A DNA stretch of 64,000 nucleotides from Halobacteriales archaeon QS_1_68_20 (GTDB taxonomy: Archaea > Halobacteriota > Halobacteria > Halobacteriales > PXRE01): positions 66,559 to 130,558 of the forward strand of contig PXRE01000026.1 in the NCBI GenBank assembly GCA_003021085.1, given 5' to 3'. Positions within the stretch are counted from its first letter, which is position 1. The number at the start of each line of letters is the position of its first letter. The position numbers were made by a program, and so were the translations under genes. Shown one piece after another: positions 1 through 64,000 of this stretch. The notes beneath the pieces were generated by a model. That model saw nothing but the letters and a program-made list of their open reading frames with translations, was not told the DNA's origin and ran no database searches.

Positions 1-776
1 TCGTACGCTTCGCCGTAGGCGTCCGCGACGGCCGCAAGGTCGTCGCGCTCCGCACTGGTCAGCGCCGGCAGCGCCACCGTGGCCCGCGGATCCATGAGGT
101 TGGAGACGTTCTGGACGGTCTCCTCCAGGTAGCCCTCTCGCGGCCCGCCGACGGCGACCTGGTGGGCCTTCGCGTACCGGCTGCCGTCGAAGATGCGCGC
201 CCGGCCCGGGTCGACGACCGCGACGGCGTCGAACTCGACGGTCCGGATGGGCAAGGCCACGTCGCCGTAGGACTCCACGACCGCGGGATCGGTCGCCCGG
301 ACGGGTTCGGTCAGCCCCCGGATCGCCTGGAGGTGGTGTCGCTCCATCACCGCGTTGGCCTCCTCCAGCGAGTCGACGACGAGCGCGTCCGCCAGCGGGA
401 GGTGCTCGCGGGCGTGGTCGGGGAGGGCCGCGCGACCGTTGACCACGAAGTCGTCGCCCACGCGGTCGACCAGGAACTCCCGGTCGGCGCGGCCGAGCAG
501 TCCCGACCCGCCGCCGGGCGCGGGCCGCCAGAGTCTGTGGACGGGATTGATGGCCTCGGGTTCGTGGTCGCCCGCGCTCGCGTCGACGAGGCGCTTCGCG
601 TCCTTGCCGTACAGTCGGCCGTCCTCGACGGCGGCGTGGTAGTCGTCGTGGTCGTACCAGTAGTCGTTGCCAGCGCGGGGCTTGAAGCCGACGCCGTCGA
701 CTCGATCGAGGAGGCCGACCGAGAACGTCGTCTTGCCGGCGTCGACCGTCGCGCCGCCTGCGACCAGCAGGTTCAT
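1..776 (-). CDS. P-loop ATPase/GTPase-like protein (N-terminal part; gene runs off the window start)
   Basis: Absent from the ORF track because there is no stop inside the window. My minus-strand translation from the ATG at 776-774 gives MNLLVAGGATVDAGKTTFSVGLLDRVDGVGFKPRAGNDYWYDHDDY..., with a Walker-A-like G-x4-GKT. The frame stays open to nt 1 and the composition is acidic. Confidence 0.65.
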   Translation of the reverse strand, partial: MNLLVAGGATVDAGKTTFSVGLLDRVDGVGFKPRAGNDYWYDHDDYHAAVEDGRLYGKDAKRLVDASAGDHEPEAINPVHRLWRPAPGGGSGLLGRADREFLVDRVGDDFVVNGRAALPDHAREHLPLADALVVDSLEEANAVMERHHLQAIRGLTEPVRATDPAVVESYGDVALPIRTVEFDAVAVVDPGRARIFDGSRYAKAHQVAVGGPREGYLEETVQNVSNLMDPRATVALPALTSAERDDLAAVADAYGEAY

Positions 777-777
777 G

Positions 778-1044
778 CTACGTCTTCAGGCCGTAGTAGC
801 CGGGTTCGTCGTCGGCCTGCGGTTCGGCCACCACGAGGTCGTCGGCGTTGAACACGATCCAGGGGATGGCCCAGTCCAGCAGGACGTTCTCGGTCTCGGG
901 GTCCAGTTCCGCGTCGGGGTCCAGTTCCTGGAGCAACCGGGCGATCTCGTAGACGGTGTACATCTCGTCGGGGTCGAGCAACTCCTCGGGCGCGTAGAAG
1001 TCACAGGGGTGAATCTGGTCGAACGAGGACTTCGCTCGGGGCAT
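778..1044 (-). CDS. small acidic hypothetical protein (88 aa)
   Basis: Track ORF MPRAKSSFDQIHPCDFYAPEELLDPDEMY... has haloarchaeal acidic composition. Its stop lies 1 nt from the start of the downstream P-loop gene, so they are probably co-transcribed. Confidence 0.55.
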   Translation of the reverse strand: MPRAKSSFDQIHPCDFYAPEELLDPDEMYTVYEIARLLQELDPDAELDPETENVLLDWAIPWIVFNADDLVVAEPQADDEPGYYGLKT

Positions 1045-1149
1045 GACGGAGGGTACGGGTGACCGGCGGGTAAATCATCCGATTCGCGCAGGGTTTCGGT
1101 CCGGACGAAGCCGATAGTTACTTTGGACGATGCACTCATTCGTTCATCA

Positions 1150-2826
1150 ATGGCGACGCCGCTCAAAATCGCCTACGCAGGGTTCCTACTGACCGGCATG
1201 TCGCTTGCTGGCGTTTTCGGGACCGTAGCGTGGCGGCGGCGGCCGTCGCGCGAGGCGACCGCGCTGGTCGTCCTCGCGGCCGGCATCGTCCTCTGGCTGG
1301 TGGGAACGACGGCGAGTCTGTTCGTCGACCCCCTGTCGGCCAGGGTGTTCGCGCAGAAGTTCTCGTACTTCGGCATCGTCTCCACGACGCCGGCGTTCCT
1401 GGTGTTGACGCTCCTGTACACCGGCCGCGAGGCGTGGGTCGACCGACGACTCTTGGGCGTCCTCTCGGTCGAACCCGTGGTCTTCCTGATCGGGCTGTGG
1501 ACGACCCCGGAACTGGTGTACGAGTCGGTCTCGGTCACCGGTTCGTCGCTGGCGTTCGACGTGGTGCACGGACCGCTGTTCTGGGTCCACGTCGTCTACG
1601 CGTACGTGCTGACGCTGATCGCGACCGCGCTGCTACTGGAGTTTCTCTACCGCACGCAGTACCTCTACACCAAACAGGTACTGGCGCTCCTGACGGCGGT
1701 GGCTGCCCCCTGGTTCGGGAACATGCTCTACCTCGGCGGGGCCGTCCCGTTCGACCCCACGCCCATCACGTTCGCCGTCAGCGGCACGGTGCTTACCTGG
1801 GCCGTCCTCGAAGCGGGCTTCGTCGACCTGTCGCCCATCGCCCGCGAGGCGGTCGTCGACCACGTCAACCACGGGATGCTCGTGGTCGACGAGGAGGGGC
1901 GACTCATCGACCTCAACCCGACGGGCAAGGCGATGCTCGACGCCGACGACGACATCGGGCGGCCGCTGGCGGAACTGCTCACCGACTACCCCCAACTCGT
2001 CGAGGAGTTCGCCGACGCCCACGAGAAACGCGAGAATGTGCTTCTCGACACCCCCGAGGGGCGGCGGGTGTTCGACATCGAGGTGACTCCGTTGACCGAC
2101 TACCGCGACCGCCTGCAGGGTCGGCTGTTCCTCATCCAGGACGTGACCGAACGGTGGCAGCGCGAGCAGGAACTCCAGCGACAGAACGAGCAACTTGACC
2201 GGTTCGCCTCCGTCGTCAGCCACGACCTCCGGAACCCGCTGAACGTCCTCGACGGGTACGTCGAACTCGCCCGCGAGTCCGGGGACACGGAACCGCTGGA
2301 CGCCGCCGCCGAGAGCATCGACCGGATGTACCAGCTCATCGACGACGTCCTGTCGCTGGCCCGCGAGGGCCGCCAGATCGAGTCCAGGGAACCGGTCGAA
2401 CTCCGTGCGGTCGCCCGAGACGCGTGGGCGAACCTGGAGACCACGGAGGCCACCCTCATCGTCGTCGACGACCGGACCCTCCACGCCGACCGGTCGCGAC
2501 TGGTCCAGGCGCTGGAGAACCTCTTCTGTAACGCCGTCGAGCACGGCGGCCCGGGCGTGACCGTCGAGGTCGGGACGAGCGACGACGAGCGTGGCTTCTA
2601 CGTCCAGGACGACGGTCCGGGCATCCCCCCGGACGAGCACGACGACGTGTTCGAGTACGGTTACACCACGACCGACGAGGGGACGGGGCTGGGGCTGGCC
2701 ATCGCCGACGCCATCGCGGAGGCCCACGGCTGGGAACTCCGACTGGAGGACGGTAGCACCGGAGCCAGGTTCGAGTTCCGGGACGCCAACGTCAAACGGG
2801 ACGACTCCGTCGTTCTCGCGGAGTAG
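1150..2826 (+). CDS. sensor histidine kinase (N-terminal multi-TM domain, PAS-like, HisKA, HATPase_c)
   Basis: Carries the H-box FASVVSHDLRNPLN, G-boxes DDGPGIP and GTGLGLAI, and an N-terminal hydrophobic 6-7 helix region. The first ATG is at 1150; the track ORF starts at a TTG at 1123. Confidence 0.9.
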   Translation: MATPLKIAYAGFLLTGMSLAGVFGTVAWRRRPSREATALVVLAAGIVLWLVGTTASLFVDPLSARVFAQKFSYFGIVSTTPAFLVLTLLYTGREAWVDRRLLGVLSVEPVVFLIGLWTTPELVYESVSVTGSSLAFDVVHGPLFWVHVVYAYVLTLIATALLLEFLYRTQYLYTKQVLALLTAVAAPWFGNMLYLGGAVPFDPTPITFAVSGTVLTWAVLEAGFVDLSPIAREAVVDHVNHGMLVVDEEGRLIDLNPTGKAMLDADDDIGRPLAELLTDYPQLVEEFADAHEKRENVLLDTPEGRRVFDIEVTPLTDYRDRLQGRLFLIQDVTERWQREQELQRQNEQLDRFASVVSHDLRNPLNVLDGYVELARESGDTEPLDAAAESIDRMYQLIDDVLSLAREGRQIESREPVELRAVARDAWANLETTEATLIVVDDRTLHADRSRLVQALENLFCNAVEHGGPGVTVEVGTSDDERGFYVQDDGPGIPPDEHDDVFEYGYTTTDEGTGLGLAIADAIAEAHGWELRLEDGSTGARFEFRDANVKRDDSVVLAE

Positions 2827-2936
2827 CGTGGCCGGCCGGGCACGACGGCGACCCGTCGGCGGCCGCCGGACGGTCGGCTACCGGTCGGGAACACGAAAAA
2901 TCGAAACTCGACTCGGCGCTCTCCGGGAGCGGCGAT

Positions 2937-3551
2937 TCAACCCTCGTGGTTGTTGACCGTCTTCCGGTACTGGTCGGCGGCCTCGCCCCAGTCGACGACC
3001 TCGAAGAAGGCGTCGATGAAGCTGCCGCGGTCCGGGCCGTAGTCGTAGTAGTAAGAGTGCTCCCAGACGTCCAGCGCCAGGATGGGGTGAGAGCCCCACA
3101 GCGCACCCTGGTCGTGCTTGTCGACGACGAGGTTGCGGAGCTGCTTGGCGACGGGGTCGTAGACGAGCAGCGCCCAGCCACCGGCCTCCTTGGCGGCGGC
3201 CTCGAACTCGCCCTTCCAGCCCTCGTAGGAGCCGAAGTCCTCCTCGATGCGGTCCCGAAGTTCGCCCTCGGGCTCGCCCCCGCCGTTCGGCGACATCACG
3301 TTCCAGAACAGGGTGTGCAGGTAGTGGCCACAGCCGTTGTGGGTGACGTTGCGGATGGCGGAGCCGCTACTGCCGAAGTCGCCCGACTCGCGGTTCTCCG
3401 CGAGGGTCTCCTCGGCGCTGTTGAGACCGTTGACGTACCCCTGGTGGTGGGTGTCGTGGTGCCAGGTCAGCACCTGCTCGCTGATGTGGGGCGCGAGCGC
3501 GTCGTAGTCGTACGGCAGGTCCGGAAGCTTGGCGTCGGAGTACTCTCCCAT
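2937..3551 (-). CDS. sod: Mn/Fe superoxide dismutase
   Basis: MGEYSDAKLPDLPYDYDALAPHISEQVLTWHHDTHHQGYV...DVWEHSYYYDYGPDRG shows canonical Fe/Mn-SOD metal-ligand motifs. The track ORF (to 3950) is an upstream extension; the ATG is at 3551-3549. Confidence 0.95.
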   Translation of the reverse strand: MGEYSDAKLPDLPYDYDALAPHISEQVLTWHHDTHHQGYVNGLNSAEETLAENRESGDFGSSGSAIRNVTHNGCGHYLHTLFWNVMSPNGGGEPEGELRDRIEEDFGSYEGWKGEFEAAAKEAGGWALLVYDPVAKQLRNLVVDKHDQGALWGSHPILALDVWEHSYYYDYGPDRGSFIDAFFEVVDWGEAADQYRKTVNNHEG

Positions 3552-3846
3552 GGTGTAACCTCCAGTTGAAGTATCATTGCGGTTGTTGATAAAGGTTGAG
3601 GACTCGGATTCATCACAAATGTTCGATACGAACCGGAAACGCAGGCGGTCACGGCTCCGGCGGTAGCCCGACATCCGGCCGACGGGCGGCCGAACGCCCG
3701 GACCGGCGTCGAAGGTACTGAATAACTTTTTTGAAACATTTCCGAGAGGTCGGCCGGCGGGGCGGGCCGTCCTCGTCGGCGCCGTCCCGACTCGACCCCC
3801 CCCTGGCCGGGCGAAACGGTAAGCCGTTCGGGCGTCAGGACCTGTC

Positions 3847-4194
3847 ATGGGAATCGAGAAACCTGACGTCGACCCAGAGACGTTCCTGGAGGACGTAGAG
3901 ATGCGCGTCGGCGAGATCGTCTCCGCCGAGGAGTTCCCCGGGGCCCGCAAGGACCTCTACAAACTGGTGGTCGACTTCGGCGTCGAACGCCGGCAGTCGG
4001 CGGCCGGCCTGACCGACAACTACGACCCCGGGGACCTGCAGGGCCGGCAGGTCGTCGCCGTCGTCAACCTCGGCACCGTCACCGTTGCCGGGTTCGACAG
4101 CGAGTGCCTGGTGATCGGCGTCGACGACGCCGACGGCGAGGTGGTCCACCTCCGGCCGGACCGCGAGGTACCCAACGGGACCGAGGTGTATTGA
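3847..4194 (+). CDS. tRNA-binding (CsaA/EMAP-like OB-fold) domain protein
   Basis: The 115-aa sequence ...VGEIVSAEEFPGARKDLYKLVVDFGVERRQSAAGLTDNY...LQGRQVVAVVNL matches the tRNA_bind domain pattern. Confidence 0.8.
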   Translation: MGIEKPDVDPETFLEDVEMRVGEIVSAEEFPGARKDLYKLVVDFGVERRQSAAGLTDNYDPGDLQGRQVVAVVNLGTVTVAGFDSECLVIGVDDADGEVVHLRPDREVPNGTEVY

Positions 4195-4273
4195 AGAAAT
4201 TATCTCTTCAATGACACCGACCGAAGCTAGTTAGCAACATTTAGGGGCGTTCTGACTGGACGGCCTATCAACG

Positions 4274-4504
4274 ATGGCCGAAACGAAGGCGGACGGTGAA
4301 TCGCTACGGTCGGTCGGCTGGGCGATAGCGTTCGCAGTCCTCGTCGCACTGTCGGTCCCGTGGTTCCTCTGGGACGACGGGACCGTGGTCGCCGGACTGC
4401 CCGTGTGGCTGTGGTGGCACGTCGGCTGGATGGTGGTGACCTCGGTGACGTTCGCCTCGTTCGCCAGTCGCGCCTGGGGCCTCTGGGTCGAGGAGGTGGC
4501 GTAG
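4274..4504 (+). CDS. small two-helix membrane protein (DUF3311-like partner of a solute symporter)
   Basis: The 76-aa product has two hydrophobic helices rich in W. Its stop is directly followed by the symporter ATG at 4505, the typical arrangement for sodium:solute symporter (SSS) family transporters. Confidence 0.7.
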   Translation: MAETKADGESLRSVGWAIAFAVLVALSVPWFLWDDGTVVAGLPVWLWWHVGWMVVTSVTFASFASRAWGLWVEEVA

Positions 4505-5975
4505 ATGGCGGACGTCGGCCTGCAACTCGGGATCGTGACGGGCTACCTGCTCGTCGCGCTCGGGATCGGCGTGCTCGCCTACCGCGTGACCGAACGGACG
4601 GCCGAGGACTACTATCTCGCCGGGCGGTCGTTCGGGACCGTCGTCCTCCTGTGTACCGTGTTCGCCACGCTGTTGTCGGCGTTCACGTTCTTCGGCGGGC
4701 CGAACACTCTGGTACGTCGTCGGCTACCGCCAGTGGTTGCTCGGCAAGGCCAACGGCTACGTCACCCTGGGCGAGATGCTCGGCGACCGGTTCGGCTCCG
4801 ACCGTCTCCGGGCGCTCGTGGCGGGGATAAGCCTGGCCTGGCTGTTCCCGTACGTGATGCTCCAGCAGATCGGTGCCGGGAGCGCGCTGGCCGCGCTCAC
4901 CGAGGGCACCGTTCCCTTCTGGGGCGGGGCAGTGCTCGTGACGGCGTTCATGATCGTCTACGTCGTCCTCGCGGGGATGCGCGGCATCGCCTGGACCGAC
5001 ACACTCCAGGGCGCGTTCATGCTGGTGATGGTCTGGGCGGCGTTCCTGTGGGTGCTGGCTAGCGTCGGTGGAATCGGCGCCGCGACCGACGGCCTCGGCG
5101 AGACTGTCCCCGAGTTCCTCGAACTCGGCGGTGACTTCTACACGCCCCAGCGGATGCTCACCTTCGCGGTCAGCATCGCCTTCGGCGTCGCCATGTTCCC
5201 GCAGGTGAACCAGCGATTCTTCGCCGCCGGATCGGAGACGGTGCTGAAGCGCTCGTTCGTGCTGTGGCCGGTGATCGTCCTCCTGCTGTTCGTCCCCGCG
5301 TTCCTGCTGGGTGCCTGGGCCCGGGGCCTCGGTATCGCGGCCGAGGTCGGGGCCGGCGACAACGTGCTTCCCCTACTACTCTCGGAGTACACGCCCGCGT
5401 GGTTCGCCGCGCTGGTCATCGCGGGGGCCATCGCCGCGATGATGTCCTCCAGCGATTCGATGTTGCTGTCGGGCGCGTCGTACTTCACCCGCGACGTCTA
5501 CCGGCCGCTGGTCGACCCGGACCTCTCGGGCGACCGCGAGGACCTGCTGGGCAGGGTCGGCGTCGCCGTCTTCGCAGTCGGCGCGCTGGTCGCCAGTCTC
5601 CTCGTGGGCGGCAGCGCCGACGTCGGCGTGGTCGGTGACGTCCTCGTGGACGTCGGTGACACCGCCTTCGGCGGGTTCGCGCAACTGGCGTTCCCGGTGA
5701 TCGTCGCGCTGTACTGGTCCCGGACGACCAGGGCGGGGATGTACGTCGGCATCCTCGCCAGCCAGGTCGCCTACGTCGCCGGCGTGCTGTTGCCGGTCGT
5801 CGAGGTCACCGTGCCGCTGGCCGGCCAGGTTCCGCTCGGCCTACCCGAGACGTACCTCGGGTGGGGTATCTCCCTGTACTGCATGCTCCTGGGCCTGGTG
5901 CTGACGGTCGGCGTGTCGGTGGTGACTGCCTCGGCGCCAAGCGAGGACCGCGCGGCGTACGGCCTGGCGGACTGA
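4505..5975 (+). pseudogene. sodium:solute symporter (SSS family), split into two frames by a short internal deletion/frameshift near 4706-4710
   Basis: Frame A reads MADVGLQLGIVTGYLLVALGIGVLAYRVTERTAEDYYLAGRS...FTFFGGPNTL. The family-like sequence then resumes as WYVVGYRQWLLGKANGYVTLGEMLGDRFGS... in another frame (track ORFs 4505..5062 and 4737..5975). Confidence 0.75.
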
Positions 5976-6014
5976 CCCAAATGGATTAACCCCTCGGCAG
6001 GAGAACGGCCGTCC

Positions 6015-6935
6015 ATGCAGACGCACGTCGTCCCGGTCGGGTTCGACTACGACCGGCTGATCGCGCCGCTGGTCCGCGAGAAACTGGACGTCGACCGGGC
6101 GATCCTGCTGGAGGGGGCGGTCGGGAGCGAGGCCAACGTCGAGTACTCCCGGCGCATCGCCCGCAAACTGGAACAGGACTTCCGGAACCTGCTCGGCGCG
6201 GAGACCGAACGCGTCGTGGTTGAGGACGTCTACGACTACGACGCCGCCTTCGAGCAGGCGTTCGACCTCATCAACGCGGAACTGGACCGCGGCGGGGCGG
6301 GCGAGGACGCCACGGACGAGGACCCCGGCGAGGTGTGGGTCAACGTTAGCGCGATGCCCCGGACCGTCTCGTTCGCGTTCGCCACCGCCGCCCACTCGAT
6401 CATGGTCGAGCTGGAGGCCGACCGCGACCGCATCCACACATACTACACGGCCCCCGAGAAGTACCTGGAGACCGAACTCGCCGAGGAACTGCGCGCGATG
6501 GTCGGCCTGCTGGCCGACGTCCGGGACGGCGACGTCGACGCCGACGCCGTCGACGAGCACCTGGCGACGGCCCAGGACCTGCTCGCGGAGTTCGACGAGC
6601 GGGGGACGACCGTCGGAGCGAAGGAGATCGACGGGAGCCACGTCGTCGAGTTCCCGGTTGCGTCCTTCCAGAACGTCGACCCCTTCGAGGAACTGATCCT
6701 CTACAAACTCGGCGAGGACGGCGAGTTCGACTCCGTCTCGGACCTGGCGAAGGCGCTGGCCGCGGACCTCGACGAGGAGTACACCGACTCGTTCCGCTCG
6801 AAGGTCATCTACAACGTCGACAGATTGGGCCCGGGCGGCAAGGGTTACGTCGAACAGGACGCCCACGGCAAGTCCCACCGGACCCGGCTCTCGCGGATCG
6901 GTGAACTCTGGGTGCGCGCTCACGGGGACGAGTGA
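6015..6935 (+). CDS. putative transcriptional regulator, HFX_2341/DUF6293-like (Csa3/CARF-like Rossmann N-domain plus C-terminal winged helix)
   Basis: The N-terminus MQTHVVPVGFDYDRLIAPL... resembles the Csa3-type N-domain. The C-terminal ELILYKLGEDGEFDSVSDLAKAL...SKVIYNVDRL looks wHTH-like. The family name is from memory. Confidence 0.6.
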   Translation: MQTHVVPVGFDYDRLIAPLVREKLDVDRAILLEGAVGSEANVEYSRRIARKLEQDFRNLLGAETERVVVEDVYDYDAAFEQAFDLINAELDRGGAGEDATDEDPGEVWVNVSAMPRTVSFAFATAAHSIMVELEADRDRIHTYYTAPEKYLETELAEELRAMVGLLADVRDGDVDADAVDEHLATAQDLLAEFDERGTTVGAKEIDGSHVVEFPVASFQNVDPFEELILYKLGEDGEFDSVSDLAKALAADLDEEYTDSFRSKVIYNVDRLGPGGKGYVEQDAHGKSHRTRLSRIGELWVRAHGDE

Positions 6936-6959
6936 ATTGGGACGTAGCGTGTTGAGGAC

Positions 6960-7330
6960 GTTAGAGTCGTGGCGCACGCGAGCAAGGCGCGCGAGGTCTC
7001 CGCGAGTCTTGCGAGCGGAGGCTCGGGAGAGCTTGCTCTCCCGGTGGCCGGGGGAAGCGCGGCGTCTCCGGCGAGCCGTGCGAGCCGGAGGCTCGTCAGC
7101 GCTTACCTCTGACGGTGGCCCAGCGGGTCGGCCACCGCGCCGAGTCCCGCGGTTGGGGAGGGTGGGGTTGACCCCTAGGTGTTGCGTGCCGCTAGCGTTG
7201 CCCGTTCGAACCGTGAACACTAGCGACCACTTGACCTAGGGATATCCACGCCCTCCCCAACCGATTGCGCTCCTCGCTTCGCTCCGGTGCTCATCCCTCG
7301 CGCGCGGCAACCGCAACGTGGCAGGTTGGG
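6960..7330. repeat. intergenic composite repeat, locus A (contains a 115-bp inverted-repeat unit at 7149-7263)
   Basis: GGTTGGGGAGGG at 7150-7161 and its reverse complement CCCTCCCCAACC at 7251-7262 flank a direct repeat TTGACC(C)CTAGG. The right half (7247-7312) is the reverse complement of the module upstream of CGGCTGGGGAGG in locus D. Small hairpins lie at 7025-7042 and 7114-7136. Confidence 0.7.
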
Positions 7331-7374
7331 CTGAACGAACCAACCGAAGTAAAACGAAGCCGAAGTTCAGGTCG

Positions 7375-10101
7375 TCATTTCTCGATCCCCGGCGCCTCGT
7401 CACCGATGACGTCCATCACGCGGTCGTGGAACTCCTGCAGGACGGCGCTCTCGTCGCTGGCCAGCACCACGTCAGTCGCCATCAGCGTCGCCAGGCCGAA
7501 CGCCCGCGGCGACGGCGACTCGACCCGCTGGGCACGCACCTCGATGTCGCCGGCCTGGATGCCGGCCAGCACCTCCTCGATGCCGGCGACGTTCAGTTTG
7601 TCCTCCAGGATCTCGCGGTAGGTCTCCTCCAGCACCGCGAAGTCATCCAGGTCCTCGGCGAATCCCAGCAACATCTCGCTGGAGACCTGTTGCTCGCTGG
7701 CGGACTTCTCGTAGCCCTTGTACCGCTTGAGGATCATCAGCGACCGGGTCGCGTCGATCCGGAAGTACCGCTGGAGCAGGTCGGTCCCCTCGATGGCCGC
7801 CCGGAGTTTCTCCCGGACCGAGTCGGGGTCCAGGTCCGCGACGATGCCCTCCACGTCGACCTTGCGGTTCAGCGGCATCGAGATGGAGAAGCCGTGGTCC
7901 GCGACGGCGACGGCGACGTTGGCGTCGGTCGCCTGCGCGCACTCGTGGGCGACGATGCGCGAGAGGCCGTCGTTGAACCGCCGGCCGTAGTTCGAGTGGA
8001 CGTAGTACCGGCGCTTGTACTCGTCGCGGTCCAGTTCCTCCTCGATGGCGAGGCGGCCGGCCGTGCTGACGCTCTCTGCGCCCGCGTACCGCACCTGCTG
8101 GTCGAACAGGCGGGCGAGCGCCCGGACGCCGTTGTCGTCCAGCGGGAACTCCCGGAGCCACGCCCGGACGGCGGGACGGCCGCCCTCCTGCAGGCGTTCG
8201 ACGAGTTCACCCTGGAACTGGAGGATCTCACGGCCGAGGTCGTACGACAGCGGCAGGCGCTCGGAGTACCACGAGGGGACGGTCGGCCGGGCGCTCGTGC
8301 GGTCGACGTACACCTTCGACCCGCGGCGGTAGCGGTACTCGAAGCGGTTCCCGCCGAGGACGAACACGTCGCCGGACTCGAGGGTGTCCAGGTACTCCTC
8401 GTCGAGCTGGCCGACCCACTCGTCGTCCACGCGGGTGAACACGTCGCAGGTGAACGAGTCGGGGATGGTCCCGATGTTGGTCATATAGATGACCCGCGCG
8501 AGGCGGCCGCGTTTACCGATCAGCGGCTGGCCGACCTCGAACTCGTCGTAGTGGTACTCGCCGTCCGGCGGGTCGTTGGCGTCACGCCAGATCTTCGCGT
8601 AGACGTTGTTGTCCTCCATGCCGTCGTAGTCGGCGGTGAGATAGCGCAGCAACTGCTCCCACTCGTCGTCGCCGTAGTCGCGGTAGGGGTAGGCCCGCCT
8701 GAGGATGTCCTCGATTTCGGCCTCCGGGCGGGGGCCGTTGATCGCCATCCCGTAGACGTGCTGGGCGGCGACGTCATGGGCGTTCTCCGGGACGAACACC
8801 CGGTCGACGAACCCCTCCTCGGCCTTCTTCAGCATGACCGCGCACTCGACGAGTTCGTCGCGGTCGAGCGCGAACACCCGGCCGGTGACGGTCTCGCCGA
8901 GCTGGTGGCCCGCCCGGCCGACGCGCTGGAGGAGCGCGGCGACCGATTTGGGGGAGCCGACCTGCACCACTAGGTCGACAGTCGGCATGTCGATGCCGAG
9001 TTCGAGACTGGTGGAGGTGGTGACCACGTCGACGGTGCCGTCCTTGAGTCGGCGCTCGACGTCCTCGCGGTCGGCCTTCGAGAGACTGCCGTGGTGGCAC
9101 GAGGAGTTCGCCTCCTCGTACGCCGAGAAGCGTTCGCGGAGGTTGTGTAGGACGCGCTCCGCGCCCGAGCGCGTGTTGGTGAACACGATGGTCGTCGTGT
9201 GATCCTGAATCTCGTCGTGGAGGGTCTCGTAGAACCGCTCGTTGCTCACGTCGTGGGGCGTGTTCACGAGGTCGGCCGCCGGCGTCACGAGTTCGACGTC
9301 GAACTCCCGGACGAACCGCGTGTCGACGATTTCGCAATCGCGGGATGGACCACCGGGGCCGTTCCGGCCGACCAGGAACTCGGCCATCCCCTCCAGGGGT
9401 TCGACGGTCGCGGAGCACCCGATCCGGGTCGGCGACCCCTCTGCGAGGTGCTGGAGGCGTTCGAGGCTGACCGCGAGGTGGGTACCGCGCTTGCTCTCCG
9501 CGAGGGCGTGAATCTCGTCGACGACCACGTACTCGACGGTCCGCAACTTCTCGCGGAACTTCGGCGAATTGAGGAGGATGGCCAGCGTCTCCGGCGTGGT
9601 GTTGAGGATGTGCGGCGTCTCCTCCAGCATCGCCTGCCGTTCGCTGGAGTCGGTGTCGCCGTGCCGGATCGCGTGCCGGATCTCCACCTCGCCGTCGGTC
9701 CGTTCGGAGATGCCCGCCAGGGGCCGTTCGAGGTTCCGGTGGATGTCGTTGGCCAGCGACTTCAGCGGGGAGACGTACAGGCAGTACACCGAGTTGTCGA
9801 GTCCCTCCTCGCTGTCGCGGCGGTAGAGTTCGTTGATGATCGAGGTGAACGACGCGAGCGTCTTGCCGGACCCCGTCGGGGCCGCGACCAGGGCGTTGGT
9901 CCCCTCCTGGACCAGGGGGATGGCCTCCTCCTGGGGCGGCGTGAAGAAGCCCTCGTTCTCTTCGACGAACGCTCCGAACTGGTCGACCCACCACTCCTGG
10001 AGGGGGGGTTCCAGCAACTCCAGGACGTCGCCGTCGGTGATCGTCGCCGCCTCTGCGTCGACGCCAGTCTCGGCCGCGGCCAACAGTTCCCTCGGTCCCA
10101 T
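7375..10101 (-). CDS. lhr: Lhr-type superfamily-2 ATP-dependent helicase (DEAD/DEAH box)
   Basis: Carries the motifs AAPTGSGKT, VVDEIHAL and SATV, plus the long Lhr-like C-terminal winged-helix/domain-4 region. The start is taken at MGPRELLAAAETG (ATG 10101); the track ORF extends spuriously to 10335. Confidence 0.9.
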   Translation of the reverse strand: MGPRELLAAAETGVDAEAATITDGDVLELLEPPLQEWWVDQFGAFVEENEGFFTPPQEEAIPLVQEGTNALVAAPTGSGKTLASFTSIINELYRRDSEEGLDNSVYCLYVSPLKSLANDIHRNLERPLAGISERTDGEVEIRHAIRHGDTDSSERQAMLEETPHILNTTPETLAILLNSPKFREKLRTVEYVVVDEIHALAESKRGTHLAVSLERLQHLAEGSPTRIGCSATVEPLEGMAEFLVGRNGPGGPSRDCEIVDTRFVREFDVELVTPAADLVNTPHDVSNERFYETLHDEIQDHTTTIVFTNTRSGAERVLHNLRERFSAYEEANSSCHHGSLSKADREDVERRLKDGTVDVVTTSTSLELGIDMPTVDLVVQVGSPKSVAALLQRVGRAGHQLGETVTGRVFALDRDELVECAVMLKKAEEGFVDRVFVPENAHDVAAQHVYGMAINGPRPEAEIEDILRRAYPYRDYGDDEWEQLLRYLTADYDGMEDNNVYAKIWRDANDPPDGEYHYDEFEVGQPLIGKRGRLARVIYMTNIGTIPDSFTCDVFTRVDDEWVGQLDEEYLDTLESGDVFVLGGNRFEYRYRRGSKVYVDRTSARPTVPSWYSERLPLSYDLGREILQFQGELVERLQEGGRPAVRAWLREFPLDDNGVRALARLFDQQVRYAGAESVSTAGRLAIEEELDRDEYKRRYYVHSNYGRRFNDGLSRIVAHECAQATDANVAVAVADHGFSISMPLNRKVDVEGIVADLDPDSVREKLRAAIEGTDLLQRYFRIDATRSLMILKRYKGYEKSASEQQVSSEMLLGFAEDLDDFAVLEETYREILEDKLNVAGIEEVLAGIQAGDIEVRAQRVESPSPRAFGLATLMATDVVLASDESAVLQEFHDRVMDVIGDEAPGIEK

Positions 10102-10193
10102 CTGGGCGCGCGTTAGAGTCGGAGGTGTAAGTGTATTCCCCCACCGGAGCGGAAGTGAACCGGCCGCCGCGAACCGCCTCCGATTCGTACCGC

Positions 10194-10718
10194 TCAGGCC
10201 AGCGATTCCAGGAGCGCGAGCAGTTCCGTCTCGGTCGCGTTGCCGGACGCCACGGCGTCTCTGGGCCGTCGACCGGTCGATTCGACCGTCTCGATTGTCC
10301 CCTCGGGGTCGTAACCGCGGGCGTGGACCAGCCACGCGGCGAGGACGTGACCCGTCCGCCCGATGCCGGCGAGGCAGTGGGTCACGACGGGTTCCCCCTG
10401 CTCGTCGGCCGTCTCGAAGAACGGTAGCACCTCGTCGGTCAGCGTCTCCCGCGCGGCGAGGTGGTGGTCCGGGACGGGCGCGTGCAGGACCTGCTCGCGG
10501 CCGAACGCCCGCTGGTACTGTCCGACCAGGTCACCGTACCGTTCCAGTTGTCGCTCCGAGAGGAGACAGCAGACTCGCTGGACGCCGCGCTCTCTCATGG
10601 CGGCGATCCAGTCGTCGACGGCGGCCGTCGGGTCCAGGCGGCCGAACCCGGGTGCGGCCGCGCCGTGGACCACTTCCTCCCCGGGCGCGGCCGGCGCGAA
10701 TCTGTCGCCTCGGCTCAC
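10194..10718 (-). CDS. dual-specificity protein phosphatase family protein
   Basis: Carries the catalytic P-loop HCLAGIGRTG (HCx5R[ST]); 174 aa. Confidence 0.85.
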   Translation of the reverse strand: MSRGDRFAPAAPGEEVVHGAAAPGFGRLDPTAAVDDWIAAMRERGVQRVCCLLSERQLERYGDLVGQYQRAFGREQVLHAPVPDHHLAARETLTDEVLPFFETADEQGEPVVTHCLAGIGRTGHVLAAWLVHARGYDPEGTIETVESTGRRPRDAVASGNATETELLALLESLA

Positions 10719-10835
10719 GGTCTCCTGACACGCCCGCCACCTACATCTCCGTTTCGGCGGTCATCCACTACTCCGCGCTCGGCCCACTGGTCCGGAAACC
10801 CGGTCGCTGACCGGTCCGTCCGTCCGCCGCGGCGC

Positions 10836-11146
10836 GCGCTGGTGAGCGTGCCGAGCAACGCGAGGCCGCGAACCAGAGGCGCGCGAGGGACGAGTAACGC
10901 AAGGAGCGCTCGGAGAGCGCGACTGAGTAACGCAGTCGGCTGGGGAGGCGTGTGGCGATGCGCGGTTGGACCGGGTGGGACTGAAAGGGGCCGCGCGCTG
11001 GACGACGGCGGGCGACGTAAGCACCGCAACGGAGTGAGGAGCGCAGCGAGCCCCCCGAGTCGAGCGCGCGGGGGCTTTCTGCGTGTTGCTGTCCAGGATT
11101 CCGTCGACTGTGAGCGCGCGGGGGCTTTCTGGGCGGTGACGGTCAA
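10836..11146 (+). repeat. intergenic composite repeat, locus B (full-length exemplar)
   Basis: Modules are CGGCTGGGGAGGCGTGTGG (10937-10955), GGGTGGGACTGAAAGGGGCCGCGCGCTGGACGACG (10973-11007), and two copies of GAGCGCGCGGGGGCTTTCTG (11062-11081, 11112-11131). All recur at 26.0, 32.7 and 60.5 kb. Confidence 0.85.
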
Positions 11147-11232
11147 GTTATCGTCTACACAGCGCACCCGAAAACACCACGACCCAGCCTGACGACGAAA
11201 ACTGTTTCCCACTCGCACGCCCCGACTCGACC

Positions 11233-11961
11233 ATGCGCGTGACCTTCCTCGGCACCGGCAGCGCCATGCCGACGGGCGAGCGGGTCCAGACGGGCATCCT
11301 GCTGGAAGGCGCCGACCGCCGACTCCTCGTCGACTGCGGGAGCGGCGTCCTGCACCGACTCGCGCAGGTGGCCGACTACGAGGACGTGGGCCACGTCCTG
11401 CTGACCCACCACCACCTCGACCACGTCTCGGACCTCCTCGCGCTGTTGAAGGCCCGGTGGCTCGCGGGCGCGGAGTCGCTGTCGGTCGCCGGCCCGCCCG
11501 GTACCGAGTCAATGATCGCGGACCTACTGTCGGTCCACGACTACCTGCAGGACCGGGTGGACCTCTCGGTGCGGGACGTCGAGACGGGGTCGTTCTCGTT
11601 CGCCGGGTTCGACGTTGAAGCGATGGAGACCCGCCACTCGATGCAGTGTTTCGCCTACCGGTTCGAGGATCGGTTCTCCTTCAGCGGCGACAGCGAGGCG
11701 TTCCCAGAACTCGCGTCGTTCGCGGACGGCTGTACGGCACTGGCCCACGACTGCTCGTTCCCGGACGAGGTGGACGTCTCGAACCACCCGACGCCGACGC
11801 AACTCGGCGAGGCCCTCTCGGGCGTCGACGTCGGGACGGTCTACCTCACGCACCTGTACCCCCACACCGACGGCAACCACGAGGCGATGCTTGACTCCAT
11901 CGCGGACCACTACGACGGGGACGTCGAATTCGCCGAGGACCGCCTGACCGTCTCGGTGTAG
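11233..11961 (+). CDS. MBL-fold metallo-hydrolase (RNase Z/beta-lactamase-fold)
   Basis: MRVTFLGTGSAMP... together with the HHHLDHVSD metal-binding motif. Confidence 0.85.
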   Translation: MRVTFLGTGSAMPTGERVQTGILLEGADRRLLVDCGSGVLHRLAQVADYEDVGHVLLTHHHLDHVSDLLALLKARWLAGAESLSVAGPPGTESMIADLLSVHDYLQDRVDLSVRDVETGSFSFAGFDVEAMETRHSMQCFAYRFEDRFSFSGDSEAFPELASFADGCTALAHDCSFPDEVDVSNHPTPTQLGEALSGVDVGTVYLTHLYPHTDGNHEAMLDSIADHYDGDVEFAEDRLTVSV

Positions 11962-12119
11962 TCCCCTCGATACGTCCCGCTCCGTACCCGAATTCGTCGA
12001 ATTCCGTCGGCCGGACCGGCCGGGTCGTCGTCGCCAACTGCACCCGACCTACCAGATACTGGACACAATAGTTAACCCGATGGTCGAGAAACTTCGGCAC
12101 GAGACACCGGCGAGATTCC

Positions 12120-13034
12120 ATGAGAGAAGTAGATCCACTGGTCACCCATCGACTCCCCGACGCGGGCGAACCAGAGACGTGTACGGACGTCGTCGCCTGC
12201 GCGGCGACCGACGTCACGGCGCTCGTCCTGGGGGCCGCAATTTTGCTCGTCGCCATCTTCGTGGCGGCGGTCGCGCACGTCCGGTCGGCCCGCTCGGTCA
12301 CGTCCGACGAACGCGAGCGCGTCCGCCGGGAGGCGAAGGCGTTCACGGCGTTCGCCGACCGGATCACGGACCTCGAAGCCGGACCGGCCGGGGGCTCGCC
12401 CCGGCGGGTCGGCACCGCCACGCTGGTCGAGTCGACGACGACGACGTCGTTACAGGACGTGGCGGACGCGTACCGCGAAACCGTCATGGCGGTCCCCCAC
12501 TACGAGAGCGAGTACGGCGAACCGCTGGCACAGAACATGGCCGCGGAGTTCGGCGACGACGTCGCAAGCGCCGTGGTCACCGGCCAGAACCTGACGCCAC
12601 AGCTCAAGCGGACCCTCCTCCAGCGTAGCGCCCGCGCCCAGCGACTCCGCCTCGCCCTGCTGGAACACCTCGACGCCGAGGCCGAGGCGGTCGCCGAGGC
12701 CGAGGCCGACTTCGACCGCATCTCCGACTCCGTCGACCGGATCGAGGAGGCGTCGCTCGAAGACGCCACGTTCGAGGACCTCCTCGCGGAGTGGTACCTG
12801 CTGGAGGACCGCGAGCGCGAGTGCGTCGAACGACTCCAGACGCGCCAGAAGACCATCCAGGACCGGCGAGGCCTGTCCAAGCACCTCTCGGAAGCGCCGA
12901 CGCTCGAACAGTACCTCTACGCACCCCTGGACGTGACCTATCCCGTGCTGGCCGACGGGACGACGTTGCTCGACCGGATCAGGGCCGCCCAGCACGACGT
13001 GCTCTACGCGCTCGGGAGCGTCGAGGGCGGCTGA
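12120..13034 (+). CDS. hypothetical membrane-anchored protein with helical C-terminal region
   Basis: The 304-aa ORF has one N-terminal TM helix (ALVLGAAILLVAIFVAAVA), then an acidic helical sequence. No motif recognised. Confidence 0.55.
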   Translation: MREVDPLVTHRLPDAGEPETCTDVVACAATDVTALVLGAAILLVAIFVAAVAHVRSARSVTSDERERVRREAKAFTAFADRITDLEAGPAGGSPRRVGTATLVESTTTTSLQDVADAYRETVMAVPHYESEYGEPLAQNMAAEFGDDVASAVVTGQNLTPQLKRTLLQRSARAQRLRLALLEHLDAEAEAVAEAEADFDRISDSVDRIEEASLEDATFEDLLAEWYLLEDRERECVERLQTRQKTIQDRRGLSKHLSEAPTLEQYLYAPLDVTYPVLADGTTLLDRIRAAQHDVLYALGSVEGG

Positions 13035-13035
13035 C

Positions 13036-14115
13036 TTACTCCAGGCGGTACCGCAAAAGCGCCGCGATGCCGCCCAGGTTCTTCAGGCGCTGCCCGGGTT
13101 CGAACTCGCTGGAGAACACGGTCACCTCCCCGCCCTGCCGTTCGACGTTGCGGACGATTTCGTCGACGTCCTCGTCCCACTCGCTTTCGGCGTCGGGGAC
13201 CGACCCGCGTTCGATCCGCAACCGCTGGTCGACCACGAGCAGCTCCTCGACGGCACCGAACTCGGCGGCCTTCGCCACCTGCTTGGGACCGTAGGCCGCC
13301 TTCGCCCCCTCCGCGATCCGGTCGGTCAACTCGTCGATGAGCCGCGCCTCCTCCGCGATGCGGGTCTTTTCGCGGACGTCGTCGAGGGTGCCGCGCGCGA
13401 GTACCTCGTGGACGCCGCGTTCGCCGGCGGCGCTGGTGTCGACGGTCGTCGCCAGCTCCGCCAGTTCGGCGTGGTGCTCCTGGACGTGGTCGAGGGCGTC
13501 CTGCTTCGTGAACCCGGGCCCCGCGAGGACGATGGCGTCGACCTCCAGCCGCGAGAGGACGTCGCCGAGGTCGTCGAACAGTTCCGAGCGGTCCCGGGCG
13601 TACTCGCCCTTGCCGGTCGGTCCGGACAGGGCGGCGTACTCCTCGATGCCGTATTCGGCGACCGTGTGGACGGTCGCGGCGCCCTCCTCGACGGTGGCGA
13701 TGGCCACGTCAGGTTGCTCGGCCGTCTCGGCGGCCTCCTCCAGTCGCTCGCGCTGGTCGGGCTTCCAGGACTTCTCGACGACGAGTTCGTCGTGTTCCTC
13801 GACGTTCAGCGTGTGGTGGTGACCCAGTTGGTCCTCCCGGGAGGCCCGCACGATCTCGCCGCCGACGCGCAGGCGGTTGGCGAAGCGGTGGAACTCGACG
13901 TCGGTCACCTCCAGGGCGACGTGCATGTGTTCGCGCTGGCCGCCGGTGTCCCGGAGTTGCTCGTCGTCGCGCTGGATGCGCCGGGTCGTGTCGCCCTCGA
14001 CGAGATCCCCGGGTTCGATCACGTGGACGAGGTGCCAGAGGTCGTCGACGGTGTCCGGGACGGCCGTCACGCGCTCGCGGCCGCCCTCGACCTGCTGGCG
14101 GTCCCGTATCTGCAT
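13036..14115 (-). CDS. pelA: Pelota (mRNA surveillance / ribosome rescue factor)
   Basis: [46 protein letters not shown]... and the eRF1-like C-terminal domains are characteristic of archaeal Pelota. Confidence 0.9.
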
Positions 14116-14218
14116 GCTCGTCGGTCCGGCGCCGAGGGGTAAGTGCCTGGCTATTCGACCCGTCCGATCTCAGGCGTCGTCACCACTCGAGGGAGCCGCC
14201 GTGGGGCCTCACCTGCCC

Positions 14219-14857
14219 CTAGTCGTACCGGTCGACGTGGTTTTCGACGGCGTCCCGCTCGCAGTGGGCGTTGTAGTCGATCCTGGCTTCCTTTCCGTCG
14301 GTGCCGTAGTTGTAACAGCCGTGTTCGACCGCGCCGTCGTCGTTCCAACTCGCCATCGTGGTCGCCTCGTCGTCCGAGAAGATCCCGGCCTGCTCGTGTT
14401 CGCCGGCGTAGGTGTGGATCAGCTCGTGGTAGGAGATGTTGTCGATGGGCGACCAGTTCAGGTCGCCCTCGTAGGCGTAGTCGACGATGCCGCCACGGTC
14501 GCTGGAGTGGATCGCCGTCCCCGTGTCCAGCACCCAGCCCTCGTGGCCGAGCTGGTAGCTGTCGTCCAGGACGACCACGGCGTCGCTGGAACTCCACCAC
14601 CACGGATCCTCGGCGTGGAGCCAGTCCAGCGCCTGGTCCAGCCTGTCCAGTAGCGGCTTGTCGGCGGAGGAGTCGTACTCGACGTCCGGTCGGTCGTCGG
14701 ACCAGCTCATGAACGCGGCGTCGTAGTCGGAGTCGTCCGACCACTGCCAGGCCGACTCGCAGTAGTCCCTGGCCCTGGCCAGCGTGGTCCCGGGGTCGTT
14801 CTCGGAGTACCGGCTGACGAAGTCCGTCGTCATCACGAAGTCGTTGTAGAGGGTCAT
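14219..14857 (-). CDS. HExxH-motif protein (putative zinc metallopeptidase), no signal peptide
   Basis: 212 aa, W/D-rich, with the motif YHELIHTYAGEHE (HExxH followed by a His 6 residues later). It overlaps the upstream gene by 4 nt (ATGA). Confidence 0.6.
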   Translation of the reverse strand: MTLYNDFVMTTDFVSRYSENDPGTTLARARDYCESAWQWSDDSDYDAAFMSWSDDRPDVEYDSSADKPLLDRLDQALDWLHAEDPWWWSSSDAVVVLDDSYQLGHEGWVLDTGTAIHSSDRGGIVDYAYEGDLNWSPIDNISYHELIHTYAGEHEQAGIFSDDEATTMASWNDDGAVEHGCYNYGTDGKEARIDYNAHCERDAVENHVDRYD

Positions 14858-15669
14858 CGCGCATCACCGCCCGAAGCCACGACCAGTTCGTCGCCCTGGT
14901 TCGTCCTCGGAGCCTGGCTCCGGACGTGTTTCGCCAGGACGTGGTCGGACGCCCGGGGAACCACCGCCTGGCCCTCCCCGCCGAAGAACGTCGTCGGGCC
15001 GTGCGAGCGGGCCGTCAGGACCGGTTCGACGTCGACGCTTACCGGGTCGGGTTCGACGGACCGCGTCTTCTGGACCGGCCCGCTCCCGTTTCTGGCGTCA
15101 ACCGTCACCTCCCTGGTTTCGGTCGGCCGAGGTCGCACCGACACCTCGACGGGATCCAGCGGAATCTCGACCCGTTCGTTCCCGGACAGCGTCGCGGACT
15201 CCCCACCGTACTCGACGCGAACGCCACGGCCCGCCCGCGCGACCGTCGGCCGCTCGGGACCGTGGGACTCCGTCAACCGGAGCGCTCGCGTGCTGTGGCC
15301 CTGGAACGTTCCCTCGGCGGTCAGAAAGCGCGTCTCGATGTCCCGCTGGAGGTGCGCTGGCCCGTGCAGGTCGCCCCGGTGGCCGACGAGGACGTCCGGC
15401 GGGTTCCCGGGCCAGGCGTCGTAGTTCACCAGCGTCGCCAGTCCGTCGTGGGTGAGGTACTTCAACCCGCCGCACCCGACGCCGGTGGCGTGATCGCTCG
15501 CCCCCCGGTACTCCATCTTCACCTCCACGAACGGTCTCGTGGCGAGTTGCAACCGCTGGTCGTCCGCCGACGCCGTCCCGACGGTGACCCCGGCCCCACC
15601 GAGCGCCGCGAGCTGCCCGCTGTGTTTGAGCACGTCACGCCTCGATTTCTCCGATGGTGGGTCTGCCAT
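14854..15669 (-). CDS. Tat-signal secreted protein of unknown function
   Basis: The N-terminus SRRDVLKHSGQLAALGGAGVTVGTASA is a twin-arginine signal. 271 aa; first gene of a two-gene operon. Confidence 0.65.
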   Translation of the reverse strand: MADPPSEKSRRDVLKHSGQLAALGGAGVTVGTASADDQRLQLATRPFVEVKMEYRGASDHATGVGCGGLKYLTHDGLATLVNYDAWPGNPPDVLVGHRGDLHGPAHLQRDIETRFLTAEGTFQGHSTRALRLTESHGPERPTVARAGRGVRVEYGGESATLSGNERVEIPLDPVEVSVRPRPTETREVTVDARNGSGPVQKTRSVEPDPVSVDVEPVLTARSHGPTTFFGGEGQAVVPRASDHVLAKHVRSQAPRTNQGDELVVASGGDAR

Positions 15670-15690
15670 AATTTATTACCACTTTCTCCG

Positions 15691-15697
15691 TTTATAT
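15691..15697 (-). promoter_or_regulatory. TATA-like box for the 15669-14219 operon (leaderless spacing)
   Basis: TTTATAT lies 22-28 nt upstream of the ATG (15669), inside a ~70-nt AT-rich tract (15670-15740) that contrasts with the GC-rich surroundings. Confidence 0.4.
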
Positions 15698-15910
15698 CGG
15701 TTTCTAATTTTTAATTATTTGTTAGAATAAATGCCACGTGAAGGCGTCCGGCGTCAGGTCACCATCGAATCGGGCGTTCTCCCGGGGTCGCGCGGTTCCG
15801 TGGCCTCGTCCGAAACTCGGGCTCACGGTCACGATTCGATACGATGGCGAGAAGCGACCGCCGACGGGCGGGACGGTATCTAAGCGGCGGAAAAGTCCGG
15901 GGCCGACGCC

Positions 15911-18043
15911 TCACTCCTCGACGATGCGGCTCCCGCCTGGCGGCAGGAAGTGCTGGATCCTGTCCGGACTCGCCACCTTCCGGACGAAGGAGGTGTCCGC
16001 GAACCGCTCGCGGAACTGGCGGTAGATGCGCTTGCCGACGTCGGCCTGGGCGAACTTGCCGGGTTCGACCCGGACCGTGGTGACCGCCCGGCCCTCGATG
16101 GCGTCCGGTGGGCCGCCGATCACCCGGGTCGAGGATTCGCACTGGATGCCGACGGCGACCCCGACCGCCGTGTCGTCGTAGTAGGTGCGGTCGCCCCGGA
16201 CGGCGAACCCGCCTTTCTCCAGGTACTCGCCGCTCTCGGGGGTCTTGCTCACCTGGTCGGAGTCGACCGCGTACACGTCGCCGGTGAACCGGCCGTCCTT
16301 CCAGACCGACGAGTACGACACCGGGAACTGCGCGGCCTGCTGGAGCGTCGACTCGGGGAACTCGACCTCCTTCGCGGGTTCGCTCGGCCCCGTCGCCTTC
16401 AGGACGGTCGCCGGGCTGCCGTGGGCCTGGGTGTGGAAGAAGCGGTCCCCGCGTTCGAGGTACTTCTCGACCAGTTCCTCGTTCTGGTCGGCGTCGCGGC
16501 CGCCGATCACGAGGAAGCCGTCGCTCGTCCGGAACCAGCGGAACCGCTCGTACCAGTGGTCCTGCTTGCGAACCGGAATCGACGGTTCCGCGAGCCAGTC
16601 GGTCTCGGTCTCCTCGTCGTCCTCGTCGTCATCGTCGTCCGCCGGTGGGTCCGCCGCGTCCCACTGCTCCTTGCGACGTTGCCACTCTTCGAATTCCTCG
16701 CGGGTGTCTTCGATGGCTGCCAGCGCGCCTTCCTTCTTGTCCTCGACGCGCTTCGCCTCCGTGTAGAGGCGGTCGGCGTTCTTCTCGACGCCCGCCTCCG
16801 GATCGAGTTCGATCCGGTGGTCGTCTATCTCCACGGTCACCGTCCCCTCGTCGCCGTCGACGCCGACGACTGCCTCGGCCTCGGGAATGCCCTGGTCGGC
16901 CCCCGCCGCCAGGGTCTCCTCGATGTCCTCCCAGCCGTGGCCGTCCTCGCGGGCGGCGACGACCGTCGAGAGCACCTCGTCGACCAGGTCGTAACGGGCG
17001 TACAGCAGTTCCGCCTTCTCGCGCTCGCGCTCGGCCTGCTCGTCGAACCCCTGGATGGCGTCCTCCTGCTGGGCGATGATCCGCTCGCGCTTCTCGATCT
17101 CGGCCTCGAAGTCCGGGCGGTTCGACTCGCCGCCCTCGGTTTCCTCCTCCTGGGACCGCTCCAGTTCGTGGAAGTAGAGGTCCAGCGCGTCGGTGAAGGA
17201 GTCGTGAGCTTCAGAGCGCAGCCCCTCGTGTTCCTGCAGGGGCAACGGCGCGACGTCGACGGGGCGGTCGTCCTCGTAGTACACCCGGGGGTCGACGTCC
17301 CCGGTGCGCAGGCGGTCCGCGAGGTCCTGGATGGCCTGGAAGACGGCCTCGTAGTCGTCCTCGGTGGCGTCTTCGACGTCCAGGGCCTTCTCGACGCCGG
17401 CGCGGGTACACAGTTCCTCCGCCCAGAAGCCGCCGAAGTTGAGTTGCGTGGCCAGCGTCCGGACCACGTCGGTCGTCGACTCCTCCATCGCGGCGACGAA
17501 CGCCTCGTAGTCCAGCGCCAGCGGGTTGACCCGCGTCGAGGGAAACTCGTACTGGGATCCGGGCGCGACGGTCCTCGATTTCAGCCGGACGGTCTCCAGG
17601 CAGTCGACCACCTCGTCGTTGGCGTCCAGCACCGCGACGTTGCCGTCGCCGAACAGTTCGACGACGATGGTGGTGGACTCCTCGGCCGGCCCGTCTTCGT
17701 CGTCGCCCCGCCGCTCGAACCGCAACGAGAGGATCCGGTCGAACTCGTACTGTTCTGCGCCCGCGAAGTCCGCGCCCGACAGGCGGTTCCGTAGCATCAT
17801 GGCGAAGTTCGGCGGCCGCCCGGGCGCGTCCGGGACGTGCGCCGGGTCCGCGGCGTGCAGGCGCTTGACGGCCCCGACCTCCGCGAGCAGTTCGACCCGG
17901 CCGGCGTCGAAGTCCCGGAGCTTCAACCGGAGCATGTCCTCGCCGTAGAGGTAGGCCTTGTCCAGTTTCGCCCCCTCGTAGGCCGCGAGCTCCGGGACGA
18001 GCGCCGCGATGTCGACGCTCGTCAGTTCCCGCTTTTGCTCCAT
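15911..18043 (-). CDS. rqcH: NFACT-family ribosome quality control protein (RqcH/Rqc2/FbpA-like, NFACT-N plus DUF814)
   Basis: MEQKRELTSVDIAALVPELAAYEGAKLDKAYLYGEDMLRLKL..., a coiled-coil middle, and a C-terminal GGRDADQNEELVEKYLERGDRFFHTQAHGSPATVLK (NFACT-R/DUF814). ATG at 18043. Confidence 0.85.
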   Translation of the reverse strand: MEQKRELTSVDIAALVPELAAYEGAKLDKAYLYGEDMLRLKLRDFDAGRVELLAEVGAVKRLHAADPAHVPDAPGRPPNFAMMLRNRLSGADFAGAEQYEFDRILSLRFERRGDDEDGPAEESTTIVVELFGDGNVAVLDANDEVVDCLETVRLKSRTVAPGSQYEFPSTRVNPLALDYEAFVAAMEESTTDVVRTLATQLNFGGFWAEELCTRAGVEKALDVEDATEDDYEAVFQAIQDLADRLRTGDVDPRVYYEDDRPVDVAPLPLQEHEGLRSEAHDSFTDALDLYFHELERSQEEETEGGESNRPDFEAEIEKRERIIAQQEDAIQGFDEQAEREREKAELLYARYDLVDEVLSTVVAAREDGHGWEDIEETLAAGADQGIPEAEAVVGVDGDEGTVTVEIDDHRIELDPEAGVEKNADRLYTEAKRVEDKKEGALAAIEDTREEFEEWQRRKEQWDAADPPADDDDDEDDEETETDWLAEPSIPVRKQDHWYERFRWFRTSDGFLVIGGRDADQNEELVEKYLERGDRFFHTQAHGSPATVLKATGPSEPAKEVEFPESTLQQAAQFPVSYSSVWKDGRFTGDVYAVDSDQVSKTPESGEYLEKGGFAVRGDRTYYDDTAVGVAVGIQCESSTRVIGGPPDAIEGRAVTTVRVEPGKFAQADVGKRIYRQFRERFADTSFVRKVASPDRIQHFLPPGGSRIVEE

Positions 18044-18230
18044 GCCCGCACCTGCTCGCCCGCGGGGGAAAGGCGTGTCGTTCCCGCCGGAGGACGGCGC
18101 CAACCGAGATTCGCGTCGAGCCCGGGATCGCCACCGTCCGAGGCGAATTCTTTCATCAGCGACTTCATGAAGTAATTGAATTGATACGAATCGAACCATT
18201 TATTGTCCAGTTGGATGTGTTAGTGATTGC

Positions 18231-19517
18231 ATGCCAGGGAACTCGGGGGGAGCCGGCGTCGATAGACGACGGTTCCTCACGATCAGTGGAACTGTACTGG
18301 GCGGCATCGCCGCCGGAAGCACTGTCGTCGCGGCCGAATCCAGCGAACGGTTCATCGTCGACACGTCCTCGACGAGCGTCGACGAGCTGGAGGACGCCGT
18401 AGAGGTCGTCCACGACCTCTCGGAGATCGGCGTCGCGGTCGTCCGGGGCCGGGCCGGCGACCTGGAAGGCGTCACCACAGACTTCGAGCCGGACTCGGTG
18501 TACGCACTCGACCAGCCCGCCGACGCCGTCCCGGTCGAGGACGAGGCCGAGGCGTCGGACGCGGCCTACTACGACCTCCAGTGGGACAAGCAGGTACAGG
18601 ACGTCCCGTCCGCCCACGAGGTCACCGAGGGCGAGGGCACCCGCGTATCCGTCATCGACACCGGCGTCGACCCCACCCACCCCGACCTGGCGGACGCCGT
18701 CAACACGGAGCTGTCAGCCAACTTCACGGACGACGGCGGCGACTTCACGGACTCGGGCTACCACGGCACCCACGTCAGCGGCATCGTCGCGTCCCAGGGT
18801 CTGGGGACCATCGGTACGGCCCCGGCGACGGACCTGGTCGCCTGCCGGGTGTTCTCCGACGAGGGCGGTGCCTCCTTCGGTGACATCCTGGCCGCCATCG
18901 TGCACAGCGTCGCCATCGGTTCCGACGTGGCGAACCTCAGCCTGGGCGCCTACCCGGTCTCCCGGAAGGGGCTCGGCAGTTTCTACGGTAAGGTCCTCAA
19001 CCGCGCCACCACGTTCGCCAACAAGGAGGGGACTCTGCTGGTCGTCGCCGCGGGCAACGATTCCGCCGACCTCCAGCACGACGGCAGCGTCATCAGCACG
19101 CCGAACGAAGCCGCGAACGTGCTGAGCGTCTCGGCGACCGGCCCCATCGGCTTCGGCTGGGGCGACCCCGGCCTCCGCGAACCCGCGACCACGCCCGCGA
19201 ACTACACGAACTACGGCACCAACGCCATCGACGTCAGCGCGCCGGGCGGCAACTACGACCCCGACGCCATCGGGAGCGGGCAACCGTGGTACTACGACCT
19301 GGTGATCAACACCATCCCGGGCGGCTGGGCCTGGGTCGCCGGGACGAGCATGGCCGCGCCGCAGGTCACCGGCGCCGCCGCGCTCGTCAAGAGCGAGAAC
19401 CCCAACTACAACGCCAACCAGGTTCGCCAGACGCTGGAGAGGACCGCGGACCGCGTCGGCGACAAGGCTTACCACGGCAGCGGGTTCCTGAACCCGGTCG
19501 ACGCGGTGCAGGACTGA
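18231..19517 (+). CDS. Tat-secreted subtilisin-like serine protease (peptidase S8, halolysin-like)
   Basis: Tat signal VDRRRFLTISG, and the catalytic triad contexts VIDTGVD, HGTHVSG and GTSMAAP. Confidence 0.9.
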   Translation: MPGNSGGAGVDRRRFLTISGTVLGGIAAGSTVVAAESSERFIVDTSSTSVDELEDAVEVVHDLSEIGVAVVRGRAGDLEGVTTDFEPDSVYALDQPADAVPVEDEAEASDAAYYDLQWDKQVQDVPSAHEVTEGEGTRVSVIDTGVDPTHPDLADAVNTELSANFTDDGGDFTDSGYHGTHVSGIVASQGLGTIGTAPATDLVACRVFSDEGGASFGDILAAIVHSVAIGSDVANLSLGAYPVSRKGLGSFYGKVLNRATTFANKEGTLLVVAAGNDSADLQHDGSVISTPNEAANVLSVSATGPIGFGWGDPGLREPATTPANYTNYGTNAIDVSAPGGNYDPDAIGSGQPWYYDLVINTIPGGWAWVAGTSMAAPQVTGAAALVKSENPNYNANQVRQTLERTADRVGDKAYHGSGFLNPVDAVQD

Positions 19518-19574
19518 TTCGATCCACTCGTCGGACCCGTCGGGTTTAGTACCCCCCATCACGAACCGGGGGGC

Positions 19575-20348
19575 ATGACCGACGAGCCCTCCATTCTGCT
19601 GACCAACGACGACGGCATCGACGCGACCGGCATCCGCGTCCTGGCGGAGGCGCTGTCGGTCCTCGGCGACGTGACCGTCGTCGCGCCCACCGAGGACAAG
19701 AGCGGAGTCGGCCGCAAACGGTCCTGGGAGGGCGTCGCCATCGAGGAACACGACCTGGGGTACGCCGTCGACGGCACGCCCGTCGACGCCGTCGTGGCCG
19801 GCGTCGTCGCGCTGGACCGGGAGTTCGACGTCGTCGTCTCCGGGTGCAACAGCGGGCCGAACGTCGGCACCCACGTCCTCGGCCGGTCGGGGACCGTCGG
19901 TGCCGCCATCGAAGCGGGCTTTCTCGGCCTGCCCGCGATAGCCGTCTCGATGTACGACCGCGACGAACTGCTCCCCGAGGAGCCGTTGCCCAGCGACTTC
20001 GAGGTGGCCGCGGAAGCGACGCAGTTTCTCCTGCCGCGACTGGACGAGGGGCCGTTCGCCGACGCCGACTACCTCAACGTCAACGCGCCGGCGGACGTCG
20101 AGGGGCCGCCGATGCGACTCACCCGGCCGTCGACGGCCTACGCCCTCGGCGGCCGCATCGAGGACGGCAGGGTCGAACTCCACGACACCTTCTGGCGGGA
20201 ACTGTCCGCCGGCGACGTGCCGGACGGCGTCGACACCGACCGCCGGGCCTGCGTCGACGGCGAGGTGAGCGTCTCGCCGCTTTCAGTTCCGCGCGCGGAC
20301 GTCGTCCACGCCGGCCAGGTCGTCGAGGAGTTCGACGCCCGACCGTGA
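19575..20348 (+). CDS. surE: 5'/3'-nucleotidase SurE
   Basis: ILLTNDDGIDATGIRVLAEAL... is the SurE signature N-terminus. Confidence 0.9.
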   Translation: MTDEPSILLTNDDGIDATGIRVLAEALSVLGDVTVVAPTEDKSGVGRKRSWEGVAIEEHDLGYAVDGTPVDAVVAGVVALDREFDVVVSGCNSGPNVGTHVLGRSGTVGAAIEAGFLGLPAIAVSMYDRDELLPEEPLPSDFEVAAEATQFLLPRLDEGPFADADYLNVNAPADVEGPPMRLTRPSTAYALGGRIEDGRVELHDTFWRELSAGDVPDGVDTDRRACVDGEVSVSPLSVPRADVVHAGQVVEEFDARP

Positions 20349-20397
20349 ACTGCAAGTCGCAGGCGCTACCAGGGAGAAAAGAGGAAAAGCGGGCCGA

Positions 20398-20565
20398 TTA
20401 ATCCTTCATTTCCTGGAGCCGGTCGACGAGTTCCTCGGTGGACTCCCTGGACTCGAACTCCAGGGACCCCTCTGCGTCCGCGTTCTCGACCGTTACGGTG
20501 CTCTCTGTGTCGATCTCTTGCTCGCCATCGTCCTGTTCGGACTCGTCGTAGCTACCGAAGCCCAT
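20398..20565 (-). CDS. small highly acidic protein (55 aa)
   Basis: MGFGSYDESEQDDGEQEIDTESTVTVENADAEGSLEFESRESTEELVDRLQEMKD. ATG at 20565; the track ORF extends upstream spuriously. Confidence 0.55.
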   Translation of the reverse strand: MGFGSYDESEQDDGEQEIDTESTVTVENADAEGSLEFESRESTEELVDRLQEMKD

Positions 20566-20693
20566 ACCTACCCCTAGACGGGGAGGCTGAAAAACACCGT
20601 GGTCGTCCGTCGGGGGGTAGCCGTTAGCCATCCGAACGGTTCGTTTTGCGCGCGACGGGGGATCACCGCCGGTCCGTGTCGGCCTGGCGACGG

Positions 20694-21133
20694 CTATTCG
20701 GGCGTCACAGTGACGGTCCCTTCGGGCTCGCCGTACGTCGCCTCGTGGTCTTTGAACCTGTCCGGGTCGTAGAAATGCAGGGCGCGCTCCCTGAGCGACT
20801 CCTCGTGGCACATCTCGAATCCGAAAATCTCGACAGCGTCACCGTACTGCTTCTGCAGGTCCGCCACGCGTTCGGTCTCCAGCAGGAAGTACACCATGTA
20901 ATCGGCGTAGGTGTTCATCTCCAGGAACCGGTATCCCTCCGCTAGCAGGAACTCCTGGTTGAGCACGTGGAAGAGAGCCTTCTCGTTGTGCAGTGCCCAC
21001 CGCTCGTCACCGGGGGGATACCGGAACGGAATGTGCGTCCGATACAGTCACCGTTAGCGAAAGACGTGCTCTCCACGGTCCACCGACGGCCGATGCTCCC
21101 GGTGGACTCCTGATAATAACCTAAACTCTTCAA
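20694..21133 (-). pseudogene. gene remnant / frameshifted hypothetical gene
   Basis: The well-behaved C-terminal frame (..LYRTHIPFRYPPGDERWALHNEKALFHVLNQEFLLAEGYRFLEMNTYADY...) has no ATG and is preceded by a stop. A second frame with an ATG (MKSLGYYQEST...) joins it at a G6/C6 run (21012-21017). Confidence 0.35.
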
Positions 21134-21195
21134 ATTATATAAGGTAATAAAAATATGAAAGAAACTAAGTACCGGGCGTCTGAACCGGTGGCGCC

Positions 21196-24100
21196 ATGCG
21201 GGACGACGATCGTGGGTTCAACAGGCGCAAGGTACTGAAATCGACGGTGGCGGCTGCGACGGCCGGTGCAGTGCTACCGGACGCGGCGACTGCCACCGAC
21301 CACGTCGGCTGGCCGGCGGTCGACGACTTCGAGCGGTCGGATCCGCTGGCGGAGTACGGCGCCAACGCCGGCCAGTTCGGCGTCGAGACGTCGACCGTCT
21401 ACGAGGGGAGCCAGGCGCTGGTCAACGCCAGCGGCGACTACTACAGTGCCGTCTCGACGTCCGGACTCGATCGGTATCCGGGTCGGGGTGACGAGGTGAC
21501 CGTCCACTTCGACAACGCCGGCGACGACAACTTCGTGGCGTTCCACTTCTTCGCGCAGTCCGAGACCGACAACCCCGACGGCTACACCGTGGGGATCAGC
21601 GGCGCGGGCGCCTGGCGGATGTGGAACAGCGTGAACGGGTCGGTTTCGGTGATCGCGAGTCAGGACCTCCCGACGAGCGACCAGATCGACGGCTGGTACC
21701 GCGCGGAGGTCCGGACCGACGACACGACGGTGTACGCCGACCTCTACGACGACAGTACGGACGAGTTGCTCGCGTCGATCCAGGCCGACGACACGAACTT
21801 CTCCTCGGGCGGCATCGGCTTCCGCTCGGCCGGCAACGGGGAGGTCTGGGACTACACGTACCGGCCCGACCTGAGCGCTCCACAGTGTTCGATCGCGAGT
21901 CCGTCCGACGGTGCCACGGTCGGCGGAACCACTACCGTCCAGGTCGACGCGTCCGACGCCGAAGACGACGACAGCCTCGACGTCGAGGTCGCCATCGACG
22001 CTGGTACCTACCGGACCGCCTCGTACAACTCCACGTCTGGTTACTACGAGTACGACTGGGACACCACCGCGAGCGACGACGGCGATCACACCATCGACGC
22101 CCGCGCCACCGACAGCCACGGCGCGACGACGAACGCCGACCAGGTCACCGTCACCGTCGACAACGCGGGCGAGACGATCATTGAGGGCTTCGAGCGGACC
22201 GATCCGCTGGCGGACTACGGCGCGGCGACCGACCTCTACAGCGTCACGACCGCGACGGTCTACGAGGGGAGCCAGGCGCTGGTCAACGACGGCGGTGACT
22301 ACGGCAGCGTCGTCTCGACGTCGGGACTGGACACCTACCCCTCCAGGGGCGAGGAGTTCCACTACCGGTTCGACAACGCCGGCGACGACAACTTCGTCGC
22401 GCTTCACTTCATGGCACAGTCGGAGACGGACAACCCCGACGGCTACACCGTCGGGATCAGCGGGTCGGGCGCCTGGCGGATGTGGAACAGCGTGAACGGA
22501 TCGGTCACCCAGATCGCGAGTCAGGACCTCCCGACGAGCGACCAGATCGACGGCTGGTACCGCGCGGAGGTCCGGACCGACGACACGACGGTGTACGCGG
22601 ACCTCTACGACGACAGCACCGACGAGTTGCTCGCGTCGATCCAGGCCGACGACGCGAACTTCTCGTCGGGCGGGATCGGCTTCCGGAGTGCCGGCAACGG
22701 CGAGGTGTGGGACTTCGCGGCCCAGCAAGCCGCGAGCGGGACGGTCGTCGACGACTTCGAGCGGACGGACCCGCTCGCGGAGTACGGTGCCAACGCCGGC
22801 CAGTTCGGCGTCGAGACGTCGACCGTCTACGAGGGGAGCCAGGCGCTGGTCAACGCCAGCGGCGACTACTACAGCGCCGTCTCGACCTCGGGGCTGGACG
22901 TGTATCCGGACCGCGGTGACGAGGTGACCGTCCACTTCGACAACGCCGGCGACGACAACTTCGTGGCGTTCCACTTCTTCGCGCAGTCTGAAACCGACAA
23001 TCCCGATGGCTACACCGTGGGGATCAGCGGGTCGGGCGCCTGGCGGATGTGGAACAGCGTGAACGGGTCGGTCACCCAGATCGCCAGCCAGGACCTGCCC
23101 ACCAGCGACCAGATCGACGGCTGGTACCGCGCCGAAGTCTGGACGGACTCGACGACCGTGTCCGCCGACCTCTACGACGACAGCACCGACGAACTCCTGG
23201 CCTCCATCCAGGCCGACGACGCGAACTTCTCCTCGGGCGGCATCGGCTTCCGCTCGGCCGGCAACGGGGAGGTCTGGGACTACGTCGTCAACAGGGCCTC
23301 CGACACAGACGGCGGCGGGGACTACGGCCCCGGCATCCGCCACTCGCTGTACGACGGCCCGGTCGGCGGCGGCGACGGGATGCCCGCGTCCGCCATCAAC
23401 TCGCCGGGTGACGCCGACATCGTGGTCTCCGACGGGAACCTGCAGTCCGCCATCGACGCGTCTTCGGCCGGCGACGTCATCTACGTGGAGGGCAGCGCGA
23501 CCGCGAGCAGCGTCCACCAGAACGACATCACGATCGCGGGCAACCGTGGCGAGGGGACCGACGGCCAGATCAACGACCCCGACATCGACGCCCGGAACGT
23601 CAGGTTCGACGGGTTGTTCGTCGACGTGCCCGACTCTATCCAGATCACCGAACAGGGCTGGGAGGCGTTCAACTGTGAGTTCTCCGGGCAGGGGTACTTC
23701 GAGATCGACACCGACGTCCTGCCGGAACCGGACGTCGAGTTCAAGCAGTGCGAGATCCACGACATGGAGACCTACAAGACGATCCAGAGTGGCTACGTGT
23801 ACGGCGACGACGTGTACGCCTGTGGCGAGTGGTTCCACATGCCACGGTACGAAGACAGGATCCGGATCGTCTACTGCGAGTGGTACAACAACAGCAAGAT
23901 CTCCGGGACCCAGTACTACTTCGAGATCGTGGACAACTACCTCCACACCAGCGGGACCTCCGGTGGCTTCCTCGAACTGCGCGCGCCCAACGAGTGTCGC
24001 ATCGACGGGTCCGGGAGCGTCAACGACTGTGGCACGCCGTGTGGAACCGGGATCGTCGAACACAACCGCAACGAGATGACCAACGACGGCGAGGGAGTCC

Positions 24101-24309
24101 GACTCGTGCAGGTTCGCGGGACCCCGTGGCGGGACACGCTGTCCGTCCGGAAGAACTACGCGCCGGTCAACACGGACTGGTACGCGGGCTGTGAAGCCGA
24201 CGACTCCTGGAGTTCGAGCTGGCAGGACCAGATCGTCCTCCAGAACGCGGGCGACGCCGGCGAAGGCACCCTCGACGAGATCGTCGTGGAGAACAACGAC
24301 CTCTCCTGA
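21196..24309 (+). CDS. large Tat-secreted protein: 3x LamG/concanavalin-like domains, one Ig-like domain, C-terminal beta-helix-like domain
   Basis: Tat signal RGFNRRKVLKSTVAAATAGA. Three ~180-aa repeats end in ..GGIGFRSAGNGEVWD. There is an Ig-like segment (PQCSIASPSDGATVGGTTTVQVDASD...) and a Cys/Trp-rich C-terminal 350 aa with a repetitive strand pattern. The domain names are inferences. Confidence 0.85.
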   Translation: MRDDDRGFNRRKVLKSTVAAATAGAVLPDAATATDHVGWPAVDDFERSDPLAEYGANAGQFGVETSTVYEGSQALVNASGDYYSAVSTSGLDRYPGRGDEVTVHFDNAGDDNFVAFHFFAQSETDNPDGYTVGISGAGAWRMWNSVNGSVSVIASQDLPTSDQIDGWYRAEVRTDDTTVYADLYDDSTDELLASIQADDTNFSSGGIGFRSAGNGEVWDYTYRPDLSAPQCSIASPSDGATVGGTTTVQVDASDAEDDDSLDVEVAIDAGTYRTASYNSTSGYYEYDWDTTASDDGDHTIDARATDSHGATTNADQVTVTVDNAGETIIEGFERTDPLADYGAATDLYSVTTATVYEGSQALVNDGGDYGSVVSTSGLDTYPSRGEEFHYRFDNAGDDNFVALHFMAQSETDNPDGYTVGISGSGAWRMWNSVNGSVTQIASQDLPTSDQIDGWYRAEVRTDDTTVYADLYDDSTDELLASIQADDANFSSGGIGFRSAGNGEVWDFAAQQAASGTVVDDFERTDPLAEYGANAGQFGVETSTVYEGSQALVNASGDYYSAVSTSGLDVYPDRGDEVTVHFDNAGDDNFVAFHFFAQSETDNPDGYTVGISGSGAWRMWNSVNGSVTQIASQDLPTSDQIDGWYRAEVWTDSTTVSADLYDDSTDELLASIQADDANFSSGGIGFRSAGNGEVWDYVVNRASDTDGGGDYGPGIRHSLYDGPVGGGDGMPASAINSPGDADIVVSDGNLQSAIDASSAGDVIYVEGSATASSVHQNDITIAGNRGEGTDGQINDPDIDARNVRFDGLFVDVPDSIQITEQGWEAFNCEFSGQGYFEIDTDVLPEPDVEFKQCEIHDMETYKTIQSGYVYGDDVYACGEWFHMPRYEDRIRIVYCEWYNNSKISGTQYYFEIVDNYLHTSGTSGGFLELRAPNECRIDGSGSVNDCGTPCGTGIVEHNRNEMTNDGEGVRLVQVRGTPWRDTLSVRKNYAPVNTDWYAGCEADDSWSSSWQDQIVLQNAGDAGEGTLDEIVVENNDLS
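21319..21855 (+). repeat. internal coding repeat R1 (~540 nt)
   Basis: Near-identical at nucleotide level to R3, with long exact runs such as gccggccagttcggcgtcgagacgtcgaccgtctacgaggggagccaggcgctggtcaacgccagcggcgactactacag. Confidence 0.9.
22177..22716 (+). repeat. internal coding repeat R2
   Basis: Same domain as R1 and R3 but more diverged in its first half (IIEGFERTDPLADYGAATDLYSV...). The second half is near-identical to R1/R3. Confidence 0.9.
22744..23283 (+). repeat. internal coding repeat R3
   Basis: VVDDFERTDPLAEYGANAGQFGVETSTVYEGSQALVNASGDYYSAVSTSGLD... is almost identical to R1. Confidence 0.9.
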
Positions 24310-24321
24310 CGGGAGCGCGGC

Positions 24322-25971
24322 TCACAGCCGTTTGCTGACGTAGGGGCCGTCCTGATGGTAGCCGAGTTTCTGCCGGTAGTACTCGCGGGCGCCGATGCCG
24401 GAGATGACGCTGAGTTTCTCGAAGCCCGCGTCGGCGGCCAGTTCCTCGGCCTTGTTCATCAACCGGCGACCGTAGCCCCGGTGCTGGTGCCCGTCGTCCT
24501 CGTCACCTCCCAGCGCCACTTCGCTGCCGTAGACGTGGAGTTCACGGACCAGCGCGGCGTTTTCCAGTTCACGCCGCACCGGGTCACTGGGGAACCGCAG
24601 GCGACAGAACCCGACCAGCAGGTCCTTATCGAAGTCCTCGAAGGAGACGAAGTGTTCCATGCCGCCCGCGGCCTCGTAGGTCAGCACGTCGAGTTCGACG
24701 GTTTCGGGGTCCTCGTCGTTCATGCCGACCTCCCGGCAGCGGACGCACTCGCAGGTCCAGCCGTGTTCCGCCAGTCGCTGGCGGGCGAGTTGCCGGAGGT
24801 TGGACTTCCAGACGCCGCCGTCGATGAAGTCCGCAGGGATGTCCCGCTGGACGCGCTGGAGGCGGGTGTACCGCGGGATCATCGACTTGATCTCCGCGAC
24901 GAGTTCGGCGGCCTCCTCGTTGCCCAGCGGGTCGAAGTCCTCGCGGTGCCACATGTCGTACACCCGGGTCCCTTCGACCACCAGGGTGGGGTAGATCTTG
25001 AGGTAGTCCGGCTTGTACTTCTCGTCCTCGAAGACCCGCCGGAAGTCCTCCAGGCACATCTCCTTGCTCATGCCGGGCTGACCGGGCATCATGTGGAAGC
25101 CGACCTTGAACGCGGCGTCCCGCAGGCGTCGATTCGCGTCGATGGAGGCCTGCAGGCCGTGGCCGCGGTGCATCTCGCGGTTGATCCGCTCGAAGGTGGT
25201 CTGGACCCCGACCTCGACCTTCGTGCCGCCAAGTCGTAGCATCCGGTCGATCTGCTCGGGGTCACACCAGTCGGGCTTTGTCTCGAAGGTGATCCCGATA
25301 CAGCGGACGTCGCCGGTCTCGTTCTCGGCGATCACGTCTTCGAGGTAGCTGAACTCCACCTCCTCGGGGTCCGGTGCGAAGCTCTCGGTGTCGGAGGGGT
25401 TAGGCTCCGCCCCGGGGTCGAAGTCGTTCATCGCCTCCAGCGCGCGCTCGACGAACCACTCCTGGTAGTCGTGGCTCCGGGCGGTCATCGTCCCGCCCAT
25501 GAGGATCAACTCGACCTTGTCGACGGGGTGGCCGATCTCGCGCAACTGGTTGAGGCGCAGGGTGACCTGGCCGTAGGGGTCGTAGTCGTTCTGCTCGCCG
25601 CGGGCCGCGGCCGGTTCGTGACCCGTGTACGATTGTGCCGAGGAGAACTCGCTGGCCGGACCGCCCGGGCAGTAGAGGCACTTGCCGTGCGGGCACATGT
25701 GCGGCGAGGTCATGATCGCCACGGGCGAGACGCCGGAGGCGGTCCTGACCGGCTTGCGCTGGAGGACCTCCTCCAGTTCCTCGCGGTGCTCGCTGGGGGC
25801 GTAGTCCAGCAGTTCGGAGTTCTTCGGCACCTTCGGCGCGTCGTGCTCCCGGCAGGCCTCCAGTTTCGCGGACTCGACGTCGTCGCGCTCGATCTCGCCG
25901 GCCAAAATGGCCTCGACGAGGTCCCTGCAGACCCGCTCCAGCGCCGCGGACTCCTCGACCCCGGTACTCAT
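24322..25971 (-). CDS. elp3: Elp3-type tRNA uridine(34) modification radical-SAM/GNAT enzyme
   Basis: Radical-SAM cluster motif CPHGKCLYCPGG plus a C-terminal GNAT (HRGYGRRLMNKAEE). ATG at 25971; the track ORF runs spuriously into the repeat locus. Confidence 0.9.
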   Translation of the reverse strand: MSTGVEESAALERVCRDLVEAILAGEIERDDVESAKLEACREHDAPKVPKNSELLDYAPSEHREELEEVLQRKPVRTASGVSPVAIMTSPHMCPHGKCLYCPGGPASEFSSAQSYTGHEPAAARGEQNDYDPYGQVTLRLNQLREIGHPVDKVELILMGGTMTARSHDYQEWFVERALEAMNDFDPGAEPNPSDTESFAPDPEEVEFSYLEDVIAENETGDVRCIGITFETKPDWCDPEQIDRMLRLGGTKVEVGVQTTFERINREMHRGHGLQASIDANRRLRDAAFKVGFHMMPGQPGMSKEMCLEDFRRVFEDEKYKPDYLKIYPTLVVEGTRVYDMWHREDFDPLGNEEAAELVAEIKSMIPRYTRLQRVQRDIPADFIDGGVWKSNLRQLARQRLAEHGWTCECVRCREVGMNDEDPETVELDVLTYEAAGGMEHFVSFEDFDKDLLVGFCRLRFPSDPVRRELENAALVRELHVYGSEVALGGDEDDGHQHRGYGRRLMNKAEELAADAGFEKLSVISGIGAREYYRQKLGYHQDGPYVSKRL

Positions 25972-26043
25972 CGGCCTACAATGGCCGCCTCGCGCCGATA
26001 AGCGTGTCGGAGGCTGGTCGTCCTCGGAGGCCGGTCGTCTGCC

Positions 26044-26336
26044 CCGGCGCGCTCGTGGGTGTGCCGAGTAACGCAGTCGGCTGGGGAGGTGTGCGGTTGC
26101 GGCTCGCGGGGCGGGACTGAAAGGGGCCGCGCGCTGGACGACGCCCGGCGACGTTCCCGCGAACGAACGTGAGCGGGAGCCAGCGAGAGCGTCGCTCTCG
26201 CGCGGTAAGCACCGCAGCGAAGGGAGGAGCGCAGCGAGCCGCGCGAGTCGACCCCGCGGGGGCTTTCTACGCGTTGCCGTCCAGGCCACCACCGACAGCG
26301 AGCGCGCGGAGGCTTTCCGCGTGTTGCCGTCCGAGC
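26044..26336 (+). repeat. intergenic composite repeat, locus C
   Basis: CGGCTGGGGAGGTGTGCGG (26078-26096), GGGACTGAAAGGGGCCGCGCGCTGGACGACG (26113-26143), and two CGCGG(G/A)GGCTTTC motifs (about 26255 and 26304). It carries a ~50-nt insertion with the palindrome CGAGAGCGTCGCTCTCG (26184-26200). Confidence 0.85.
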
Positions 26337-26465
26337 TACCGCCCACCCAGACAGTGAAGCGACGGTCCGACCAGAGACGACCACCTCACGAAATCCGACC
26401 GATACGATCGGATTTTCGATGGACGAACCTATAAGTTAGAAGCATCTAAACTCCCGACGAGGACG

Positions 26466-27119
26466 ATGGTGGAGTTTCTGACGGTCGTGGTCGCGGCGTT
26501 CACGCTCCAGTTGCTGGCGCTACCCGGCGAGAAGGGCCAGCTCGTGGTCTGCGCGCTCTCGACGCGGTACGATCCGAAGGTGGTCGTCGCGGGCGCGGCG
26601 ACCGCGTTCGGCCTCTGGACGGCGGTCGAAATCGCCGTCGGGGAGGCCCTGAAGGGAGCGTTGCCGGAGGCGGTGCTGGACGCCGTCACCGCGGGGCTGT
26701 TCGTGCTGTTCGCGGCGTGGCTCCTGAAAGCCGCCGAGGACGGTGCGCTCGAGGACCTGTCGGACCCCCACCGGACCGACGGGGGCGTCTCCGCGACCGT
26801 CAACGAGCGGCTGGACGTGCCCGACGGATTCCGGGGCTTCCTGCCGGCGTTCTCGCTGATGATGTTCGGCGAGTTCGGGGACAAGACCCAGCTGGTCACG
26901 ATCAGCCTGGCCGTCCAGTACGGCGCCCACCCCGGTATCTGGGTGGGCGAGATGCTCGCCATCGTCCCGGTGAGCCTGTTGACCGCCTTCTTCTTCCACG
27001 CGGCCGCCGACCGCATGGGGTCCCGATGGCTCCACCGCGGCGCGGCCGCGCTGTTCCTGCTGTTCGCCGCCGACGTGGCCGCGGAGTACGTCCTCGGCTG
27101 GTCGGTGCTTCCGCTGTAG
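26466..27119 (+). CDS. GDT1/TMEM165 (UPF0016) family cation (Ca2+/Mn2+) transporter
   Basis: Two copies of the family motif E-x-G-D-[KR]-[TS]: PGEKGQL (diverged) and FGEFGDKTQL. Six predicted TM helices. Confidence 0.8.
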   Translation: MVEFLTVVVAAFTLQLLALPGEKGQLVVCALSTRYDPKVVVAGAATAFGLWTAVEIAVGEALKGALPEAVLDAVTAGLFVLFAAWLLKAAEDGALEDLSDPHRTDGGVSATVNERLDVPDGFRGFLPAFSLMMFGEFGDKTQLVTISLAVQYGAHPGIWVGEMLAIVPVSLLTAFFFHAAADRMGSRWLHRGAAALFLLFAADVAAEYVLGWSVLPL

Positions 27120-27183
27120 CGGTTCCGGGCGGGGGAGCGACGTTCGTGGGGCGATTCCCCCGCCGGGAGCACCGCCGCGGTGG

Positions 27184-28465
27184 TCAACTGCTCGTTCGCT
27201 CCAGCCGATCGATGTTGCACAGCAGTTCCATCCCCCCGTCGGCGGTCTCTCGAACGTGACCGGGTCCCGGTGGCCGTCCTCCCGCATCGTGTAGAAGGTG
27301 TAGTCGTCACGGGCGGTCGATTCGGGGGACGCCGGGAACTCCCAGCCGGGGCCGTCCTGGTAGGTGATTTCGACGTGCCCGCCGGAATCGCTCGCCTCGA
27401 CAGTCGCCGTCAGACCGCCGCGGTAGCCCTCGTAGGTCCCGGTGACGGCTTCGATCTTCTCCCGGAGCGAGAGCGTCGGGACGACCGCCTGGGGGTCCTC
27501 GCCGGCCACGATCGCCAGCACGCCACGTGCGAGCGCGTCGATGGGCACGTCCGACGTGTTGGTGCAGGGGGTGACGCCGAGGTCGCGGTCGGGTAGCATC
27601 CCAGCGTACGCCCGGGAGACCGCCCACGTCCCGGTGTGGCCGACCATGGTCTCGTCCATGAACTCGGCGATCCGGAGGCCGTAGCCGTAACCCCTTCCGG
27701 GTACCGTCGATCGTCGACCACGTCGGCGCCTGGTGTTGGCACATCGCCTCGACCGTCTCCGAACGTAACACGCGGGTCCCGTCGTGTTCACCGCCGTTCA
27801 GCAGACACCGAACCGCCGCCGCCAGTTCCGTCACCGAACTCAGGATGCCGCCGGCCGAGAACGGGCGCCGGGCCTCCGCCTCCAGGTCGTGGTCTATCGG
27901 GATCGGTTCGCCGTCCTCGACGGCGTAGCCCCTGGCGACGTCGTCGGCCGCCTCCGACAGTTGCCCGTACCACAGGTAGCCCTCCGGGTCGTGGACCCGT
28001 CGGTCGACCGCACCGCTGACGTGCCGGCGTTCGTCCTCGCGGGTCACGAGCGGACTGGCCGGCGGCGCGTCGGCGAACGGGTACTGCCGGCCCATCGCCT
28101 AGTCCGTCGGTATGCCCGACGAGTGCGACAGGAGTCCGCGGACGGTGATCGGGTCGCCAGGGACGTCGGCCCAGAAGTCGACGTAGCGCGGATCTCGTCG
28201 TCGAGCGCGAGTTCGTCCCGTTCGACCAGACTCGACACCGCCATGGCGGTGAACGTCTTGGTGACCGAGGCGATGCTGTACAGCGTCTCGGCGGTGGCCG
28301 GGGCCCTGGACTGGACGTCTCTGGCGCCCAGCCCGGTCGCGTAGCGGATGCCGTCACCGTCGAGTACGGCGCGCTCGTCCCCGGGACGTCCCGCTCGACC
28401 ATCCAGCGGTCGAGAAACGTCTCGACGTCGCGCCTCGTCGCCGCCGGTAGTCCCGCGTCCGTCAT
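27184..28465 (-). pseudogene. beta-lactamase-family serine hydrolase, multiply disrupted
   Basis: The active-site motif SVTK (YSIASVTKTF) is present. The reading frame must be pieced together from 4-5 track ORFs. Frameshifts lie near 28379-28385, ~28185, ~27690 and 27232-27237 (C6), and there is an in-frame TAG at 28099-28101. Confidence 0.8.
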
Positions 28466-28522
28466 ACGGCCCCATGGTCGGACGCCTCCAAAAGCCCGTG
28501 GGCCACCGCCGTCGACGGGGAA

Positions 28523-30694
28523 CTACACCAGGTCCGCGACTGCGGCGACGGCCTCGCGCAGGACGGCGTCGCGCTCGCCGGCGACGAACTCCAGGTGGCC
28601 CCCGTCGCCGCCGACGGCCCGGACGCCGGCGTTCTCGACCACGGAGTCGACGTGGTCGGCGACCGCCCGGAGGTCGAGGTCCTCGTCGGTGCGGACGTGC
28701 AGTTCGTCGGTCGTCACGGCCAGCGTCACCTCGTGGTCGGCCCCGCCGCGGGTCCGGCGGTGGAGTTCGTCGACGAGCAGCGCCGTCGGCGGGAACTCGT
28801 AGCCGTCCGCGAACGCGTCGGCGTCGAGGACGGTGAACCGGACGCCGCCGGCCTCCCGGACCTCGGCGTTGGCCTCGGCCGTGGAGACGGCGTCGTCGAC
28901 CTTCTCGCGGAACTGCTCGCTGACGTGGGAGGCAAGCCCCCGGGCGTCGCCCTCCGGCGTGGCCTCGCCGAACAGCAGGTCGACCACGAGCTGGCGCTTG
29001 TCCTCGTAGGTCTGGTAGTACGCCGACAGCGCGACCGCCTCGCGGAGTTCCTGGGCGGTCGCTTCGTCGTAGCCCGCGTCGGCGGCGAGGTCACGGTACG
29101 CCGCGGGCGGGTCCTCCCAGTAACTGACCGCGGGCAGGTGCGCGAGGTCCTCGCGCACGCCGTCGTTCACGTGGACGGCCACGTTCGACGCCAGGACGGC
29201 CGTGGTGAGGTCCGCCGAGGAGTCGGCGTCCACGACCGTCGAGACCGTCTCCGCCACGTCGTCGTCGGCGTCGGCCGCGTCGATCACGAGGTGTTCGACC
29301 CCGTAGATGGAGAGGAGTTCGTATCCTTCCAGGGACTCGACGGTGCTCCCGGCGTCGACGACGACCACCAGCGGAAGCGGTTCGTCGTGGCGCTCGCGGT
29401 CTTCCAGCATCGAGGAGACGTCGGCGGTGGCGTCGTCCATGTCGTAGACCGTCCCCTCCAGCGGGCGCCGGTCGAAGTAGTGGTACTCGGCGTCGCTTTT
29501 GGCGTGTTCGTCCCGGATCAGCGGGAGGACGGCCCGCTCGATGGCGGCGCCGGCCACGTACCCGTCGGCGGTCGCGGTGTGCCGGACGATGACGGGGCGG
29601 GCCTCCAGCACGGCCCGGCGGATGGCCGTCGCGGCGTCGACGATGACGTCCCTGGCGCCCTCGACGGCGTCGTCATCGGCCAGCAGGTCGACCGGGTCCG
29701 GCCGGGCCTGGTCGTCGAGCGCGGCGTCGAGTCGCTCCCGGACCGCCTCGGCGTCCTCGCCCTCCAGGCGGTCGACGCTCTCGCTCTCGACCTGCAGGTC
29801 CTCCCGTCGACGCTCGACTTCCCCGACGACGCGGACGTGGTCGCCGGTCTCGACTTCGGGGTACGCCCGGACGCCCGCCGCCTCGAACGCCGCGACGTCT
29901 GCAACGGCGGACTCGTCGCGTACCTCGAAGATGGTCGGGCCGCCCGTCTGGCGGACGCTCACGACTTCGCACTCGACGGCCACGCGGTCGCCCACGCGGT
30001 CGGCCAGCGAGTCGACGGTGACCCGCTCGGCGGGCGCCTCGCGCTGGGCGACGGCCGCGCCACCGCCACCGTTGGCGACCGCCGAATCGTCGGCCGAGGC
30101 CCTGGAGTCGCCCTGGCCGGGTTCGGCCGCCGAGTCGGCGTCCGCGGCCCCGCCGGAGCGGTCCGTGTCCTCGGTTTGGTCGGCCTCCGGGGACCTGTCG
30201 GTCTCTCCGGTTCGGTCGGTCTCGTCGGTCTGATCGGTCTCCGGGGACCGGTCGGTCTCGTCGGATCGCTCGGTGGACTCGCTCGCCGATCCGTCGGTCG
30301 TCTCCTCGGTCTCGGGCAGGTGCTCGGTGTCGGTGTCGGGGTCGTCGATCAGTTTGCCACGGAAGTCACGTTCGCGCTCGCGGATCGACCACCCGAGGTC
30401 GACGTCGCCGTTGTCTCGCACCCGGAGGACCTGGACGTAGACGGTGTCGCCCGGTTCCCAGTCGAGGCTCTCCAGTCTGGGTTCGATCTCGCTCTGGTGG
30501 AGCAGGCCGGTGACGGAGTCTCCGACGTCGACGAACACGCCGAAGTCGGCGTAGCCGTCGACGGACCCCTCGTAGAATCGCCCGGGGGTCAACTGCTCAG
30601 GACGTGTCCCCCTGAACTCGAAGACGACGTCCTCCTCGTGGGTGTCACAGATACGGCCGTCGACGGCCGTGCCACAGATGATACAGCGTCCCAT
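28523..30694 (-). CDS. Zn-ribbon / S1 / OB-fold / DHH-DHHA1 (RecJ-like) phosphoesterase-family protein
   Basis: N-terminal CIICGTAVDGRIC, S1-like GRFYEGSVDGYADFGVFVDVGDSVTGLLHQSEI, an acidic linker, an OB-like VAVECEVVSVRQTGGPTIFEVRDES, then a DHH-superfamily-like C-terminal half. The catalytic DHH motif is not clearly seen. Confidence 0.7.
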   Translation of the reverse strand: MGRCIICGTAVDGRICDTHEEDVVFEFRGTRPEQLTPGRFYEGSVDGYADFGVFVDVGDSVTGLLHQSEIEPRLESLDWEPGDTVYVQVLRVRDNGDVDLGWSIRERERDFRGKLIDDPDTDTEHLPETEETTDGSASESTERSDETDRSPETDQTDETDRTGETDRSPEADQTEDTDRSGGAADADSAAEPGQGDSRASADDSAVANGGGGAAVAQREAPAERVTVDSLADRVGDRVAVECEVVSVRQTGGPTIFEVRDESAVADVAAFEAAGVRAYPEVETGDHVRVVGEVERRREDLQVESESVDRLEGEDAEAVRERLDAALDDQARPDPVDLLADDDAVEGARDVIVDAATAIRRAVLEARPVIVRHTATADGYVAGAAIERAVLPLIRDEHAKSDAEYHYFDRRPLEGTVYDMDDATADVSSMLEDRERHDEPLPLVVVVDAGSTVESLEGYELLSIYGVEHLVIDAADADDDVAETVSTVVDADSSADLTTAVLASNVAVHVNDGVREDLAHLPAVSYWEDPPAAYRDLAADAGYDEATAQELREAVALSAYYQTYEDKRQLVVDLLFGEATPEGDARGLASHVSEQFREKVDDAVSTAEANAEVREAGGVRFTVLDADAFADGYEFPPTALLVDELHRRTRGGADHEVTLAVTTDELHVRTDEDLDLRAVADHVDSVVENAGVRAVGGDGGHLEFVAGERDAVLREAVAAVADLV
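30160..30270 (-). repeat. 54-nt tandem duplication inside the acidic linker of the RecJ-like gene
   Basis: ccggggacc[t/g]gtcggtctc occurs at 30187-30205 and 30241-30259. It encodes ETDRSPETDQTDETDRTGETDRSPEADQTEDTDRS. Confidence 0.7.
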
Positions 30695-30776
30695 TTGGAA
30701 GGAAGCACGTAGCCCGCACTAAAACGGTTGTCGAAACACCCGCCGACGTTCCGCGGATTTTACGGCGAATACAACC

Positions 30777-31040
30777 CTACTCGAACACCGGGCTGTCGTC
30801 CTCTAGCTCCCGGAGGTCCTCCTGAACCTCCCGGACGTGCTCGGGGAACAGTGCGACCTGTACCTCATTGCCCTCGTCGTCCTCGAAGACGAACTTGACG
30901 CGCTTGTCGCCGAACTCGCGGGCCCGCACGCGCTCGACGTCGAACAGTTTCGCGGTCGCGGACTTGTTCGTCGGCCCGACGTTCTTGATGGCGCCCTCCT
31001 CGTACTCGACCATGAACTCCGAGAGTTCCAGCGACAGCAT
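30777..31040 (-). CDS. small acidic hypothetical protein (87 aa)
   Basis: MLSLELSEFMVEYEEGAIKNVGPTNKSATAKLFDVERVRAREFGDKRVKFVFEDDEGNEV... has clean haloarchaeal composition. Confidence 0.55.
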   Translation of the reverse strand: MLSLELSEFMVEYEEGAIKNVGPTNKSATAKLFDVERVRAREFGDKRVKFVFEDDEGNEVQVALFPEHVREVQEDLRELEDDSPVFE

Positions 31041-31077
31041 GGCCGAGAGGAGGGGAGCCGGGTAGTCAAACGTTGCG

Positions 31078-31677
31078 TTAGATCACGTACCACTGCCGGA
31101 GGACCGTCTCGACGGCGGCGAATCCCCGGAAGCCGTACCCGAAGACGATGGCGCCGGGCACCGCCGCCAGCGCGGCCGCCGGTTCGAACCGGGGACCGTG
31201 GACTTCTCCGATGCCGAGCGCCAGCAGGACGAACCCCCAGATGGTGACCAGGGCCCGGAGCTCCGGACTCGGGAGACCCGCGAGCGCACACGGCGCGGTG
31301 GCGTAGCCGAGTACCTGGACCGTCTCGCTGACGCCGCCGCGGTCGGAGACGAACGGGACCAGAAGCACCGTCTGTAGCGCCGCGACGAGGTGGAGGGTGG
31401 CCGGCGTCACGAGGAGGACGGCCGCTCCCAACCAGAATGCCGCCGATAGCGCCGCCGGGCCGACGTCGATGGGGACGGCGTCAGCCACCAGCAGGAGTCG
31501 ACTCGTCTCCGCGACGGCGACGACGGCCATGGCGAACAGCAGGCCGGGGGCCTGCTCGCCAGGGACGACGGCCTCCCGGAAGAACCGGCGGGGGTGAAGG
31601 ATCACTGTCAGCCACGCCCGGGCGAACCCGGCGGGACCACGGGGGCGGCCGACCGTCGAGTCGAGTAACTCGCTCAT
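31078..31677 (-). CDS. Yip1-domain-like integral membrane protein
   Basis: 199 aa with five hydrophobic helices. The N-terminus ...FARAWLTVILHPRRFFRE... is typical of the haloarchaeal YIP1 family (from memory). Confidence 0.6.
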   Translation of the reverse strand: MSELLDSTVGRPRGPAGFARAWLTVILHPRRFFREAVVPGEQAPGLLFAMAVVAVAETSRLLLVADAVPIDVGPAALSAAFWLGAAVLLVTPATLHLVAALQTVLLVPFVSDRGGVSETVQVLGYATAPCALAGLPSPELRALVTIWGFVLLALGIGEVHGPRFEPAAALAAVPGAIVFGYGFRGFAAVETVLRQWYVI

Positions 31678-31680
31678 GGG

Positions 31681-32271
31681 TCACCTGGCCTTGATCCGGT
31701 GGCAGTCCCGGCAGCGGGCCTCGTAGCTCTCCTCCGCGCCGACGAGGATGGTCGGGTCGTCGACGTGTGCGGGTTCGCCGTCGACCAGGCGCTGGGACAT
31801 CGTCGCGGGGTCGCCACACTCGACGCAGATGGCCTGCAGTTTGTCGACGTAGTCGGCGTGGGCCAGCAGGCTGGGGACCGGTTCGAACGGTTCGCCGGTG
31901 AACGTCTTGTCGAGGCCGCTGACCACGACCCGGCGGTCGTCCGCGGCGAGGTCCAGGCAGATCTCGACCAGTTCCGGCGAGAAGAAGTTCGCCTCGTCGA
32001 CGGCGACGACCTCCTCACCGTCGAGGTGGTCGTGGATGGCCCCGGCGTCGTCGACCACGGTCGCCTCCCACTCGCGGCCCGCGTGCGAGCCGACGACCGC
32101 CTGGCCGTAGCGGTCGTCGACGGCGGGCTTGAACGCGGCGACGTCCTGGCCCGCGATCTCGGCCCGGCGCATGCGTCGCAACAGCTCCTCGGTCTTCCCG
32201 GAGAACATGCTCCCCGTGATGACCTCGATCCACCCACTGTTCGTGATCGCGTGCATCGCAACGAAAGGCAC
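31681..32271 (-). CDS. tdk: thymidine kinase
   Basis: GSMFSGKTEELLRRMRRAEIAGQ... plus the C-terminal zinc motif C-x2-C...C-x2-C (CVECG...CRDCH). Confidence 0.9.
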   Translation of the reverse strand: MPFVAMHAITNSGWIEVITGSMFSGKTEELLRRMRRAEIAGQDVAAFKPAVDDRYGQAVVGSHAGREWEATVVDDAGAIHDHLDGEEVVAVDEANFFSPELVEICLDLAADDRRVVVSGLDKTFTGEPFEPVPSLLAHADYVDKLQAICVECGDPATMSQRLVDGEPAHVDDPTILVGAEESYEARCRDCHRIKAR

Positions 32272-32368
32272 GGGCGACGGTCTTAGTCGTTGTCAATTTC
32301 GGCCCGCACGATCGGCCGATCCGGATCCACCTGGCGGTCAGTCGTCCCCCGAACGTACACCGAATCTG

Positions 32369-32376
32369 CTATATAG
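32369..32376 (+). promoter_or_regulatory. TATA box upstream of small ORF 32393
   Basis: CTATATAG lies 17-24 nt upstream of the ATG at 32393, which is leaderless spacing. Confidence 0.35.
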
Positions 32377-32392
32377 CGCATAACGAAGTTCG

Positions 32393-32632
32393 ATGCATGC
32401 TAGCTTCCCCCACATGGGGTTGCGCGGTAGACACCCCGGCATCGCCGCGTTCACTGTCGTCCGGGTGGCTGGGCTGGTCGCCTGGCTCACCCTCTGGGAG
32501 GGAGCGGTGTCCGTCGACGTCGCCGTCGCGGGGGTCGGCGTCCTGTGCTTCGAACACAACCTGGCGCTCGCGTTCACCTGCCGGCCGACCGAAGAATCCG
32601 AGGACGCTCCGGATGCGGCCGTCGCGCAGTGA
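32393..32632 (+). CDS. small two-helix membrane protein (79 aa), hypothetical
   Basis: A TATA box at leaderless distance, two hydrophobic segments (IAAFTVVRVAGLVAWLTLW, VAVAGVGVLCF) and an acidic tail. Confidence 0.4.
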   Translation: MHASFPHMGLRGRHPGIAAFTVVRVAGLVAWLTLWEGAVSVDVAVAGVGVLCFEHNLALAFTCRPTEESEDAPDAAVAQ

Positions 32633-32682
32633 CCGACGCAGAGTCGATTACCCGGGGGGGCGACCGCGGGCCAACACCGTGC

Positions 32683-32956
32683 GAGGGATGAGCACCGGAC
32701 GGAGCCAGGAGAGCCTGCGGCTCTCCTGGCGGATGAGGAGCGCAATCGGCTGGGGAGGCGTGTGGTTGCGGCTCGCGGGGTGGGACTGAAAGGGGCCGCG
32801 GGCTCGACGACGCCCGGCGACGTAAGCACCGGAAGGAGCGGAGCGACTGGGGGGCGCAGCGAGCCGCGCAAGTCGAGCGCGCGGGGGCTTTCTACGTGTT
32901 GTCGGTGAACGCACCGAATACAGTGAGCGCGCGGGCTTACCGTGCGCTACCGACCG
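32683..32956 (+). repeat. intergenic composite repeat, locus D
   Basis: GAGGAGCGCAATCGGCTGGGGAGGCGTGTGG (to 32765), GGGACTGAAAGGGGCCGCGGGCTCGACGACG (32782-32812), GAGCGCGCGGGGGCTTTCT (32875-32893), and a degenerate second copy (32925-32938). Confidence 0.85.
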
Positions 32957-32965
32957 AGAACCCGA

Positions 32966-33553
32966 TTAATCGACGGCCCCGACGTTCTCCTCGCCTTCGA
33001 ACGACATGGGATCGGGTTTGATGTTCGCGTACTCCACCGCGCGCTGGCCGAGCGTCCGCACGCGACGCTCCGTCGACTCGTCGACGAACTCGCCGTCCTC
33101 GAAGGCGCTCCCGGACCGCGGCACGGCCGCCTGGTGGGGGATGACCCAGGCGTCCAGCGCGCGGCAGACCGTCCGGAGGTGTTCCAGCGCGGTGATGGGG
33201 AAGCTCCCGCCCGCCACCGCGAGCAGGCCGACGGTCTTGTTCTCGAACTCGTCGAACCCGCAGTAGTCGATGGCGGTCTTCAGGACCGACGAGTACGACC
33301 CGTGGTACATCGGCGTCGCCAGGATGATCGAGTCCGCCCGGCGGATGCGCTCGCGCAACTCGGCGGCGTCGCCGACGTCCTCGTCGTCGGCGTCGAACAG
33401 CGGGAGATCGAGGTTCCGCAGGTCGATCAGGTCGGTGGTGACGTCCGCACCCCCGGCCTCGTCCAGGGCGTGCTCCAGCGCGATGCGCGAGGTGCTCTCC
33501 TCGCGGAGACTACCCGCGATGCCGACGACGTGGGTCGTCTGGTCGGTGGACAT
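32966..33553 (-). CDS. NADPH-dependent FMN reductase family protein
   Basis: VVGIAGSLREESTSRIALEHAL...ADSIILATPMYHGSYSSVLKTAIDY is the family pattern. ATG at 33553. Confidence 0.85.
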   Translation of the reverse strand: MSTDQTTHVVGIAGSLREESTSRIALEHALDEAGGADVTTDLIDLRNLDLPLFDADDEDVGDAAELRERIRRADSIILATPMYHGSYSSVLKTAIDYCGFDEFENKTVGLLAVAGGSFPITALEHLRTVCRALDAWVIPHQAAVPRSGSAFEDGEFVDESTERRVRTLGQRAVEYANIKPDPMSFEGEENVGAVD

Positions 33554-33817
33554 GCGCGACCCAACGCGATGGGGTCCAAAAAAGACCGGTGGCATCGGCG
33601 CGACGGTGTTCGAACGAACTCCCACGTGCGGACGACCACGGGGTCCCGGTGTCTCCCGACTATCGCTCGAACGTCGGCGATCACCGATTTCGTCGACACC
33701 GGCGGGGTGTCGCCGCGGATCGATCCACGCAGGCGTGAGTAGTTTTATGGTATTGGCCGTCTGACACGTGGTATCCCGGTCACAGCGCGGTGCGGTACAG
33801 TCCCGGGGCCGTCAGCC

Positions 33818-35410
33818 ATGTCCGAGTCACCACCCGACGATCCGACCGAGGATCGTACGTCCGACGCACTGAACAGACGGGAGGTGCTCCAGCTCACCGC
33901 GGCCGGTGGCGCCGCCGCGGTCGCGGGGTGCCAGACCGACGATTCGACGGATCCCGACGACGATAGTCCGACGGCGACGGCGACGCCGACCTCGACGCCA
34001 CCGCTAGGGGGAACGACCCCGATCTCACCGACGGGCCCGTCTCGGTGCGGGAACTCGCCCGACAGCTTGACTCCCGTCGCCCGCCGAACCGGTTGCGTGG
34101 GAACGGCCCACCGTGGTCCGACTGGCCCCAGGCGTCGGGCAAGGACATGGCTACCTTCCGCGGCCAGGAGTTCGTCCCCTATCCGGAGATCGCGGAGACA
34201 TACGCCTACGATCTCGGCATGATCAACCGGTTCGAACAGCCAGGCGGGGACGGTGTGGTCGTCGAGAAGACGACCCTCACCGAGAAGGGGATCCTGGAGT
34301 GCTACCGATTCGCGAATCCGAAGACGACGAGCGCCAGTCCCGACCCGTCCCGGTCGATCCGGGAGGTGATCGACCGTCACGAGGAGGGCATCACCCACCG
34401 GTGTCTCTGGATGAACACGAGGCTCGTCGGGACGTCGAGCGGCAACTTGTTTCGCGACAATAAGATCGGCGAGGTCCTCGGGGCGTCGGGCTACGACGTC
34501 CTCGGCTTCGCCGAGGTCGCCAAAGACAAATCCGCCGACGCAGTGCGTAAGAGCTACTCGAACACCTACGGCGATTCGAATCCGGATTCGAAGTACGGCC
34601 CTTCCCCCGGAGGGTACTGTTGCGGGCTGATGTCCATCGTGGGGGGACAAACACGGACGACGATCGATCGACTCCAGCGACACCGACTCGGATTACTACG
34701 ACGTGAACGTCGGCAGTGGCGAAAACGTGACGGACCCCAACGAGGGATGGCAGCGAGTCAAGGTCGACGTGGACCTGGACGGCGTTCCCGACGCCGCGTT
34801 CGACCTGTTTCTGACCCACCTGGACGCCACCACCAAGCTGAAAGGCAAGAAGAGGCGCGACAAGGACCGCACGCGACGGCGCAAGCAAATCGACAAACTC
34901 GTCGACCGGATCGAAGCGCGACAGAACGCCGAGGGGGCGTTGCCGAAGGTGGTGATGGGGGACATGAACATCTGGTCGACCAAGTTGTTCGAGAACGACG
35001 ATCTTGCTGCCTACGAGACGCTCCTGCGGCAGATGGACTCCGTGGGGATGCAGTCGGCCTGGGAGACCTACGGCGGCCCGGCGAACGGCAAGAACGAATG
35101 TGAGGTCCTCGACCGCACGCCACGACTCGACGGGCACCAGGACTGTCGGGCCACCTGTCACTGCGACCCGTTCCACGAGGGCGATGTCGGTGATGGCTGG
35201 CTCGATTACGTGTTCATCGAGGCGCCACGCGACCATCACGCGATCAATCTGGACATCTCCCGGATGTGGCAAGTCCCGACGAACGTGAAGGAGTGCGACT
35301 GCCTCGCCGACAGGGTGGCCCAGAACAAGATGAACAAGACCGTCGACGACGGTCCGTACCTCACCGACCACGCCGGCCTGGGCTTCGAACTGCTGACGTC
35401 GCCGAAGTGA
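33818..35410 (+). pseudogene. Tat-lipoprotein endonuclease/exonuclease/phosphatase (EEP) family hydrolase, two frameshifts at poly-G runs
   Basis: Tat plus lipobox signal NRREVLQLTAAGGAAAVAGC. The frame changes at G5 (34017-34021) and G6 (34641-34646). The C-terminal part ends ..DGPYLTDHAGLGFEL, an EEP-type C-terminal SDH-like motif. Confidence 0.7.
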
Positions 35411-35532
35411 GCTACGTCCCGCAGGAGGCCACTACCGAGAGCCCCACCCTCTCCCGGTTCGCCCGTCCCTGTCGGCGACCCAATGTTTTACATCGCTGGG
35501 CGGCCCCACCACGTCTAACGGACGGTCGACAG

Positions 35533-35727
35533 ATGAAACTCGAGATCGAAATCCCGGACAAGTACGGCGACAAGCTATCGGACCTCGAAGAGGTCGAACC
35601 CACCATCCGCGACCAGATCGAAGTGGAGGTACTCCCGGAGGTCCTCCGGATCATCAACGACGGCCACCGCCAGCTCCAGGAGAACGCCGACCAGTTCGCG
35701 CCCGACGTGGGCGAACGCGAGAACTGA
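35533..35727 (+). CDS. small acidic hypothetical protein (64 aa)
   Basis: MKLEIEIPDKYGDKLSDLEEVEPTIRDQIEVEVLPEVLRIINDGHRQLQENADQF... The internal ATG of track ORF 35266..35727 is taken as the start. Confidence 0.5.
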   Translation: MKLEIEIPDKYGDKLSDLEEVEPTIRDQIEVEVLPEVLRIINDGHRQLQENADQFAPDVGEREN

Positions 35728-35815
35728 GTCCTGTTACCCTCTACCGAGGTCACGGTGGGAGCCGGTTCCTCGTGCTCGCCGTGAGTCTGCCTTGATTCGG
35801 GTCCTTCGTGGCGGA

Positions 35816-36757
35816 TCAGCGTCGCAGACGGACGACGGTGGTCTCGGTCCGTTCTTCCAGCTCGACTAACCCGTCGTCGGCCAGGTCGGCCGCCAGCCCC
35901 CGCAACCAGTCCCGGCCGTACTCGCCGTCGGGCGTATAGTCCACTCGCACGCGCGGGCCGAGGTCGTCCAGCGCCAGTTCGTCGTCCTCCTTCAGCGCCC
36001 GGACGACCCGCCCGCGCATCTGCCGGCGACTCCCCTCGAACTCCGGCTGGGTCGGCACGTCGGGCGCGGTAAAGTCGCCGCTCTCGTAGGCGGAACACCA
36101 CTCCCGCCAGGGACACCCCGCCGAGTCGCACTTGGGGGACTGCTCGCAGGCTACCCCACCGAGTTCCATGATGGCGTTGTTCCAGACCCGCGACTCCCCC
36201 TCTGGCATCAGCGCGGCCGCGACTGCCTCGAAGGCCGCGTCGTCGTCCGGCACGTCGAACGCGCGGTAGAGCACCCGCTTGACGTTCGTGTCGACCACCG
36301 CGTCGCCGTCGTTGAACGCGAACGAGGCCACCGCGTTGGCGGTGTAGGGGCCGACGCCCATCAGTTCCTCCAGGCCGTCCGGCGTCTGGGGGAACTCGCC
36401 GTCCGCTTCGGCGGTTTCACCGCCTCCGCGAGGTCGGTCCGGAGGACCGACCTCGAGGTACTTCGCGCGGTTGTTGTAGCCCAGGCGGTGGTCCGTCCAG
36501 AACCCCACCACGTCCGCGCGGTCGGCGGCCGCGAGGTCCTCGACGGTCGGCCACCGGTCGAGGAACGCCTCCCAGGCCTCGACGACCCTGCCGAGCTGGG
36601 TCTGCTGGCTCATCACCTCAGAGACGAGAATCTCGTAGGGGTCGTCGGTCCGCCGCCAGGGGAACTCGCGGTGGTCGTCCTCGTACCACGCGACCAGCGC
36701 CTCCCGGACCGCCTCGACGTCGCCGGGCAGGTACTCCGCCGGTTCGGCGTCGGCCAT
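35816..36757 (-). CDS. mutY: A/G-specific adenine glycosylase (MutY-like, HhH-GPD with 4Fe-4S cluster)
   Basis: FPWRRTDDPYEILVSEVMSQQTQ..., HhH region GVGPYTANAV, and Cys cluster CEQSPKCDSAGCPWREWC. ATG at 36757. Confidence 0.8.
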   Translation of the reverse strand: MADAEPAEYLPGDVEAVREALVAWYEDDHREFPWRRTDDPYEILVSEVMSQQTQLGRVVEAWEAFLDRWPTVEDLAAADRADVVGFWTDHRLGYNNRAKYLEVGPPDRPRGGGETAEADGEFPQTPDGLEELMGVGPYTANAVASFAFNDGDAVVDTNVKRVLYRAFDVPDDDAAFEAVAAALMPEGESRVWNNAIMELGGVACEQSPKCDSAGCPWREWCSAYESGDFTAPDVPTQPEFEGSRRQMRGRVVRALKEDDELALDDLGPRVRVDYTPDGEYGRDWLRGLAADLADDGLVELEERTETTVVRLRR

Positions 36758-36875
36758 CGCGGCGGGGTTGTGCGCCGGGCGGCTTACCTCTGGCGGTTGC
36801 AGGGAACCCGTGGAGTCGACTCCCGGGCAGTGGGGACTCGTAACGGGTTTCCGGCTCCCACGCAAACGAGGGGGC

Positions 36876-37217
36876 ATGACCCTCGACGACCTCACCGACG
36901 ACGTGACCGACGCCTACGGTGACCTGGGCGAGGAACTGACGGTCGACCTCGACCGCGAGACGAGGAACGAACTGGCGATGCTGGTCGCCGCCATGGAACC
37001 GGACGACCCGGAGGAACTGCTCCGGCGGGGCGTCCACATGCTGTTCCAGACCGCCGTCGAGACCGGCACCATGGACTTCCACCTCCGGAACGCCTACGAC
37101 GTCACCTACGACGAGTACCTCTCGGGGATGACCTACGACGAGATGACAGGTGGCGGCGAGTTCACCGGGACGGGCACCGGCGCCGCGACGGACGACGACC
37201 GCCGGTACCAGTTCTGA
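36876..37217 (+). CDS. acidic hypothetical protein (113 aa)
   Basis: MTLDDLTDDVTDAYGDLGEELTVDLDRETRNELAMLVAAMEPDDPEELLRRGVHMLFQ... is divergent from mutY. No motif recognised. Confidence 0.55.
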   Translation: MTLDDLTDDVTDAYGDLGEELTVDLDRETRNELAMLVAAMEPDDPEELLRRGVHMLFQTAVETGTMDFHLRNAYDVTYDEYLSGMTYDEMTGGGEFTGTGTGAATDDDRRYQF

Positions 37218-37259
37218 GGGGTCGGCGCCGAGCGTCGACGGCCGCCCTGGTTTACCGAC

Positions 37260-38591
37260 TCACTCGACGCTCCGGACCGCCTCGACCAGCAAACTGGCAC
37301 CGATGTCGATCTCCCGCTCGGTGACGTCCATCGGCGGGAGCAACCGCAGGGTCTTGTACCCACACCCCAGCGTCAGCAGGCCGCGCTCCAGGCAGGCCTC
37401 GATGACCGCCTCGCGGCGGTCCTTCGTGTCGAACTCGACGGCGAACATCAGGCCGCGCCCGCGCACGTCGACGACGGAGTCGAGGTCGGCGTCGGTGACG
37501 TGTTCGCGGAGTTGTCGTCCACGGGCGACGGCGTCGTCCATTAGGTCGTGTTCCTCGATGGCGTCGAGGGTGAGCGCACCGTACATCGAGTCCAGCACCG
37601 CGCCGGCGCCCCACGTCGAGGAGATGCGGCCCTTCTCGTCGGGGAACAGGTCCTGGCTGGCGATGGTGGCACCCACGCGCAAGCCCTTCGCGGCGGAGAT
37701 GACGTCCGGTTCGACGGGCGTGTGGTCGACGGCCCACATCTCGCCGGTGCGGCCCAGGCCCGCCTGGATCTCGTCGGCCACGACGTGGACGTCGTACTCG
37801 TCCTGGATGGCCGCTATGTCCCGGACGAACTCGTCGCTGGGGGTCCGGTAGCCGCCCTCGCCCTGGATGGGTTCGAGGATCAGGTAGGCGATCTCGTCGG
37901 GGTCGATCACGCCCTGGTCGGGGTGGAGTCTGTCCTCGATGGCGTTGCCGCCGGGGCCGTCGGTCTTCCAGCCGCAGGTGCACTCGCCCGCACAGGAGCA
38001 GTAGGGGACGCTCACGACGCCCGGAACCTCGGGGTAGCCCTTCCGGTGGACGGTCTTGCTCCGGTTCAGCGACAGCACCCCGAGGGTCCGGCCGTGGAAG
38101 GCGCCGTCGAAGGTGAACGCGCGGTGGCCGCCGTCGGCGTAGCAGATCTTGATCCCGTTCTCGACGGCTTCGGCACCCGAGTTCGACAGGAAGACCCGGT
38201 CCATCCCGTAGTGACTGGTCAGTTCCGTGAGCCGGTCCATCAGGTGCGCCGGGCCCGGGAGGTCGGGGTCGGCAGCGGTGCCGCCGGTGCCGACGTAGAA
38301 GTCCTGGCCGGCGATCTTCAGGGGGTCGACGAGGTCGAACTCGCGTGCCCGTTCCATGATCTTGGGGTTGTTGTACCCCAGCGGCGCGGCGGCGACGTGA
38401 CTCGTGAAATCCAGCAGGACGTTGTCGTCGACGTCGGTGCAAAAGGGCCCCTCGGCCTCCCCGGTCAGGTCCCACACGAAGTCGTAGACGTAGGTACTCC
38501 TCGCGGCTCGGTTCCCGTGGTACTCGGCCCACTCTCGGGCGCGGTCGCCTGGCATCGACCGCACCGAGGGCTCAACCGTGTCCCGGTCCAT
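37260..38591 (-). CDS. class-III pyridoxal-phosphate aminotransferase
   Basis: SNSGAEAVENGIK..., DEIQAGLGRTG, and AAKGL (PLP lysine context). 443 aa. Confidence 0.9.
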   Translation of the reverse strand: MDRDTVEPSVRSMPGDRAREWAEYHGNRAARSTYVYDFVWDLTGEAEGPFCTDVDDNVLLDFTSHVAAAPLGYNNPKIMERAREFDLVDPLKIAGQDFYVGTGGTAADPDLPGPAHLMDRLTELTSHYGMDRVFLSNSGAEAVENGIKICYADGGHRAFTFDGAFHGRTLGVLSLNRSKTVHRKGYPEVPGVVSVPYCSCAGECTCGWKTDGPGGNAIEDRLHPDQGVIDPDEIAYLILEPIQGEGGYRTPSDEFVRDIAAIQDEYDVHVVADEIQAGLGRTGEMWAVDHTPVEPDVISAAKGLRVGATIASQDLFPDEKGRISSTWGAGAVLDSMYGALTLDAIEEHDLMDDAVARGRQLREHVTDADLDSVVDVRGRGLMFAVEFDTKDRREAVIEACLERGLLTLGCGYKTLRLLPPMDVTEREIDIGASLLVEAVRSVE

Positions 38592-38646
38592 GGACCGGCG
38601 TACGACGACCCCTATGATAAGGAATTCGTTATGACTGCGGCGAGTT

Positions 38647-39924
38647 TTACAGGAGCAAGACCGCCGTCGGTGCCGCGGCGACGCCCAGCAACACGGCGCT
38701 CCAGACGAGGACCCGTCGGGAGAACTCCTGGTTGGACGACGTGCCCGACAGCACCGCCTTCACCGCGATGCTCGCCCCGGTCGCCACCATCACGGTCACG
38801 ACCGCCACCTCGGGCGTGATGGCGCCGTCGCGGTAGAGGACGACGGCCGACGTGGTCGCGCCGGCGCTGGAGACCAGTCCGGCCAGCGCGGCGGTGATGT
38901 ACAGGCCCGTCTCGCCGACCCCGGCCTGGGCGAACCCGCCGGCGAGCACGATCACCAGGAAGACGGCACCGAACCCGAGGGCGTTCTGCATCGAGAACGG
39001 ACTCTCCAGGTCCATGTCGACGTTCTCGCGCCAGTCGGCGGTCACGGCCGCGATGGCGATGCTGGCGAGGACGACGGCGACCAGCGGCATGACGACGTCC
39101 CAGAGCACTTCCTGGGAGGCAGTGAACAGCACTGCGATGGCGAGGTTGCGAACCGCCATGGCGGCGTCGGCCAGCAGGATGGCCGCGACCGCGTAGGAGG
39201 CGGCCTTCGGGCGCTGGGCGACGTGGTCCAGCATCGTTCCGACGACGGCCGTTGAGGACGCCAGCCCCCCGAAGAAGCCGGTGGCGGCGATGCCGCGTCC
39301 CCCGTAGGTCGTGACCACCGCGTAGTTGACGATGCCGACGCCCGCCACGAAGACGACCATCAGCCAGACGACCTGCGGTTCGACGGTCAGCGACCATTCG
39401 CCCAGCGAGAGGTCGTACTTCGCCGGCAACAGCGGGTAGATGACGAACGCCAGGATGGCGAACTCCGCCGCCGACCGCAACTCGTTGCGGCTCAATCCCC
39501 AGGCGAAACTGTGGAGTTCCCGCTTGAGCACGAGCAACAGCGACGACAGCACCGCGACGGTCACGCCCTCCAGTATCTGTCCCGCGGCGACGAGCACGCC
39601 GACCCCGTAGGTGACGAGCATCGACACCGACGTGGTCAGGCGCAGTCCTTCTTCTTCTTCCTCCTCCGCCAGCAGTCCCTGGACGGCCAGCAACACCCCC
39701 TGGACGATGACGAGCAGGCCACCGATGACCAGCAGCGACTCCACCTCCAGTAGCGTGAACACGGCCCCGAGCAGGCTGACGAGCGCGAACGTCCGGATGC
39801 CCGCCGACTTGTGTGACCACTCCCGCTCCAGGCCGAGGAACATCCCCAGTGCGGCCGCCAGTCCGAGACGGAGCACTGGTGACTCGAGCAACGGCCCGGA
39901 CGACGTCTGCGCGACCTCGTACAC
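38647..39924 (-). CDS. MgtC/SapB family plus DUF4010-type integral membrane protein
   Basis: LRLGLAAALGMFLGLEREWSHKSAGIRTFALVSLLGA (MgtC signature), followed by many TM helices. The start is uncertain (GTG at 39924 proposed); the track ORF to 40410 is a basic spurious extension. Confidence 0.75.
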   Translation of the reverse strand: MYEVAQTSSGPLLESPVLRLGLAAALGMFLGLEREWSHKSAGIRTFALVSLLGAVFTLLEVESLLVIGGLLVIVQGVLLAVQGLLAEEEEEEGLRLTTSVSMLVTYGVGVLVAAGQILEGVTVAVLSSLLLVLKRELHSFAWGLSRNELRSAAEFAILAFVIYPLLPAKYDLSLGEWSLTVEPQVVWLMVVFVAGVGIVNYAVVTTYGGRGIAATGFFGGLASSTAVVGTMLDHVAQRPKAASYAVAAILLADAAMAVRNLAIAVLFTASQEVLWDVVMPLVAVVLASIAIAAVTADWRENVDMDLESPFSMQNALGFGAVFLVIVLAGGFAQAGVGETGLYITAALAGLVSSAGATTSAVVLYRDGAITPEVAVVTVMVATGASIAVKAVLSGTSSNQEFSRRVLVWSAVLLGVAAAPTAVLLL

Positions 39925-40046
39925 CCACGGTCCTTCGGGCCTCCCGGTCTTAAAAACAACGTCGTCCGTTCGGTCGGTTTGACGGTCGGGCCGGTCCCCG
40001 TATCTGCCGCGACGGTTTTTTACAGCCCCGCCGCGGGGGTTCGGAC

Positions 40047-41096
40047 ATGGGAGAACGGCTAGGCTCGCGCCGTTCGCGGGCGGCGTGGTGGACGTTCGGC
40101 GCCGTCCTCGGACTCGTGGTGCTGTTCGTCGTGTTCGAGTTCCTGGGGACGTTCGTCTTCGGGGTATTCCTGTACTACGCGACCCGGCCGGTCGCGGAAC
40201 TCCGGGACCTCTCGGAGACGGTCGACCTGGGGCCGCTGGCGGACCTCGTCGGGGAGTACCCGGACCTTTCGGGCATCGCCGCCAGCCCCGGGGAGCTGAT
40301 ACAGAACGGCGGCGCGGACGTCGTCCTGGGCATCGCGAGTTCTGCGACGGGTTTCCTGGGCCTGTTCGGCCTGTTCGCGCTGCACCTGTTCGTGATGTTC
40401 GCGGTCGCATTCTACCTGCTCCGGGACGACCACCGCCTCTCGTCGTGGATCGGGACGAACCTCAGCGACGACCCCGGCGTCCTCGACGCCTACCTCGACG
40501 CCGTCGACGAGGACCTCCACAGCATCTTCTTCGGGAACATCCTCAACGCCGCCATCACGGGAACCATCGGCGCGATCACGTACAGTCTTCTCAACCTGTT
40601 CGCTTCGCCCGGCCTGTCGGTTCCGTACGCCGTGCTGGTCGGCCTGCTGACGGGCGTCGCCAGCCTGATCCCCATCGTCGGCATGAAACTGGTGTACGTT
40701 CCCGTGAGCGTGTACCTGTTCGCGCGACTCATCCCGGACCTGGTCCTGCGGCCCTACATCTCCGGGCGGAACCTCCACGTCGGCATGGTGATGATGGCGT
40801 ACGTGCTCGGGCCCCTGCTGTTCGGGTGGTACGGCATCTTCCTCGCGCCGCTGTTGCTGGTGCTGGCGTTCCACTTCGCCCGGATCATCTTGCCGGAACT
40901 CGTGGCCGGCGACCCGATCACGCCGGGCGTGACCGGCAGACCGACGGTAGAGGCCGGCCCCGACGGACCGGCCGGTGCGACGGTCGCCGACGCCGGCACC
41001 GGGGAGCCAGCGGACGGCACCACGACCGACGGCGGGGGCGACGACCCGGCGAACGAGGACGGCGAATCGGCCGAGGACGCCAGCGACGGTGAGTGA
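40047..41096 (+). CDS. AI-2E (PerM/UPF0118) family transporter with acidic C-terminal tail
   Basis: LHLFVMFAVAFYLLRDDHRL..., IPIVGMKLVYVPV and PDLVLRPYISGRNLHVG...LFGWYGIFLAPLLL are family-typical. Confidence 0.75.
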   Translation: MGERLGSRRSRAAWWTFGAVLGLVVLFVVFEFLGTFVFGVFLYYATRPVAELRDLSETVDLGPLADLVGEYPDLSGIAASPGELIQNGGADVVLGIASSATGFLGLFGLFALHLFVMFAVAFYLLRDDHRLSSWIGTNLSDDPGVLDAYLDAVDEDLHSIFFGNILNAAITGTIGAITYSLLNLFASPGLSVPYAVLVGLLTGVASLIPIVGMKLVYVPVSVYLFARLIPDLVLRPYISGRNLHVGMVMMAYVLGPLLFGWYGIFLAPLLLVLAFHFARIILPELVAGDPITPGVTGRPTVEAGPDGPAGATVADAGTGEPADGTTTDGGGDDPANEDGESAEDASDGE

Positions 41097-41161
41097 GCGG
41101 GCACGGACCAGTAGCTGACCGGAGGCCCACGGGAGTAGCTACGGGGCGGCTGATCTGGCGA

Positions 41162-41437
41162 CTACGCGTCGACGTACTGGCCTTCCCAGTCGCGGCGAGC
41201 GTTGATCTCGCGGTCTCCACGCCGGGTCAGCGTGTAGTAGTTGGTCCGGCGGTCACGCTGGCCTTTCTCGACCAGCCCCTTGTCGACGAGCGTATCCAGG
41301 TTCGGGTACAGACGACCGTGATGAATCTCTTTCTCGTAATAATCCTCCAACTCTTCCTTGATCGCAAGACCGTGGGGTTCCTCCTTACCAGCGATGACGT
41401 ATAGCAAGTCTCGCTGAAATCCTGTCAAGTCGTACAT
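41162..41437 (-). CDS. PadR-family transcriptional regulator (91 aa)
   Basis: MYDLTGFQRDLLYVIAGKEEPHGLAIKEELEDYYEKEIHHGRLYPNLDTLVDKGLVEKGQRDRRTNYYTLT matches the PadR wHTH pattern. ATG at 41437. Confidence 0.85.
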   Translation of the reverse strand: MYDLTGFQRDLLYVIAGKEEPHGLAIKEELEDYYEKEIHHGRLYPNLDTLVDKGLVEKGQRDRRTNYYTLTRRGDREINARRDWEGQYVDA

Positions 41438-41804
41438 TGGGAACGTCCACGGAATACTTTGTGTCGGCTCGAAATAAATTTGATGGAACGATCTTGCGAT
41501 CCTGGCGCAAAACGCCACCGGACGTGGCGATATCGAGATATACGAATTGGTAATCAGATTGGTATTCGACGACACCGGGTCCATTCATTCTACATTCATA
41601 TATTTTTTCGTATGAACGTTCATGCTCTATCAACCGAATTAACACCGATTCGAAGCGGTCGCCCGTTACCCGGATCCATCCGCTGAACCGTTTCGCTCGA
41701 CGGTGGTACCCGACGCTGTAGTGGCCTGGCCGGCGCCGCTCCGGCTGTTCCAGTCCGTGGACGGTGTAGGTGATGCCGCTGGTCGTAGTCGTCAGGTACG
41801 CCAC
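41385..41804 (-). CDS. hypothetical protein (139 aa) in a low-GC segment
   Basis: Track ORF MAYLTTTTSGITYTVHGLEQPERRRPGHYSVGYHRRAKRFSGWIRVTGDRFESVLIRLIEHERSYEKIYE... Its composition is atypical (basic, lower GC) and it overlaps the PadR start by ~50 nt. Confidence 0.3.
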   Translation of the reverse strand: MAYLTTTTSGITYTVHGLEQPERRRPGHYSVGYHRRAKRFSGWIRVTGDRFESVLIRLIEHERSYEKIYECRMNGPGVVEYQSDYQFVYLDIATSGGVLRQDRKIVPSNLFRADTKYSVDVPNVRLDRISARLAIRHRW

Positions 41805-41870
41805 ACACTGCTGGGCGAAGTACCGATCACGTGGAGACGTGGCGACCGCTCACGGGTCGATGCCAAAAGG

Positions 41871-41973
41871 AAGCGATGATACGCGGGAAGATCCCGCGTA
41901 ATCGCTTGCCGCCCTGATTTGGTCCCCGCTGACGCTTCGGCCCTCCAAGCGAAGCGTCACCTGAATAGTCAGG
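41871..41973 (-). other. three consecutive stem-loops (possible 3' UTR/terminator structure or small RNA)
   Basis: AAGCGAT..ACGCGGGA-aga-TCCCGCGT.ATCGCTT (41871-41907), GACGCTTCG-10 nt-CGAAGCGTC (41931-41958), and CCTGA-atag-TCAGG (41960-41973). Confidence 0.3.
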
Positions 41974-42048
41974 AGGAAGGAACTTAATAGTTTCGGCAGT
42001 CGGCGGTGGAGCGGGTCGGCCGGACCGCGAACGACCCTGGCGGCCGGT

Positions 42049-42195
42049 CTAGATGTACTCCTCTTCGAGGACCCAGCCGAGTGCTCGCTTGTAGTAGGTG
42101 AACATCTGTCGGACGCCCTCGTGGCGCATCTCGTCGCTTTCCAGTTGCTCTGCGAGGAACTCGTACTGCTCGCGGATCTCCTCCTCCGATCGCAT
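42049..42195 (-). CDS. small acidic protein (48 aa), not in the ORF track
   Basis: My translation gives MRSEEEIREQYEFLAEQLESDEMRHEGVRQMFTYYKRALGWVLEEEYI, with a clean ATG and TAG and helical, acidic composition. Confidence 0.4.
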   Translation of the reverse strand: MRSEEEIREQYEFLAEQLESDEMRHEGVRQMFTYYKRALGWVLEEEYI

Positions 42196-42299
42196 GGGGC
42201 CGACTACGGACGCCCCACCCAAAAGGGCACTCCCGCGCGTGGCGACAGGAAGTGGCCTGTCGTCGACACCCGGGACGTTCGCCGCCGTCGCCGACGTAC

Positions 42300-42730
42300 T
42301 CAGTCACCCGTGGCGGCCACCTCCTCCGCGTCGGTGGGGGTCGATTCGCCCTCGTCGGGGGTCGCCTTCCGGACGGTGAGCGGTTGCCGGGAGACGAGTT
42401 CGCACTCGAACGCCGGGTGCTCGGCGAAGTGACGCACGAGCATGTGTCGTCGGCCGCCCGTGAGTCCGGAGCGGCCGACGTCCTCGGCGGTGAACTCCCC
42501 GGGGAGGCGGTCGAACAACCGCCGGAGGTGCTCGAAGCTCTCGAACACCTTGCGGTGACCCGAGGAGTTCGCCCCCCGGCGGGAGACGACGTACGAACCG
42601 TCCTCGTCGACGACGGGCGGCGTCCGCTCTGCTCACCGTGTGTGTCTCGCCGTCGAGGTGGAACACTACGTCGCGTCCGTCGCTGGTCGCCGTGACCCGG
42701 TCGTCACTGCCGGAGAATTTCTCGACCAGG
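42300..42730 (-). pseudogene. hypothetical gene disrupted by 1-2 single-nt indels
   Basis: The sensible sequence changes frame: (MT)GVPTLLVEKFSGSDDRVTATSDGRDVVFHLDGETHTVS / RTPPVVDEDGSYVVSRRGANSSGHRKVFESFEHLRRLFDRLPGEFTAEDVGRSGLTGGRRHMLVRHFAEHPAFECELV... The ATG at ~42720 is out of frame with the body. Confidence 0.35.
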
Positions 42731-43044
42731 AGCGTGGGAACTCCGTGTCATGCGTCCGCATCTCGGTCGGCTTCCTAATTAAAACCTTGTGGTCGTACAG
42801 ACTGGCAGTCCCGTCCCCCGACCGGGGCCGCACCGACGGCCTCGTCGAGGGTCGCTCGCTCCGTCGGTCCAGGGACCGCCAGTGCGCCGGCGCCGTCGGT
42901 ACGACCCAAAACGTAATGTCAGTGGCCCGTCTCTACAGACGATCACGTGACCTTCGACACGACCGCCGTGGACAGTCTGCGACGACCCGGGACCCGTCGG
43001 CCGTCCGGACCGCCGGTGGACGACGGACGCCGCCCCACCGACCG

Positions 43045-43944
43045 ATGAGTTCGCCCGCGGTGGCTGTCGTCGGCATCGGCCGGTGGGGCAAGAACCTCCT
43101 CCGGTGTTTCGACGAACGCACGGGGGTGGTGGCCTGCCACCACACCGGTGACCGGCGAAACGCCGCGTGGGTGGCCGACCGCTACCCGTCGGTCGACGTG
43201 ACGACCGACTACGACGACGTCCTGGACGACCCCCGCGTCGACGCCGTCGTCGTGGCGACCCCGATCGATACTCACGCCGACCTGGCCCGGCGCGCGCTCG
43301 CGGCCGACAAACACGTGTTCGTCGAGAAGCCACTCGCCGGAACCGCCGCGGACGCCGCCGACCTGGTGGCACTGGCCGACCGGCGGGATCGGGTCCTCTT
43401 CGTTGGATACGTCTTCGTCCACAACCCGGCGATACGGGAACTCGAAACCGCCGTGGGCGGCGACTCGATCCGTCACGTCCGCTTCGATTGGGAGAAGTTC
43501 GGACCCTTCGACGAGGGGATCGTCCGGAACCTCGTCTCCCACGACGTCTCGCTGCTCCGGTACCTGTTCGACGCACGGATCGACGGATTCCAGGTCCGCG
43601 AGGCCGAGGGCGTCGACGACCGCACGGACGTCCTCTCCCTCGACGGATCGCTCGGGGACGGGACGGCGTTCTCGATCCACGCGAACCGGATCTCGCGGAT
43701 CGACCGCAAGGCGATCACGGTCCTCACCGACGCGGGCGAGTGCCTGCTGTTCGAGGACGACCGCCTCTTCCGGCTCGGCCCGGAGGAGTACGACCCCGTC
43801 CCGGTGGCCGACGTCGAACCGCTCGGCGCGGAGTGCGAGGCGTTCCTGGAGTGCGTCGAGACGGGGCGGACCTCGGTGACCGACGGCGCGTTCGGACACG
43901 AGGTCGATCAGGTTCTCGACTCGATCGTCGACCGGGTGGCGTGA
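43045..43944 (+). CDS. Gfo/Idh/MocA-family NAD(P)-dependent oxidoreductase
   Basis: AVAVVGIGRWGKNLLR... (Rossmann) and VFVEKPLA (EKP motif). ATG at 43045. Confidence 0.85.
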   Translation: MSSPAVAVVGIGRWGKNLLRCFDERTGVVACHHTGDRRNAAWVADRYPSVDVTTDYDDVLDDPRVDAVVVATPIDTHADLARRALAADKHVFVEKPLAGTAADAADLVALADRRDRVLFVGYVFVHNPAIRELETAVGGDSIRHVRFDWEKFGPFDEGIVRNLVSHDVSLLRYLFDARIDGFQVREAEGVDDRTDVLSLDGSLGDGTAFSIHANRISRIDRKAITVLTDAGECLLFEDDRLFRLGPEEYDPVPVADVEPLGAECEAFLECVETGRTSVTDGAFGHEVDQVLDSIVDRVA

Positions 43945-43945
43945 C

Positions 43946-45037
43946 TCACTCGTCGGCCCGCATCCGCCGGCGGAGTTCGTCGGCGGCCGTCACGGCGCTG
44001 GGAATCTTCCCCGAGAGGACCACGAACGTATTCCCGTCCTGCTCGACGAGCGTCGGGCGGGCGTCGGTCTCCTCGACGTCCGGGAGGACGGTCCGGATCG
44101 TGAACATCGACCCGAGGTGATCGGCGTCGGTCACCCCCGGGAAGAACGTCGACCCGTGGGCGACGAAGGTGTCGAACGCCGTCGGCGCCGGGTCCTCGAT
44201 CACGCCGCGGTTCAGCAAGGGGTCGTACTCGTCGTCGAAGTCCGGTTCTCTGCCCTGCATGCTGTCGTGCACGGCGTGGACGACGTTGTCGAGGAGGAAC
44301 CGATCGGTCCGGCCGTAGGGGTCCACGCACATGAACGGCCCGTCCATGACCACGACGCTGGTCTCCGCGAACGCCGGCGGTAACTCGACGACCGGTTTCT
44401 CGCAGAGTTCGAACCGGTAGGATCGCCGCAGCGACGAGTCCGGCGGCAACACCGAGTTCAGGTGCGCGTAGGTGGCGACGACGACGTAGTCGTGGTCGAG
44501 TGCGGCGACGTCGTCGACCCGGTGGTCGAGGTAGAGGTCGACGTCGGCCCCCGCGAGACGCGACCGGCAGCGTTCCTTCAGGCGGACGGGATCGATCCGG
44601 CGTTCGGGAACCCGTACCGAGAGGTCGATGGGGTCCGGGTCGACGACGGCGGGCGTCTCGTACTCGTACTCCAGGCCGACCTCCTCGCAGAAACTGACGA
44701 ACTCGCTGCCCGTCGTCTTGCTGTCCTCGGCCGCGATGCAGTAGTAGTGGCTCCCCGACCCGACGACCGCCTCGGGGTACTCCTCCTCGAACGCCCGTTC
44801 CGCGTTCCGGCACTGCCTGGCGGTGAGCGTGCTTCGCGGGTAGTGGTAGCCCCGGTGCAGTCGGAACTGGTTGCTCCAGGAGGTGGCCGACAGGACGTCG
44901 TCGGCCTTCTCGTAGAGGTGGACGTCGTATCCCGCTTCGGCCAGCCTGATCGCCGCGGTCGTGCCGAAAATCCCGCCACCGACGACGCCCACCGTCGCCG
45001 CGTCGCCGGACGCCGAAGTGCTTCGATCCATCGTCAT
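43946..45037 (-). CDS. FAD-dependent oxidoreductase
   Basis: VGVVGGGIFGTTAAIRLAEAGYDVHLYEK is the dinucleotide-binding GxGxxG fold. 363 aa. Confidence 0.8.
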   Translation of the reverse strand: MTMDRSTSASGDAATVGVVGGGIFGTTAAIRLAEAGYDVHLYEKADDVLSATSWSNQFRLHRGYHYPRSTLTARQCRNAERAFEEEYPEAVVGSGSHYYCIAAEDSKTTGSEFVSFCEEVGLEYEYETPAVVDPDPIDLSVRVPERRIDPVRLKERCRSRLAGADVDLYLDHRVDDVAALDHDYVVVATYAHLNSVLPPDSSLRRSYRFELCEKPVVELPPAFAETSVVVMDGPFMCVDPYGRTDRFLLDNVVHAVHDSMQGREPDFDDEYDPLLNRGVIEDPAPTAFDTFVAHGSTFFPGVTDADHLGSMFTIRTVLPDVEETDARPTLVEQDGNTFVVLSGKIPSAVTAADELRRRMRADE

Positions 45038-45135
45038 CCGAGTTGTCCCCTCCGAATACTGACCGAAAGTTAACGGTTTCGACGGCGGATTCGGACCCTA
45101 TCGCCGGGCAGGAACGGAAGTCCCGGCCCGCGACC

Positions 45136-45143
45136 ATTTAAAT
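45136..45143 (+). promoter_or_regulatory. TATA box (ATTTAAAT) in a divergent intergenic region
   Basis: Lies ~30 nt upstream of the GTG at 45173, consistent with a leaderless transcript of the epimerase/dehydratase gene. Confidence 0.35.
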
Positions 45144-45172
45144 ACTACTGACATGTATCACCGAAACGCGAA

Positions 45173-46162
45173 GTGATCCAGGTTCGTACCGTGACCGGAG
45201 AACCGATGGGCGATGACGTCACCCACGCCGTCGTGACCGGGGGCGCCGGATTCGTCGGAAGCCATCTCGTCGACGAGCTCCTCGGTTCCGGGTTCCGCGT
45301 AACGGTCGTCGACGACTTCTCGACGGGCGTCCGGCGCAACCTGGACCACCACCGGGCCGACGACCGGTTCGAACTCCACAGCGTCGACCTCAAGCAGGGA
45401 CTCCCGGCGATCGAGGACGCCGACGTCGTCTTCCACCTGGCGTCCAGGGCGTCGCCGGGAGACTTCCGGAGCCACGGTGTGGACATCGCGCTCACGAACA
45501 GCGTCGGGACGAACCGGGTCCTGGATCTCGCCCTCGAGCAGGACGCGACGGTCGTCCTCGCGTCCACGAGCGAAGTGTACGGGGACCCCGAGGTTCACCC
45601 GCAGCCGGAGTCCTACGTCGGCCACGTGAGCGTCCGTGGGGCGCGGTCACCCTACGACATCGGGAAACGGTTCGGCGAGACGCTCGGGATGGCGTACGCC
45701 CGGCAGTTCGACCTCGACGTCCGGACGGTCCGCATCTTCAACACGTACGGCCCACGGATGCGACCCGACGACGGGCGGGTCGTGCCGACGTTCGTCTCCC
45801 AGGCCCTCTCCGGCGATCCGCTGACCGTCCACGGTGACGGGACCCAGACCCGGAGTTTCTGTTACGTCTCGGACCTCGTGACGGGGTTGGTCGAGGTGGC
45901 CCGCGAACCGTCGATGGACGGGGACGTGGTGAACCTCGGCAACGACGAGGAGATCACCATCCTGGCGCTCGCCCGACGCATCCGCGAACTCGTCGACCGA
46001 TCTCCCGAGATCGTCCACGTCGACGGCCGGCCGGACGATCCCACGAAACGCAGACCCGACCTCACCAGGGCCAGGGAACGGCTGGACTGGCAGCCCACGA
46101 CCCCGCTGGACGAGGGGCTCCGACGGACCATCGAGGACCTCAGGGGACGACTGGAAACGTAA
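45173..46162 (+). CDS. NAD-dependent epimerase/dehydratase (UDP-glucuronate decarboxylase-like SDR)
   Basis: VVTGGAGFVGSHLVDELL, the catalytic Y-x3-K context SPYDIGKRFGE, and a UXS-like C-terminal RRPDLTRARERLDWQP. An alternative ATG start is at 45206. Confidence 0.85.
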   Translation: MIQVRTVTGEPMGDDVTHAVVTGGAGFVGSHLVDELLGSGFRVTVVDDFSTGVRRNLDHHRADDRFELHSVDLKQGLPAIEDADVVFHLASRASPGDFRSHGVDIALTNSVGTNRVLDLALEQDATVVLASTSEVYGDPEVHPQPESYVGHVSVRGARSPYDIGKRFGETLGMAYARQFDLDVRTVRIFNTYGPRMRPDDGRVVPTFVSQALSGDPLTVHGDGTQTRSFCYVSDLVTGLVEVAREPSMDGDVVNLGNDEEITILALARRIRELVDRSPEIVHVDGRPDDPTKRRPDLTRARERLDWQPTTPLDEGLRRTIEDLRGRLET

Positions 46163-46577
46163 TCCCGAAGCCACCTTGGCTACCGCTTGGTCCCCTCGGC
46201 TACTTCTCTGTCTCCCGGCTACCTTTCTGTCCCCCGGCTCTCGACCGCGGTGGCCGGTCCTGTCGGGGCGGACTACGGTTTCGACGAAGTGGCGTCGCTC
46301 CGCTCCGGGACGTGGAACTGCAGGCACCAACGACGAGCGGTCGCGGGCCACGTCGCTGGAGAGCAAAGCTTAATACTGTTCACTAGAATAAAATGATTTA
46401 CTCTAACCCGAGTTTCGATGTGTGGTCGGTGGAGATCGCACGACGTGGAACGCTTCCACACACTCCACCCACCGAAAGATTTTCAAGTGTTTCGGTCTTA
46501 CCTGTGGTTAAGGAAGACGCGGCTGCGTGACGAGTATTTTCACCGCCGGACCAGCCGTCCTCTCCACGGAGACCCAC

Positions 46578-47433
46578 ATGACAGAAACCAGCATCCAGAC
46601 GACGCAGAACGTAGAGACGCGAGAACAGGAGAGCCAGGAACGTGAGGGTTGCCCGGAGTGTGGTGGCCACGTCGTGAGCGACGCGGAACACGGCGAGACC
46701 GTCTGTGCGGAGTGCGGCCTGGTCGTCGAGGAGGACGAAATCGACCGCGGTCCCGAGTGGCGGGCGTTCGACGCCAGCGAGCGCGACCAGAAGAGCCGGG
46801 TCGGCGCGCCCACCACGAAGATGATGCACGACAAGGGGCTGTCGACCAACATCGGCTGGCAGGACAAGGACGCCTACGGCAACACGCTGTCGTCCAGCCA
46901 GCGCGAGCGCGTCAAGCGCCTGCGCACCTGGAACGAGCGGTTCCGCACGCGCAACTCCAAGGAGCGCAACCTGAAGCAGGCCCTCGGCGAGATCGACCGC
47001 ATGGCCTCCGCGCTCGGCCTGCCGGAGACGGTCAGGGAGACGGCCTCCGTGATCTACCGCCGCGCGCTGGAGGAGGACCTGCTGCCGGGCCGCTCCATCG
47101 AGGGCGTCGCCACGGCGTCGCTGTACGCCGCGGGGCCTGGAGGTCAAGCCCGCCGACCCCGAGAGCTACGTCCCGCGGTTCGCCTCCGAACTCGCCCTCA
47201 GCGAGGAGGCCGCCCGCCGGGCACGGGAACTACTGCGCGTCGCCAAGGAAGGCGGCCGCCACAGCGGCAAGAGTCCCGTCGGCCTCGCCGCCGCGTCCAT
47301 CTACGCCGCCGCGCTACTGGCGAACGAGAAGGTCACCCAGTCGGAGGTCAGCGAGGTGACCGACGTCTCCGAGGTCACCATCCGGAACCGATACCACGAA
47401 CTACTGGAGATGGAAGGAAACCCGACGACGTAG
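46578..47433 (+). pseudogene. tfb: transcription initiation factor TFB paralog with an internal ~100-nt deletion and frameshift
   Basis: Zn-ribbon CPECGGHVVSDAEHGETVCAECG, B-reader and first cyclin fold run up to ..EGVATASLYAA (nt ~47130). The TFB sequence resumes in another frame as GLEVKPADPESYVPRFASELALSEEAARRARELL...VTIRNRYHELLEM, with a stop at 47431-47433. Confidence 0.75.
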
Positions 47434-47485
47434 GCCCGGTCTCCTCTTCGTCACCCCCCGTCCGTCCCTCGTCGTCAGCCCCCGA

Positions 47486-47641
47486 TCAGTCGCCCGACCG
47501 GTCTCTGGTTTGCACCGAGACGTCCTCGGGGACGACGAGTTCCGGCCGGTCGGTCGTCAGGTCGATCTCGATCAGGCCGCTCTGGCCGTCGGTCCTTATC
47601 TGGCGGTCCCATTCGTCGTCGCGGATGAATATCTCTCCCAT
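47486..47641 (-). CDS. small acidic protein (51 aa), not in the ORF track
   Basis: My translation gives MGEIFIRDDEWDRQIRTDGQSGLIEIDLTTDRPELVVPEDVSVQTRDRSGD, ATG 47641-47639 to TGA. Confidence 0.4.
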   Translation of the reverse strand: MGEIFIRDDEWDRQIRTDGQSGLIEIDLTTDRPELVVPEDVSVQTRDRSGD

Positions 47642-47782
47642 TGCTCTCCCGCACCGCCGTGTTCCCCCACGACGGGTCCGGTAGACGTCCGTTCTCGCTC
47701 CTGCGATATGAATTTAATTTCATTTGGCGTAACGTTTTCCCGGGAACGTAACGGTCAACTCGGCCGCTCACCACCCAGGGCC

Positions 47783-48289
47783 ATGGAGACGACCCGTCAC
47801 TTCACCGCGACCACGTACGTCGTCCACGACGGCGCGACGGCCCTGCACGAACACGACCGCCTCGGCATCCGGATCCCGCCCGGCGGCCACGTCGAACGCG
47901 ACGAACTCCCCCACGAGGCCGCGAAACGTGAAGTGCGCGAGGAGACCGGCCTGGACCCGTCCCTGGTCGACGACTCCCCCGACGTCACCGGTCCCCAGGG
48001 TCGGTCGCTCCCACGACCCCGGCACGTGATGCTGTACGACATCAACGTCCACGACGACGGCGCGGTCGGCCACCAGCACGTCGACCTGCTGTACTACGCC
48101 CGCGTCGACTCCCGGGAGATCGACCCGGCCGACGACGAACTGGGGCCGGACGCCTGGGACTGGTACACCCCGGCCGACCTGCGGGCCGCCGACCTCGACG
48201 CCGATACCGTCGAACTCGGTCTCGATGCCATCGAGGTCGTGGAGCGGGCAATCGAGGACGGTGACCCACGGGGCGTCGACGGGCAGTGA
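47783..48289 (+). CDS. NUDIX hydrolase
   Basis: The Nudix box GGHVERDELPHEAAKREVREETGL (GX5EX7REUXEEXGU) is present. ATG at 47783. Confidence 0.85.
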   Translation: METTRHFTATTYVVHDGATALHEHDRLGIRIPPGGHVERDELPHEAAKREVREETGLDPSLVDDSPDVTGPQGRSLPRPRHVMLYDINVHDDGAVGHQHVDLLYYARVDSREIDPADDELGPDAWDWYTPADLRAADLDADTVELGLDAIEVVERAIEDGDPRGVDGQ

Positions 48290-48341
48290 CTCCCGGTGGC
48301 GATCACGCCGACTGACCCGCGGCCTCGGCGACGACGGCCCG

Positions 48342-50112
48342 TCACCACTCGTACTCGACGCCGAGTTCCACGTACGGCGGGTCGGCCCCGCCGGAGCCGT
48401 AGAGGTTCCAGTCGTCCGATAGATCGTACTTGAGGTCGCCGTCCTCGAAGTCGAAGTCGTCCAGGTCGATCGGTGGCGACGGACAGACGTGACCGCCGCC
48501 ACCGATTCCGCCACCGTCGCCGCCACCGATTCCGCCACCGTCGCCGCCACCGTCCGCCGTCCGATCCGTCGCCGGCACCACCGTCCGCCGGATCGCCGTC
48601 CGATTCGCCACCGTCACCACTACCGTCGTCGCTCGACCCGCCGTCGGTCATCAGGGGTTCGTCGGTTCCTGCCGGGGGTTCCAGCGACCAGGATGCGTTG
48701 GTCCGGGAGGGGTACCGGTCGAAGATGTCGTCGGCCGCCAGCGACCTGGCGACGTGGTCGAGCCAGCTCTCGTCGGCGTGTTCGCCCAGGCCGACGACGT
48801 CGAGTTCAATCTCCGGGTCGCCGTCGACGTACTCGCTCTCGGCCGCGAAGGTCCCGTGCAGGCGGACGTACGCTCCTTCCCTGATGCTCCAGTAGTGCAG
48901 GTTCCGGAAGGGAAGGAAGACCCGGACGCGGCGGTCGTTCCAGACGTCGACCAGTTCGAACTTCGATCCGGGTGCGTCGGCGTCGTACCGCAGGTCCTCG
49001 ACGTACCCGCCCGTCGCCACCAGCGCCCCATCGTACGCCTCTGGGGTCTCCAGGAGGTCGTCGAGCGGGACCGACTCGCCGTCCGCGACCTGCGACCGGA
49101 ACCCGGCTTCGCGGGCGACCTCCACCTCGGCCGTAGCCTCCGGGTGACCGGCCCGCTGCCCGGCGACGAACAGGAACCGGTAGCTCGCTGCCAGGAGCAT
49201 CGTCAGTTCCCAGGTGACCTCGTGCAAGTCCGCCTCGACGCGCCCGATCTCCATGACGTCGTCGTCGGCGTGCCACTCGTCGCTCCGTTCGCGGGCCAGT
49301 CGCGCCCGGCGCACGGTTTCGCCGAGTCGGACGAGGTCCCGACGGACCTCGAAGGGGTAGTCGATGCCCTGCCGGGCCCGGCGTTCGACCGAGTCCCAGT
49401 CCGCCGTCGCCACGGCCCCGTAGAGCCCCTGCAGGTGGTCGGTCACCTCTTCGGACAGGCGTTCGACTTCGCGCTCGACGGCTTCGACGGACAGTTCGGG
49501 TCCTCGCTCGGGCTCCGCTCGGTCGACGGCGGCGAAGAAGTCGGCCCTGAACGACTCCTCGTACCCGGCCGCGACGTACCAGATGCCGAGGCCTCGCTGG
49601 GCCGCCAGGACGTCGTTCCAGAGCGTCGCGCCCGTGCTGTCGTCCGGGTCGCCCTCGAACTCGGCAGGCGACCGGGGCCCGGACTCGAGTTCGCGGTCGA
49701 GTCGCTCGGCGTCCGCCACCGTCGCCGCCACCTCCTCACCGAGCTGGGCCCGCACGTGTTCGAGGAGTTCCTCGGCCGTCAGGTCCTCTGGAATCCCGGA
49801 TCGATCACACCGTGCGTCGTCCAACTCGGCGACCGATCCCACGGAGTCGTCGATTTTCTCCTGGGTACGCAGCAGTCTCCGGAGCACCCGGCGCCCGAAG
49901 CAGATCATCTCCCGGCCCCGCCGCCGGTGTTTCTCCCAGCGTCCCCCTTCCCTGGATTCGACGACGGCGTCGGCGTCGGACGTCGCCCGTGAGGTGAGGT
50001 CGTCGAACGAGAACAGGTCCTCGTCCGGATCGAACCGCCCGGTCGGGAGGACGTACTCTTCGGGCGACAGACCCACCCTGTAAACCATCCTGGCCGTTCT
50101 CCGTTCTGCCAT
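48342..50112 (-). pseudogene. orphan ~590-aa protein with Gly/Asp-repeat C-terminal region; one frameshift near 48552-48556
   Basis: MAERRTARMVYRVGLSPEEYVLPTGRFDPDEDLF... runs through ..GDPADGGAGDGSDGG, then continues sensibly only in the frame of track ORF 48342..48620 (GDGGGIGGGDGGGIGGGGHVCPSPPIDLDDFDFEDGDLKYDLSDDWNLYGSGGADPPYVELGVEYEW). The upstream region is AT-rich. Confidence 0.55.
48498..48545 (-). repeat. 24-nt tandem repeat x2 (coding, GDGGGIGG units)
   Basis: gccaccgattccgccaccgtcgcc is repeated head-to-tail on the plus strand. Confidence 0.8.
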
Positions 50113-50290
50113 AGCTGGATACCATAACCACGGCTGAAACCAATTCCTTAAAATAAATTTATATGAATTTATGTAATAATTGATGGGATCGTGTCGCTCC
50201 CGTCCCCGCACTCCAGACGGGGCGGGTGAAAGCGGTTCTCCGGGGACGCGCCCGGTGTTATGGTGTTCGTAACGAAGCAGGTGGTGGACG

Positions 50291-50530
50291 ATGATCCGGT
50301 CCGCAATGACAGTCGACGACGCGGAGACGGCGCTCTGTGACAACTGCACGCAACGGGCCGAGGTCGCCTTCACGCTGACCACGAACGTCGACGGTGGCGG
50401 CACCGTCGAGTCGCAGTTCTGTTCCAGCGGGTGCCTCGCGGAGTGGACCGCCGCGACGCCCGGGTCCGACGGCCCCGTCAGGGAGCGCCCTCACCCGCGG
50501 GTGTTCTCCAGGCGCGCGCGGATGTACTGA
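50291..50530 (+). CDS. small zinc-finger protein, TRASH-like C-x2-C-x24-C-x3-C
   Basis: ..ALCDNCTQRAEVAFTLTTNVDGGGTVESQFCSSGCLAEW.. Its 3' end overlaps the convergent 50491..51591 gene by 40 nt. Confidence 0.4.
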   Translation: MIRSAMTVDDAETALCDNCTQRAEVAFTLTTNVDGGGTVESQFCSSGCLAEWTAATPGSDGPVRERPHPRVFSRRARMY

Positions 50531-51591
50531 CTCACGTGGTCGTCCATCCGGCGCTTGAACCCGGCCTGGCGGGCCAGGCGGTCGAGTTCCCGCGAGACGT
50601 TGCTCCCGTACTGGACGGCCTTCTTCTCGCGGAACGCCACCCGTGCGGGGACGAGTTCCCGGGCCGCCCGCCGGAGTGCGACCTTGCGCTCCCCGCGGTC
50701 GTCGACCAGCAGGTTCCCGGGGAGCGCGAGCGCCGCCGCGATCACCCGGTCGTCCAGGAGCGGCGCGACCGGTTCGACCCCGGCCGCCCGGACTGCCTGC
50801 ACGTCCCGTTCTAGCTGGTCGGGGAGGGTCGTCACGACTTCCCGGCGGGCGCGCCGGACCGTCTCGGCGTCGACGCGCGGATCCGACGGTGCCTTCGCCA
50901 CCTTCGCGTACCCGCCGAACAGTTCGTCAGCACCCTGACCGACGGCGAGTCGTTCGGCGCCATCCGCGGCCGCCCGCTCCCCGACCAGGAACAGCGGGAG
51001 CGCGATGCTCACGTCCATCGCGTTGGTGCGGCCGATGGCGCGTGCGACCCGCGGGACCGCGTCTTCCACGGTCGACAGCGACAGTTCGACGACGCGGAGG
51101 TCCCTGTCGAGCGCCCGGCCGGCGTCGGTCGCCGCCTCGAGGTCGTGGCTGTCGGGGAACCCGGCGACGTACAGCGGGCCGTCGGTCCCCGCCGCGACGA
51201 CCGAGGAGTCGACGCCACCAGAAAAGGCGACGGCCGCGTCCGGCGCGTCCGACAGCGCCGCCGAAATCGCCTCCCGGACGGCACCAACGGCTTCCTGCTC
51301 GTCCGCGACCGGGTCCGGGTCGGGTAGCGTCCAGACCTGGCGACGCTCGCCGTCCGCGAGCACGATCCCGGCCGGGACGCTCGTCGGGTCCGCCAGGTCC
51401 CGGTGGTCGAAACTCCAGTCAGTGTCGCCGGCCGCGTCCAGGTCGCCGTCGACGAACAGGGGATGGCGACCCAGGACGTCCCGGACGAGGCGGCCGTCTG
51501 GAAGTTCGCCGGCGAAGCCACGGGTCCCCGGGAGCGAATCACGGGTCTCGATGGCGCGGCCCACGAGTTCGGGCGTCGCACCCCCGATCAT
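50491..51591 (-). CDS. asparagine synthase-related PP-loop ATPase (no N-terminal glutaminase Cys)
   Basis: PP-loop AFSGGVDSSVVAAG. The N-terminus MIGGATPEL lacks the Cys2 nucleophile of class-II amidotransferases. Confidence 0.75.
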   Translation of the reverse strand: MIGGATPELVGRAIETRDSLPGTRGFAGELPDGRLVRDVLGRHPLFVDGDLDAAGDTDWSFDHRDLADPTSVPAGIVLADGERRQVWTLPDPDPVADEQEAVGAVREAISAALSDAPDAAVAFSGGVDSSVVAAGTDGPLYVAGFPDSHDLEAATDAGRALDRDLRVVELSLSTVEDAVPRVARAIGRTNAMDVSIALPLFLVGERAAADGAERLAVGQGADELFGGYAKVAKAPSDPRVDAETVRRARREVVTTLPDQLERDVQAVRAAGVEPVAPLLDDRVIAAALALPGNLLVDDRGERKVALRRAARELVPARVAFREKKAVQYGSNVSRELDRLARQAGFKRRMDDHVSQYIRARLENTRG

Positions 51592-52274
51592 CGCAGTATC
51601 TCGGCCAGCCGGTTCTTGACCCGGCGCTTGGCACCGCCGGCGGCCTGGCGGAAACTGATGATCCAGGGCGTGCGCTTGCCCTCGATCGAGGTGCGGCCCT
51701 CGCGGATCGCCTCGAGGACGGCCCCCAGCGACCGCTCGTCGGCGTCGATGTGGGTGACCGCCTGGCCGACCATCTCCGCGATGTGGGCGTCACTGCCCGC
51801 GGTCATGGGCATCTCATTGTCGCGGGCGAACCGTTCGGCCTGGCGGTTGGCCCGCCCCGTCAGCAGGCGCGAATTGTACACCTCGATGGCGTCCGCCAGC
51901 AAGAGTTTCTCGCGGGCGACGTTGGCGAGGACGCCGCTCCGGGACTCCTGGAACGGGTGCGGGATCACCGCGATGCCGCCGCCCTCGCAGATGCGGTCCA
52001 GCGTCTCCTCGAAGGGCAGGCCGGGCGGGACTTTCTCGGTGACGCCCAGCGCCAGCACGTGGCCGGCCTTGCTCGTGACCTCCATGCCGGGGATGCCGAT
52101 CATTCCCCGGTCCTCACAGAGGTCGGCGGCCTCTAGGCTGGCGTCGATCTCGTCGTGGTCGGTCACCGCGAGACCGTCCAGCCCCACGGCCTCGGCCTGG
52201 TCGACGAGCGCGTCCACGGAGTCGCGGCCGTCGTACGACAGCGCCGAGTGGGCGTGGAGCTCGACCGTTGGCAC
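51588..52274 (-). CDS. PHP-domain metal-dependent phosphoesterase
   Basis: VELHAHSALSYDGRDS..GLAVTDHD..., later HP and DAH metal-ligand contexts. It overlaps the downstream gene by 4 nt (ATGA). Confidence 0.85.
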   Translation of the reverse strand: MPTVELHAHSALSYDGRDSVDALVDQAEAVGLDGLAVTDHDEIDASLEAADLCEDRGMIGIPGMEVTSKAGHVLALGVTEKVPPGLPFEETLDRICEGGGIAVIPHPFQESRSGVLANVAREKLLLADAIEVYNSRLLTGRANRQAERFARDNEMPMTAGSDAHIAEMVGQAVTHIDADERSLGAVLEAIREGRTSIEGKRTPWIISFRQAAGGAKRRVKNRLAEILR

Positions 52275-52511
52275 GCGCTGGCGTTCGCGGCGAGTGACAA
52301 AAAGCGCCTCGGTCTCCGGCGGTCGCTCGCCAGCCGTACGATCCCGTCCCGGACCTTCCGAATGATTTACCTGAAACGTACGCTCGATGCCTCCGGGGCC
52401 ACGATGCGTCGGGTGGATGTCCCGCTACGGCGGCGGGAGGACGTCGAACCGACGTGCCGACCGAAGAGTCCGACCGCCGGTCGGATTGCACGAACGTGCA
52501 TATGGAAAGCC

Positions 52512-52517
52512 ATTTAT
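52512..52517 (+). promoter_or_regulatory. TATA-like box upstream of purL
   Basis: ATTTAT is centred ~27 nt upstream of the GTG at 52541, which is leaderless spacing. Confidence 0.35.
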
Positions 52518-52540
52518 CCGGACCAAACCGACACGGTGAT

Positions 52541-54724
52541 GTGACACTCGCCGACGCCGACCGCGAACTCGTGGTCGAGGAACTGGGCCGCGAACCGACC
52601 CCCGGGGAGGCGGCCCTCTTCGAGAACCTCTGGAGCGAGCACTGCGCGTACCGCTCGTCGCGGCCGCTGCTCTCGGCGTTCGAGAGCCAGGGCGAGCAGG
52701 TCGTCGTCGGACCGGGCGACGACGCCGCCGTCGTCGCCCTCCCGTCGGCCGACGCCGACGATTCGACCTACGTCACCCTGGGCATCGAGAGCCACAACCA
52801 CCCCTCCTACGTCGACCCCTACGACGGGGCGGCCACGGGCGTCGGGGGCATCGTCCGGGACACCCTCTCGATGGGGGCTTACCCAGTCGCGCTCGCGGAC
52901 TGCCTGTACTTCGGTGACTTCGACCGCGAACACTCCCGGTACCTCTTCGAGGGCGTCGTCGAGGGAATCGCCGACTACGGCAACGCCATCGGCGTCCCCA
53001 CGGTCGCCGGGAGCGTCGCCTTCCACCCAGGGTACGAGGGCAACCCCCTCGTGAACGTGGCCTGCGTCGGCCTGCTGGACGAAGACCGGCTGGTCACCGC
53101 CGCGGCCCAGGAACCCGGGAACGCGCTCGTCCTCGTCGGCAACGCGACCGGCCGGGACGGCCTCGGCGGGGCCTCGTTCGCCAGCGAGGACCTCGACGAG
53201 GACGCGGAAACCGAGGACCGGCCGGCCGTCCAGGTCGGCGACCCCTACACCGAGAAGTTGCTGATCGAGGCCAACGAGGAACTGATCGACCGGGACCTGG
53301 TCGTCGCCGCGCGGGACCTCGGGGCCGCGGGCCTGGGCGGCGCGACCACCGAGATGGCCGCCCTCGGGGGACTCGGCGCTCGGGTCGAACTGGACCGGGT
53401 CCACCAGCGCGAACCGAACATGGCCGCCCTCGAAATCCTGCTGGCGGAGTCCCAGGAACGGATGTGCTACGAGGTCAGGCCCGGCGACGTCGACGCCGTC
53501 CGCGAGGTGGCCGAGACGTTCGACCTCGGGTGTTCCGTGATCGGCGAGGTGACCGACGGCGCCCGCTACGTCGCGACCTTCGAGGGGGAGACGGTCGTCG
53601 ACGCCCCCGCGGCGTTCCTCGGCGACGGTGCGCCGACCAACGACCTCGACCGCGAATCGCCCCCAGAACCGGAGCGGGCGCTCCCGGAGGTCGACCTCGG
53701 CGAGGCGTTCGAGGCAGTCGTCGGCAGCCCCAACACCGCCAGCAAGGAGTGGGTATACCGCCAGTACGACCACGAGGTCGGCGCCCGGACCGCGACGAGA
53801 CCGGGCGACGACGCCGCGATCCTGGCGATCCGCGAGGCCGGAGGCGACGGAATCGGTCTCGCCATCTCCGCGGGCGCGGACCCGCGCTGGACCGAGCGTG
53901 CCCCCTACGAGGGTGCCCGCGCCGTGGCCCTGGAGAACGCCACGAACCTGGCAGCGAAGGGGGCGACGCCGCTGGCCGCCGTGGACTGCCTCAACGGGGG
54001 GAATCCCGAGAAGCCCACCGTTTACGACGGCTTCGCCAACGTCGTCCAGGGACTCGCCGACGCCTGCGCCGAACTCGACGTGCCCGTCGTCGGCGGCAAC
54101 GTCTCGCTGTACAACGACTCACCCAGCGGGCCCGTCCCGCCGACGCCGACCGTGGCGATGGTCGGGACGAAACCCGGATACGACGCGCCAGGACTCTCCC
54201 TCGCGGGCGAGGGCGAACTACTCGTCGTCGGTGACTCGACGCTCGACGGCGAAGCCCCCGCTCTGGGCGGATCGGAGTATCTGGCGCAGTTCGGCGGGGC
54301 AGACGCCTTCCCGGCACTGCGGGAGCACCCCGCGGCCCTCGTGGACGCCGTGGCCGACGTCGCCGCGCTCGACTCGACGTTAGCCGTCCACGACGTCTCC
54401 CACGGTGGCCTCGCGACAACGCTCGCCGAGATGGTCACCGCGGACGCCGGCGCGACGGTCGAGTTGCCAGACGGTGGGTCGTTGTTCCACGAGACGCCCG
54501 GCCGTGCGGTGGTCGAGACCTCCGATCCTGCCGCCCTCCGGTCGGCGGTCGAAACCGCTTTCGACCGCCACGGCGTCGCTTCCGGGGCGGACACTCCGGT
54601 CAGTGAGGTTGGCACCACCACCGGTGACGGTACGCTGGACCTGACCGTGAGGGACGACCGACTCGGGTACGACGCCACTACCATCACGGACCTCCGGGAC
54701 GTCATCGCCCGGGAACTGGCCTGA
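52541..54724 (+). CDS. purL: phosphoribosylformylglycinamidine synthase subunit PurL
   Basis: [38 protein letters not shown]..., with GIESHNHPS and the duplicated AIR-synthase-like domains. The GTG start at 52541 is proposed; the track ORF begins at 52454. Confidence 0.9.
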
Positions 54725-54805
54725 ACCGGAATCGACGTCGACGATGGGGTCGACGCAGTCGGTGACCCGGCGGTCGTCGCGCTGGTCGACGACCGCCCGG
54801 CGGAG

Positions 54806-55168
54806 GTGGATCGGCTCGTCGACCACTTCGACGAGAAGGACGTGAACTACCGCGGTCTCGTCCTCGGCGCCGGCGAGCGGACGGTGGCTCCCCCGGCGTT
54901 CGAGGTCCTCACCGACCCGGTTTCGGGGGAAACGCTGGTCGAAGCCGTGACGGTGGCTTCGCTGTGGGTCCGCTACGACGACCTGATGGACGAGTTCTAC
55001 GCACTCGCCGCCGACCGGGCGACCAGTCCCGGGGACGGCGACATCGACACGCACCTGTCGGACGTTCGGTCCGAGATAGACGAGGTCCTCGGTGAACTGA
55101 CCGACCACGGGATCGACCTCTACGGGGGGCTGTCGGACGATCTGGATCGTGACGACGGCCAGCCCTAG
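54806..55168 (+). CDS. acidic hypothetical protein; true start unclear
   Basis: The protein-like frame is open from the purL stop (..GIDVDDGVDAVGDPAVVALVDDRPAEVDRLVDHFDEKDVNYRG..). The only in-frame start is the GTG at 54806. The ATG at 54744 is one G out of frame. Confidence 0.5.
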   Translation: MDRLVDHFDEKDVNYRGLVLGAGERTVAPPAFEVLTDPVSGETLVEAVTVASLWVRYDDLMDEFYALAADRATSPGDGDIDTHLSDVRSEIDEVLGELTDHGIDLYGGLSDDLDRDDGQP

Positions 55169-56145
55169 AGGTCGACTTCGGTCCCGACGGCGCTCTCTCG
55201 GGCCGAGACGTAGACGTGTTCCGCCGTCGCGGCGTCCAGTACTGCGGTACCGACGCTCTCGACCACGACGATTTCGTCGTCGGTCTCCCGGCCTGATTCC
55301 CCCGTCACGACCGCCGAGAACGGGATCAGGTCCGACGTGGTTAGATCGGCGGCGACGGCGTCGCCCACGTCGACGACCTCCCCGGGTGCGTCGGCGAAGA
55401 CGCGAGCGGCCCGTTCGAACGTCGTCGGGTCGAGTTCCTGCATCTCCGCGGTGTAGGCACCGACGGCGATCACCACGGTTCCTGGATCGAGTACCTCGCC
55501 GGGGAACACCGGGTCGGTGGCCGTCGTCGCCGTCACGACGACGTTCGCACCGTCGACGGCGTCTCCGGGGGACTCGACGGCTTCGGCGTCGATGCCCTCC
55601 TCGCGGAGCTCGGCGGCGCAAGTCACTTTCGAGTCGCTGGGCGAGTACACCCTGACGGAATCGAGATCCGTAGCAGCGGCGATTGCCCGGGTCTGCCAGC
55701 GGGCCTGCGTCCCCGCGCCGAGGACGCCGAGGGTAACCGGCCCAGTGGCGAGTTCGCGCGCGGCCAGGCCACCGATGCATCCCGTCCGTGCGTTGGTGAT
55801 CCTGGTGCCCGCCACGTACGCGGCGGGCAGTCCCGTCTCCGCCTCGGTCAGTGCGATCTGGGCGTTGACGGTCGGCAGTCCGCGCTCGGCGTTGCCCTCG
55901 TGGACGCCCACGAGTTTGGTCGCGTAGTAGTCGCTCCCGTGGACGTACGCCGGCATCACCAGCCCCGTCCCGAGCGGTTCGTCGGGCGCGTCGGGGTCGA
56001 GGCCGGTCCCGACCGGGAAGTGCGGGCGCTCCGGTCGCTCTACCTCGCCCGCGCCCTGCTTGCGGAACGCTTCCGCGACGACGTCCAGTAGCGACGAGAG
56101 GTCCAGCACGCTCGCCACGTCGTCGTCCGAGAGGACCCGTGCCAT
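55165..56145 (-). CDS. ornithine cyclodeaminase / mu-crystallin family protein
   Basis: MARVLSDDDVASVLDLSSLLDVVAEAFRKQGAGEVERPERPHF..., Rossmann GVLGAGTQARWQ. Confidence 0.85.
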   Translation of the reverse strand: MARVLSDDDVASVLDLSSLLDVVAEAFRKQGAGEVERPERPHFPVGTGLDPDAPDEPLGTGLVMPAYVHGSDYYATKLVGVHEGNAERGLPTVNAQIALTEAETGLPAAYVAGTRITNARTGCIGGLAARELATGPVTLGVLGAGTQARWQTRAIAAATDLDSVRVYSPSDSKVTCAAELREEGIDAEAVESPGDAVDGANVVVTATTATDPVFPGEVLDPGTVVIAVGAYTAEMQELDPTTFERAARVFADAPGEVVDVGDAVAADLTTSDLIPFSAVVTGESGRETDDEIVVVESVGTAVLDAATAEHVYVSARESAVGTEVDL

Positions 56146-56410
56146 ATCCCCCGGTTCGGCCGGGGTCGAATTAAGCGTTCGTCAGGGGAAGGCTGGACTG
56201 AGCTGGCGGAATCAGCCGCTCGACGGATAGCGAACAGACGGCACGTTCCCCTCGCGCGGCGACGTGCCGTACAATCGCGGACGCCGCGCGGTGACTCGTC
56301 AGCGCACGGCGACGGTGGTCCCGGTCTGGTACTTGAACCTTCGGCCGGGCGGATGGTTCGGCGGGTCGAGTGTGCCCGGGGAGTGCTATGGCGGGTGCTC
56401 GGCGGTCGGG

Positions 56411-56416
56411 TTTAAC
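56411..56416 (+). promoter_or_regulatory. TATA-like box upstream of the FAD oxidoreductase
   Basis: TTTAAC lies 25-30 nt upstream of the ATG at 56441. Confidence 0.35.
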
Positions 56417-56440
56417 CCCCGTGCCTCCCAACGGCCGGGC

Positions 56441-57601
56441 ATGAAGACCGTGGTCGTGGGGGGCGGCATCGTCGGGATGGCGAGCGCGTACTACCTCGCG
56501 GAGCGGGGCGTCGAGGTCGTGGTCTGCGAGAAGTCGACGGTCGGCGCCGGGAGTACCGAACGGTCGGCGGGCGGCATCCGCACGCAGTTCAGCACGCCGG
56601 TCAACGTCGAACTCTCGAAAGCGAGCATCGAGGTCTGGGAGTCCTTCGAGGCCGAGTTCGGCGTCGACGTCGAGTACCGGCGACCGGGGTACCTCTTTCT
56701 CGCCCGCGAGGCGGTGACGGCCGAACAGTTCGAGGCGAACGTCGCCATGCAGAACGACCTCGGGGTCGACAGCGAGTTCCTCGACCCTGTGGCGGCCCGC
56801 GAGCACTGCCCGGGCCTGGATCCATCGCAGTTCGTCGGCGCGACCTACTGCGCGACCGACGGCTTCGCGGACCCGCACCTGGCGCTAGAGGGGTTCAAGC
56901 GCGCGGCGGTCGATGCGGGCGTCGACCTCCGGACGGGAACCACCGTGACCGACGTCCTCGTGGACGACGCGGAGGGCGAACCGTCGGTCACGGGCGTCGA
57001 GACGGACGCGGGACCGGTGGAGGCGGACTACGTCGTCAACGCGGCCGGCCCGTGGGCGAGACGGGTCTCCCGGATGGCGGGCGTCGACCTGCCAATCGCG
57101 CCGAAACGCCGCCAGATTGCGGTGGTAAACCCCTCGAATCCGGTACCCGAGGACGTCCCGTTGACTATCGACCTCGACACGGGGTCGTACTTCCGGCCCG
57201 AGCCGCACGGCGCCGCGCTCGTCGGCGGCCACTTCGGGGGGCCGGACCCCGACCGGGACCCCGACGGGTTCCGGCAGGCGATGGATGTCGACTGGGCGGC
57301 CGACGCCGTCGAGCGCGCCGGCGAGTGGACCACCTACTTCGGTCTGGACTCGCGAATCCGCAACGGGTGGGCTGGCCTGTACGCCGTGACGCCGGACCAC
57401 CACCCAGTGGTCGAGGAGACGATACCAGGGTTGATCGCCGCGGCGGGCTTTTCCGGCCACGGCTTCCAGCACGCACCGGCCACGGGGCAGGTCGTCGCGG
57501 AACTGGCCGTCGACGGGACTGCGTCGCTGGTCGACGTGTCGCCGCTGTCCAGCGAGCGCTTCGAGTCCGGGGACCTCGCCGACGAGGCGAACGTGGCCTG
57601 A
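56441..57601 (+). CDS. FAD-dependent oxidoreductase (DAO family; sarcosine/glycine oxidase-like)
   Basis: MKTVVVGGGIVGMASAYYLAERGVEVVVCEK...SAGGIR and a C-terminal GFSGHGFQHAPATG. Confidence 0.85.
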   Translation: MKTVVVGGGIVGMASAYYLAERGVEVVVCEKSTVGAGSTERSAGGIRTQFSTPVNVELSKASIEVWESFEAEFGVDVEYRRPGYLFLAREAVTAEQFEANVAMQNDLGVDSEFLDPVAAREHCPGLDPSQFVGATYCATDGFADPHLALEGFKRAAVDAGVDLRTGTTVTDVLVDDAEGEPSVTGVETDAGPVEADYVVNAAGPWARRVSRMAGVDLPIAPKRRQIAVVNPSNPVPEDVPLTIDLDTGSYFRPEPHGAALVGGHFGGPDPDRDPDGFRQAMDVDWAADAVERAGEWTTYFGLDSRIRNGWAGLYAVTPDHHPVVEETIPGLIAAAGFSGHGFQHAPATGQVVAELAVDGTASLVDVSPLSSERFESGDLADEANVA

Positions 57602-58033
57602 TCAGCGCTCGGCGGTCCCGACGACCGTGGACACCCGGGCGTTCTCCTTGATGCGAACGCCGCCCTCCGGAACCGAGAGCGGTACTGCGTCGATGTCCCG
57701 GCAGTGGACCGTGGGATGGAAGGCTCCGCGTCGCCGGAGTTCGCTCCGGGTCCGGACGACGAGGCGGGTTCCTTCCGGCGGCGCGAGCGTCTCGTTGTAC
57801 GACAGGAGGTACTGGCCGCCCGGGAGGTTCCACCAGCCGTAGTCGTCGTCGGGCGACCGCTTTTCCGTCTCCACGGCCGCCGTCTCGGCGGCTTCCAGTT
57901 CGCCGCCGCCGAAGTCGATCCGGCCGGGTTCGACCACCTGTGAGACGGCCTCGACCGTGAGGTCGACGACGCCGTCGTGGACCTGCCTCGGTTCGTGGAC
58001 CAGCCCGTCCACGTAGTCCGCGAGCGCTGTCAT
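57602..58033 (-). CDS. dCTP deaminase/dUTPase-superfamily protein
   Basis: 143 aa, ..GWWNLPGGQYLLSYNETL...RTRSELRRRGAF..., resembling the beta-barrel dUTPase-like fold proteins of haloarchaea. From memory, no search run. Confidence 0.5.
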   Translation of the reverse strand: MTALADYVDGLVHEPRQVHDGVVDLTVEAVSQVVEPGRIDFGGGELEAAETAAVETEKRSPDDDYGWWNLPGGQYLLSYNETLAPPEGTRLVVRTRSELRRRGAFHPTVHCRDIDAVPLSVPEGGVRIKENARVSTVVGTAER

Positions 58034-58153
58034 GGGTGGGGGTACGGCCGTTTCCCGCAAAAAGTTACGTGCGGCCAACGTGCAGGCGACTCGGGCCGCG
58101 AAAGAGCTTTGCGCGTGCTGAACGTTACCACTACTCGCGGACAATCCTCAATC

Positions 58154-58681
58154 ATGAGCGTAATCGCCCGATTCGAGGTCATCCCGGTCCAGGAGGGGAG
58201 CATGTCGACCGCCATCGCGGAGGCCCTGCGCGCGCTGGACCGACACCCCGTCTCCTACCGGACGACCCCGACCGACACGATCATCGAGGCGGACACCGCC
58301 GGCCAGATATTCGCCGCCGTTCGGGACGCCCACCGTGCCATCCCGGACGAGCGCGTCATCACGTCGGTCGAAGTCGACGAGGACCGGCGGCGGCCACAGG
58401 ACATGGGGGAACGGGTGGCCTCCGTCGAGCGGGAACTCGGTCACCCACCGGAGCGTCGCCAGCAACCACCGGCCGGTCGGCCCACGTCGCAAATGGCGCA
58501 GCAGTCGGAACCCACACAGGCCCACCCGTCGCAGTCCAGGTCCGCACCGCGAGGGACACAGCCAACCCAGATACCGGAGTGGGGGATGCCGTCATCCGCG
58601 CGGTCCCGGTCGTCCGGCCCCGGCCCCGGCCCCTTCACGGGGGGTGAACACGCCGAACAGTACAGGCCACGGAATCGGTGA
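58154..58681 (+). CDS. MTH1187/YkoF-family (thiamine-binding-like, DUF77) protein with an atypical P/Q/S-rich tail
   Basis: MSVIARFEVIPVQEGSMSTAIAEALRALDRHPVSYRTTPTDTIIEADTAGQIFAAVRDAHRA... is the family core (~100 aa). The last ~75 aa are basic and low-complexity. Confidence 0.6.
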   Translation: MSVIARFEVIPVQEGSMSTAIAEALRALDRHPVSYRTTPTDTIIEADTAGQIFAAVRDAHRAIPDERVITSVEVDEDRRRPQDMGERVASVERELGHPPERRQQPPAGRPTSQMAQQSEPTQAHPSQSRSAPRGTQPTQIPEWGMPSSARSRSSGPGPGPFTGGEHAEQYRPRNR

Positions 58682-58820
58682 CGGAGACCCGCCAGACGGG
58701 ACCCAGTCCCCGCCTCGTCCCGGCCCCCCACCACCCCGCGTCGACCCGCAACCGCTAGCTGAGGGTCGTCGCCGCTTATTTGATGTCAGGTACAGTAGAT
58801 GACGGTCGAACGGGATTCGG

Positions 58821-59199
58821 ATGGTCGACGGCACGAGCGGACCGGTCGACGGCACGGAGTCGGGGTCGGTAGACGACGACCCGGGACTCGTCGGATCGGG
58901 GAACGCTCGCTGGCCGCTGATCGCTGGCGTCCTCTCCGCAGCGGGATTCGGGGGACTCGGGGTCGCCGTCAAGGGGGCCGAACCCCCGGCGGTCGACACC
59001 GCGGTGACGACCGCGCTCCAGCAGGCGTTCCCTCCCGAGGGTCTGGTCGGGACGGCACTACAGGTCGGACGCCCGGTTCAACCTCTCGACGGTCTACATG
59101 GGCCGTCACTGGCCGACCGACCTCGTCGGTGGGTGGTTGCTCGGCGGGTGCTGGTTGCTCGCGGTGGTCGTCGGCTTCCGGTACGTGACTCGCGGGTGA
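58821..59199 (+). pseudogene. PAP2 (type-2 phosphatidic acid phosphatase) family remnant with an internal deletion
   Basis: An N-terminal membrane segment runs to ..GLVGTALQV. In another frame comes only the third PAP2 motif region, FNLSTVYMGRHWPTDLVGGWLLGGCWLLAVVVGF (SxxxxxxHxxxD). Motifs 1 (KxxxxxxRP) and 2 (PSGH) are missing. Confidence 0.55.
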
Positions 59200-59202
59200 C
59201 GG

Positions 59203-60396
59203 TCACTCGTCGCCGAACGCGTCCCGCGATTCGAGGTCGTCCAGTTCCTCGTCGTCGTAGCCCAGTTCGCTGAACACCTCGCGGGTGTGCTCGCCCAGTT
59301 TCGGGGGCGGCGACTCGAAGCCGCTGTCGGCGTCGTCGAAGTGCAACGGATGTTCGACCGCCGGGACCACGCGGTCGCCTTCCCCGACCTCCGTGACGGC
59401 GCCGCGGGCCTCCGTCTGTTCGTTGTAGAGGGCGTCCTCCACGTCGAAGACGGGGCCGGCGGGGACGCCCGCCTCCTCGACGAGGACGTCCATCCACTCG
59501 TCGGTCGTGCGCTCGGTCAGCGTCGACTCGATTTCCGACGCGAGGGCATCCATGTGCTCCACGCGGTCGGCGTTGGTCTCGAAGCGCTCGTCGACCGCGA
59601 GGTCCGTGCGGTCGACGGCCGCGCAGAACCGCTCGAACAGGCGGTCGTTGAGGCAGGCGACGTTGAGGTAGCCGTCGGCCGTCTCGAACGTCTGGTACGG
59701 GGCCAGCACGGGGTCTCTCGTCCCCATCCGCTCGGGTTCCTCGCCGGCGAAGACCTTGCCCGCCTGCTTGGTTAGCCAGGGGAGGGCCGCCTCCAGCATC
59801 CCGAGGTCGACGTACTCGCCCTCGCCCGTGCGCTCGCGGCGGTACAGCGCCGCGGAGACGCCGAACGCCGCCCACATCGCGGTGATCAGGTCCGTCGCCG
59901 GGAGGCCCACCTTGACCGGCGGGCGGTCGGGTTCGCCGGTGACGCTCATGATGCCGCTCATTCCCTGGACGAGCAGGTCGTAGCCGGGTCGCTGGCTCCA
60001 GGGGCCGGTCTGGCCGAACGCAGAGATGGCGCAGTAGACGATCTCGTCGTTGTGTTCGCGGACTGTCGCCTCGTCGACGCCCAGGCGCTCGGCGGTGCCG
60101 GGGCGGTAGTTCTGGAGGAAGACGTCCGCCTCGGCGGCGAGGTCGTACAGCGCCTCGGTGCCGGCGTCGCTTTTGAGGTTCAACTCGACGCTTCGCTTGT
60201 CGTAGTTGACCGTCCAGAAGTAGGGGGACTCGCCGTCGACGAACGGCGGGCCGGTGTGGCGGATGTCGTCGCCGTAGCCCGGGCGCTCGACCTTGATCAC
60301 GTCCGCGCCCTGGTTGGCCAGCATCAGCGAGCAGAACCCGCCGGTGACGAACGCCGTCAGGTCCACCACGGTCACGTCCTCGAAGATGCCGCTCAT
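59203..60396 (-). CDS. family-III CoA-transferase (CaiB/BaiF)
   Basis: MSGIFEDVTVVDLTAFVTGGFCSLMLANQGADVIKVERPGYGDDIR... is the family signature. ATG at 60396; the track ORF extends spuriously to 61137. Confidence 0.9.
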   Translation of the reverse strand: MSGIFEDVTVVDLTAFVTGGFCSLMLANQGADVIKVERPGYGDDIRHTGPPFVDGESPYFWTVNYDKRSVELNLKSDAGTEALYDLAAEADVFLQNYRPGTAERLGVDEATVREHNDEIVYCAISAFGQTGPWSQRPGYDLLVQGMSGIMSVTGEPDRPPVKVGLPATDLITAMWAAFGVSAALYRRERTGEGEYVDLGMLEAALPWLTKQAGKVFAGEEPERMGTRDPVLAPYQTFETADGYLNVACLNDRLFERFCAAVDRTDLAVDERFETNADRVEHMDALASEIESTLTERTTDEWMDVLVEEAGVPAGPVFDVEDALYNEQTEARGAVTEVGEGDRVVPAVEHPLHFDDADSGFESPPPKLGEHTREVFSELGYDDEELDDLESRDAFGDE

Positions 60397-60485
60397 GTTT
60401 CCCCCGGGGCCGGCCGCCCGCAAAAACCTTCGGCTCGGGGGGCAACGGCCGCAGTCGTTCGCTCTGATTCGACGATCCACCGCCG

Positions 60486-60686
60486 GCGCGCGCTGGTGAG
60501 CGTGTCGCCGCAGGCGACCGCGAACCAACGGCGCGCGAGTCGGCTGGGGAGGCTGGTGGTTTGCCCGAGCTGTGGGTGGGACTGAAAGGGGCCACGCGAG
60601 TCGAGCGCGCGGGGGCTTTCTGGGCGGTGCTGACCAGGCAACCGCCGACAGAGAGCGCGCGGGGGCTTTCTGCGTGTTTCGGACCG
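60486..60686 (+). repeat. intergenic composite repeat, locus E (shortest version)
   Basis: CGGCTGGGGAGGCTGGTGG (60541-60559), GGGTGGGACTGAAAGGGGCCACGCG (60574-60598) fused directly to GAGCGCGCGGGGGCTTTCTG (60603-60622), and a second copy at 60653-60672. Confidence 0.85.
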
Positions 60687-60798
60687 AAACGGATAGTGGG
60701 AAGCGAGAAGCGATTCCGAACGCCGACTCCACTGCCGATCCACCGAACAGCATCCAGTCGGACCCAGGTTTACAATCGGACCACACTAACACCCCACC

Positions 60799-61059
60799 AT
60801 GAACCTCGGGTTGCTGTTGATCGTCGGCATCCCGCTCACCTGGCACCTCGGCCTCGCGGGGTACACCTACTACGACGCGGGCCGGGTCGGGATGCCACGG
60901 GCGAAGTGGACGGCAGTAGCCCTGCTGGTCCCGCTGTTCGGCTTCTTCGCGTACCTGTTCGAGCGAAGCGAGCGCGACTACGACCCCGAGGAGGATCCCT
61001 ACGCAGGCGGCGGGTACAACGTCCACGAGTCTCGCGCCGACGAGGACCGACGGGAGTGA
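60799..61059 (+). CDS. small membrane protein (PLD-nuclease N-terminal-domain-like)
   Basis: 86 aa with two TM helices flanking YYDAGRVGMPRAKW, and an acidic tail. Confidence 0.6.
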   Translation: MNLGLLLIVGIPLTWHLGLAGYTYYDAGRVGMPRAKWTAVALLVPLFGFFAYLFERSERDYDPEEDPYAGGGYNVHESRADEDRRE

Positions 61060-61121
61060 CCCGACCGAGCGGACTGCCGCGACCCGAATGATACTTCGGC
61101 CCAAGCACCCTACGTTCGGGT

Positions 61122-61709
61122 ATGGCCGGAGAATCAATCCAGCAGATCGAACGCGGCGAACCGGCGCTGTCGTTCGAACTCGAAGGGGTCGACGGGGAGA
61201 CGCACACGCTGGCGGACTACAGCGACTACGCGGCGGCGCTGATCGTGTTCACGTGCAACCACTGCCCGTACGCTCAGGCGAAGTTCGACCTCCTGAACGA
61301 CGTCGCCGAGGAGTACGACGACGTGGCGGTGATCGGCATCAATCCCAACGACGCCGAGCAGTACCCCGACGACGACTTCGAGACGATGCGGGAGTGGGTC
61401 GAGGAGGGCCGCGTCCGGTACGACGCCTACCTCCGCGACGACACCCAGGAGATCGCGAAGGCCTACGGCGCGGTCTGCACCCCCGACCCGTTCCTCTTCG
61501 AGAACACGGGCGACGAGTTCCGGCTGGTCTACCACGGCCGCCTGGACGACGCCCTGAACCCCGACGACGAACCCACGGAGTTCTACGTCCGGGACGCCAT
61601 CGACTCGGTGCTGGCCGGCGAGGACGTCGGCCTGGAGTTCATGCCCTCGCGCGGCTGCTCGATCAAGTGGCAACCCGGCAACGAACCCGACTACTGGGAC
61701 GACCTGTAG
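61122..61709 (+). CDS. thioredoxin-fold redoxin family protein
   Basis: FELEGVDGETHTLADY..ALIVFTCNHCPYA has the CxxC motif in an AhpC/TSA-like context. Confidence 0.8.
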   Translation: MAGESIQQIERGEPALSFELEGVDGETHTLADYSDYAAALIVFTCNHCPYAQAKFDLLNDVAEEYDDVAVIGINPNDAEQYPDDDFETMREWVEEGRVRYDAYLRDDTQEIAKAYGAVCTPDPFLFENTGDEFRLVYHGRLDDALNPDDEPTEFYVRDAIDSVLAGEDVGLEFMPSRGCSIKWQPGNEPDYWDDL

Positions 61710-61826
61710 CGTCGACGCACGCGGGAACCCGCACCACGTACGGGAATCGAGGCTCCGGATCACTGCTGGACTGCCGACACCAGCACGCTTTAAGTCGCGC
61801 GGTCCGAGTTTCGGGATAGCGACCAC

Positions 61827-62825
61827 ATGCAGCAGTACCTCGACCTCGTCCACGACGTCCTCGGGACGGGCACGTACAAGCCCAACCGGACGGGCGTGGA
61901 CACGGTGTCGGCGTTCAGCCAGCACTACGAGGTGGACCTGTCGGCCGGGTTCCCGCTGTTGACGACGAAGGACCTCTCGGGGTTCCGCTGGAACTCGCTG
62001 ATCCACGAGTTCCTCTGGTACCTCTCCGGGGAGGACCACGTCCGGAACCTCAGCGAGGAGACCGGCATCTGGGACGCCTGGGCCGACGAGGAGGGCCACC
62101 TCGACACCGCCTACGGCCGGTTCTGGCGGCGCTACCCGGTTCCCGACGAGGACGACCGCCTGCCGGGGGAGGCCTGGCCCGACGACGGCCACCGGTGGGT
62201 CGACGACGAGGGGACGTTCGACCAGATCCAGTACGTGCTGGACCAGTTGCGCGAGAACCCTAACTCAAGGCGACTCGTGGTCGACGCCTGGCACCCCGCG
62301 AACTCCTCGGTGAGTACGCTACCGGCCTGCCACTACTCGTTCGTCTTCAACGTCCAGGGCGACCGCCTGAACCTCCACCTCACCCAGCGGTCGGGTGACG
62401 TGGCGCTCGGGGTCCCGTTCAACATCGCGGCCTACGCCCTGCTCGCGCAGGTCGTGGCCCAGCGCACGGACTTCGAACTCGGGACGTTCGCGCACACGGT
62501 CGTCGACGCCCACGTCTACTGCGGCCGGGGCGCCCGGGGCGAGTGGTACGCCGACAACCTCGACGAACTGCAGGATCGCCTCGCCGCCGTCGACGCCAAG
62601 GAGGACTTCCTCGCGGTGCGCGATTGGCTACGGGAGGCCGCCCCCGAGGAAGACGAGGAGGGGTACGACCACGTGCCGGGACTCCTGCTCCAGTGCTCGC
62701 GGGAACCGCGCGAGCGCCCGACCATGGAGATCACGGACGCCCCGCTGGACGAACTCACGTACGAGGACTTCCAGTTGCGCGGGTACGACCCCGCGCCGGC
62801 CATCTCCTTCGAGGTCGCGGAGTGA
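61827..62825 (+). CDS. thyA: thymidylate synthase (ThyA)
   Basis: MQQYLDLVHDVLGTGTYKPNRTGVDTVSAF..., the active-site context LPACHYSFVFNV, and DVALGVPFNIA. Confidence 0.92.
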   Translation: MQQYLDLVHDVLGTGTYKPNRTGVDTVSAFSQHYEVDLSAGFPLLTTKDLSGFRWNSLIHEFLWYLSGEDHVRNLSEETGIWDAWADEEGHLDTAYGRFWRRYPVPDEDDRLPGEAWPDDGHRWVDDEGTFDQIQYVLDQLRENPNSRRLVVDAWHPANSSVSTLPACHYSFVFNVQGDRLNLHLTQRSGDVALGVPFNIAAYALLAQVVAQRTDFELGTFAHTVVDAHVYCGRGARGEWYADNLDELQDRLAAVDAKEDFLAVRDWLREAAPEEDEEGYDHVPGLLLQCSREPRERPTMEITDAPLDELTYEDFQLRGYDPAPAISFEVAE

Positions 62826-63439
62826 TGGAGACCGACGGAGACGGCCGGGGCGACGCCGAGTCTTCCGACGCCGATAGCTCGGACTCCGGGGTCCCCGACA
62901 CCGAGGACCTGACGGTCGCGCTCGTCACCGCGGTGGCCGAGAACGACGTCATCGGGCGCGGCGGCGAACTGCCGTGGCACTACCCGGAGGACCTCCAGCA
63001 CTTCAAGGAGACGACGATGGGCCACCCCGTCGTGATGGGCCGCCGGACGTTCGAGGGCATCGTCGACAGACTCGGCGAACCGCTCCCCGGCCGGACGAAC
63101 GTCGTACTCTCGTCGCGGGACCTCGACCTCCCGGAGGGAGCGGTCCACGCGAACTCGATTCCGTCTGCCCTGGACGCCGCCCGGGAGGCCCTTTCGGCGG
63201 ACGCCGCCGAGGACGCTGACGGTGACGGGCCGGGAGCGGACCGGACGGTCTACGTCGTCGGCGGTGCGTCCGTCTACGAGCAGTTCCTCCCGCTGGCCGA
63301 CCGACTGGTGCTGACCGAGATACCCCTGGAACCGGAGGGGGACACCTACTTCCCGGCGGTCGACTGGTCCCAGTGGGCGGCGGTCGAACGGGACGACCGT
63401 GGCGACCTCTCGTTCGTCACCTACGAGCGCCGGGCGTGA
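62825..63439 (+). CDS. folA: dihydrofolate reductase
   Basis: The ATG overlaps the thyA TGA (gTGATGg). VIGRGGELPWHYPEDLQHFKETTMGHPVVMGRRTFE..VYVVGGASVYEQF is the DHFR pattern, preceded by an acidic N-terminal extension. Confidence 0.9.
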   Translation: METDGDGRGDAESSDADSSDSGVPDTEDLTVALVTAVAENDVIGRGGELPWHYPEDLQHFKETTMGHPVVMGRRTFEGIVDRLGEPLPGRTNVVLSSRDLDLPEGAVHANSIPSALDAAREALSADAAEDADGDGPGADRTVYVVGGASVYEQFLPLADRLVLTEIPLEPEGDTYFPAVDWSQWAAVERDDRGDLSFVTYERRA

Positions 63440-63640
63440 GGTCGGACAGAAGTGATCGTATTTTGACTATTCGACGGAGGATTCGATCCCGTCCGCGACC
63501 GACCGTGCCCTGGCCGTAACTCAGTCACGCAGATCGATCGACGGAATCGAGTGCCGAGACGACGATCATTGCTGATAGTAATTTGATAGTGCCCGGTAAG
63601 CATTTGTGCTACGGCTTCGCACACCCGAGCGTGGAGGGAA

Positions 63641-64000
63641 ATGTCAGAGATCAGTAAACCGGAGTCGAGGGTAGTCACCTGGTACCGGGAGCGAATCGGG
63701 GAACCCCGCCACAGCGACGAAGTGTACGGGTACTGGGCGTTCGCGTTCGGCATCGTACTGTCGCTTCTGGGCGTCCCGTTGTTCCTGCTGACGACGACGA
63801 TGGAGCGGCCGCCGCGTCGGACTCGGGCGCCGCCTACTGGAACCTCCGGGCCATCGGCTACGTGTTCGCCGCGGTGGGCCTGCCGGTGGCCCCGGTCGGC
63901 GCCATCGTCAGGATGCCCCTCCAGCGTCGCGCGACCCAGGCCGGGTACCTCGGGGTGAGCATCTGCGTCCTCGCGGCCGTCTGGTTCGTCACCGTGTTCC
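63641..64000 (+). pseudogene. integral membrane protein (partial, runs off the window), frameshift near 63800
   Basis: MSEISKPESRVVTWYRERIGEPRHSDEVYGYWAFAFGIVLSLLGVPLFLLTTT, then the sensible sequence (..AAASDSGAAYWNLRAIGYVFAAVGLPVAPVGAIVRMPLQRRATQAGYLGVSICVLAAVWFVTVF) continues in another frame. Confidence 0.45.

Follow-up and report, generated by a model that had tools for sequence, protein, structure and literature searches.

The 114-bp imperfect palindrome at positions 7150-7263 of the window, the 64,000-nt stretch of contig PXRE01000026.1 from Halobacteriales archaeon QS_1_68_20 analysed here, is probably the module that supplies the long hairpin in a family of mosaic palindromic repeats, non-coding and intergenic, of Halobacteria; the family is analogous to the REP, BIME, REPIN, ERIC or BOX elements of bacteria. 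Many copies of the hairpin exist, all of them intergenic and each a module in a fixed context; its outer arms are near-invariant around an interior that varies and still pairs, and some copies have been retained at orthologous sites across genera. The family is apparently undescribed; full-text literature searches, including the literal strings of the core motif, the terminal 26-mer and module 2, returned no description of it.

Could such a palindrome arise by chance in GC-rich intergenic DNA? The initial annotation had recognised its 12-nt inverted arms, which are exact reverse complements separated by 88 nt (the left arm had been placed 1 nt too low), and had also correctly seen a direct repeat inside the unit (TTGACCCCTAGG at 7168-7179 and TTGACCTAGG at 7231-7240). 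A 12-nt perfect inverted repeat alone is unexceptional here: the window is 68% GC and contains 19 inverted pairs of at least 12 nt within 130 nt. However, pairing is not limited to the arms but runs through the whole unit. Arm complementarity reaches 25 nt at 80%, and in a self-blast the unit matches itself at 74% over 116 nt. The forward strand of the element is the minus strand of the window, and its predicted RNA minimum free energy is -73.2 kcal/mol (z -8.0), compared with -66.7 kcal/mol (z -6.0) for the plus strand; folding with DNA parameters gives z-scores of -5.3 and -5.2. The observed fold energy was matched by none of the shuffles. The core motif GGYTGGGGAGG occurs exactly six times in the window, in the two arms and, as initially described, once in a single orientation at each of four other loci; the shuffling expectation is 0.10, and six was never reached in 100 trials. 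With homologous copies present by the dozen in other genomes, the shuffle folds, core counts and recurrence rule out a chance palindrome, to which we give practically no weight. No Rfam family was matched at gathering threshold anywhere in the window, and by E-value only mir-4891 appeared, a generic hairpin match of 28.3 bits against a gathering score of 100. Scans for tRNA and tmRNA found nothing, nor did a scan of 6700-7600 for sigma-70 promoters and intrinsic terminators, which is of little relevance for archaea.

Table 1. Window coordinates of the composite repeat (locus A), its parts, its neighbours and the related loci B-E.
Feature	Position	Strand	Remarks
Whole composite, ~338 bp	6971..7308	-	Between convergent genes; MFE -191.5 kcal/mol, z -5.6; related-MAG loci match 6970-7306 at 70-80% over ~300 nt
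Right terminal inverted repeat GGCGCACGCGAGCAAGGCGCGCGAGG	6971..6996	+	Two mismatches against the family 26-mer GGCGCGCGCGAGCAACGCGCGCGAGG; pairs with 7296-7305
Two tandem ~69-bp units of small GC-rich hairpins	6989..7120	-	Include GGGAGAGCTTGCTCTCCC (7025-7042), CGTCAGCGCTTACCTCTGACGG (7094-7115) and GCGAGC(C)GGAGGCTCG motifs
Small hairpin GGTGGCC-CAGCGGGTC-GGCCACC	7114..7136	-	Module after the long hairpin; family consensus CCGCGGGGTTGGGCCGGCG..
Long imperfect palindrome	7150..7263	-	Outer stem GGTTGGGGAGGG / CCCTCCCCAACC; CCTAGG stems 7174-7179 and 7235-7240; apex TTCGAA 7205-7210; fold z -5 to -8 and homologous copies
Arm GGTTGGGGAGGG	7151..7162	+	3' arm on the element's forward strand; direct reading
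Arm CCCTCCCCAACC	7251..7262	+	Minus-strand reading is the family core GGTTGGGGAGGG, with TCGG before it
Left linker of composite	7264..7289	-	Minus strand GAGCACCGGAGCGAAGCGAGGAGCGCAA-T; GAG(T/G)A(A/G)CGCA(G/A) in all copies
Left terminal inverted repeat, inner half	7290..7308	-	Minus strand GCCGCGCGCGAGGGATGAG; exact GCGCGCGAGGGATGAG at 7290-7305
HFX_2341-like gene	6015-6935	+	One flank of composite, convergent
Lhr helicase gene	7375-10335	-	Other flank of composite, convergent; T4 run at ~7343-7349 (minus strand), ahead of the element
Locus B, sister architecture	10829..11135	+	Left module and core (10938-10948) shared with locus A; the long hairpin that follows is another one (module 2) and has GAGCGCGCGGGGGCTTTCT twice
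Locus C, sister architecture	26000..26330	+	Core 26079-26089
Locus D, sister architecture	32677..32935	+	Core 32748-32758; left flank is the nearest match to locus A
Locus E, shortened sister architecture	60483..60675	+	Core 60542-60552

The long hairpin belongs to a composite in which GC-rich hairpins follow one another between 26-bp terminal inverted repeats; the left one of these repeats has a degenerate outer half in the window copy (Table 1). The GC-rich sub-repeat GCGAGC(C)GGAGGCTCG does occur twice, as the initial annotation had it, and both copies are carried by a tandem duplication (6989-7049 against 7057-7120, 80% identity); the two small perfect hairpins that it listed beside the unit are likewise present. 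The same hairpin modules are also found in a related MAG, in variable number. Loci B-E align with 7263-7310 read on the minus strand; they share the left module with locus A and carry another long hairpin. These loci are a separate, equally old architecture, present also in Halorussus, Halobaculum and the related MAG. The earlier proposal that they are solo ends or composite derivatives of the unit therefore holds in its second half better than in its first: they are not solo ends but a sister architecture.

Copies of the hairpin were sought with the pattern TCGGYTGGGGAGG-N75-105-CCTCCCCA, with both arms exact and, in the first scan, TCGG also demanded; in the source genome the copy number covers the 64-kb window. 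The related MAG, CAYTAG01, is the closest relative among the available genomes (90% identity in a flanking protein) and, fragmented as it is, contains 25 copies at 24 loci, all with the same paired ends around ~90 nt and with interiors 75-85% similar, plus one further copy with a variant arm. Fifteen more were found in 11 genomes of five genera, Natrinema, Haloterrigena, Natronorubrum, Saliphagus and Haladaptatus, and on one 987-kb replicon of Natrinema thermotolerans 10 places were matched by blastn. Further copies with the same paired ends, by which the initial annotation had proposed to judge its element, thus do exist. A paired-arm scan of viral contigs gave three matches, all unrelated. 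Several hairpin copies of the related MAG lie at or beside contig ends, two of them adjoining poly-G/C and N runs, and the small ORFs that hairpin copies create may be mis-annotated.

In every copy the context outside the arms is the same: GAGTAACGCAG-TCGG on the left, and on the right one of a few alternative modules or a mirror copy. The hairpin base has TCGG before it and CCGA or CCGC after it in all copies. The left flank is conserved for ~100 nt, out to the 26-mer, a mirror of which stands at the opposite end, and the long hairpin keeps a constant slot directly after the GAGNANCGCAR-TCGG linker. The true ends of the composites, which measure 248-335 bp, are the 26-bp inverted repeats ~100-200 bp outside the hairpin arms, and the loci of the related MAG match window positions 6970-7306 as one block. 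Within this frame the module make-up differs from copy to copy; in the Natrialbaceae the copies carry the same motifs and are nearly symmetric, as palindromes of ~310 bp in which the left modules are mirrored. The flanks of whole composites differ between copies. Because only exact arms were accepted, and TCGG was a further requirement of the first scan, the apparent arm invariance and context constancy are inflated. A TCGG-free scan of the metagenome collection gave 57 loci, of which two were haloarchaeal and both lay in the usual context, a weak control given its restriction to metagenomes and just two haloarchaeal matches; the others were unrelated bacterial hairpin repeats sharing TGGGGAGG/CCTCCCCA by coincidence.

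The initial annotation suggested that the core may be the terminal inverted repeat of a small non-autonomous element; the corresponding model is a self-contained 115-bp MITE mobilised by a transposase in trans. There is something to be said for this: at least 40 copies have identical paired ends around ~90 nt, the size is typical, every copy is intergenic, and the arms are conserved around a variable interior. Terminal inverted repeats are found at both levels, as 12-nt perfect arms in the hairpin and as 26-bp repeats in the composite. However, the core does not terminate a self-contained element, since the sequence outside the arms is conserved and a second set of inverted repeats lies further out. 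For the same reason the hairpin does not land in new flanks, and no insertion of the 115-bp unit into unrelated flanks was seen, the flanks being conserved in 40/40 copies (in a main scan that required TCGG). The TCGG and CCGA beside the arms are inverted with respect to each other and so are part of the palindrome, not a direct duplication. Target-site duplications had been expected, but direct repeats flank neither the seven complete composites nor the window copy. The 115-bp unit is not an independently transposing MITE, and we regard the whole MITE scheme, including solo ends at the other core loci, as highly improbable, the scanned neighbours of the copies being housekeeping genes with no transposase among them, the supposed solo loci being a conserved alternative architecture, and copies being kept at orthologous sites across genera.

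The conserved synteny that the initial annotation had set against mobility is in fact seen at several sites. At the junction between the MBL and deoxyhypusine synthase genes three Natrinema species carry the element and Natronococcus has a half remnant; N. salifodinae and Halopiger lack it there, at sites that are both rearranged. Other orthologous sets are shared by Natronorubrum and Saliphagus, and by Natrinema and Haloterrigena. In the search for an empty site at the window locus, the HFX_2341-like orthologues of three relatives each precede a different gene, with downstream synteny broken, and tblastn of the genes flanking hairpins in the related MAG found no orthologous regions in the window. 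Seven of 10 neighbouring genes scanned have a Pfam match, all to housekeeping-type or DUF families; none of the 10 is a transposase, HUH/Y1 enzymes included, and no gene is enclosed by a 26-mer pair in ~136 kb of the related MAG. Among the copies and neighbours examined there was no fresh insertion, clean empty site or mobilising enzyme, so that the label "repeat element" is drawn solely from copy number and architecture.

Variation among the copies bears on the form in which the element acts. RNAalifold predicts 22 pairs, six of them with compensatory changes, and the Natrialbaceae interiors, which differ in sequence, mostly still fold (z about -3 to -5.6). Identity in diverged orthologous pairs is 83-94% for the arms, 66-83% for the interior and 78-86% for the coding flanks. 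Two close Natrinema pairs show a different order, the element being 95-97% identical, coding flanks 85-89% and neighbouring non-element intergenic DNA 78-87%, a pattern no less in keeping with selection for a function than with a selfish repeat; with only two of six orthologous pairs behaving in this way, it supports no general claim of purifying selection above that on coding flanks. The forward strand is the better folder in 17 of 23 asymmetric copies, and there are 47 G.U cells against 12 A.C cells. The inner segment reads as inverted between copies, in flip or flop orientation: the inner 56 nt of the window copy match those of another copy (L028) at 44/56 positions when inverted and at 36/56 directly, and the outer parts are collinear (26/28 and 26/29).

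One alternative is an element selected mainly as a cis-acting RNA structure, its repetitiveness being secondary. It might be a bidirectional read-through barrier or a 3'-end-protecting stem-loop between genes, or a small structured RNA, and the modelled fold is very stable. The excess of G.U over A.C on one strand together with the compensatory changes would suit such a role, as would the identity of the element in the two close species pairs and the symmetric Natrialbaceae versions, which would look alike from both directions. Gene arrangement points the same way: the 26 copies with both neighbours called comprise 13 in convergent, 10 in tandem and three in divergent arrangement, and the convergent class is enriched (13/26 against ~6.5 expected). 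Against this, no AT-rich box resembling a promoter lies within the hairpin or immediately ahead of it, no oligo-T follows it, the T4 run of the Lhr gene already precedes the element, and no Rfam family corresponds to it. Between tandem genes the better-folding strand is antisense in 5/5 asymmetric cases (from heuristic gene calls), which is at odds with a simple 3'-UTR role, and the occurrence of the inner segment in both orientations would not be tolerable for an RNA with a specific loop. We consider a mainly RNA-based function unlikely.

A double-stranded DNA site for a host protein is a further candidate. Here a nucleoid or recombination factor, for example, or a protein that recognises CTAG, of which the conserved orphan CTAG methyltransferase is one, would bind the two invariant arms as a pair of sites, and the CTAG-rich stems would be part of the signal. 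The arms are indeed near-invariant in sequence, beyond what mere complementarity demands, and CTAG, which is avoided in all haloarchaeal genomes and whose orphan methylase has a role that is still an open question (PMC6471742), is concentrated in the hairpins. Its density there is 20.2 per kb, against 0.335 per kb in the remainder of these loci; the hairpins make up 1.5% of the bases and hold 59 of the 125 CTAG sites, and in the window the hairpin holds four of 22. However, the enrichment is strong only in the QS_1_68_20/CAYTAG lineage; in Natrialbaceae it is ~10-fold on only five sites. The arm invariance is partly an artefact of the copy-finding method, the strand asymmetry of the wobble pairs argues for a single-stranded form, and no candidate protein was found. 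A site of this kind is improbable in our estimation.

How might a mosaic repeat of the REPIN type then be maintained? A trans-acting activity with the conserved arms or the terminal hairpins as its target may duplicate or maintain the composite in its entirety. The effective form would be single-stranded, either ssDNA or a transcript, with the forward strand as the active one, and the element would be tolerated or useful mainly downstream of genes, where a stem-loop of such high stability could stop read-through or shield the 3' ends of RNA. A more far-reaching version, which we put forward tentatively as one possibility, is that these are ancient, mostly vertically inherited long-hairpin mosaic repeats, the archaeal counterpart of REPINs and BIMEs, whose near-invariant arms are recognised by a dedicated enzyme or host factor that binds single-strand hairpins, and whose large share of the otherwise avoided CTAG sites in at least one lineage would tie the hairpins to the orphan CTAG methyltransferase. 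To our knowledge REP, BIME and REPIN repeats, textbook elements in bacteria, are essentially undescribed in archaea. The present family spans several haloarchaeal families with dozens of copies per genome, keeps its motifs over large evolutionary distances, and is absent from Rfam and from the searchable literature. Should it be a maintained system and not debris, archaea ought to have a protein that recognises a particular DNA or RNA hairpin, and the repeats would give access to the biology of transcript ends between convergent haloarchaeal genes and a concrete place to seek the function of CTAG methylation and avoidance in Halobacteria.

Several known systems with palindromic DNA were set aside. 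Origin-type ORB repeats would come with an AT-rich unwinding region and an orc gene, CRISPR repeats with an array and a retron msr/msd with an RT gene, none of which is present, and the ends here are true inverted repeats, not the like-oriented sub-terminal hairpins of IS200/IS605 PATEs. Integron attC sites are likewise imperfect palindromes, 57-141 bp long, with conserved ends and a conserved fold around an unconstrained interior. Recombination uses one specific strand of them in folded form, and they lie in cassette arrays beside an integrase. The copies described here are single and dispersed among housekeeping genes, not in arrays, and their common arm GGCTGGGG has no GTT and does not fit the GTTRRRY/RYYYAAC core sites. 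Also comparable are the bacterial ERIC/IRU, Correia (CREE) and BOX elements, which lie in intergenic regions that are transcribed. They are 100-150 bp long, either imperfectly palindromic or modular, with conserved ends and boxA/B/C-like modules, and can affect transcript ends and stability; ERIC and Correia show TA target duplications, classical MITE behaviour. The palindromic or modular build and conserved ends are shared with the present family, which differs from ERIC and Correia in that no target-site duplication is seen and the context is fixed; sequence similarity to any of these elements is not known. A general review is available (PMC3184786).

Closer to home, the transposase-free repeats of Haloquadratum walsbyi have been divided into MITEs, PATEs and SMRs, the SMRs having inverted terminal repeats unlike those of any transposon and no target duplication (PMC3119063). 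Compared by description, not by sequence, the SMRs are like the present composite, both being short non-coding haloarchaeal repeats. Unlike the H. walsbyi repeats, the present family is built of hairpin modules and occurs across several haloarchaeal families, not one genus, and several of its copies stand at orthologous sites, not as strain-specific insertions.

The comparison with REP, BIME and REPIN sequences goes furthest. The host here is archaeal, and the units are much longer, with hairpins of 105-130 nt and composites of 250-340 bp. The REP super-families of Di Nocera have been described with a GTAG or CGTC tag (PMC3733652), and measured against that account no copy has GTAG or CGTC at the stem base; no RAYT-type gene is among the 10 neighbouring genes scanned. 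The likenesses are extensive. Like REPs (PMC2817692, PMC3116915, bioRxiv 10.1101/2022.05.22.493013), the present repeats are GC-rich imperfect palindromes that occur only outside genes and many times in a genome, and by analogy they would be expected to act in single-stranded form. As with REPs, their inheritance appears to be mostly vertical with long persistence, and no target-site duplication is seen. Like BIMEs, they form mosaic composites with units in alternating orientation, inverted doublets of which fold into a long hairpin, and this long hairpin, like a REPIN, consists of two inverted conserved ends and a variable spacer.

What kind of element is the palindrome that lies in the 439-bp gap separating the two convergent genes of locus A? 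Every sequence feature recorded there by the initial annotation, which proposed a 115-bp MITE-like unit, is present, with the left arm shifted by 1 nt to 7151-7162. The 12-nt inverted repeat arms are merely the base of a far longer structure, an imperfect palindrome spanning all of 7150-7263 and centered on TTCGAA (7205-7210). Predicted RNA folding of this long hairpin gives -73.2 kcal/mol (z -8.0) for the minus strand and -66.7 kcal/mol (z -6.0) for the plus strand, and with DNA parameters z is approximately -5.3 and -5.2; Rfam holds no family matching the element. In this window of 68% GC the exact core GGYTGGGGAGG occurs six times against 0.10 expected, and a palindrome arisen by chance is barely credible. 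Elsewhere in the window, GC falls to 0.585 at 41001-42000, compared with about 0.68 in the remainder; this stretch could be foreign DNA or an AT-rich regulatory region.

A scan of a 185,579-species genome collection with the pattern TCGGYTGGGGAGG-N75-105-CCTCCCCA returned 65 loci. Those in Natrinema, Haloterrigena, Natronorubrum, Saliphagus and Haladaptatus number 15, and 24 (25 copies) belong to a single MAG, CAYTAG01 (GCA_964435625.1), the closest relative available (flanking protein 90% identical). The remainder are bacterial, with arms alike by chance or belonging to unrelated hairpin repeats. The same paired ends, on whose recurrence the initial annotation had staked its reading, are thus found again in the 25 CAYTAG01 copies, whose homology to the window copy is clear across the whole interior (consensus ..GTGGA.ATCCCTAG.CGTTGCGTGCCGCTAGCGTCGCTG.CTCCGACGTGA.TCGACGGCA.GCAACGCCTAGGG..). 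Because copies were found by exact-match patterns, arm invariance and constancy of context are exaggerated; a relaxed regular expression run over 397 kb of haloarchaeal sequence added only one real copy, again in the usual context. In Reyranella, Sphingomonas, Sphingomicrobium and Novosphingobium, the pattern scan picked up an alphaproteobacterial hairpin repeat that resembles the family in its arms but is unrelated to it (..cctccccagcTCGGCTGGGGAGGGG.ACCAT...GGT.CCCCTCCCCA..). Two more unrelated hairpin families occur in low-GC metagenome contigs. Poly-G/C tracts and N runs directly adjoin some hairpin copies (L033 420-520, L072 1930-2050, both loci from other genomes), and several copies lie at or beside contig ends of CAYTAG01; the repeat has probably misled the assembly at these places.

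The long hairpin is one part of a larger unit. Comparison with CAYTAG01 shows that 6971-7308 is a single composite repeat along its whole length. On the minus strand, 7263-7310 can be aligned to the left portions of the window's other four loci that bear the core, so that the family orientation at locus A is the minus strand. To the left of the arms, GAG(T/G)A(A/G)CGCA(G/A)-TCGG is conserved in every copy, extending approximately 100 nt to GGCGCGCGCGAGCAACGCGCGCGAGG (the left module). On the right the module varies among a few options (CCGCGGGGTTGGGCCGGCG.., GCCTCCTCG.., or the left module in mirror image), and this side terminates in the reverse complement of the left 26-mer. Complete composites are 248-335 bp long with unrelated flanks, and no target-site duplication, which the initial annotation had suggested looking for, was seen around them. 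The whole composite has a predicted fold of -191.5 kcal/mol (z -5.6) in which both terminal repeats pair together. Natrialbaceae copies arrange the same motifs (GGTGGCGCGCGCTG, GCGAGGGATGAGCGA, GAGCGAA-TCGGCTGGGGAGG) into a near-symmetric palindrome of about 310 bp. The initial annotation is thus confirmed in what it observed and upheld in part in how it read it: the paired ends recur in many copies, but conserved sequence outside the arms in every copy and composites showing no target-site duplication speak against a stand-alone MITE. Neither was a transposase found among ten neighboring genes scanned, of which the seven with Pfam matches are housekeeping-type or DUF families; that the hairpin moves as an independent MITE is very improbable.

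The four other loci had been read as solo ends or composite derivatives. They are not solo ends: they share the left module and core with locus A, followed by a different long hairpin of their own, a sister architecture that is also present in CAYTAG01 and in Halorussus and Halobaculum plasmids. By blastn, the sister hairpin occurs in 49 haloarchaeal plasmids from more than 20 genera, including Haloferax volcanii pHV4. It folds as a long hairpin followed by CUUUCU, shows compensatory changes in 13 of 19 predicted pairs, and has no Rfam entry.

Coordinates and members of the repeats and neighboring genes (composite parts in minus-strand order; L-numbers denote loci from other genomes)
Feature	Location	Strand	Sequence
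HFX_2341-like gene (306-aa protein)	6015-6935	+	
Lhr-type helicase gene	7375-10335	-	
Composite part 1, left terminal repeat, partly degenerate			GCCGCGCGCGAGGGATGAG
Composite part 2, linker			ends in GAGGAGCGCAA-TCGG
Composite part 3, long hairpin	7150-7263		
Composite part 4, short hairpin module	7114-7136		
Composite part 5, two tandem ~69-bp units of small hairpins	6989-7120		
Composite part 6, right terminal repeat	6971-6996 (plus strand)		CCTCGCGCGCCTTGCTCGCGTGCGCC
Sister-architecture loci in window	10829-11135, ~26000-26330, 32677-32935, 60483-60675	all +	
Sister long hairpin, ~110 nt			GGGACTGAAAGGGGCC...GCGGGGGCTTTCT; also given as GGGACTGAAAGGGGCCGCGCGCT...AGCGCGCGGGGGCTTTCT
Sister hairpin, Hfx. 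volcanii pHV4	L008 2496-2625 (pHV4 382895-383012)		
Close Natrinema pairs	L062 4416-4730 vs L134 3453-3761; L029 vs L070		
Alphaproteobacterial look-alike hairpin repeat	L030, L032, L040, L042, L047, L051, L055, L074		
Low-GC metagenome hairpin family	L080, L088, L091, L097, L103, L110, L118, L131, L133		cacTGGGGAGGGCGTGGCATCTTGCCCGCCC...GGGCGGGCAAGATGCCACGCCCTCCCCAgtg
Low-GC metagenome hairpin family	L078, L089, L093, L101, L122, L123, L125, L129, L130		ctggTGGGGAGGTGGTGGC...GTCCCTCCCCAtga

How has the element been maintained? The outer stem is nearly invariant and inner pairs vary with compensation (6 of 22 pairs). Natrialbaceae interiors are mostly unalignable to one another or to the window type; most nonetheless fold far better than shuffles. 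The inner segment, some 55 nt enclosed by the two CCTAGG sites, can face either way with respect to the asymmetric flanks: when the window copy is compared with L028 867-979, this segment matches at 44 of 56 positions inverted and 36 of 56 direct, the outer parts being collinear, and by a motif test several further copies are apparently 'flop' (both orientations among L015, L021, L024, L026, L036, L076). The behavior recalls flip/flop in hairpin loops. Copies sit at orthologous positions in different genera (Natronorubrum/Saliphagus, Natrinema/Haloterrigena) as well as in Natrinema species pairs. At the MBL-fold hydrolase/deoxyhypusine synthase junction, sampled independently of the repeat, N. 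zhouii, N. versiforme and N. amylolyticum carry the element, which is absent from N. salifodinae and Halopiger xanaduensis, where both sites are rearranged. In Natronococcus wangiae, this orthologous site (L137 3377-3555) retains the right half alone (..TTTCCACGCCCTCTCCAGCCGATTCGCTCG..CCAGCGCGCACC), a decayed remnant implying that insertion predates the Natrinema/Natronococcus split. In two close Natrinema pairs the element is 95-97% identical, compared with 85-89% for coding flanks and 78-87% for non-element intergenic DNA, an excess for which constraint, recent exchange or gene conversion could account. Among pairs that have diverged further, identity holds up better in the arms (83-94%) than in the interior (66-83%; coding flanks 78-86%). 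The pattern is one of age, mostly vertical inheritance and constraint at the ends, unlike that of a recently active transposon. In none of the three relatives compared with 6936-7374 (L002, L003 and L004) is the HFX_2341-like gene followed by the same gene as at locus A, and in L002 window segments are also rearranged (8185-11218 matches window 1-3035), so the window repeat sits on a synteny breakpoint.

Every copy is intergenic, and heuristic, GC3-based gene calls place the 26 copies with both neighbors callable in 13 convergent, 10 tandem and 3 divergent contexts, against about 6.5, 13 and 6.5 expected from random placement. Of 23 asymmetric copies, 17 fold better on the strand whose 5' end carries the left module, and the predicted pairs of that strand include 47 G.U versus 12 A.C cells; this asymmetry suggests a single-stranded form with a defined polarity, either transcript or ssDNA. 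A primarily RNA-level cis element is conceivable, if unlikely: in 5 of 5 asymmetric tandem cases the better-folding strand runs antisense to the genes beside it, and in the window Lhr already has a T4 run ahead of the element, which argues against a simple 3'-UTR role. A double-stranded protein-binding or CTAG-related site is improbable as the main explanation. All haloarchaeal genomes avoid CTAG, and an orphan methyltransferase that is widely conserved targets this motif (PMC6471742). In this lineage the hairpins are nevertheless strikingly CTAG-rich: the window has 22 CTAG sites versus 83 expected from shuffles, and four of the 22 lie in the long hairpin (7175-7239). Across CAYTAG01 and window loci, 59 of 125 sites fall in hairpins (in L013-L076) that make up 1.5% of bases, a density of 20.2 versus 0.335 per kb elsewhere. 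Both explanations are compatible with a repeat element, and we favor, with some reserve, a REP/BIME/REPIN-like mosaic repeat in which the palindrome is the long-hairpin module. The analysis establishes that the hairpin is present in many copies, sits in a fixed modular context, keeps its fold, has an inner segment in flip/flop orientations and persists at orthologous sites, and that the composite has true boundaries without target-site duplications. By inference, the duplicated unit would be the composite rather than the hairpin, its conserved arms and terminal hairpins might be recognized by a protein, and the element would be active when single-stranded and either tolerated or of use on the downstream side of genes, where it could hinder read-through or act as a barrier at 3' ends.

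Among known systems, the MITE class does not fit in its target-site duplications and independent flanks. The closest analogues by behavior are the bacterial REP/BIME/REPIN elements (PMC2817692, PMC3116915), which likewise are palindromic, extragenic, multi-copy and mosaic; the GTAG/CGTC tag is not found in the present element. A full-text literature search, including literal motifs, found no description of the family. Within haloarchaea, the closest likeness is to the 'SMR' repeats of Haloquadratum, transposase-free elements that carry ITRs, do not duplicate their target and are mobilized in an unknown way (PMC3119063). The family is real, apparently undescribed, and best placed among the prokaryotic palindromic mosaic repeats.

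Follow-up and report, generated by a model that had tools for sequence, protein, structure and literature searches.

A Halobacteria-wide family of non-coding hairpin repeats with a covarying fold, carried in relatives by IS6-type miniature transposons

Structured interspersed repeats

The structured interspersed repeats of bacteria, REP, ERIC, BOX and Correia elements among them, have been well studied, but those of archaea hardly at all. REPs are 20-40 nt long and tied to a RAYT transposase. BOX elements are modular, with boxA, boxB and boxC present in variable module numbers, and Correia elements affect neighbouring transcripts. The closest archaeal description to the family considered here, on a comparison by description only, is that of the small mobile repeats HqIRS42, HqIRS43 and HqIRS55 of Haloquadratum walsbyi, families of about 110 bp with inverted termini, no target duplication and a mode of movement left unexplained (Dyall-Smith et al. 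2011, PMC3119063).

The repeats at issue were met in a stretch of 64,000 nucleotides (the window) from Halobacteriales archaeon QS_1_68_20. Four elements of 217-334 bp, none with a transposase gene, are present in these 64 kb, and each contains all or part of a hairpin core that recurs across Halobacteria.

Copies in the window

The window has exactly four occurrences of the 16-mer GGGACTGAAAGGGGCC, always on the + strand (10977, 26113, 32782 and 60578), and at each locus it is preceded by a GGCTGGGGAGG box (10938, 26079, 32748 and 60542) and accompanied by paired GCGCGGGGGCTTTCT motifs at a spacing of 48-50 nt. With up to three mismatches allowed, the chance expectation for the 16-mer is 0.77 matches and none of 100 shuffles reached five, so the recurrence of motifs at 10.9, 26.1, 32.7 and 60.5 kb, all on the + strand, to which a first-pass annotation had drawn attention, is far beyond chance. 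Pairwise BLAST of the four loci gives identities of 77-85% over 66-270 nt (E 1e-11 to 1e-42), and repeat-finding in the window grouped them as families D7, D8 and D11. R1, a covariance model made from relatives of the window copies, matches the same four, at 112.7, 110.9, 53.4 and 42.1 bits, and nothing else convincing was found with it across the window, with or without filters. A fifth locus had been counted in the family, and here the claim holds in part: the four on the + strand belong together, while the fifth (7245-7306) is on the - strand and has upstream boxes only, GCGCGAGGGATGAGCACC...AATCGGTTGGGGAGGG / GAGGAGCGCAATCGGTTGGGGAGGG, with no core. Locus A as a whole (7148-7306) has two facing GGTTGGGGAGGG boxes, at 7151-7161 (+) and 7252-7262 (-), the latter preceded by GCGCGAGGGATGAGCACC...GAGGAGCGCAATCGG, which surround a CTAG-rich palindrome of about 80 nt; R1 gives there only a 14.3-bit partial match, at 7264-7294.

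Copy B extends on the + strand from ~10831 to ~11164, slightly wider than the 10836-11146 at first assigned to it, a placement that is otherwise sound. At its 5′ end is an accessory hairpin, GGCGCGCGCTGGT...ACCAGAGGCGCGCG (10831-10886, + strand, by direct reading), formerly termed module 0, and this left end is also present in copy E (60485) and in the orthologous copy of a related species (L118:90). Small hairpin modules, GAGGGACGAGTAACGCA...GAGTAACGCAG (10887-10934, + strand), follow and resemble the apical P3 and P4 helices of the core, with a weak partial R1 match of 10890-10936 to model positions 49-89 (12.3 bits, E = 1.3). The conserved box AGTCGGCTGGGGAGGCGTGTGG (10935-10956, + strand), the former module 1, is 100% conserved in the ortholog, and 14 of 131 copies, drawn from several genera, have it upstream of the core at a distance of about 20 nt. 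The core hairpin itself (10969-11082, + strand) consists of GGGUGGGACUGAAAG, a GGG loop, helices P1, P2, P3 and P4 and, on the returning side, the GGG loop again and CUUUC; it matches R1 at 110.9 bits (E = 2.6e-19), and its minimum-free-energy fold, at -55.8 kcal/mol, is the consensus structure. Beyond the core a 3′ tandem unit of about 50 nt (11083-11164, + strand) repeats the 3′ arm, with GAGCGCGCGGGGGCTTTCTG at 11112-11131; the ortholog has three such units. Earlier described as a linear string, the modules are better read as a fold in which three of them make up one covarying hairpin, with two arms and an apex. Module 2 forms the 5′ arm, the variable GAGGAGCGCAGCGAGCC segment the distal 3′ side, and the first copy of the last module, GAGCGCGCGGGGGCTTTCTG, the 3′ arm; a second GAGCGCGCGGGGGCTTTCTG, 50 nt downstream, repeats that arm in tandem.

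Copy C (26047-26357, + strand) has its box at 26079-26089, its core at 26105-26270 and a second 3′ unit at ~26304-26318. An insertion of about 50 nt at its apex consists of two small hairpins, of a kind common in other genomes. R1 scores copy C at 53.4 bits, and with filters off the match breaks into 26105-26159 and 26161-26270. Copy D (32680-32960, + strand) comprises a GCGAGGGATGAGCACC module, the box at 32748-32758, a core at 32774-32895 that matches R1 at 112.7 bits (E = 1.2e-19) and a degenerate second 3′ unit at ~32927-32941. Copy E (60485-60701, + strand) has module 0, the box at 60542-60552, a mini core at 60570-60623 that comprises P0 and about 5 bp of P1 only (42.1 bits with R1, 77 model positions being deleted), and a second 3′ unit at ~60657-60671. 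Its junction, GGGGCCACGCG|AGTCGAG, sits in the direct repeat GCC(G/A)CGCG, which is present twice in full copies, and relative to copy B everything between the two direct repeats is lost. Copy E is a deletion derivative that keeps only the hairpin base. Such loss between direct repeats is what repeat-mediated deletion leaves behind, and it accounts for the ‘clean’ differences in modules among the loci, which do differ, as had been noticed, by insertions and deletions of whole segments.

The window copies are composites of 5′ hairpin modules, the GGCTGGGGAGG box, the core and two tandem 3′ units, and composites of this type are found in other genera too (14 of 131 copies). B, C and D have in common the P1 sequence GCG(C/G)GCT(G/C)GAC, and none of the window's core copies occurs as a head-to-head pair. 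The elements are non-coding, as first proposed: the ORFs that cross them are in different frames, give shared pseudo-peptides and are spurious artefacts of a GC-rich repeat. Three of the four core copies lie between divergent gene starts. The arrangement reported earlier is borne out, on crude gene calls, for B, C and E (divergent starts) and for A (convergent ends), while that of D depends on whether an 80-codon ORF at 32393-32632 is a gene; the position of the copies in these gaps also argues, as had been said, against their being simply terminators.

The fold and its covariation

The core is a long imperfect hairpin of about 115-125 nt with the invariant boxes GGGYGGGACUGAAAGGGGC and GGGGCUUUC. 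The sequence right after GGGGCC, though it differs among copies, is the reverse complement of that right before GGGGGCTTTC. At least six uninterrupted pairs come straight after GGGGCC in 67 of 123 motif instances, with a mode of 11, and in 64 of these 67 the helix ends exactly 5 nt before CTT.

An RNAalifold consensus was derived from 39 copies of standard length in a MAFFT alignment not fitted to structure. In its basal helix, P0, GAAAG of the 5′ box GGGYGGGACUGAAAG pairs with CUUUC of the 3′ box, and both this pairing and the GGG-opposite-GGG internal loop inside it are invariant in the 39. P1, of 10-13 bp and free sequence, is followed by a GAA/GA loop; P2 is a 7-bp helix whose third position is a conserved mismatch, C-C or A-C, and which leads to a short GC/GC step; P3 is short, GCACC/GGAGC around A-A, and P4 is the variable apex. 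Compensatory changes are present in 22 of the 32 pairs. Standard pairs fill 94.1% of cells in the same alignment; shuffles give 75.3% and slid partners 33-48%. The covariation score of 0.438, against 0.120 in shuffles, was reached by none of 500 shuffles. The sequences had been picked for an intact P1, which biases P1, but P2, P3 and P4 were not selection criteria and also covary, with two-sided change in all six P2 pairs. R1 finds at least 133 copies in 100 sources, mostly haloarchaeal, and in the R1-fitted alignment of 133 copies 95.0% of cells are paired, against 72.5% in shuffles and ~40% with slid partners, with two-sided changes in 27 of 32 pairs. The alignment and covariance model that had been suggested as a check thus recovered a covarying hairpin and matched the four window copies.

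RNA genes normally show covariation of this quality. Folding of single sequences gives the structure again, but the energies are only 0.9-2.5 sd better than those of shuffles (z -0.9 to -2.5); fold stability was accordingly set aside as an argument, and the case for structure rests on covariation because the fold energies barely beat shuffles. Four invariant G-tracts are all on one strand and are shortened to GG in low-GC relatives. A K-turn and a bulge-helix-bulge were considered, and on inspection the GAA/GA loop and the 3x3 G loop fit neither consensus.

Which strand folds bears on what the hairpin is. Copies were oriented by their asymmetric invariant boxes and not by the pairs counted. 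Among the modelled pairs, which like most of the pair counts come from an alignment fitted to the model, G-U and U-G number 130 against 34 for A-C and C-A, or 93 against 34 when one G-U-rich pair is left out. Since G-U exceeds A-C, the G-rich strand appears to be the folding strand, single-stranded as RNA or as single-stranded DNA. Strand-biased C-to-T mutation could contribute to an excess of this kind.

Distribution and genomic setting

A scan for the 16-mer in one genome per species gave at least 115 stretches, nearly all in Halobacteria and in many genera, and the few bacterial matches share nothing with the family beyond the 16-mer. By BLAST and motif scan together the family is in at least 25 genera. 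The motifs are accordingly spread across Halobacteria and not confined to the window's five sites, as established by a pattern search, a check proposed in the first-pass annotation and applied here to other genomes. BLAST of copy B against plasmids matched 46 haloarchaeal records, with carriers that include Natrinema, Natribaculum, Haladaptatus, Halobaculum, Haloprofundus, Salinigranum, Haloferax and Halobacterium sp. DL1; the copy on pHV4 of Haloferax volcanii, at 14,801-14,912 on the minus strand, scores 96.9 bits with R1, and a weaker copy lies about 2.2 kb from it. A virus-borne element was also considered and rejected, the exact 15-mer being in 20 IMG/VR viral contigs, none of which matches R1.

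Every type of intergenic gap contains copies: with a crude GC3-based gene caller, 31 divergent, 42 tandem and 17 convergent gaps were counted, against a background of 136, 310 and 137. Head-to-head pairs make up 22 of 106 clusters in other genomes; their 5′ boxes are separated by 18-26 nt, and the two members differ in P1. No protein family recurs beside the copies (189 flanking ORFs). In tandem gaps 18 copies are co-oriented with the flanking genes and 11 anti-oriented, which is not significant, and in divergent and convergent gaps the orientation statistic is forced by geometry.

Cargo of IS6-type miniature transposons

Inverted repeats, GGYAGTGTTCAGATAAGC, enclose the core copies of some relatives (L101 and L022), and direct repeats lie outside these in turn. 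A metagenome scan for the GGYAGTGTTCAGATAAGC end revealed two populations, one of ~697 bp and the other short (130-343 bp). The ~697-bp element is homogeneous, is present at no fewer than 33 loci and encodes DDE_Tnp_IS240 (E = 1.6e-10), a marker of the IS6 family; an 8-bp target duplication, CATAGTGA, flanks it in L153, and duplications were seen in L149 and L200 also. R1 finds no match in this parent insertion sequence. It does find one or two cores in 10 of the 12 elements of 189-330 bp that were searched, at 41-121 bits, and between nearly all GGYAGTGTTCAGATAAGC pairs spaced 183-337 bp apart there are one or two R1 cores. Perfect 8-bp duplications flank at least seven short elements (L175, L216, L185, L211, L258, L250 and L207), and the terminal inverted repeats are present in further relatives, L171 and L198 among them. 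Versions of 130-138 bp keep only the base of the core, as does window copy E.

With a core between GGYAGTGTTCAGATAAGC repeats and 8-bp duplications outside, these relatives are MITEs, and in many haloarchaea the core travels as cargo of an IS6-type MITE. Evidence of mobility in this sense comes from the relatives, the window copies having neither GGYAGTGTTCAGATAAGC-type ends nor visible duplications: no GTGTTCAGATAAG-like terminal repeat was found near any window copy, and no target duplication or direct repeat was seen at the boundaries of B, E or L118. The thought that the repeat might be a fragment of an IS element is therefore partly right, in that the core lies inside MITEs with IS6 ends in other genomes while the window copies are without such ends.

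Retention at orthologous loci

A related MAG with the same gene order, in which the MBL protein is 90% identical, has the element upstream of the same gene as copy B, so this copy is retained at the same locus in a related species. The two cores are 93.9% identical over 114 aligned nt, and the flank of the locus, mostly coding, is 82.6% identical over 3.4 kb; the promoter-proximal spacer between copy B and its ortholog cannot be aligned. P2 shows a single compensatory change between the orthologs, G:C to A:U. In ten more pairs of copies that share homologous flanks and come from different species or genera, core identity equals or exceeds flank identity, and across eleven pairwise comparisons there are 81 two-sided pair-preserving changes against 21 disruptions. 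Conserved cores at homologous loci fit selection on the fold at fixed loci.

Both the conservation at single loci and the compensatory changes seen in orthologs could also arise through ectopic gene conversion among copies. Halomicrococcus, the next relative, is without the element, but the neighbouring gene there is different too. A comparison with empty sites was tried for B and C; Halomicrococcus and a metagenome contig are free of the element, but as the neighbours differ these are not clean empty sites. The contig of the related MAG begins 90 nt before the element, and such repeats, which cause spurious ORFs, probably cause assembly breaks as well. A covariance model would improve annotation.

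Transcription and known RNA families

The analysis found no sign of transcription or processing. No promoter or TATA-like sequence was found upstream of the window copies. Where copies are not head-to-head, A+T content peaks at 0.61 about 38 nt before GGGACTG and is ~0.5 at -14 to -12; a promoter of the element's own was considered on this basis and rejected, the modest rise ~38 nt before the 5′ box coinciding with the terminal repeat. The rows listed in the H. volcanii TSS table, which end before pHV4, contain no start in the 70 nt that follow the motifs, and those listed in the 3′-end tables place nothing near 14.8 kb of pHV4; with the TSS rows ending where they do, this is weak evidence on the pHV4 copy. 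The sequence after CUUUC is U-rich, with the consensus CUUUC-NNN-NUGUU. Of terminator features, only a TTT after the hairpin (CTTTCT) was found, and three of the four window copies stand between divergent gene starts instead of at gene 3′ ends. For the window copies between divergent starts, the promoter of the downstream gene lies after the element; by position these copies are therefore neither leaders of those genes nor terminators and, because the neighbouring mRNAs do not cover them, a role as RNA needs a transcription start that has not been seen.

Rfam 15 gave no matches at gathering score in the whole window and, at a permissive threshold over 10780-11200, one chance match of 14.5 bits (E = 3.1); no tRNA or tmRNA was found in the window. 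A guide or bridge RNA of TnpB or IS110 was considered and rejected, as no such gene recurs beside the copies; an IS110 gene does occur near the one on pHV4, but it is about 385 nt away and on the opposite strand. An origin recognition box was also set aside, the likeness being weak, with one haloarchaeal variant containing GGTGAAAGGGG.

What the repeats may be

The best account, to which we give a probability of roughly 0.6, is that these are Halobacteria-wide non-coding structured repeats that are mobile, have a fold selected on one strand and in some copies are retained by the host. The family would spread as a non-autonomous mobile element, with one or two cores between GGYAGTGTTCAGATAAGC repeats, and composites such as those of the window would vary by deletion and duplication between short direct repeats. 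The fold would be kept by selection on the single-stranded G-rich strand, most likely in a transcript, and hairpins seeded between genes by transposition may in some cases later have been retained at fixed loci. We infer that the folding strand acts as RNA and that selection is at the level of the host; replacement of whole copies by ectopic gene conversion, or insertion more than once at one site, would give the same picture as host-level selection.

More specific versions are held with less assurance. Tentatively, the core could be an undescribed structured RNA across Halobacteria that was spread by MITEs and then domesticated at fixed loci for a function in the host, with strictly invariant G-tracts that could form a G-quadruplex; the putative quadruplex and helix junction would involve GGG-Y-GGG and the GGG/GGG loop clamped by helices, in the molar-potassium cytoplasm of haloarchaea. 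As for role, our best guess, held at low probability, is that the hairpin works in cis as a barrier or stabiliser on transcripts running across the gap between genes.

The rival that survives best is that the repeat is a purely selfish palindromic MITE with no RNA or host role, its complementarity being kept by template switching that corrects quasi-palindromes, by gene conversion from intact copies, or because only foldable masters transpose. The terminal repeats and 8-bp duplications of the relatives are what such an element would have, context and orientation are independent of the neighbouring genes, P1 is shared within the genome by B, C and D, and two-sided changes at one locus are easily made by replacement of a whole copy. 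Yet blind correction of a palindrome should erase the GGG/GGG loop, the C-C of P2 and the A-A of P3, which are conserved across genera, and these conserved mismatches together with the loop argue against a blind DNA process that merely perfects palindromes. A DNA-level process also predicts equal numbers of G-T and A-C, against the 130 and 34 observed, and at fixed loci conservation is higher in the core than in the flanking coding DNA. IS6-type transposition is not known to need internal structure, which likewise tells against a purely selfish element and leaves that reading rather unlikely.

Independent small RNA genes, each with its own promoter and yielding a structured RNA of ~130 nt, active in trans or bound by a protein at its invariant G-rich boxes, would account for covariation of RNA-gene quality, for the invariant boxes and for the G-U excess. 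The A+T rise is spaced as would be expected of an archaeal TATA box if transcription began immediately before the 5′ box, and the U-rich stretch after CUUUC is in keeping with such a gene. The A+T peak, however, is nothing other than the IS6-type terminal repeat, and the window copies do not have it, the 18-26 nt between head-to-head 5′ ends are too short for two promoters and, among the H. volcanii rows listed, no TSS lies within 70 nt downstream of the motifs, all of which makes small RNA genes of this kind improbable.

A DNA-level element, cruciform-prone and rich in G-tracts, that binds protein, absorbs supercoils or serves as a recombination site could be read into the excess of divergent over convergent gaps (31 against 17, with a background of 136 against 137, on crude gene calls), the 5′ boxes as short-spaced inverted pairs in 22 of 106 clusters, the four invariant G-tracts on one strand and the weak likeness of the box to the origin-recognition-box variant containing GGTGAAAGGGG, but a cruciform folds both strands and so no asymmetry between G-T and A-C is expected, there is no link to orc/cdc6 or any other gene and low-GC relatives cut the G-tracts to GG, so that it is very improbable.

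For the preferred reading, of mobile structured repeats with a selected fold, the presence of a copy in the genetically tractable Haloferax volcanii makes transcription, folding and any effect on neighbouring genes directly testable.

Comparison with known systems

Full-text literature, including searches with motif and terminal-repeat strings, yielded no description of the family, though it may already be annotated informally, for instance in ISfinder or HaloLex. An ‘NmIRS’ repeat of Natronomonas moolapensis was pursued and dropped; it is unmentioned in the genome paper, and IRS stands for ISH-related sequence. The present motifs have no match in the supplements of the paper on the Haloquadratum ~110-bp repeats (PMC3119063), and the mobile-element tables of Haloquadratum contain no IS240-type MITE. 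Unlike the HqIRS repeats the present family is GC-rich and in many genera.

IS6-family (IS240/IS26-type) MITEs are alike in that the relatives share GGYAGTGTTCAGATAAGC ends and 8-bp duplications, are 183-343 bp long and have no ORF. The window copies, however, are without terminal repeats or target duplications, and the cargo is a conserved, covarying hairpin found across genera instead of a deletion remnant of the parent insertion sequence. PATEs and IS200/IS605-type ends (TnpB omega RNA, sotRNA) are also abundant in haloarchaea, palindromic and free of terminal repeats and target duplications, and some are structured RNAs; in contrast no tnpA or tnpB is beside any copy of the present family, the hairpin spans the whole unit and is not near-terminal, and Rfam, with its IS605-orfB and HEARO models, gives no match.

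With REP/BIME-REPIN sequences, which commonly form inverted doublets, the family has in common that it is intergenic, GC-rich and a mosaic of palindromic modules and that the fold is kept more than the sequence; its own head-to-head pairs account for 22 of 106 clusters in other genomes and for none of the core copies in the window. The differences are a unit of ~120 nt (115-125) with four helices and invariant loops, no associated gene among the 189 flanking ORFs and an archaeal host. ERIC/IRU, BOX and Correia elements are also MITE-like, 100-200 nt long and form long RNA hairpins when co-transcribed, but they have no sequence relation to the present family, and the window copies are mostly between divergent promoters and not in 3′ untranslated regions. 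On the preferred account the family would be an archaeal analogue of the REP, ERIC, BOX and Correia elements. Both MITEs and structured interspersed repeats are established kinds; what is new is the class-wide spread, the multi-helix covarying fold with its invariant G-rich loops and the apparent retention at orthologous loci, which together provide an example of a transposon family with a conserved folded cargo, single copies of which seem to be kept at one locus across species.

Composite loci and insertions at the hairpin tip

Extra small hairpins lie within the apex of the core, the hairpin that is the central unit of the repeat family, in copy C (window 26153-26203; TCCCGC..GCGGGA and GCGAGAGCG..GCTCTCGC are examples) and also in L021, L038, L049, L081, L095 and L103 from other genomes or metagenomes, with TTCGAAAGACG....CGTCTTTCGAA as an example from outside copy C. 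These apex hairpins have the look of a smaller, second repeat whose target is the tip of the hairpin. Locus A (window 6973-7306) differs in its make-up from the other repeat loci and is a separate kind of composite, in which two opposed arrays of small GC-rich hairpin modules are separated by a CTAG-rich palindrome of about 80 nt, CCCTAGG...GTTCGAAC...CCTAGGG. Each array terminates in the box GGTTGGGGAGGG, and this box may serve as an end of another element.

Repeats of other kinds are present inside ORFs of the window. At 21308-23035 a unit of about 300 nt is present in three direct copies with a mutual identity of 77-92%, which match three repeated protein domains of a 1037-codon ORF (21196-24309). 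Repeats with an 18-nt period and CGGTCTC.. units, repeat family D20, are within a long ORF at 30145-30252.

Neighboring genes and mobile elements

Downstream of copy B is a gene for an MBL-fold hydrolase (window 11233-11961) that is widely conserved in haloarchaea, where its relatives are annotated as ribonuclease BN/Z-like; the lactamase_B families that it matches include the Pfam family Anti-Pycsar_Apyc1. The contig of a related MAG, L118, that carries the orthologous copy starts some 90 nt ahead of the repeat (L118:1-90), an indication that short-read assemblies break at these repeats.

Hypersaline metagenomes are rich in an IS6-family element that encodes a DDE_Tnp_IS240 domain and measures about 697 bp. 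It is present at L153:5589-6284 and at no fewer than 33 other metagenome loci, is bounded by terminal repeats GGYAGTGTTCAGATAAGC, and has target duplications of 8 bp. The copy examined has an ORF of just 151 codons, and may be degraded. On Haloferax volcanii pHV4 (L117:1116-2114), many insertion sequences surround the repeat copy, and the transposase gene of the IS110-like ISHvo9 is about 385 nt from this copy on the opposite strand, a proximity that we judge to be coincidental.

What the first reader, a model, noticed from the sequence alone, without database searches (positions are those of the whole stretch)
14219..15697. Leaderless two-gene cassette: Tat-secreted protein plus a signal-less HExxH protein
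Gene 1 (15669-14854) has a clear twin-arginine signal (SRRDVLKHSGQLAALGGAG). Gene 2 (14857-14219) overlaps it by ATGA, has no signal, and carries HELIHTYAGEH, an HExxH with a third His at metzincin-like spacing. The C-terminal part has 3 Cys and many Trp/Asp. The tight translational coupling suggests a complex. Either the metalloprotein is exported by Tat hitch-hiking on its partner, or the pair is a secreted-effector/cytoplasmic-partner pair. Neither product matches a family I recognise. The cassette has its own AT-rich promoter tract (15670-15740).
Basis: partly seen in the sequence, partly recalled or inferred. Interest (0 to 1): 0.6.

Follow-up and report, generated by a model that had tools for sequence, protein, structure and literature searches.

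The report
Tat-carrier plus signal-less metzincin protease pair
A salt-loving archaeon carries a conserved two-gene unit in which a snake-venom-type zinc protease with no export signal sits behind a partner that has a twin-arginine export signal, so the protease is probably carried out of the cell by its partner, which would be a new kind of cargo for that mechanism.

Summary
Gene 1 (15669-14854, minus strand, 271 aa) has a textbook twin-arginine signal (KSRRDVLK, hydrophobic stretch, ASA cleavage site). Gene 2 (14857-14219, 212 aa) overlaps it by ATGA, cannot encode a signal peptide, and carries HELIHTYAGEH.

Gene 2 does belong to a recognisable kind. An exhaustive profile search linked it to about 58 acidic, often Cys-rich protein clusters. 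Twenty of 44 aligned members touch Pfam Reprolysin models. Its AlphaFold model (pLDDT 89.9) matches adamalysin/ADAM catalytic domains only. H144, E145, C181 and C199 are invariant, H148 and H154 nearly so, and a Met-turn methionine is present.

Gene 1 matches no known family. In 12 of 14 loci examined, a gene 1 homolog with a twin-arginine signal lies directly upstream of the protease gene. Junctions are -4 to +2 nt in the ten measured, and nine of ten have a Shine-Dalgarno-like GGTGA/GGAGG. The two genes co-diverge (r = 0.95). One relative carries its own Tat signal and has no partner gene directly upstream.

Best reading: a protease catalytic domain exported by Tat hitch-hiking on a carrier or prodomain-like partner, analogous to Streptomyces MelC1/MelC2. 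The complex and the co-export are inferred, not shown. Gene 1 could not be modelled.

The parts
15670..15740 (-). AT-rich promoter tract upstream of gene 1. A TATA-like GATATAAA lies at 15698-15691, which is -29 to -22 from the ATG.
   Evidence: 27% G+C against 68% for the window (sequence). The spacing fits an archaeal TATA box for a leaderless or near-leaderless mRNA. This is an inference; no transcript data are available.
14854..15669 (-). Gene 1: a 271-aa Tat-signal partner protein. The mature part is about 236 aa, looks beta-rich from its sequence pattern, and matches no known family.
   Evidence: ORF. No Pfam, NCBIfam, PDB, PHROG or PADLOC match apart from the Tat signal. Homologs lie directly upstream of gene 2 homologs in 12 of 14 loci.
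15565..15669 (-). Twin-arginine signal peptide (residues 1-35): KSRRDVLK motif, h-region LAALGGAGVTVGTA, ASA cleavage site.
   Evidence: TIGR01409 scores 16.6 bits against a cut-off of 16.7. R10 and R11 are invariant in all 10 aligned homologs; K15 is kept in 8 of them (N or Q in the other two) and L14 in 9 of 10. The hydrophobicity maximum is at residues 20-34. There is no lipobox Cys.
14863..14868 (-). Shine-Dalgarno-like GGTGAT inside the 3' end of gene 1, 5 nt before the gene 2 ATG.
   Evidence: GGTGA or GGAGG lies 5-9 nt upstream of the gene 2 start in 9 of 10 loci. It is encoded by the conserved C-terminal G-G-(D/E) of gene 1.
14854..14857 (-). ATGA stop/start overlap (translational coupling).
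   Evidence: The junctions in the 10 measured loci are -4, -1, 0 or +2 nt.
14219..14857 (-). Gene 2: a 212-aa adamalysin/reprolysin-like metzincin catalytic domain with no signal peptide and no prodomain.
   Evidence: The AF2 model has pLDDT 89.9 and pTM 0.90. The top 50 Foldseek PDB hits are all M12B catalytic domains, plus CpaA. Twenty of 44 relatives hit Pfam Reprolysin_5. The family profile against PDB sequences hits only metzincins.
14396..14428 (-). Zinc-binding motif HELIHTYAGEH (H144, E145, H148, H154).
   Evidence: H144 and E145 are conserved in 44 of 44 relatives, H148 in 43 of 44, and H154 in 40 of 44.
14354..14356 (-). Met168, the candidate Met-turn methionine, 14 residues after the third His.
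   Evidence: Met in 29 of 44 relatives and I/L/V in 14 of 44, preceded by S/T in 44 of 44. Its position under the zinc site was not checked in coordinates.
14315..14317 (-). Cys181, an invariant Cys and the inferred disulfide partner of Cys199.
   Evidence: Conserved in 44 of 44 relatives. The disulfide is an inference.
14261..14263 (-). Cys199, an invariant Cys at the start of the C-terminal helix.
   Evidence: Conserved in 44 of 44 relatives. The helix spans residues 198-211 in the model.

Best explanation
The cassette encodes a two-component secreted zinc protease.

Gene 2 is a complete adamalysin/reprolysin-like metzincin catalytic domain. It runs from the first beta-strand to the C-terminal helix. 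It lacks the two things such enzymes normally carry at their N-terminus: a signal peptide and a prodomain.

Gene 1 supplies the missing export signal, a twin-arginine signal cleaved after Ala35. It also supplies a beta-rich domain of about 236 aa that has no known relatives.

Proposed mechanism:
1. Both proteins are made from one mRNA. It has its own AT-rich promoter, and an internal Shine-Dalgarno sequence plus the ATGA overlap couple gene 2 translation to gene 1.
2. The two proteins fold and bind zinc in the cytoplasm and associate there.
3. The Tat translocase, which moves folded proteins and complexes, exports the pair on gene 1's signal (hitch-hiking).
4. Outside the cell, Cys181 and Cys199 form a disulfide and the protease is released from its carrier.
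5. The carrier probably also acts as a prodomain supplied in trans, keeping the protease silent in the cytoplasm.

Shown: the ORFs, the motifs, the fold, the absence of a signal on gene 2, the conserved pairing and coupling, the co-divergence, and a relative with its own Tat signal.

Inferred: the physical complex, the co-export, the disulfide, any inhibitor or chaperone role for gene 1, and the substrate.
For: (1) The Tat signal on gene 1 is canonical, and its RR pair is invariant in 10 of 10 homologs.

(2) Gene 2 cannot have a signal peptide. An in-frame stop lies 0-11 codons upstream of its start in 9 of 10 loci, and its N-terminus is hydrophilic and forms beta-strand 1 of the fold.

(3) Gene 2 is a metzincin of the adamalysin type, and its catalytic residues are invariant or nearly so.

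(4) Twelve of 14 loci have a Tat-signal gene 1 homolog immediately upstream. They come from Halobacteriales archaeon QS_1_68_20, Natronosalvus, Halobiforma, Halorubrum and metagenomes, at 19-58% identity to gene 1. Junctions are -4 to +2 nt in the ten loci measured, and 9 of 10 have an SD-like motif.

(5) Pairwise identities of the two genes across 9 loci correlate at r = 0.95, and gene 1 diverges faster, as prodomains and chaperones do.

(6) Several points indicate that the protease works outside the cell. C181 and C199 are invariant. Family members carry up to 12 Cys. P0035 has a Tat signal (NRRTVLK) fused directly to the same catalytic domain, with no gene 1 homolog directly upstream.

(7) Precedent exists. 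Streptomyces MelC1, which has a Tat signal and is the upstream gene, carries the signal-less metalloenzyme MelC2 out by hitch-hiking (PMC2758597). HybOC, DmsAB and PaoABC are further Tat hitch-hiker complexes (PMC4273604, PMC6708511).

(8) The gene 1 / gene 2 boundary coincides with the prodomain / catalytic-domain boundary of M12B zymogens. The 212-aa model aligns over its whole length to mature snake-venom enzymes of 197-203 aa.
Against: There is no direct evidence of an interaction. No multimer prediction was possible and gene 1 was never modelled.

Gene 1 has no invariant Cys, Asp or His of the kind that would be an obvious zinc-blocking 'switch'. C66 is limited to one clade, and H223 is present in only 8 of 10 homologs.

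P0035 appears to manage without a partner or a prodomain, so the partner is not needed for folding in every family member.

Two cultured-strain copies are damaged: gene 2 is interrupted in Halobiforma and gene 1 is frameshifted in Halorubrum. The cassette is therefore dispensable.

Known natural Tat hitch-hikers are cofactor enzymes. No protease example is known to me or was found in the literature searches.
Confidence: 0.55

Rival explanations
1. Protease plus dedicated secreted inhibitor, as in the serralysin AprA/AprI (Inh) operons. Gene 1 would be exported alone by Tat and act as an extracellular or surface-layer inhibitor. The signal-less metzincin would leave the cell by another route (an ABC exporter, vesicles or lysis) or stay inside.
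For: The arrangement matches: a signal-bearing partner next to a signal-less metzincin. In L005 an ABC-2 transporter lies immediately upstream of the pair. Mature gene 1 is much less acidic (pI 4.2-9.0) than gene 2 (pI 4.05-4.45), which would suit tight binding.
Against: No transporter is conserved next to the pair in the other loci or next to it in the window. Gene 2 has no recognisable C-terminal secretion signal. P0035 shows that this catalytic domain is a Tat passenger. The translational coupling, with the partner translated first, fits assembly before export.
Confidence: 0.15
2. Substrate plus maturation protease. Gene 1 would be a Tat-exported pro-protein, for example a halocin-like or surface factor, that the gene 2 metzincin processes.
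For: The pairing and co-divergence are conserved. Haloarchaeal halocin precursors are Tat substrates (my own knowledge, not tested here).
Against: Gene 1 has no Cys-rich or hydrophobic peptide module and no conserved cleavage motif. A cytoplasmic protease acting on a folded Tat substrate before export has no precedent. The invariant Cys pair and the Cys-rich relatives point to an extracellular enzyme, which still needs an export route.
Confidence: 0.1
3. Gene 2 is a cytoplasmic metalloprotease whose function is unrelated to export, and gene 1 is an independent secreted protein that merely shares an operon with it.
For: No signal on gene 2. No interaction has been shown.
Against: The adjacency is conserved in 12 of 14 loci at about 20-25% identity, with coupled junctions and r = 0.95 co-divergence. 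The fold belongs to an extracellular enzyme family. The Cys are invariant and one relative has its own Tat signal.
Confidence: 0.07
4. A single fusion protein (signal, prodomain, catalytic domain) is made by programmed -1 ribosomal frameshifting at the junction.
For: Gene 2 lies in the +2 (= -1) frame relative to gene 1 in 9 of 10 loci.
Against: There is no slippery heptamer before the stop in the window (...GGC GGT GAT GCG CGA TGA). The junction types differ between loci (-4, -1, 0, +2 nt). Every gene 2 has its own ATG preceded by an SD-like motif. In L014 gene 2 is in frame with gene 1 and separated only by the stop codon. The frame bias is what ATGA and TAATG overlaps give automatically.
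Confidence: 0.03

Closest known systems
Adamalysin/reprolysin (MEROPS M12B) catalytic domains: P-I snake-venom metalloproteinases, ADAM and ADAMTS
   Same: The fold is the same over the whole 212 aa (Foldseek E = 7e-8, probability 1.0, TM 0.6-0.68). Three zinc-binding His and the catalytic Glu are at the same spacing, and a methionine follows downstream. The size is about 200 aa. Relatives hit the Pfam Reprolysin_2/3/4/5 models.
   Different: Sequence identity is 10-18%. The window protein itself is below every Pfam threshold. The motif has Ala where the canonical Gly sits (the Gly is one position later), and Glu rather than Asp follows the third His. There is no signal peptide, no prodomain and no cysteine switch in the same chain. 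It is highly acidic (pI 4.05), archaeal and halophilic.
Streptomyces MelC1/MelC2 (tyrosinase and its Tat-signal 'caddie')
   Same: A bicistronic operon in which the upstream gene encodes a helper with a Tat signal and the downstream gene encodes a signal-less metalloenzyme that is secreted by hitch-hiking on the helper (PMC2758597). The gene order and logic are the same.
   Different: There is no sequence relationship: gene 1 has no Pfam hit at all, including to the MelC1 family. The cargo is a zinc protease rather than a copper oxidase. The host is an archaeon. A metal-insertion role is not implied. Co-export is not shown here.
Classical Tat hitch-hiker complexes (E. coli HybO/HybC, DmsA/DmsB, PaoABC)
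   Same: One subunit carries the RR signal and the others have none. The subunits are encoded together and exported as a folded complex (PMC4273604, PMC6708511).
   Different: Those are redox enzymes with complex cofactors, and their subunits stay together as the working enzyme. Here the cargo is a hydrolase and the partner is more likely a temporary carrier or prodomain.
Serralysin AprA with its inhibitor AprI/Inh, and Acinetobacter CpaA with its chaperone CpaB
   Same: A metzincin encoded next to a dedicated small partner that binds it (an inhibitor or a secretion chaperone). The CpaA-CpaB complex (6o38) is among the fold hits.
   Different: Those are bacterial, and the proteases leave the cell by type I or type II secretion. 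The partners are unrelated in sequence. The partner is not the carrier of the export signal for the protease.
Fragilysin (BFT) and other metzincin zymogens
   Same: The domain order is signal, then a prodomain of about 170-200 aa, then a catalytic domain of about 190-200 aa. This matches gene 1 plus gene 2 laid end to end. Fragilysin is the best PDB sequence hit of the family profile (E = 0.017).
   Different: In zymogens all parts are one polypeptide and a protease removes the prodomain. Here the split lies at the gene level. Gene 1 shows no detectable similarity to any solved prodomain.

Membership tests
Metzincin clan of zinc endopeptidases | Extended zinc-binding motif HExxHxxGxxH/D: three zinc ligands plus the catalytic Glu | tested here: met
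   HELIHTYAGEH at residues 144-154. H144 and E145 are conserved in 44 of 44 relatives, H148 in 43 of 44, and H154 in 40 of 44. In the window protein the conserved Gly is replaced by Ala (the Gly is one position later). Gly is at the canonical position in 7 of 44 relatives.
Metzincin clan of zinc endopeptidases | Met-turn: a conserved methionine downstream of the third ligand, packed under the zinc site | tested here: inconclusive
   M168 lies 14 residues after H154. It is Met in 29 of 44 relatives and I/L/V in 14 of 44, and an invariant S/T sits two positions before it.
Metzincin clan of zinc endopeptidases | Catalytic-domain fold: an upper subdomain with a beta-sheet and the active-site helix, and a lower subdomain ending in a C-terminal helix | tested here: met
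   The AF2 model has pLDDT 89.9. All 50 listed Foldseek PDB hits are M12B-type metzincin domains, or CpaA, with probability 1.0.
Adamalysin/reprolysin family (M12B; Pfam Reprolysin_2-5) | Sequence match to the family models at the curated threshold | tested here: not met
   The window protein has no Pfam hit even at E <= 1. Twenty of 44 relatives hit Reprolysin_5 at E <= 1, with the best at 1e-9. The link is transitive only: the A1 profile finds those relatives at E = 1e-17 to 1e-4.
Adamalysin/reprolysin family (M12B; Pfam Reprolysin_2-5) | Asp immediately after the third His (HExxHxxGxxHD) | tested here: not met
   The window protein has H154-E155. In the family this position is variable (S, E, N, P, D). 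Asp is commonest one residue later, in 22 of 44.
Adamalysin/reprolysin family (M12B; Pfam Reprolysin_2-5) | Synthesised as a zymogen with an N-terminal signal and a prodomain in the same chain | tested here: not met
   Gene 2 starts at beta-strand 1 of the fold, with a stop codon 2 codons upstream. The signal lies on the separate gene 1.
Twin-arginine (Tat) signal peptides | (S/T)RRxFLK-type motif, a moderately hydrophobic h-region and an AxA cleavage site | tested here: met
   S9-R-R-D-V-L-K15, h-region at residues 20-34, and A33-S-A35. TIGR01409 scores 16.6 bits against a cut-off of 16.7. RR is invariant in 10 of 10 homologs.
Twin-arginine (Tat) signal peptides | Export depends on the Tat translocase and on the RR pair | not testable with these tools
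   This needs RR-to-KK mutants in a haloarchaeal host.
Tat hitch-hiker pairs (MelC1/MelC2, HybOC, DmsAB, PaoABC) | Only one partner carries the RR signal, and both partners are encoded in one operon | tested here: met
   The arrangement is conserved in 12 of 14 loci.
Tat hitch-hiker pairs (MelC1/MelC2, HybOC, DmsAB, PaoABC) | The partners form a complex before export, and the signal-less partner is found outside the cytoplasm | not testable with these tools
   Only indirect support is available: the invariant Cys pair, the Cys-rich relatives, relative P0035 with its own Tat signal, and the co-divergence at r = 0.95.
MelC1 caddie protein family | Sequence homology to MelC1 | tested here: not met
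   None of the 7 gene 1 homologs scanned has a relevant Pfam hit. This is an analogy of mechanism, not membership.

The most novel reading that the evidence does not exclude
This is a 'split zymogen'. In a lineage where nearly all secretion goes through Tat, the signal peptide and prodomain of an adamalysin-like protease have become a separate polypeptide. That polypeptide binds the catalytic domain in the cytoplasm, keeps it latent there, and carries it across the membrane. It would be the first natural Tat hitch-hiker whose cargo is a protease rather than a cofactor enzyme, and the first in archaea. The carrier domain has a fold with no known relatives.
Probability: 0.4. Interest if true: 0.7.

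Novelty: new variant of a known kind. Interest (0 to 1): 0.58.

Why it matters
Natural Tat hitch-hiking is known almost only for redox or cofactor enzymes and for Streptomyces tyrosinase. A conserved protease/carrier module in haloarchaea would broaden what the Tat pathway is known to carry.

It would also show a new solution to how a cell makes a folded, active protease in its own cytoplasm without self-damage. It would give an uncharacterised partner family a testable role. In addition it would provide a compact, salt-adapted two-part secretion module of possible biotechnological use.

The work also assigns about 58 clusters of 'hypothetical' halophile proteins to the adamalysin-like metzincins, a family barely described in archaea.

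Tried and rejected
Searches that found nothing:
- Direct Pfam, NCBIfam and PDB sequence searches with both window proteins gave nothing except the Tat signal.
- The gene 1 family profile against PDB sequences and Pfam gave nothing beyond the Tat signal.
- PHROGs and PADLOC gave no hits, so there is no sign of a phage or defence function.
- Two scans of the viral contig collection found no relatives.
- Literature searches for a haloarchaeal reprolysin, a metzincin with Tat, or a protease hitch-hiker found nothing relevant.

Searches with limited yield:
- The word-indexed protein search found only 3 gene 2 relatives and missed all gene 1 relatives, even when given the gene 1 alignment. The gene 1 homologs were found only by reading neighbouring DNA.
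- The first AlphaFold run, on a 4-sequence alignment, was useless (pLDDT 30). It consumed one of the two structure jobs, so gene 1 could not be modelled.
The narrow alignment gave only 1 genome locus and 3 metagenome loci.

Ideas rejected:
- A cysteine switch through gene 1 Cys66. This Cys is not conserved outside the near clade.
- Programmed frameshift fusion. The junction types vary, there is no slippery site, and gene 2 has its own SD and ATG.
- A hidden upstream start for gene 2. An in-frame stop lies 2 codons upstream.
- Recent foreign origin judged from base composition. The cassette is 65-72% G+C, like its surroundings, although homologs elsewhere sit in low-G+C, plasmid or integrase-linked DNA.
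- Paralogs elsewhere in the window. None were found.
Full report
**1. What is in the sequence**

The window is 68% G+C. Its gene 2 product is 100% identical to hypothetical protein BRC81_12305 of the metagenome-assembled genome 'Halobacteriales archaeon QS_1_68_20'.

- Gene 1 is 15669-14854 and encodes 271 aa.
- Gene 2 is 14857-14219 and encodes 212 aa.
- They share the four bases ATGA.
- Gene 1 begins MADPPSEKSRRDVLKHSGQLAALGGAGVTVGTASA/DD. That is a twin-arginine motif, a mildly hydrophobic stretch (maximum at residues 20-34) and an A-S-A signal-peptidase site.
- The signal scores 16.6 bits against the TIGR01409 cut-off of 16.7. It has no lipobox cysteine.
- Gene 2 contains HELIHTYAGEH at residues 144-154.
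- The 71 bases upstream of gene 1 are 27% G+C. A TATA-like GATATAAA lies 22-29 nt before the ATG. This is compatible with a leaderless mRNA but does not prove one.
- An in-frame stop lies two codons upstream of the gene 2 ATG. The lack of a signal peptide on gene 2 is therefore a property of the DNA, not of the gene call.

**2. Gene 2 is an adamalysin-like metzincin**

The window protein alone hits nothing in Pfam, NCBIfam or the PDB sequences. It has only three close relatives among 5.8 billion clustered proteins.

A profile built from those four sequences was searched exhaustively against 1.84 billion representatives. It found 58 proteins (15 at E <= 1e-10), almost all 200-240 aa and matched end to end. 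I aligned 44 of them.

| Position in the window protein | Conservation in 44 relatives |
|---|---|
| W37, G107, H144, E145, C181, C199 | 44 of 44 |
| H148 | 43 of 44 |
| H154 | 40 of 44 |
| M168 | Met in 29 of 44, I/L/V in 14 of 44 |

- M168 lies 14 residues after the third His. An invariant S/T sits two positions before it. This is where a Met-turn is expected.
- Twenty of the 44 relatives hit Pfam Reprolysin_5 (best E = 1e-9). Others hit Reprolysin_2, Reprolysin_3 or Reprolysin_4.
- With the 44-sequence alignment, AlphaFold gave a confident model (pLDDT 89.9, pTM 0.90).
- The 50 best Foldseek matches in the PDB are all catalytic domains of snake-venom P-I metalloproteinases, ADAMs or ADAMTSs, or the metzincin CpaA. 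Values are E down to 7e-8, probability 1.0 and TM 0.6-0.68.
- The alignments span the whole 212 residues against mature enzymes of 197-203 residues.
- The family profile against PDB sequences hits only metzincins, weakly: fragilysin, ADAM17, BaP1, MMP-1, astacin and ulilysin.

Gene 2 is therefore a full catalytic domain and nothing more. It starts at the first beta-strand and ends with the C-terminal helix.

It departs from canonical M12B enzymes in several ways, which are listed in the membership table.

- It has Ala where the motif Gly sits.
- It has Glu rather than Asp after the third His.
- Its identity to solved structures is 10-18%.
- The window protein gets no supra-threshold Pfam score.

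I file it as a divergent adamalysin-like metzincin, not as a certified M12B member.

**3. The family is halophilic and looks extracellular**

- Members average about 18% Asp+Glu against about 5% Lys+Arg.
- The named sources are all Halobacteria: the QS_1_68_20 MAG, Natronosalvus caseinilyticus (plasmid CP100395.1), Halobiforma haloterrestris DSM 13078 and Halorubrum hochsteinianum (plasmid CP098416.1).
- Two cysteines are invariant, and several members carry 8-12 cysteines. That is typical of disulfide-bonded extracellular proteins.
- All full-length members start directly with the first strand, with one exception.
- The exception is P0035. It has MKEVADQLNRRTVLKAGTGIVGGTGIITAMTGAGAAA fused directly to the catalytic domain. 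The gene fragment upstream of it is unrelated, and no partner gene lies directly upstream. That contig is only 1.3 kb long.
- P0035 amounts to a natural signal swap. It shows that this catalytic domain is a Tat passenger.

**4. Gene 1 and the pairing**

Gene 1 matches no family in Pfam, NCBIfam, PDB sequences, PHROGs or PADLOC apart from its signal. The word-indexed protein search missed its relatives. I found them by reading the DNA upstream of each gene 2 relative.

A gene 1 homolog with an RR signal lies immediately upstream in 12 of the 14 distinct loci I could examine.

| Locus | Source or note |
|---|---|
| Window | QS_1_68_20 |
| L001/L002/L016 | Natronosalvus |
| L003/L004 | metagenome |
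| L005 | gene 1 had been merged by the gene caller into a 512-aa ORF with an ABC-2 permease, but has its own AT-rich upstream tract |
| L006 | metagenome |
| L007 | metagenome |
| L010 | metagenome |
| L011 | Halobiforma; gene 2 interrupted |
| L012, L013, L014 | metagenomes; L013 truncated at the contig end |
| L015 | Halorubrum; gene 1 split by a frameshift |

The two exceptions are informative.

- L008 is the member with its own Tat signal.
- L009 has a fragmented partner with no visible signal, next to a gene 2 relative that has lost its third His.

Features of the gene 1 family and of the junction:

- In the 10-sequence gene 1 alignment, R10 and R11 are invariant. A C-terminal block P..L..R.HG....G.......P and a terminal LVV...GG(D/E) are also conserved.
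- The gene 1 stop and the gene 2 start are -4, -1, 0 or +2 nt apart in all ten measured loci.
- In nine of the ten loci, GGTGA or GGAGG lies 5-9 nt before the gene 2 ATG. In the window this is GGTGAT at 14868-14863.
- The conserved G-G-(D/E) tail of gene 1 therefore doubles as the Shine-Dalgarno site for gene 2.
- Across nine loci, the pairwise identities of the two proteins correlate at r = 0.95.
- Gene 1 is always the more diverged. For the window against its three close relatives, gene 1 is 38-58% identical and gene 2 is 52-70% identical.
- Mature gene 1 is much less acidic (pI 4.2-9.0; 6.1 in the window) than gene 2 (pI 4.05-4.45).
- The alternating hydrophobic pattern of the mature part suggests an all-beta domain. 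This is my reading of the sequence; no model was made.

**5. Context**

In the window the cassette sits between housekeeping genes on the same strand.

- An NFACT/Rqc2-type protein lies at 15911-18199.
- Pelota lies at 13036-14115.
- The cassette's G+C content matches its surroundings.
- A Tat-signal S8 subtilase lies divergently at 18231-19517.

Elsewhere the pair sits in 43-53% G+C DNA, on plasmids, or next to integrases and IS elements. No other gene is conserved around it. It behaves as a self-contained, mobile, dispensable two-gene module. It is absent from the viral contig collection.

**6. Mechanism**

The simplest model that accounts for all of this is Tat hitch-hiking.

- Haloarchaea route most secreted proteins through Tat, which moves folded proteins and complexes (established knowledge; PMC6708511).
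- Gene 2 has everything an extracellular metzincin needs except a signal and a prodomain.
- Gene 1 offers a signal plus a domain of about 236 aa.
- Gene 1 is translated first, from the same message, with tight coupling.
- The gene boundary falls exactly where signal-plus-prodomain meets catalytic domain in adamalysin and fragilysin zymogens.

I therefore propose that the two products associate in the cytoplasm and are exported together on gene 1's signal. Gene 1 would also restrain the protease until it is outside the cell, making this a zymogen split at the gene level.

The closest worked-out analogue is the Streptomyces melC operon. There the upstream MelC1 has the Tat signal, and the signal-less metalloenzyme MelC2 is activated and secreted by hitch-hiking on it (PMC2758597). 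Other precedents are HybOC, DmsAB and PaoABC (PMC4273604).

What is shown:
- The anatomy of the cassette and the fold of gene 2.
- The missing signal on gene 2.
- The conserved, coupled pairing and the co-divergence.
- The Tat-fused relative P0035.

What is inferred:
- The complex and the co-export.
- The C181-C199 disulfide.
- Any inhibitory or chaperone role for gene 1.
- The substrate.

I put 0.55 on this explanation as a whole and about 0.9 on 'gene 2 is an active adamalysin-like metzincin'.

**7. Rivals**

- **Secreted inhibitor plus a protease exported otherwise, as in serralysin AprA/AprI (0.15).** This fits the asymmetry in signals and the charge contrast. It needs an unseen export route, and P0035 argues against it.
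- **Tat-exported pro-protein plus its processing protease (0.10).** Nothing in gene 1 looks like a cleavable precursor.
- **Unrelated operon neighbours with a cytoplasmic protease (0.07).** This is contradicted by the conserved pairing and the extracellular hallmarks.
- **Fusion by programmed frameshift (0.03).** Nine of ten junctions put gene 2 in the -1 frame, but the junction types vary. There is no slippery site, and each gene 2 has its own SD and ATG.

**8. Novelty and limits**

- I found no paper describing this family, a haloarchaeal reprolysin-like enzyme, or a protease exported by Tat hitch-hiking. The searched library is incomplete.
- The enzyme is a new, divergent branch of a known clan, and the export logic is a known principle. 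The combination of a protease cargo, a novel carrier and an archaeal host appears to be new. I rate it 'new variant of a known kind'.
- The main gap is that gene 1 was never modelled and no multimer prediction was possible.
- The locus census covers 14 loci, not the whole family.

Noticed in passing
window 13036-14115 (-) and 15911-18199 (-): The cassette sits between two ribosome-rescue or quality-control genes on the same strand: pelota (eRF1 domains 1-3) and an NFACT/Rqc2-type protein (NFACT_N plus NFACT-R_1). No T-run terminator is visible in the roughly 100 nt between the gene 2 stop and the pelota start, so read-through into pelota is possible. I did not check whether NFACT and pelota are adjacent in genomes that lack the cassette.
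   Followed up: partly
window 18231-19517 (+): A 428-aa S8 subtilase (halolysin-like) with its own twin-arginine signal (RRRFLTISG) lies divergent from the NFACT gene. It is a second secreted protease within 3 kb of the cassette. This is probably coincidence, because no homologous locus has it.
   Followed up: partly
window 15634-15669 (gene 1 start); protein P0005: A public (ENA) gene call for gene 1 is 259 aa. It starts at codon 13 (GTG), which deletes the RR motif. The search for gene 1 returned no NCBI protein, although gene 2 has one (BRC81_12305). The Tat signal is therefore invisible in existing annotation.
   Followed up: partly
L005 419-1957: The gene caller merged an ABC-2 permease and the gene 1 homolog into one 512-aa ORF. 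The middle of that ORF is low-complexity read-through, and the gene 1 homolog has its own ATG at 1145 with an AT-rich tract upstream. An ABC-2 transporter directly upstream of the pair was seen only in this locus.
   Followed up: partly
L011 2133-3642 (Halobiforma haloterrestris) and L015 3148-4594 (Halorubrum hochsteinianum plasmid): The copies in two cultured strains look damaged. In Halobiforma, gene 2 is interrupted between its N- and C-terminal halves. In Halorubrum, gene 1 is split into two overlapping CDSs by a frameshift. These could be real decay or sequencing errors; I could not tell which.
   Followed up: partly
L012, L013, L014 (gene 2 homologs) and L009: One sub-clade lacks the third His at the standard spacing (HELLHMFMDQNQEH, HEMLHMFIEEGKWSSEH, HELLHMFIDNSDSEH; also HEILHFFYDPDTGSEIH in L009). 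Each has a His 6-9 residues further on instead. The third zinc ligand may have moved, or these proteins may be altered enzymes.
   Followed up: no
L016 1-1695 (Natronosalvus plasmid CP100395.1): A radical SAM protein and a 'three-Cys-motif partner protein TcmP' lie about 3 kb upstream of the pair, and a tyrosine recombinase lies about 2 kb downstream. The region is about 51% G+C, which suggests a mobile island.
   Followed up: no
window 14854-15669 vs 14219-14857, and 8 homologous pairs: Mature gene 1 proteins carry 19-37 Lys+Arg (pI 4.2-9.05). The gene 2 proteins carry 6-17 (pI 4.05-4.45). This is unusual for secreted haloarchaeal proteins and suggests charge complementarity between the partners.
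   Followed up: partly
window 12120-13034 (+): A 304-aa protein matches DUF7260 strongly (E = 2.9e-70). An MBL-fold hydrolase lies at 11233-11961. Neither is related to the finding.
   Followed up: no
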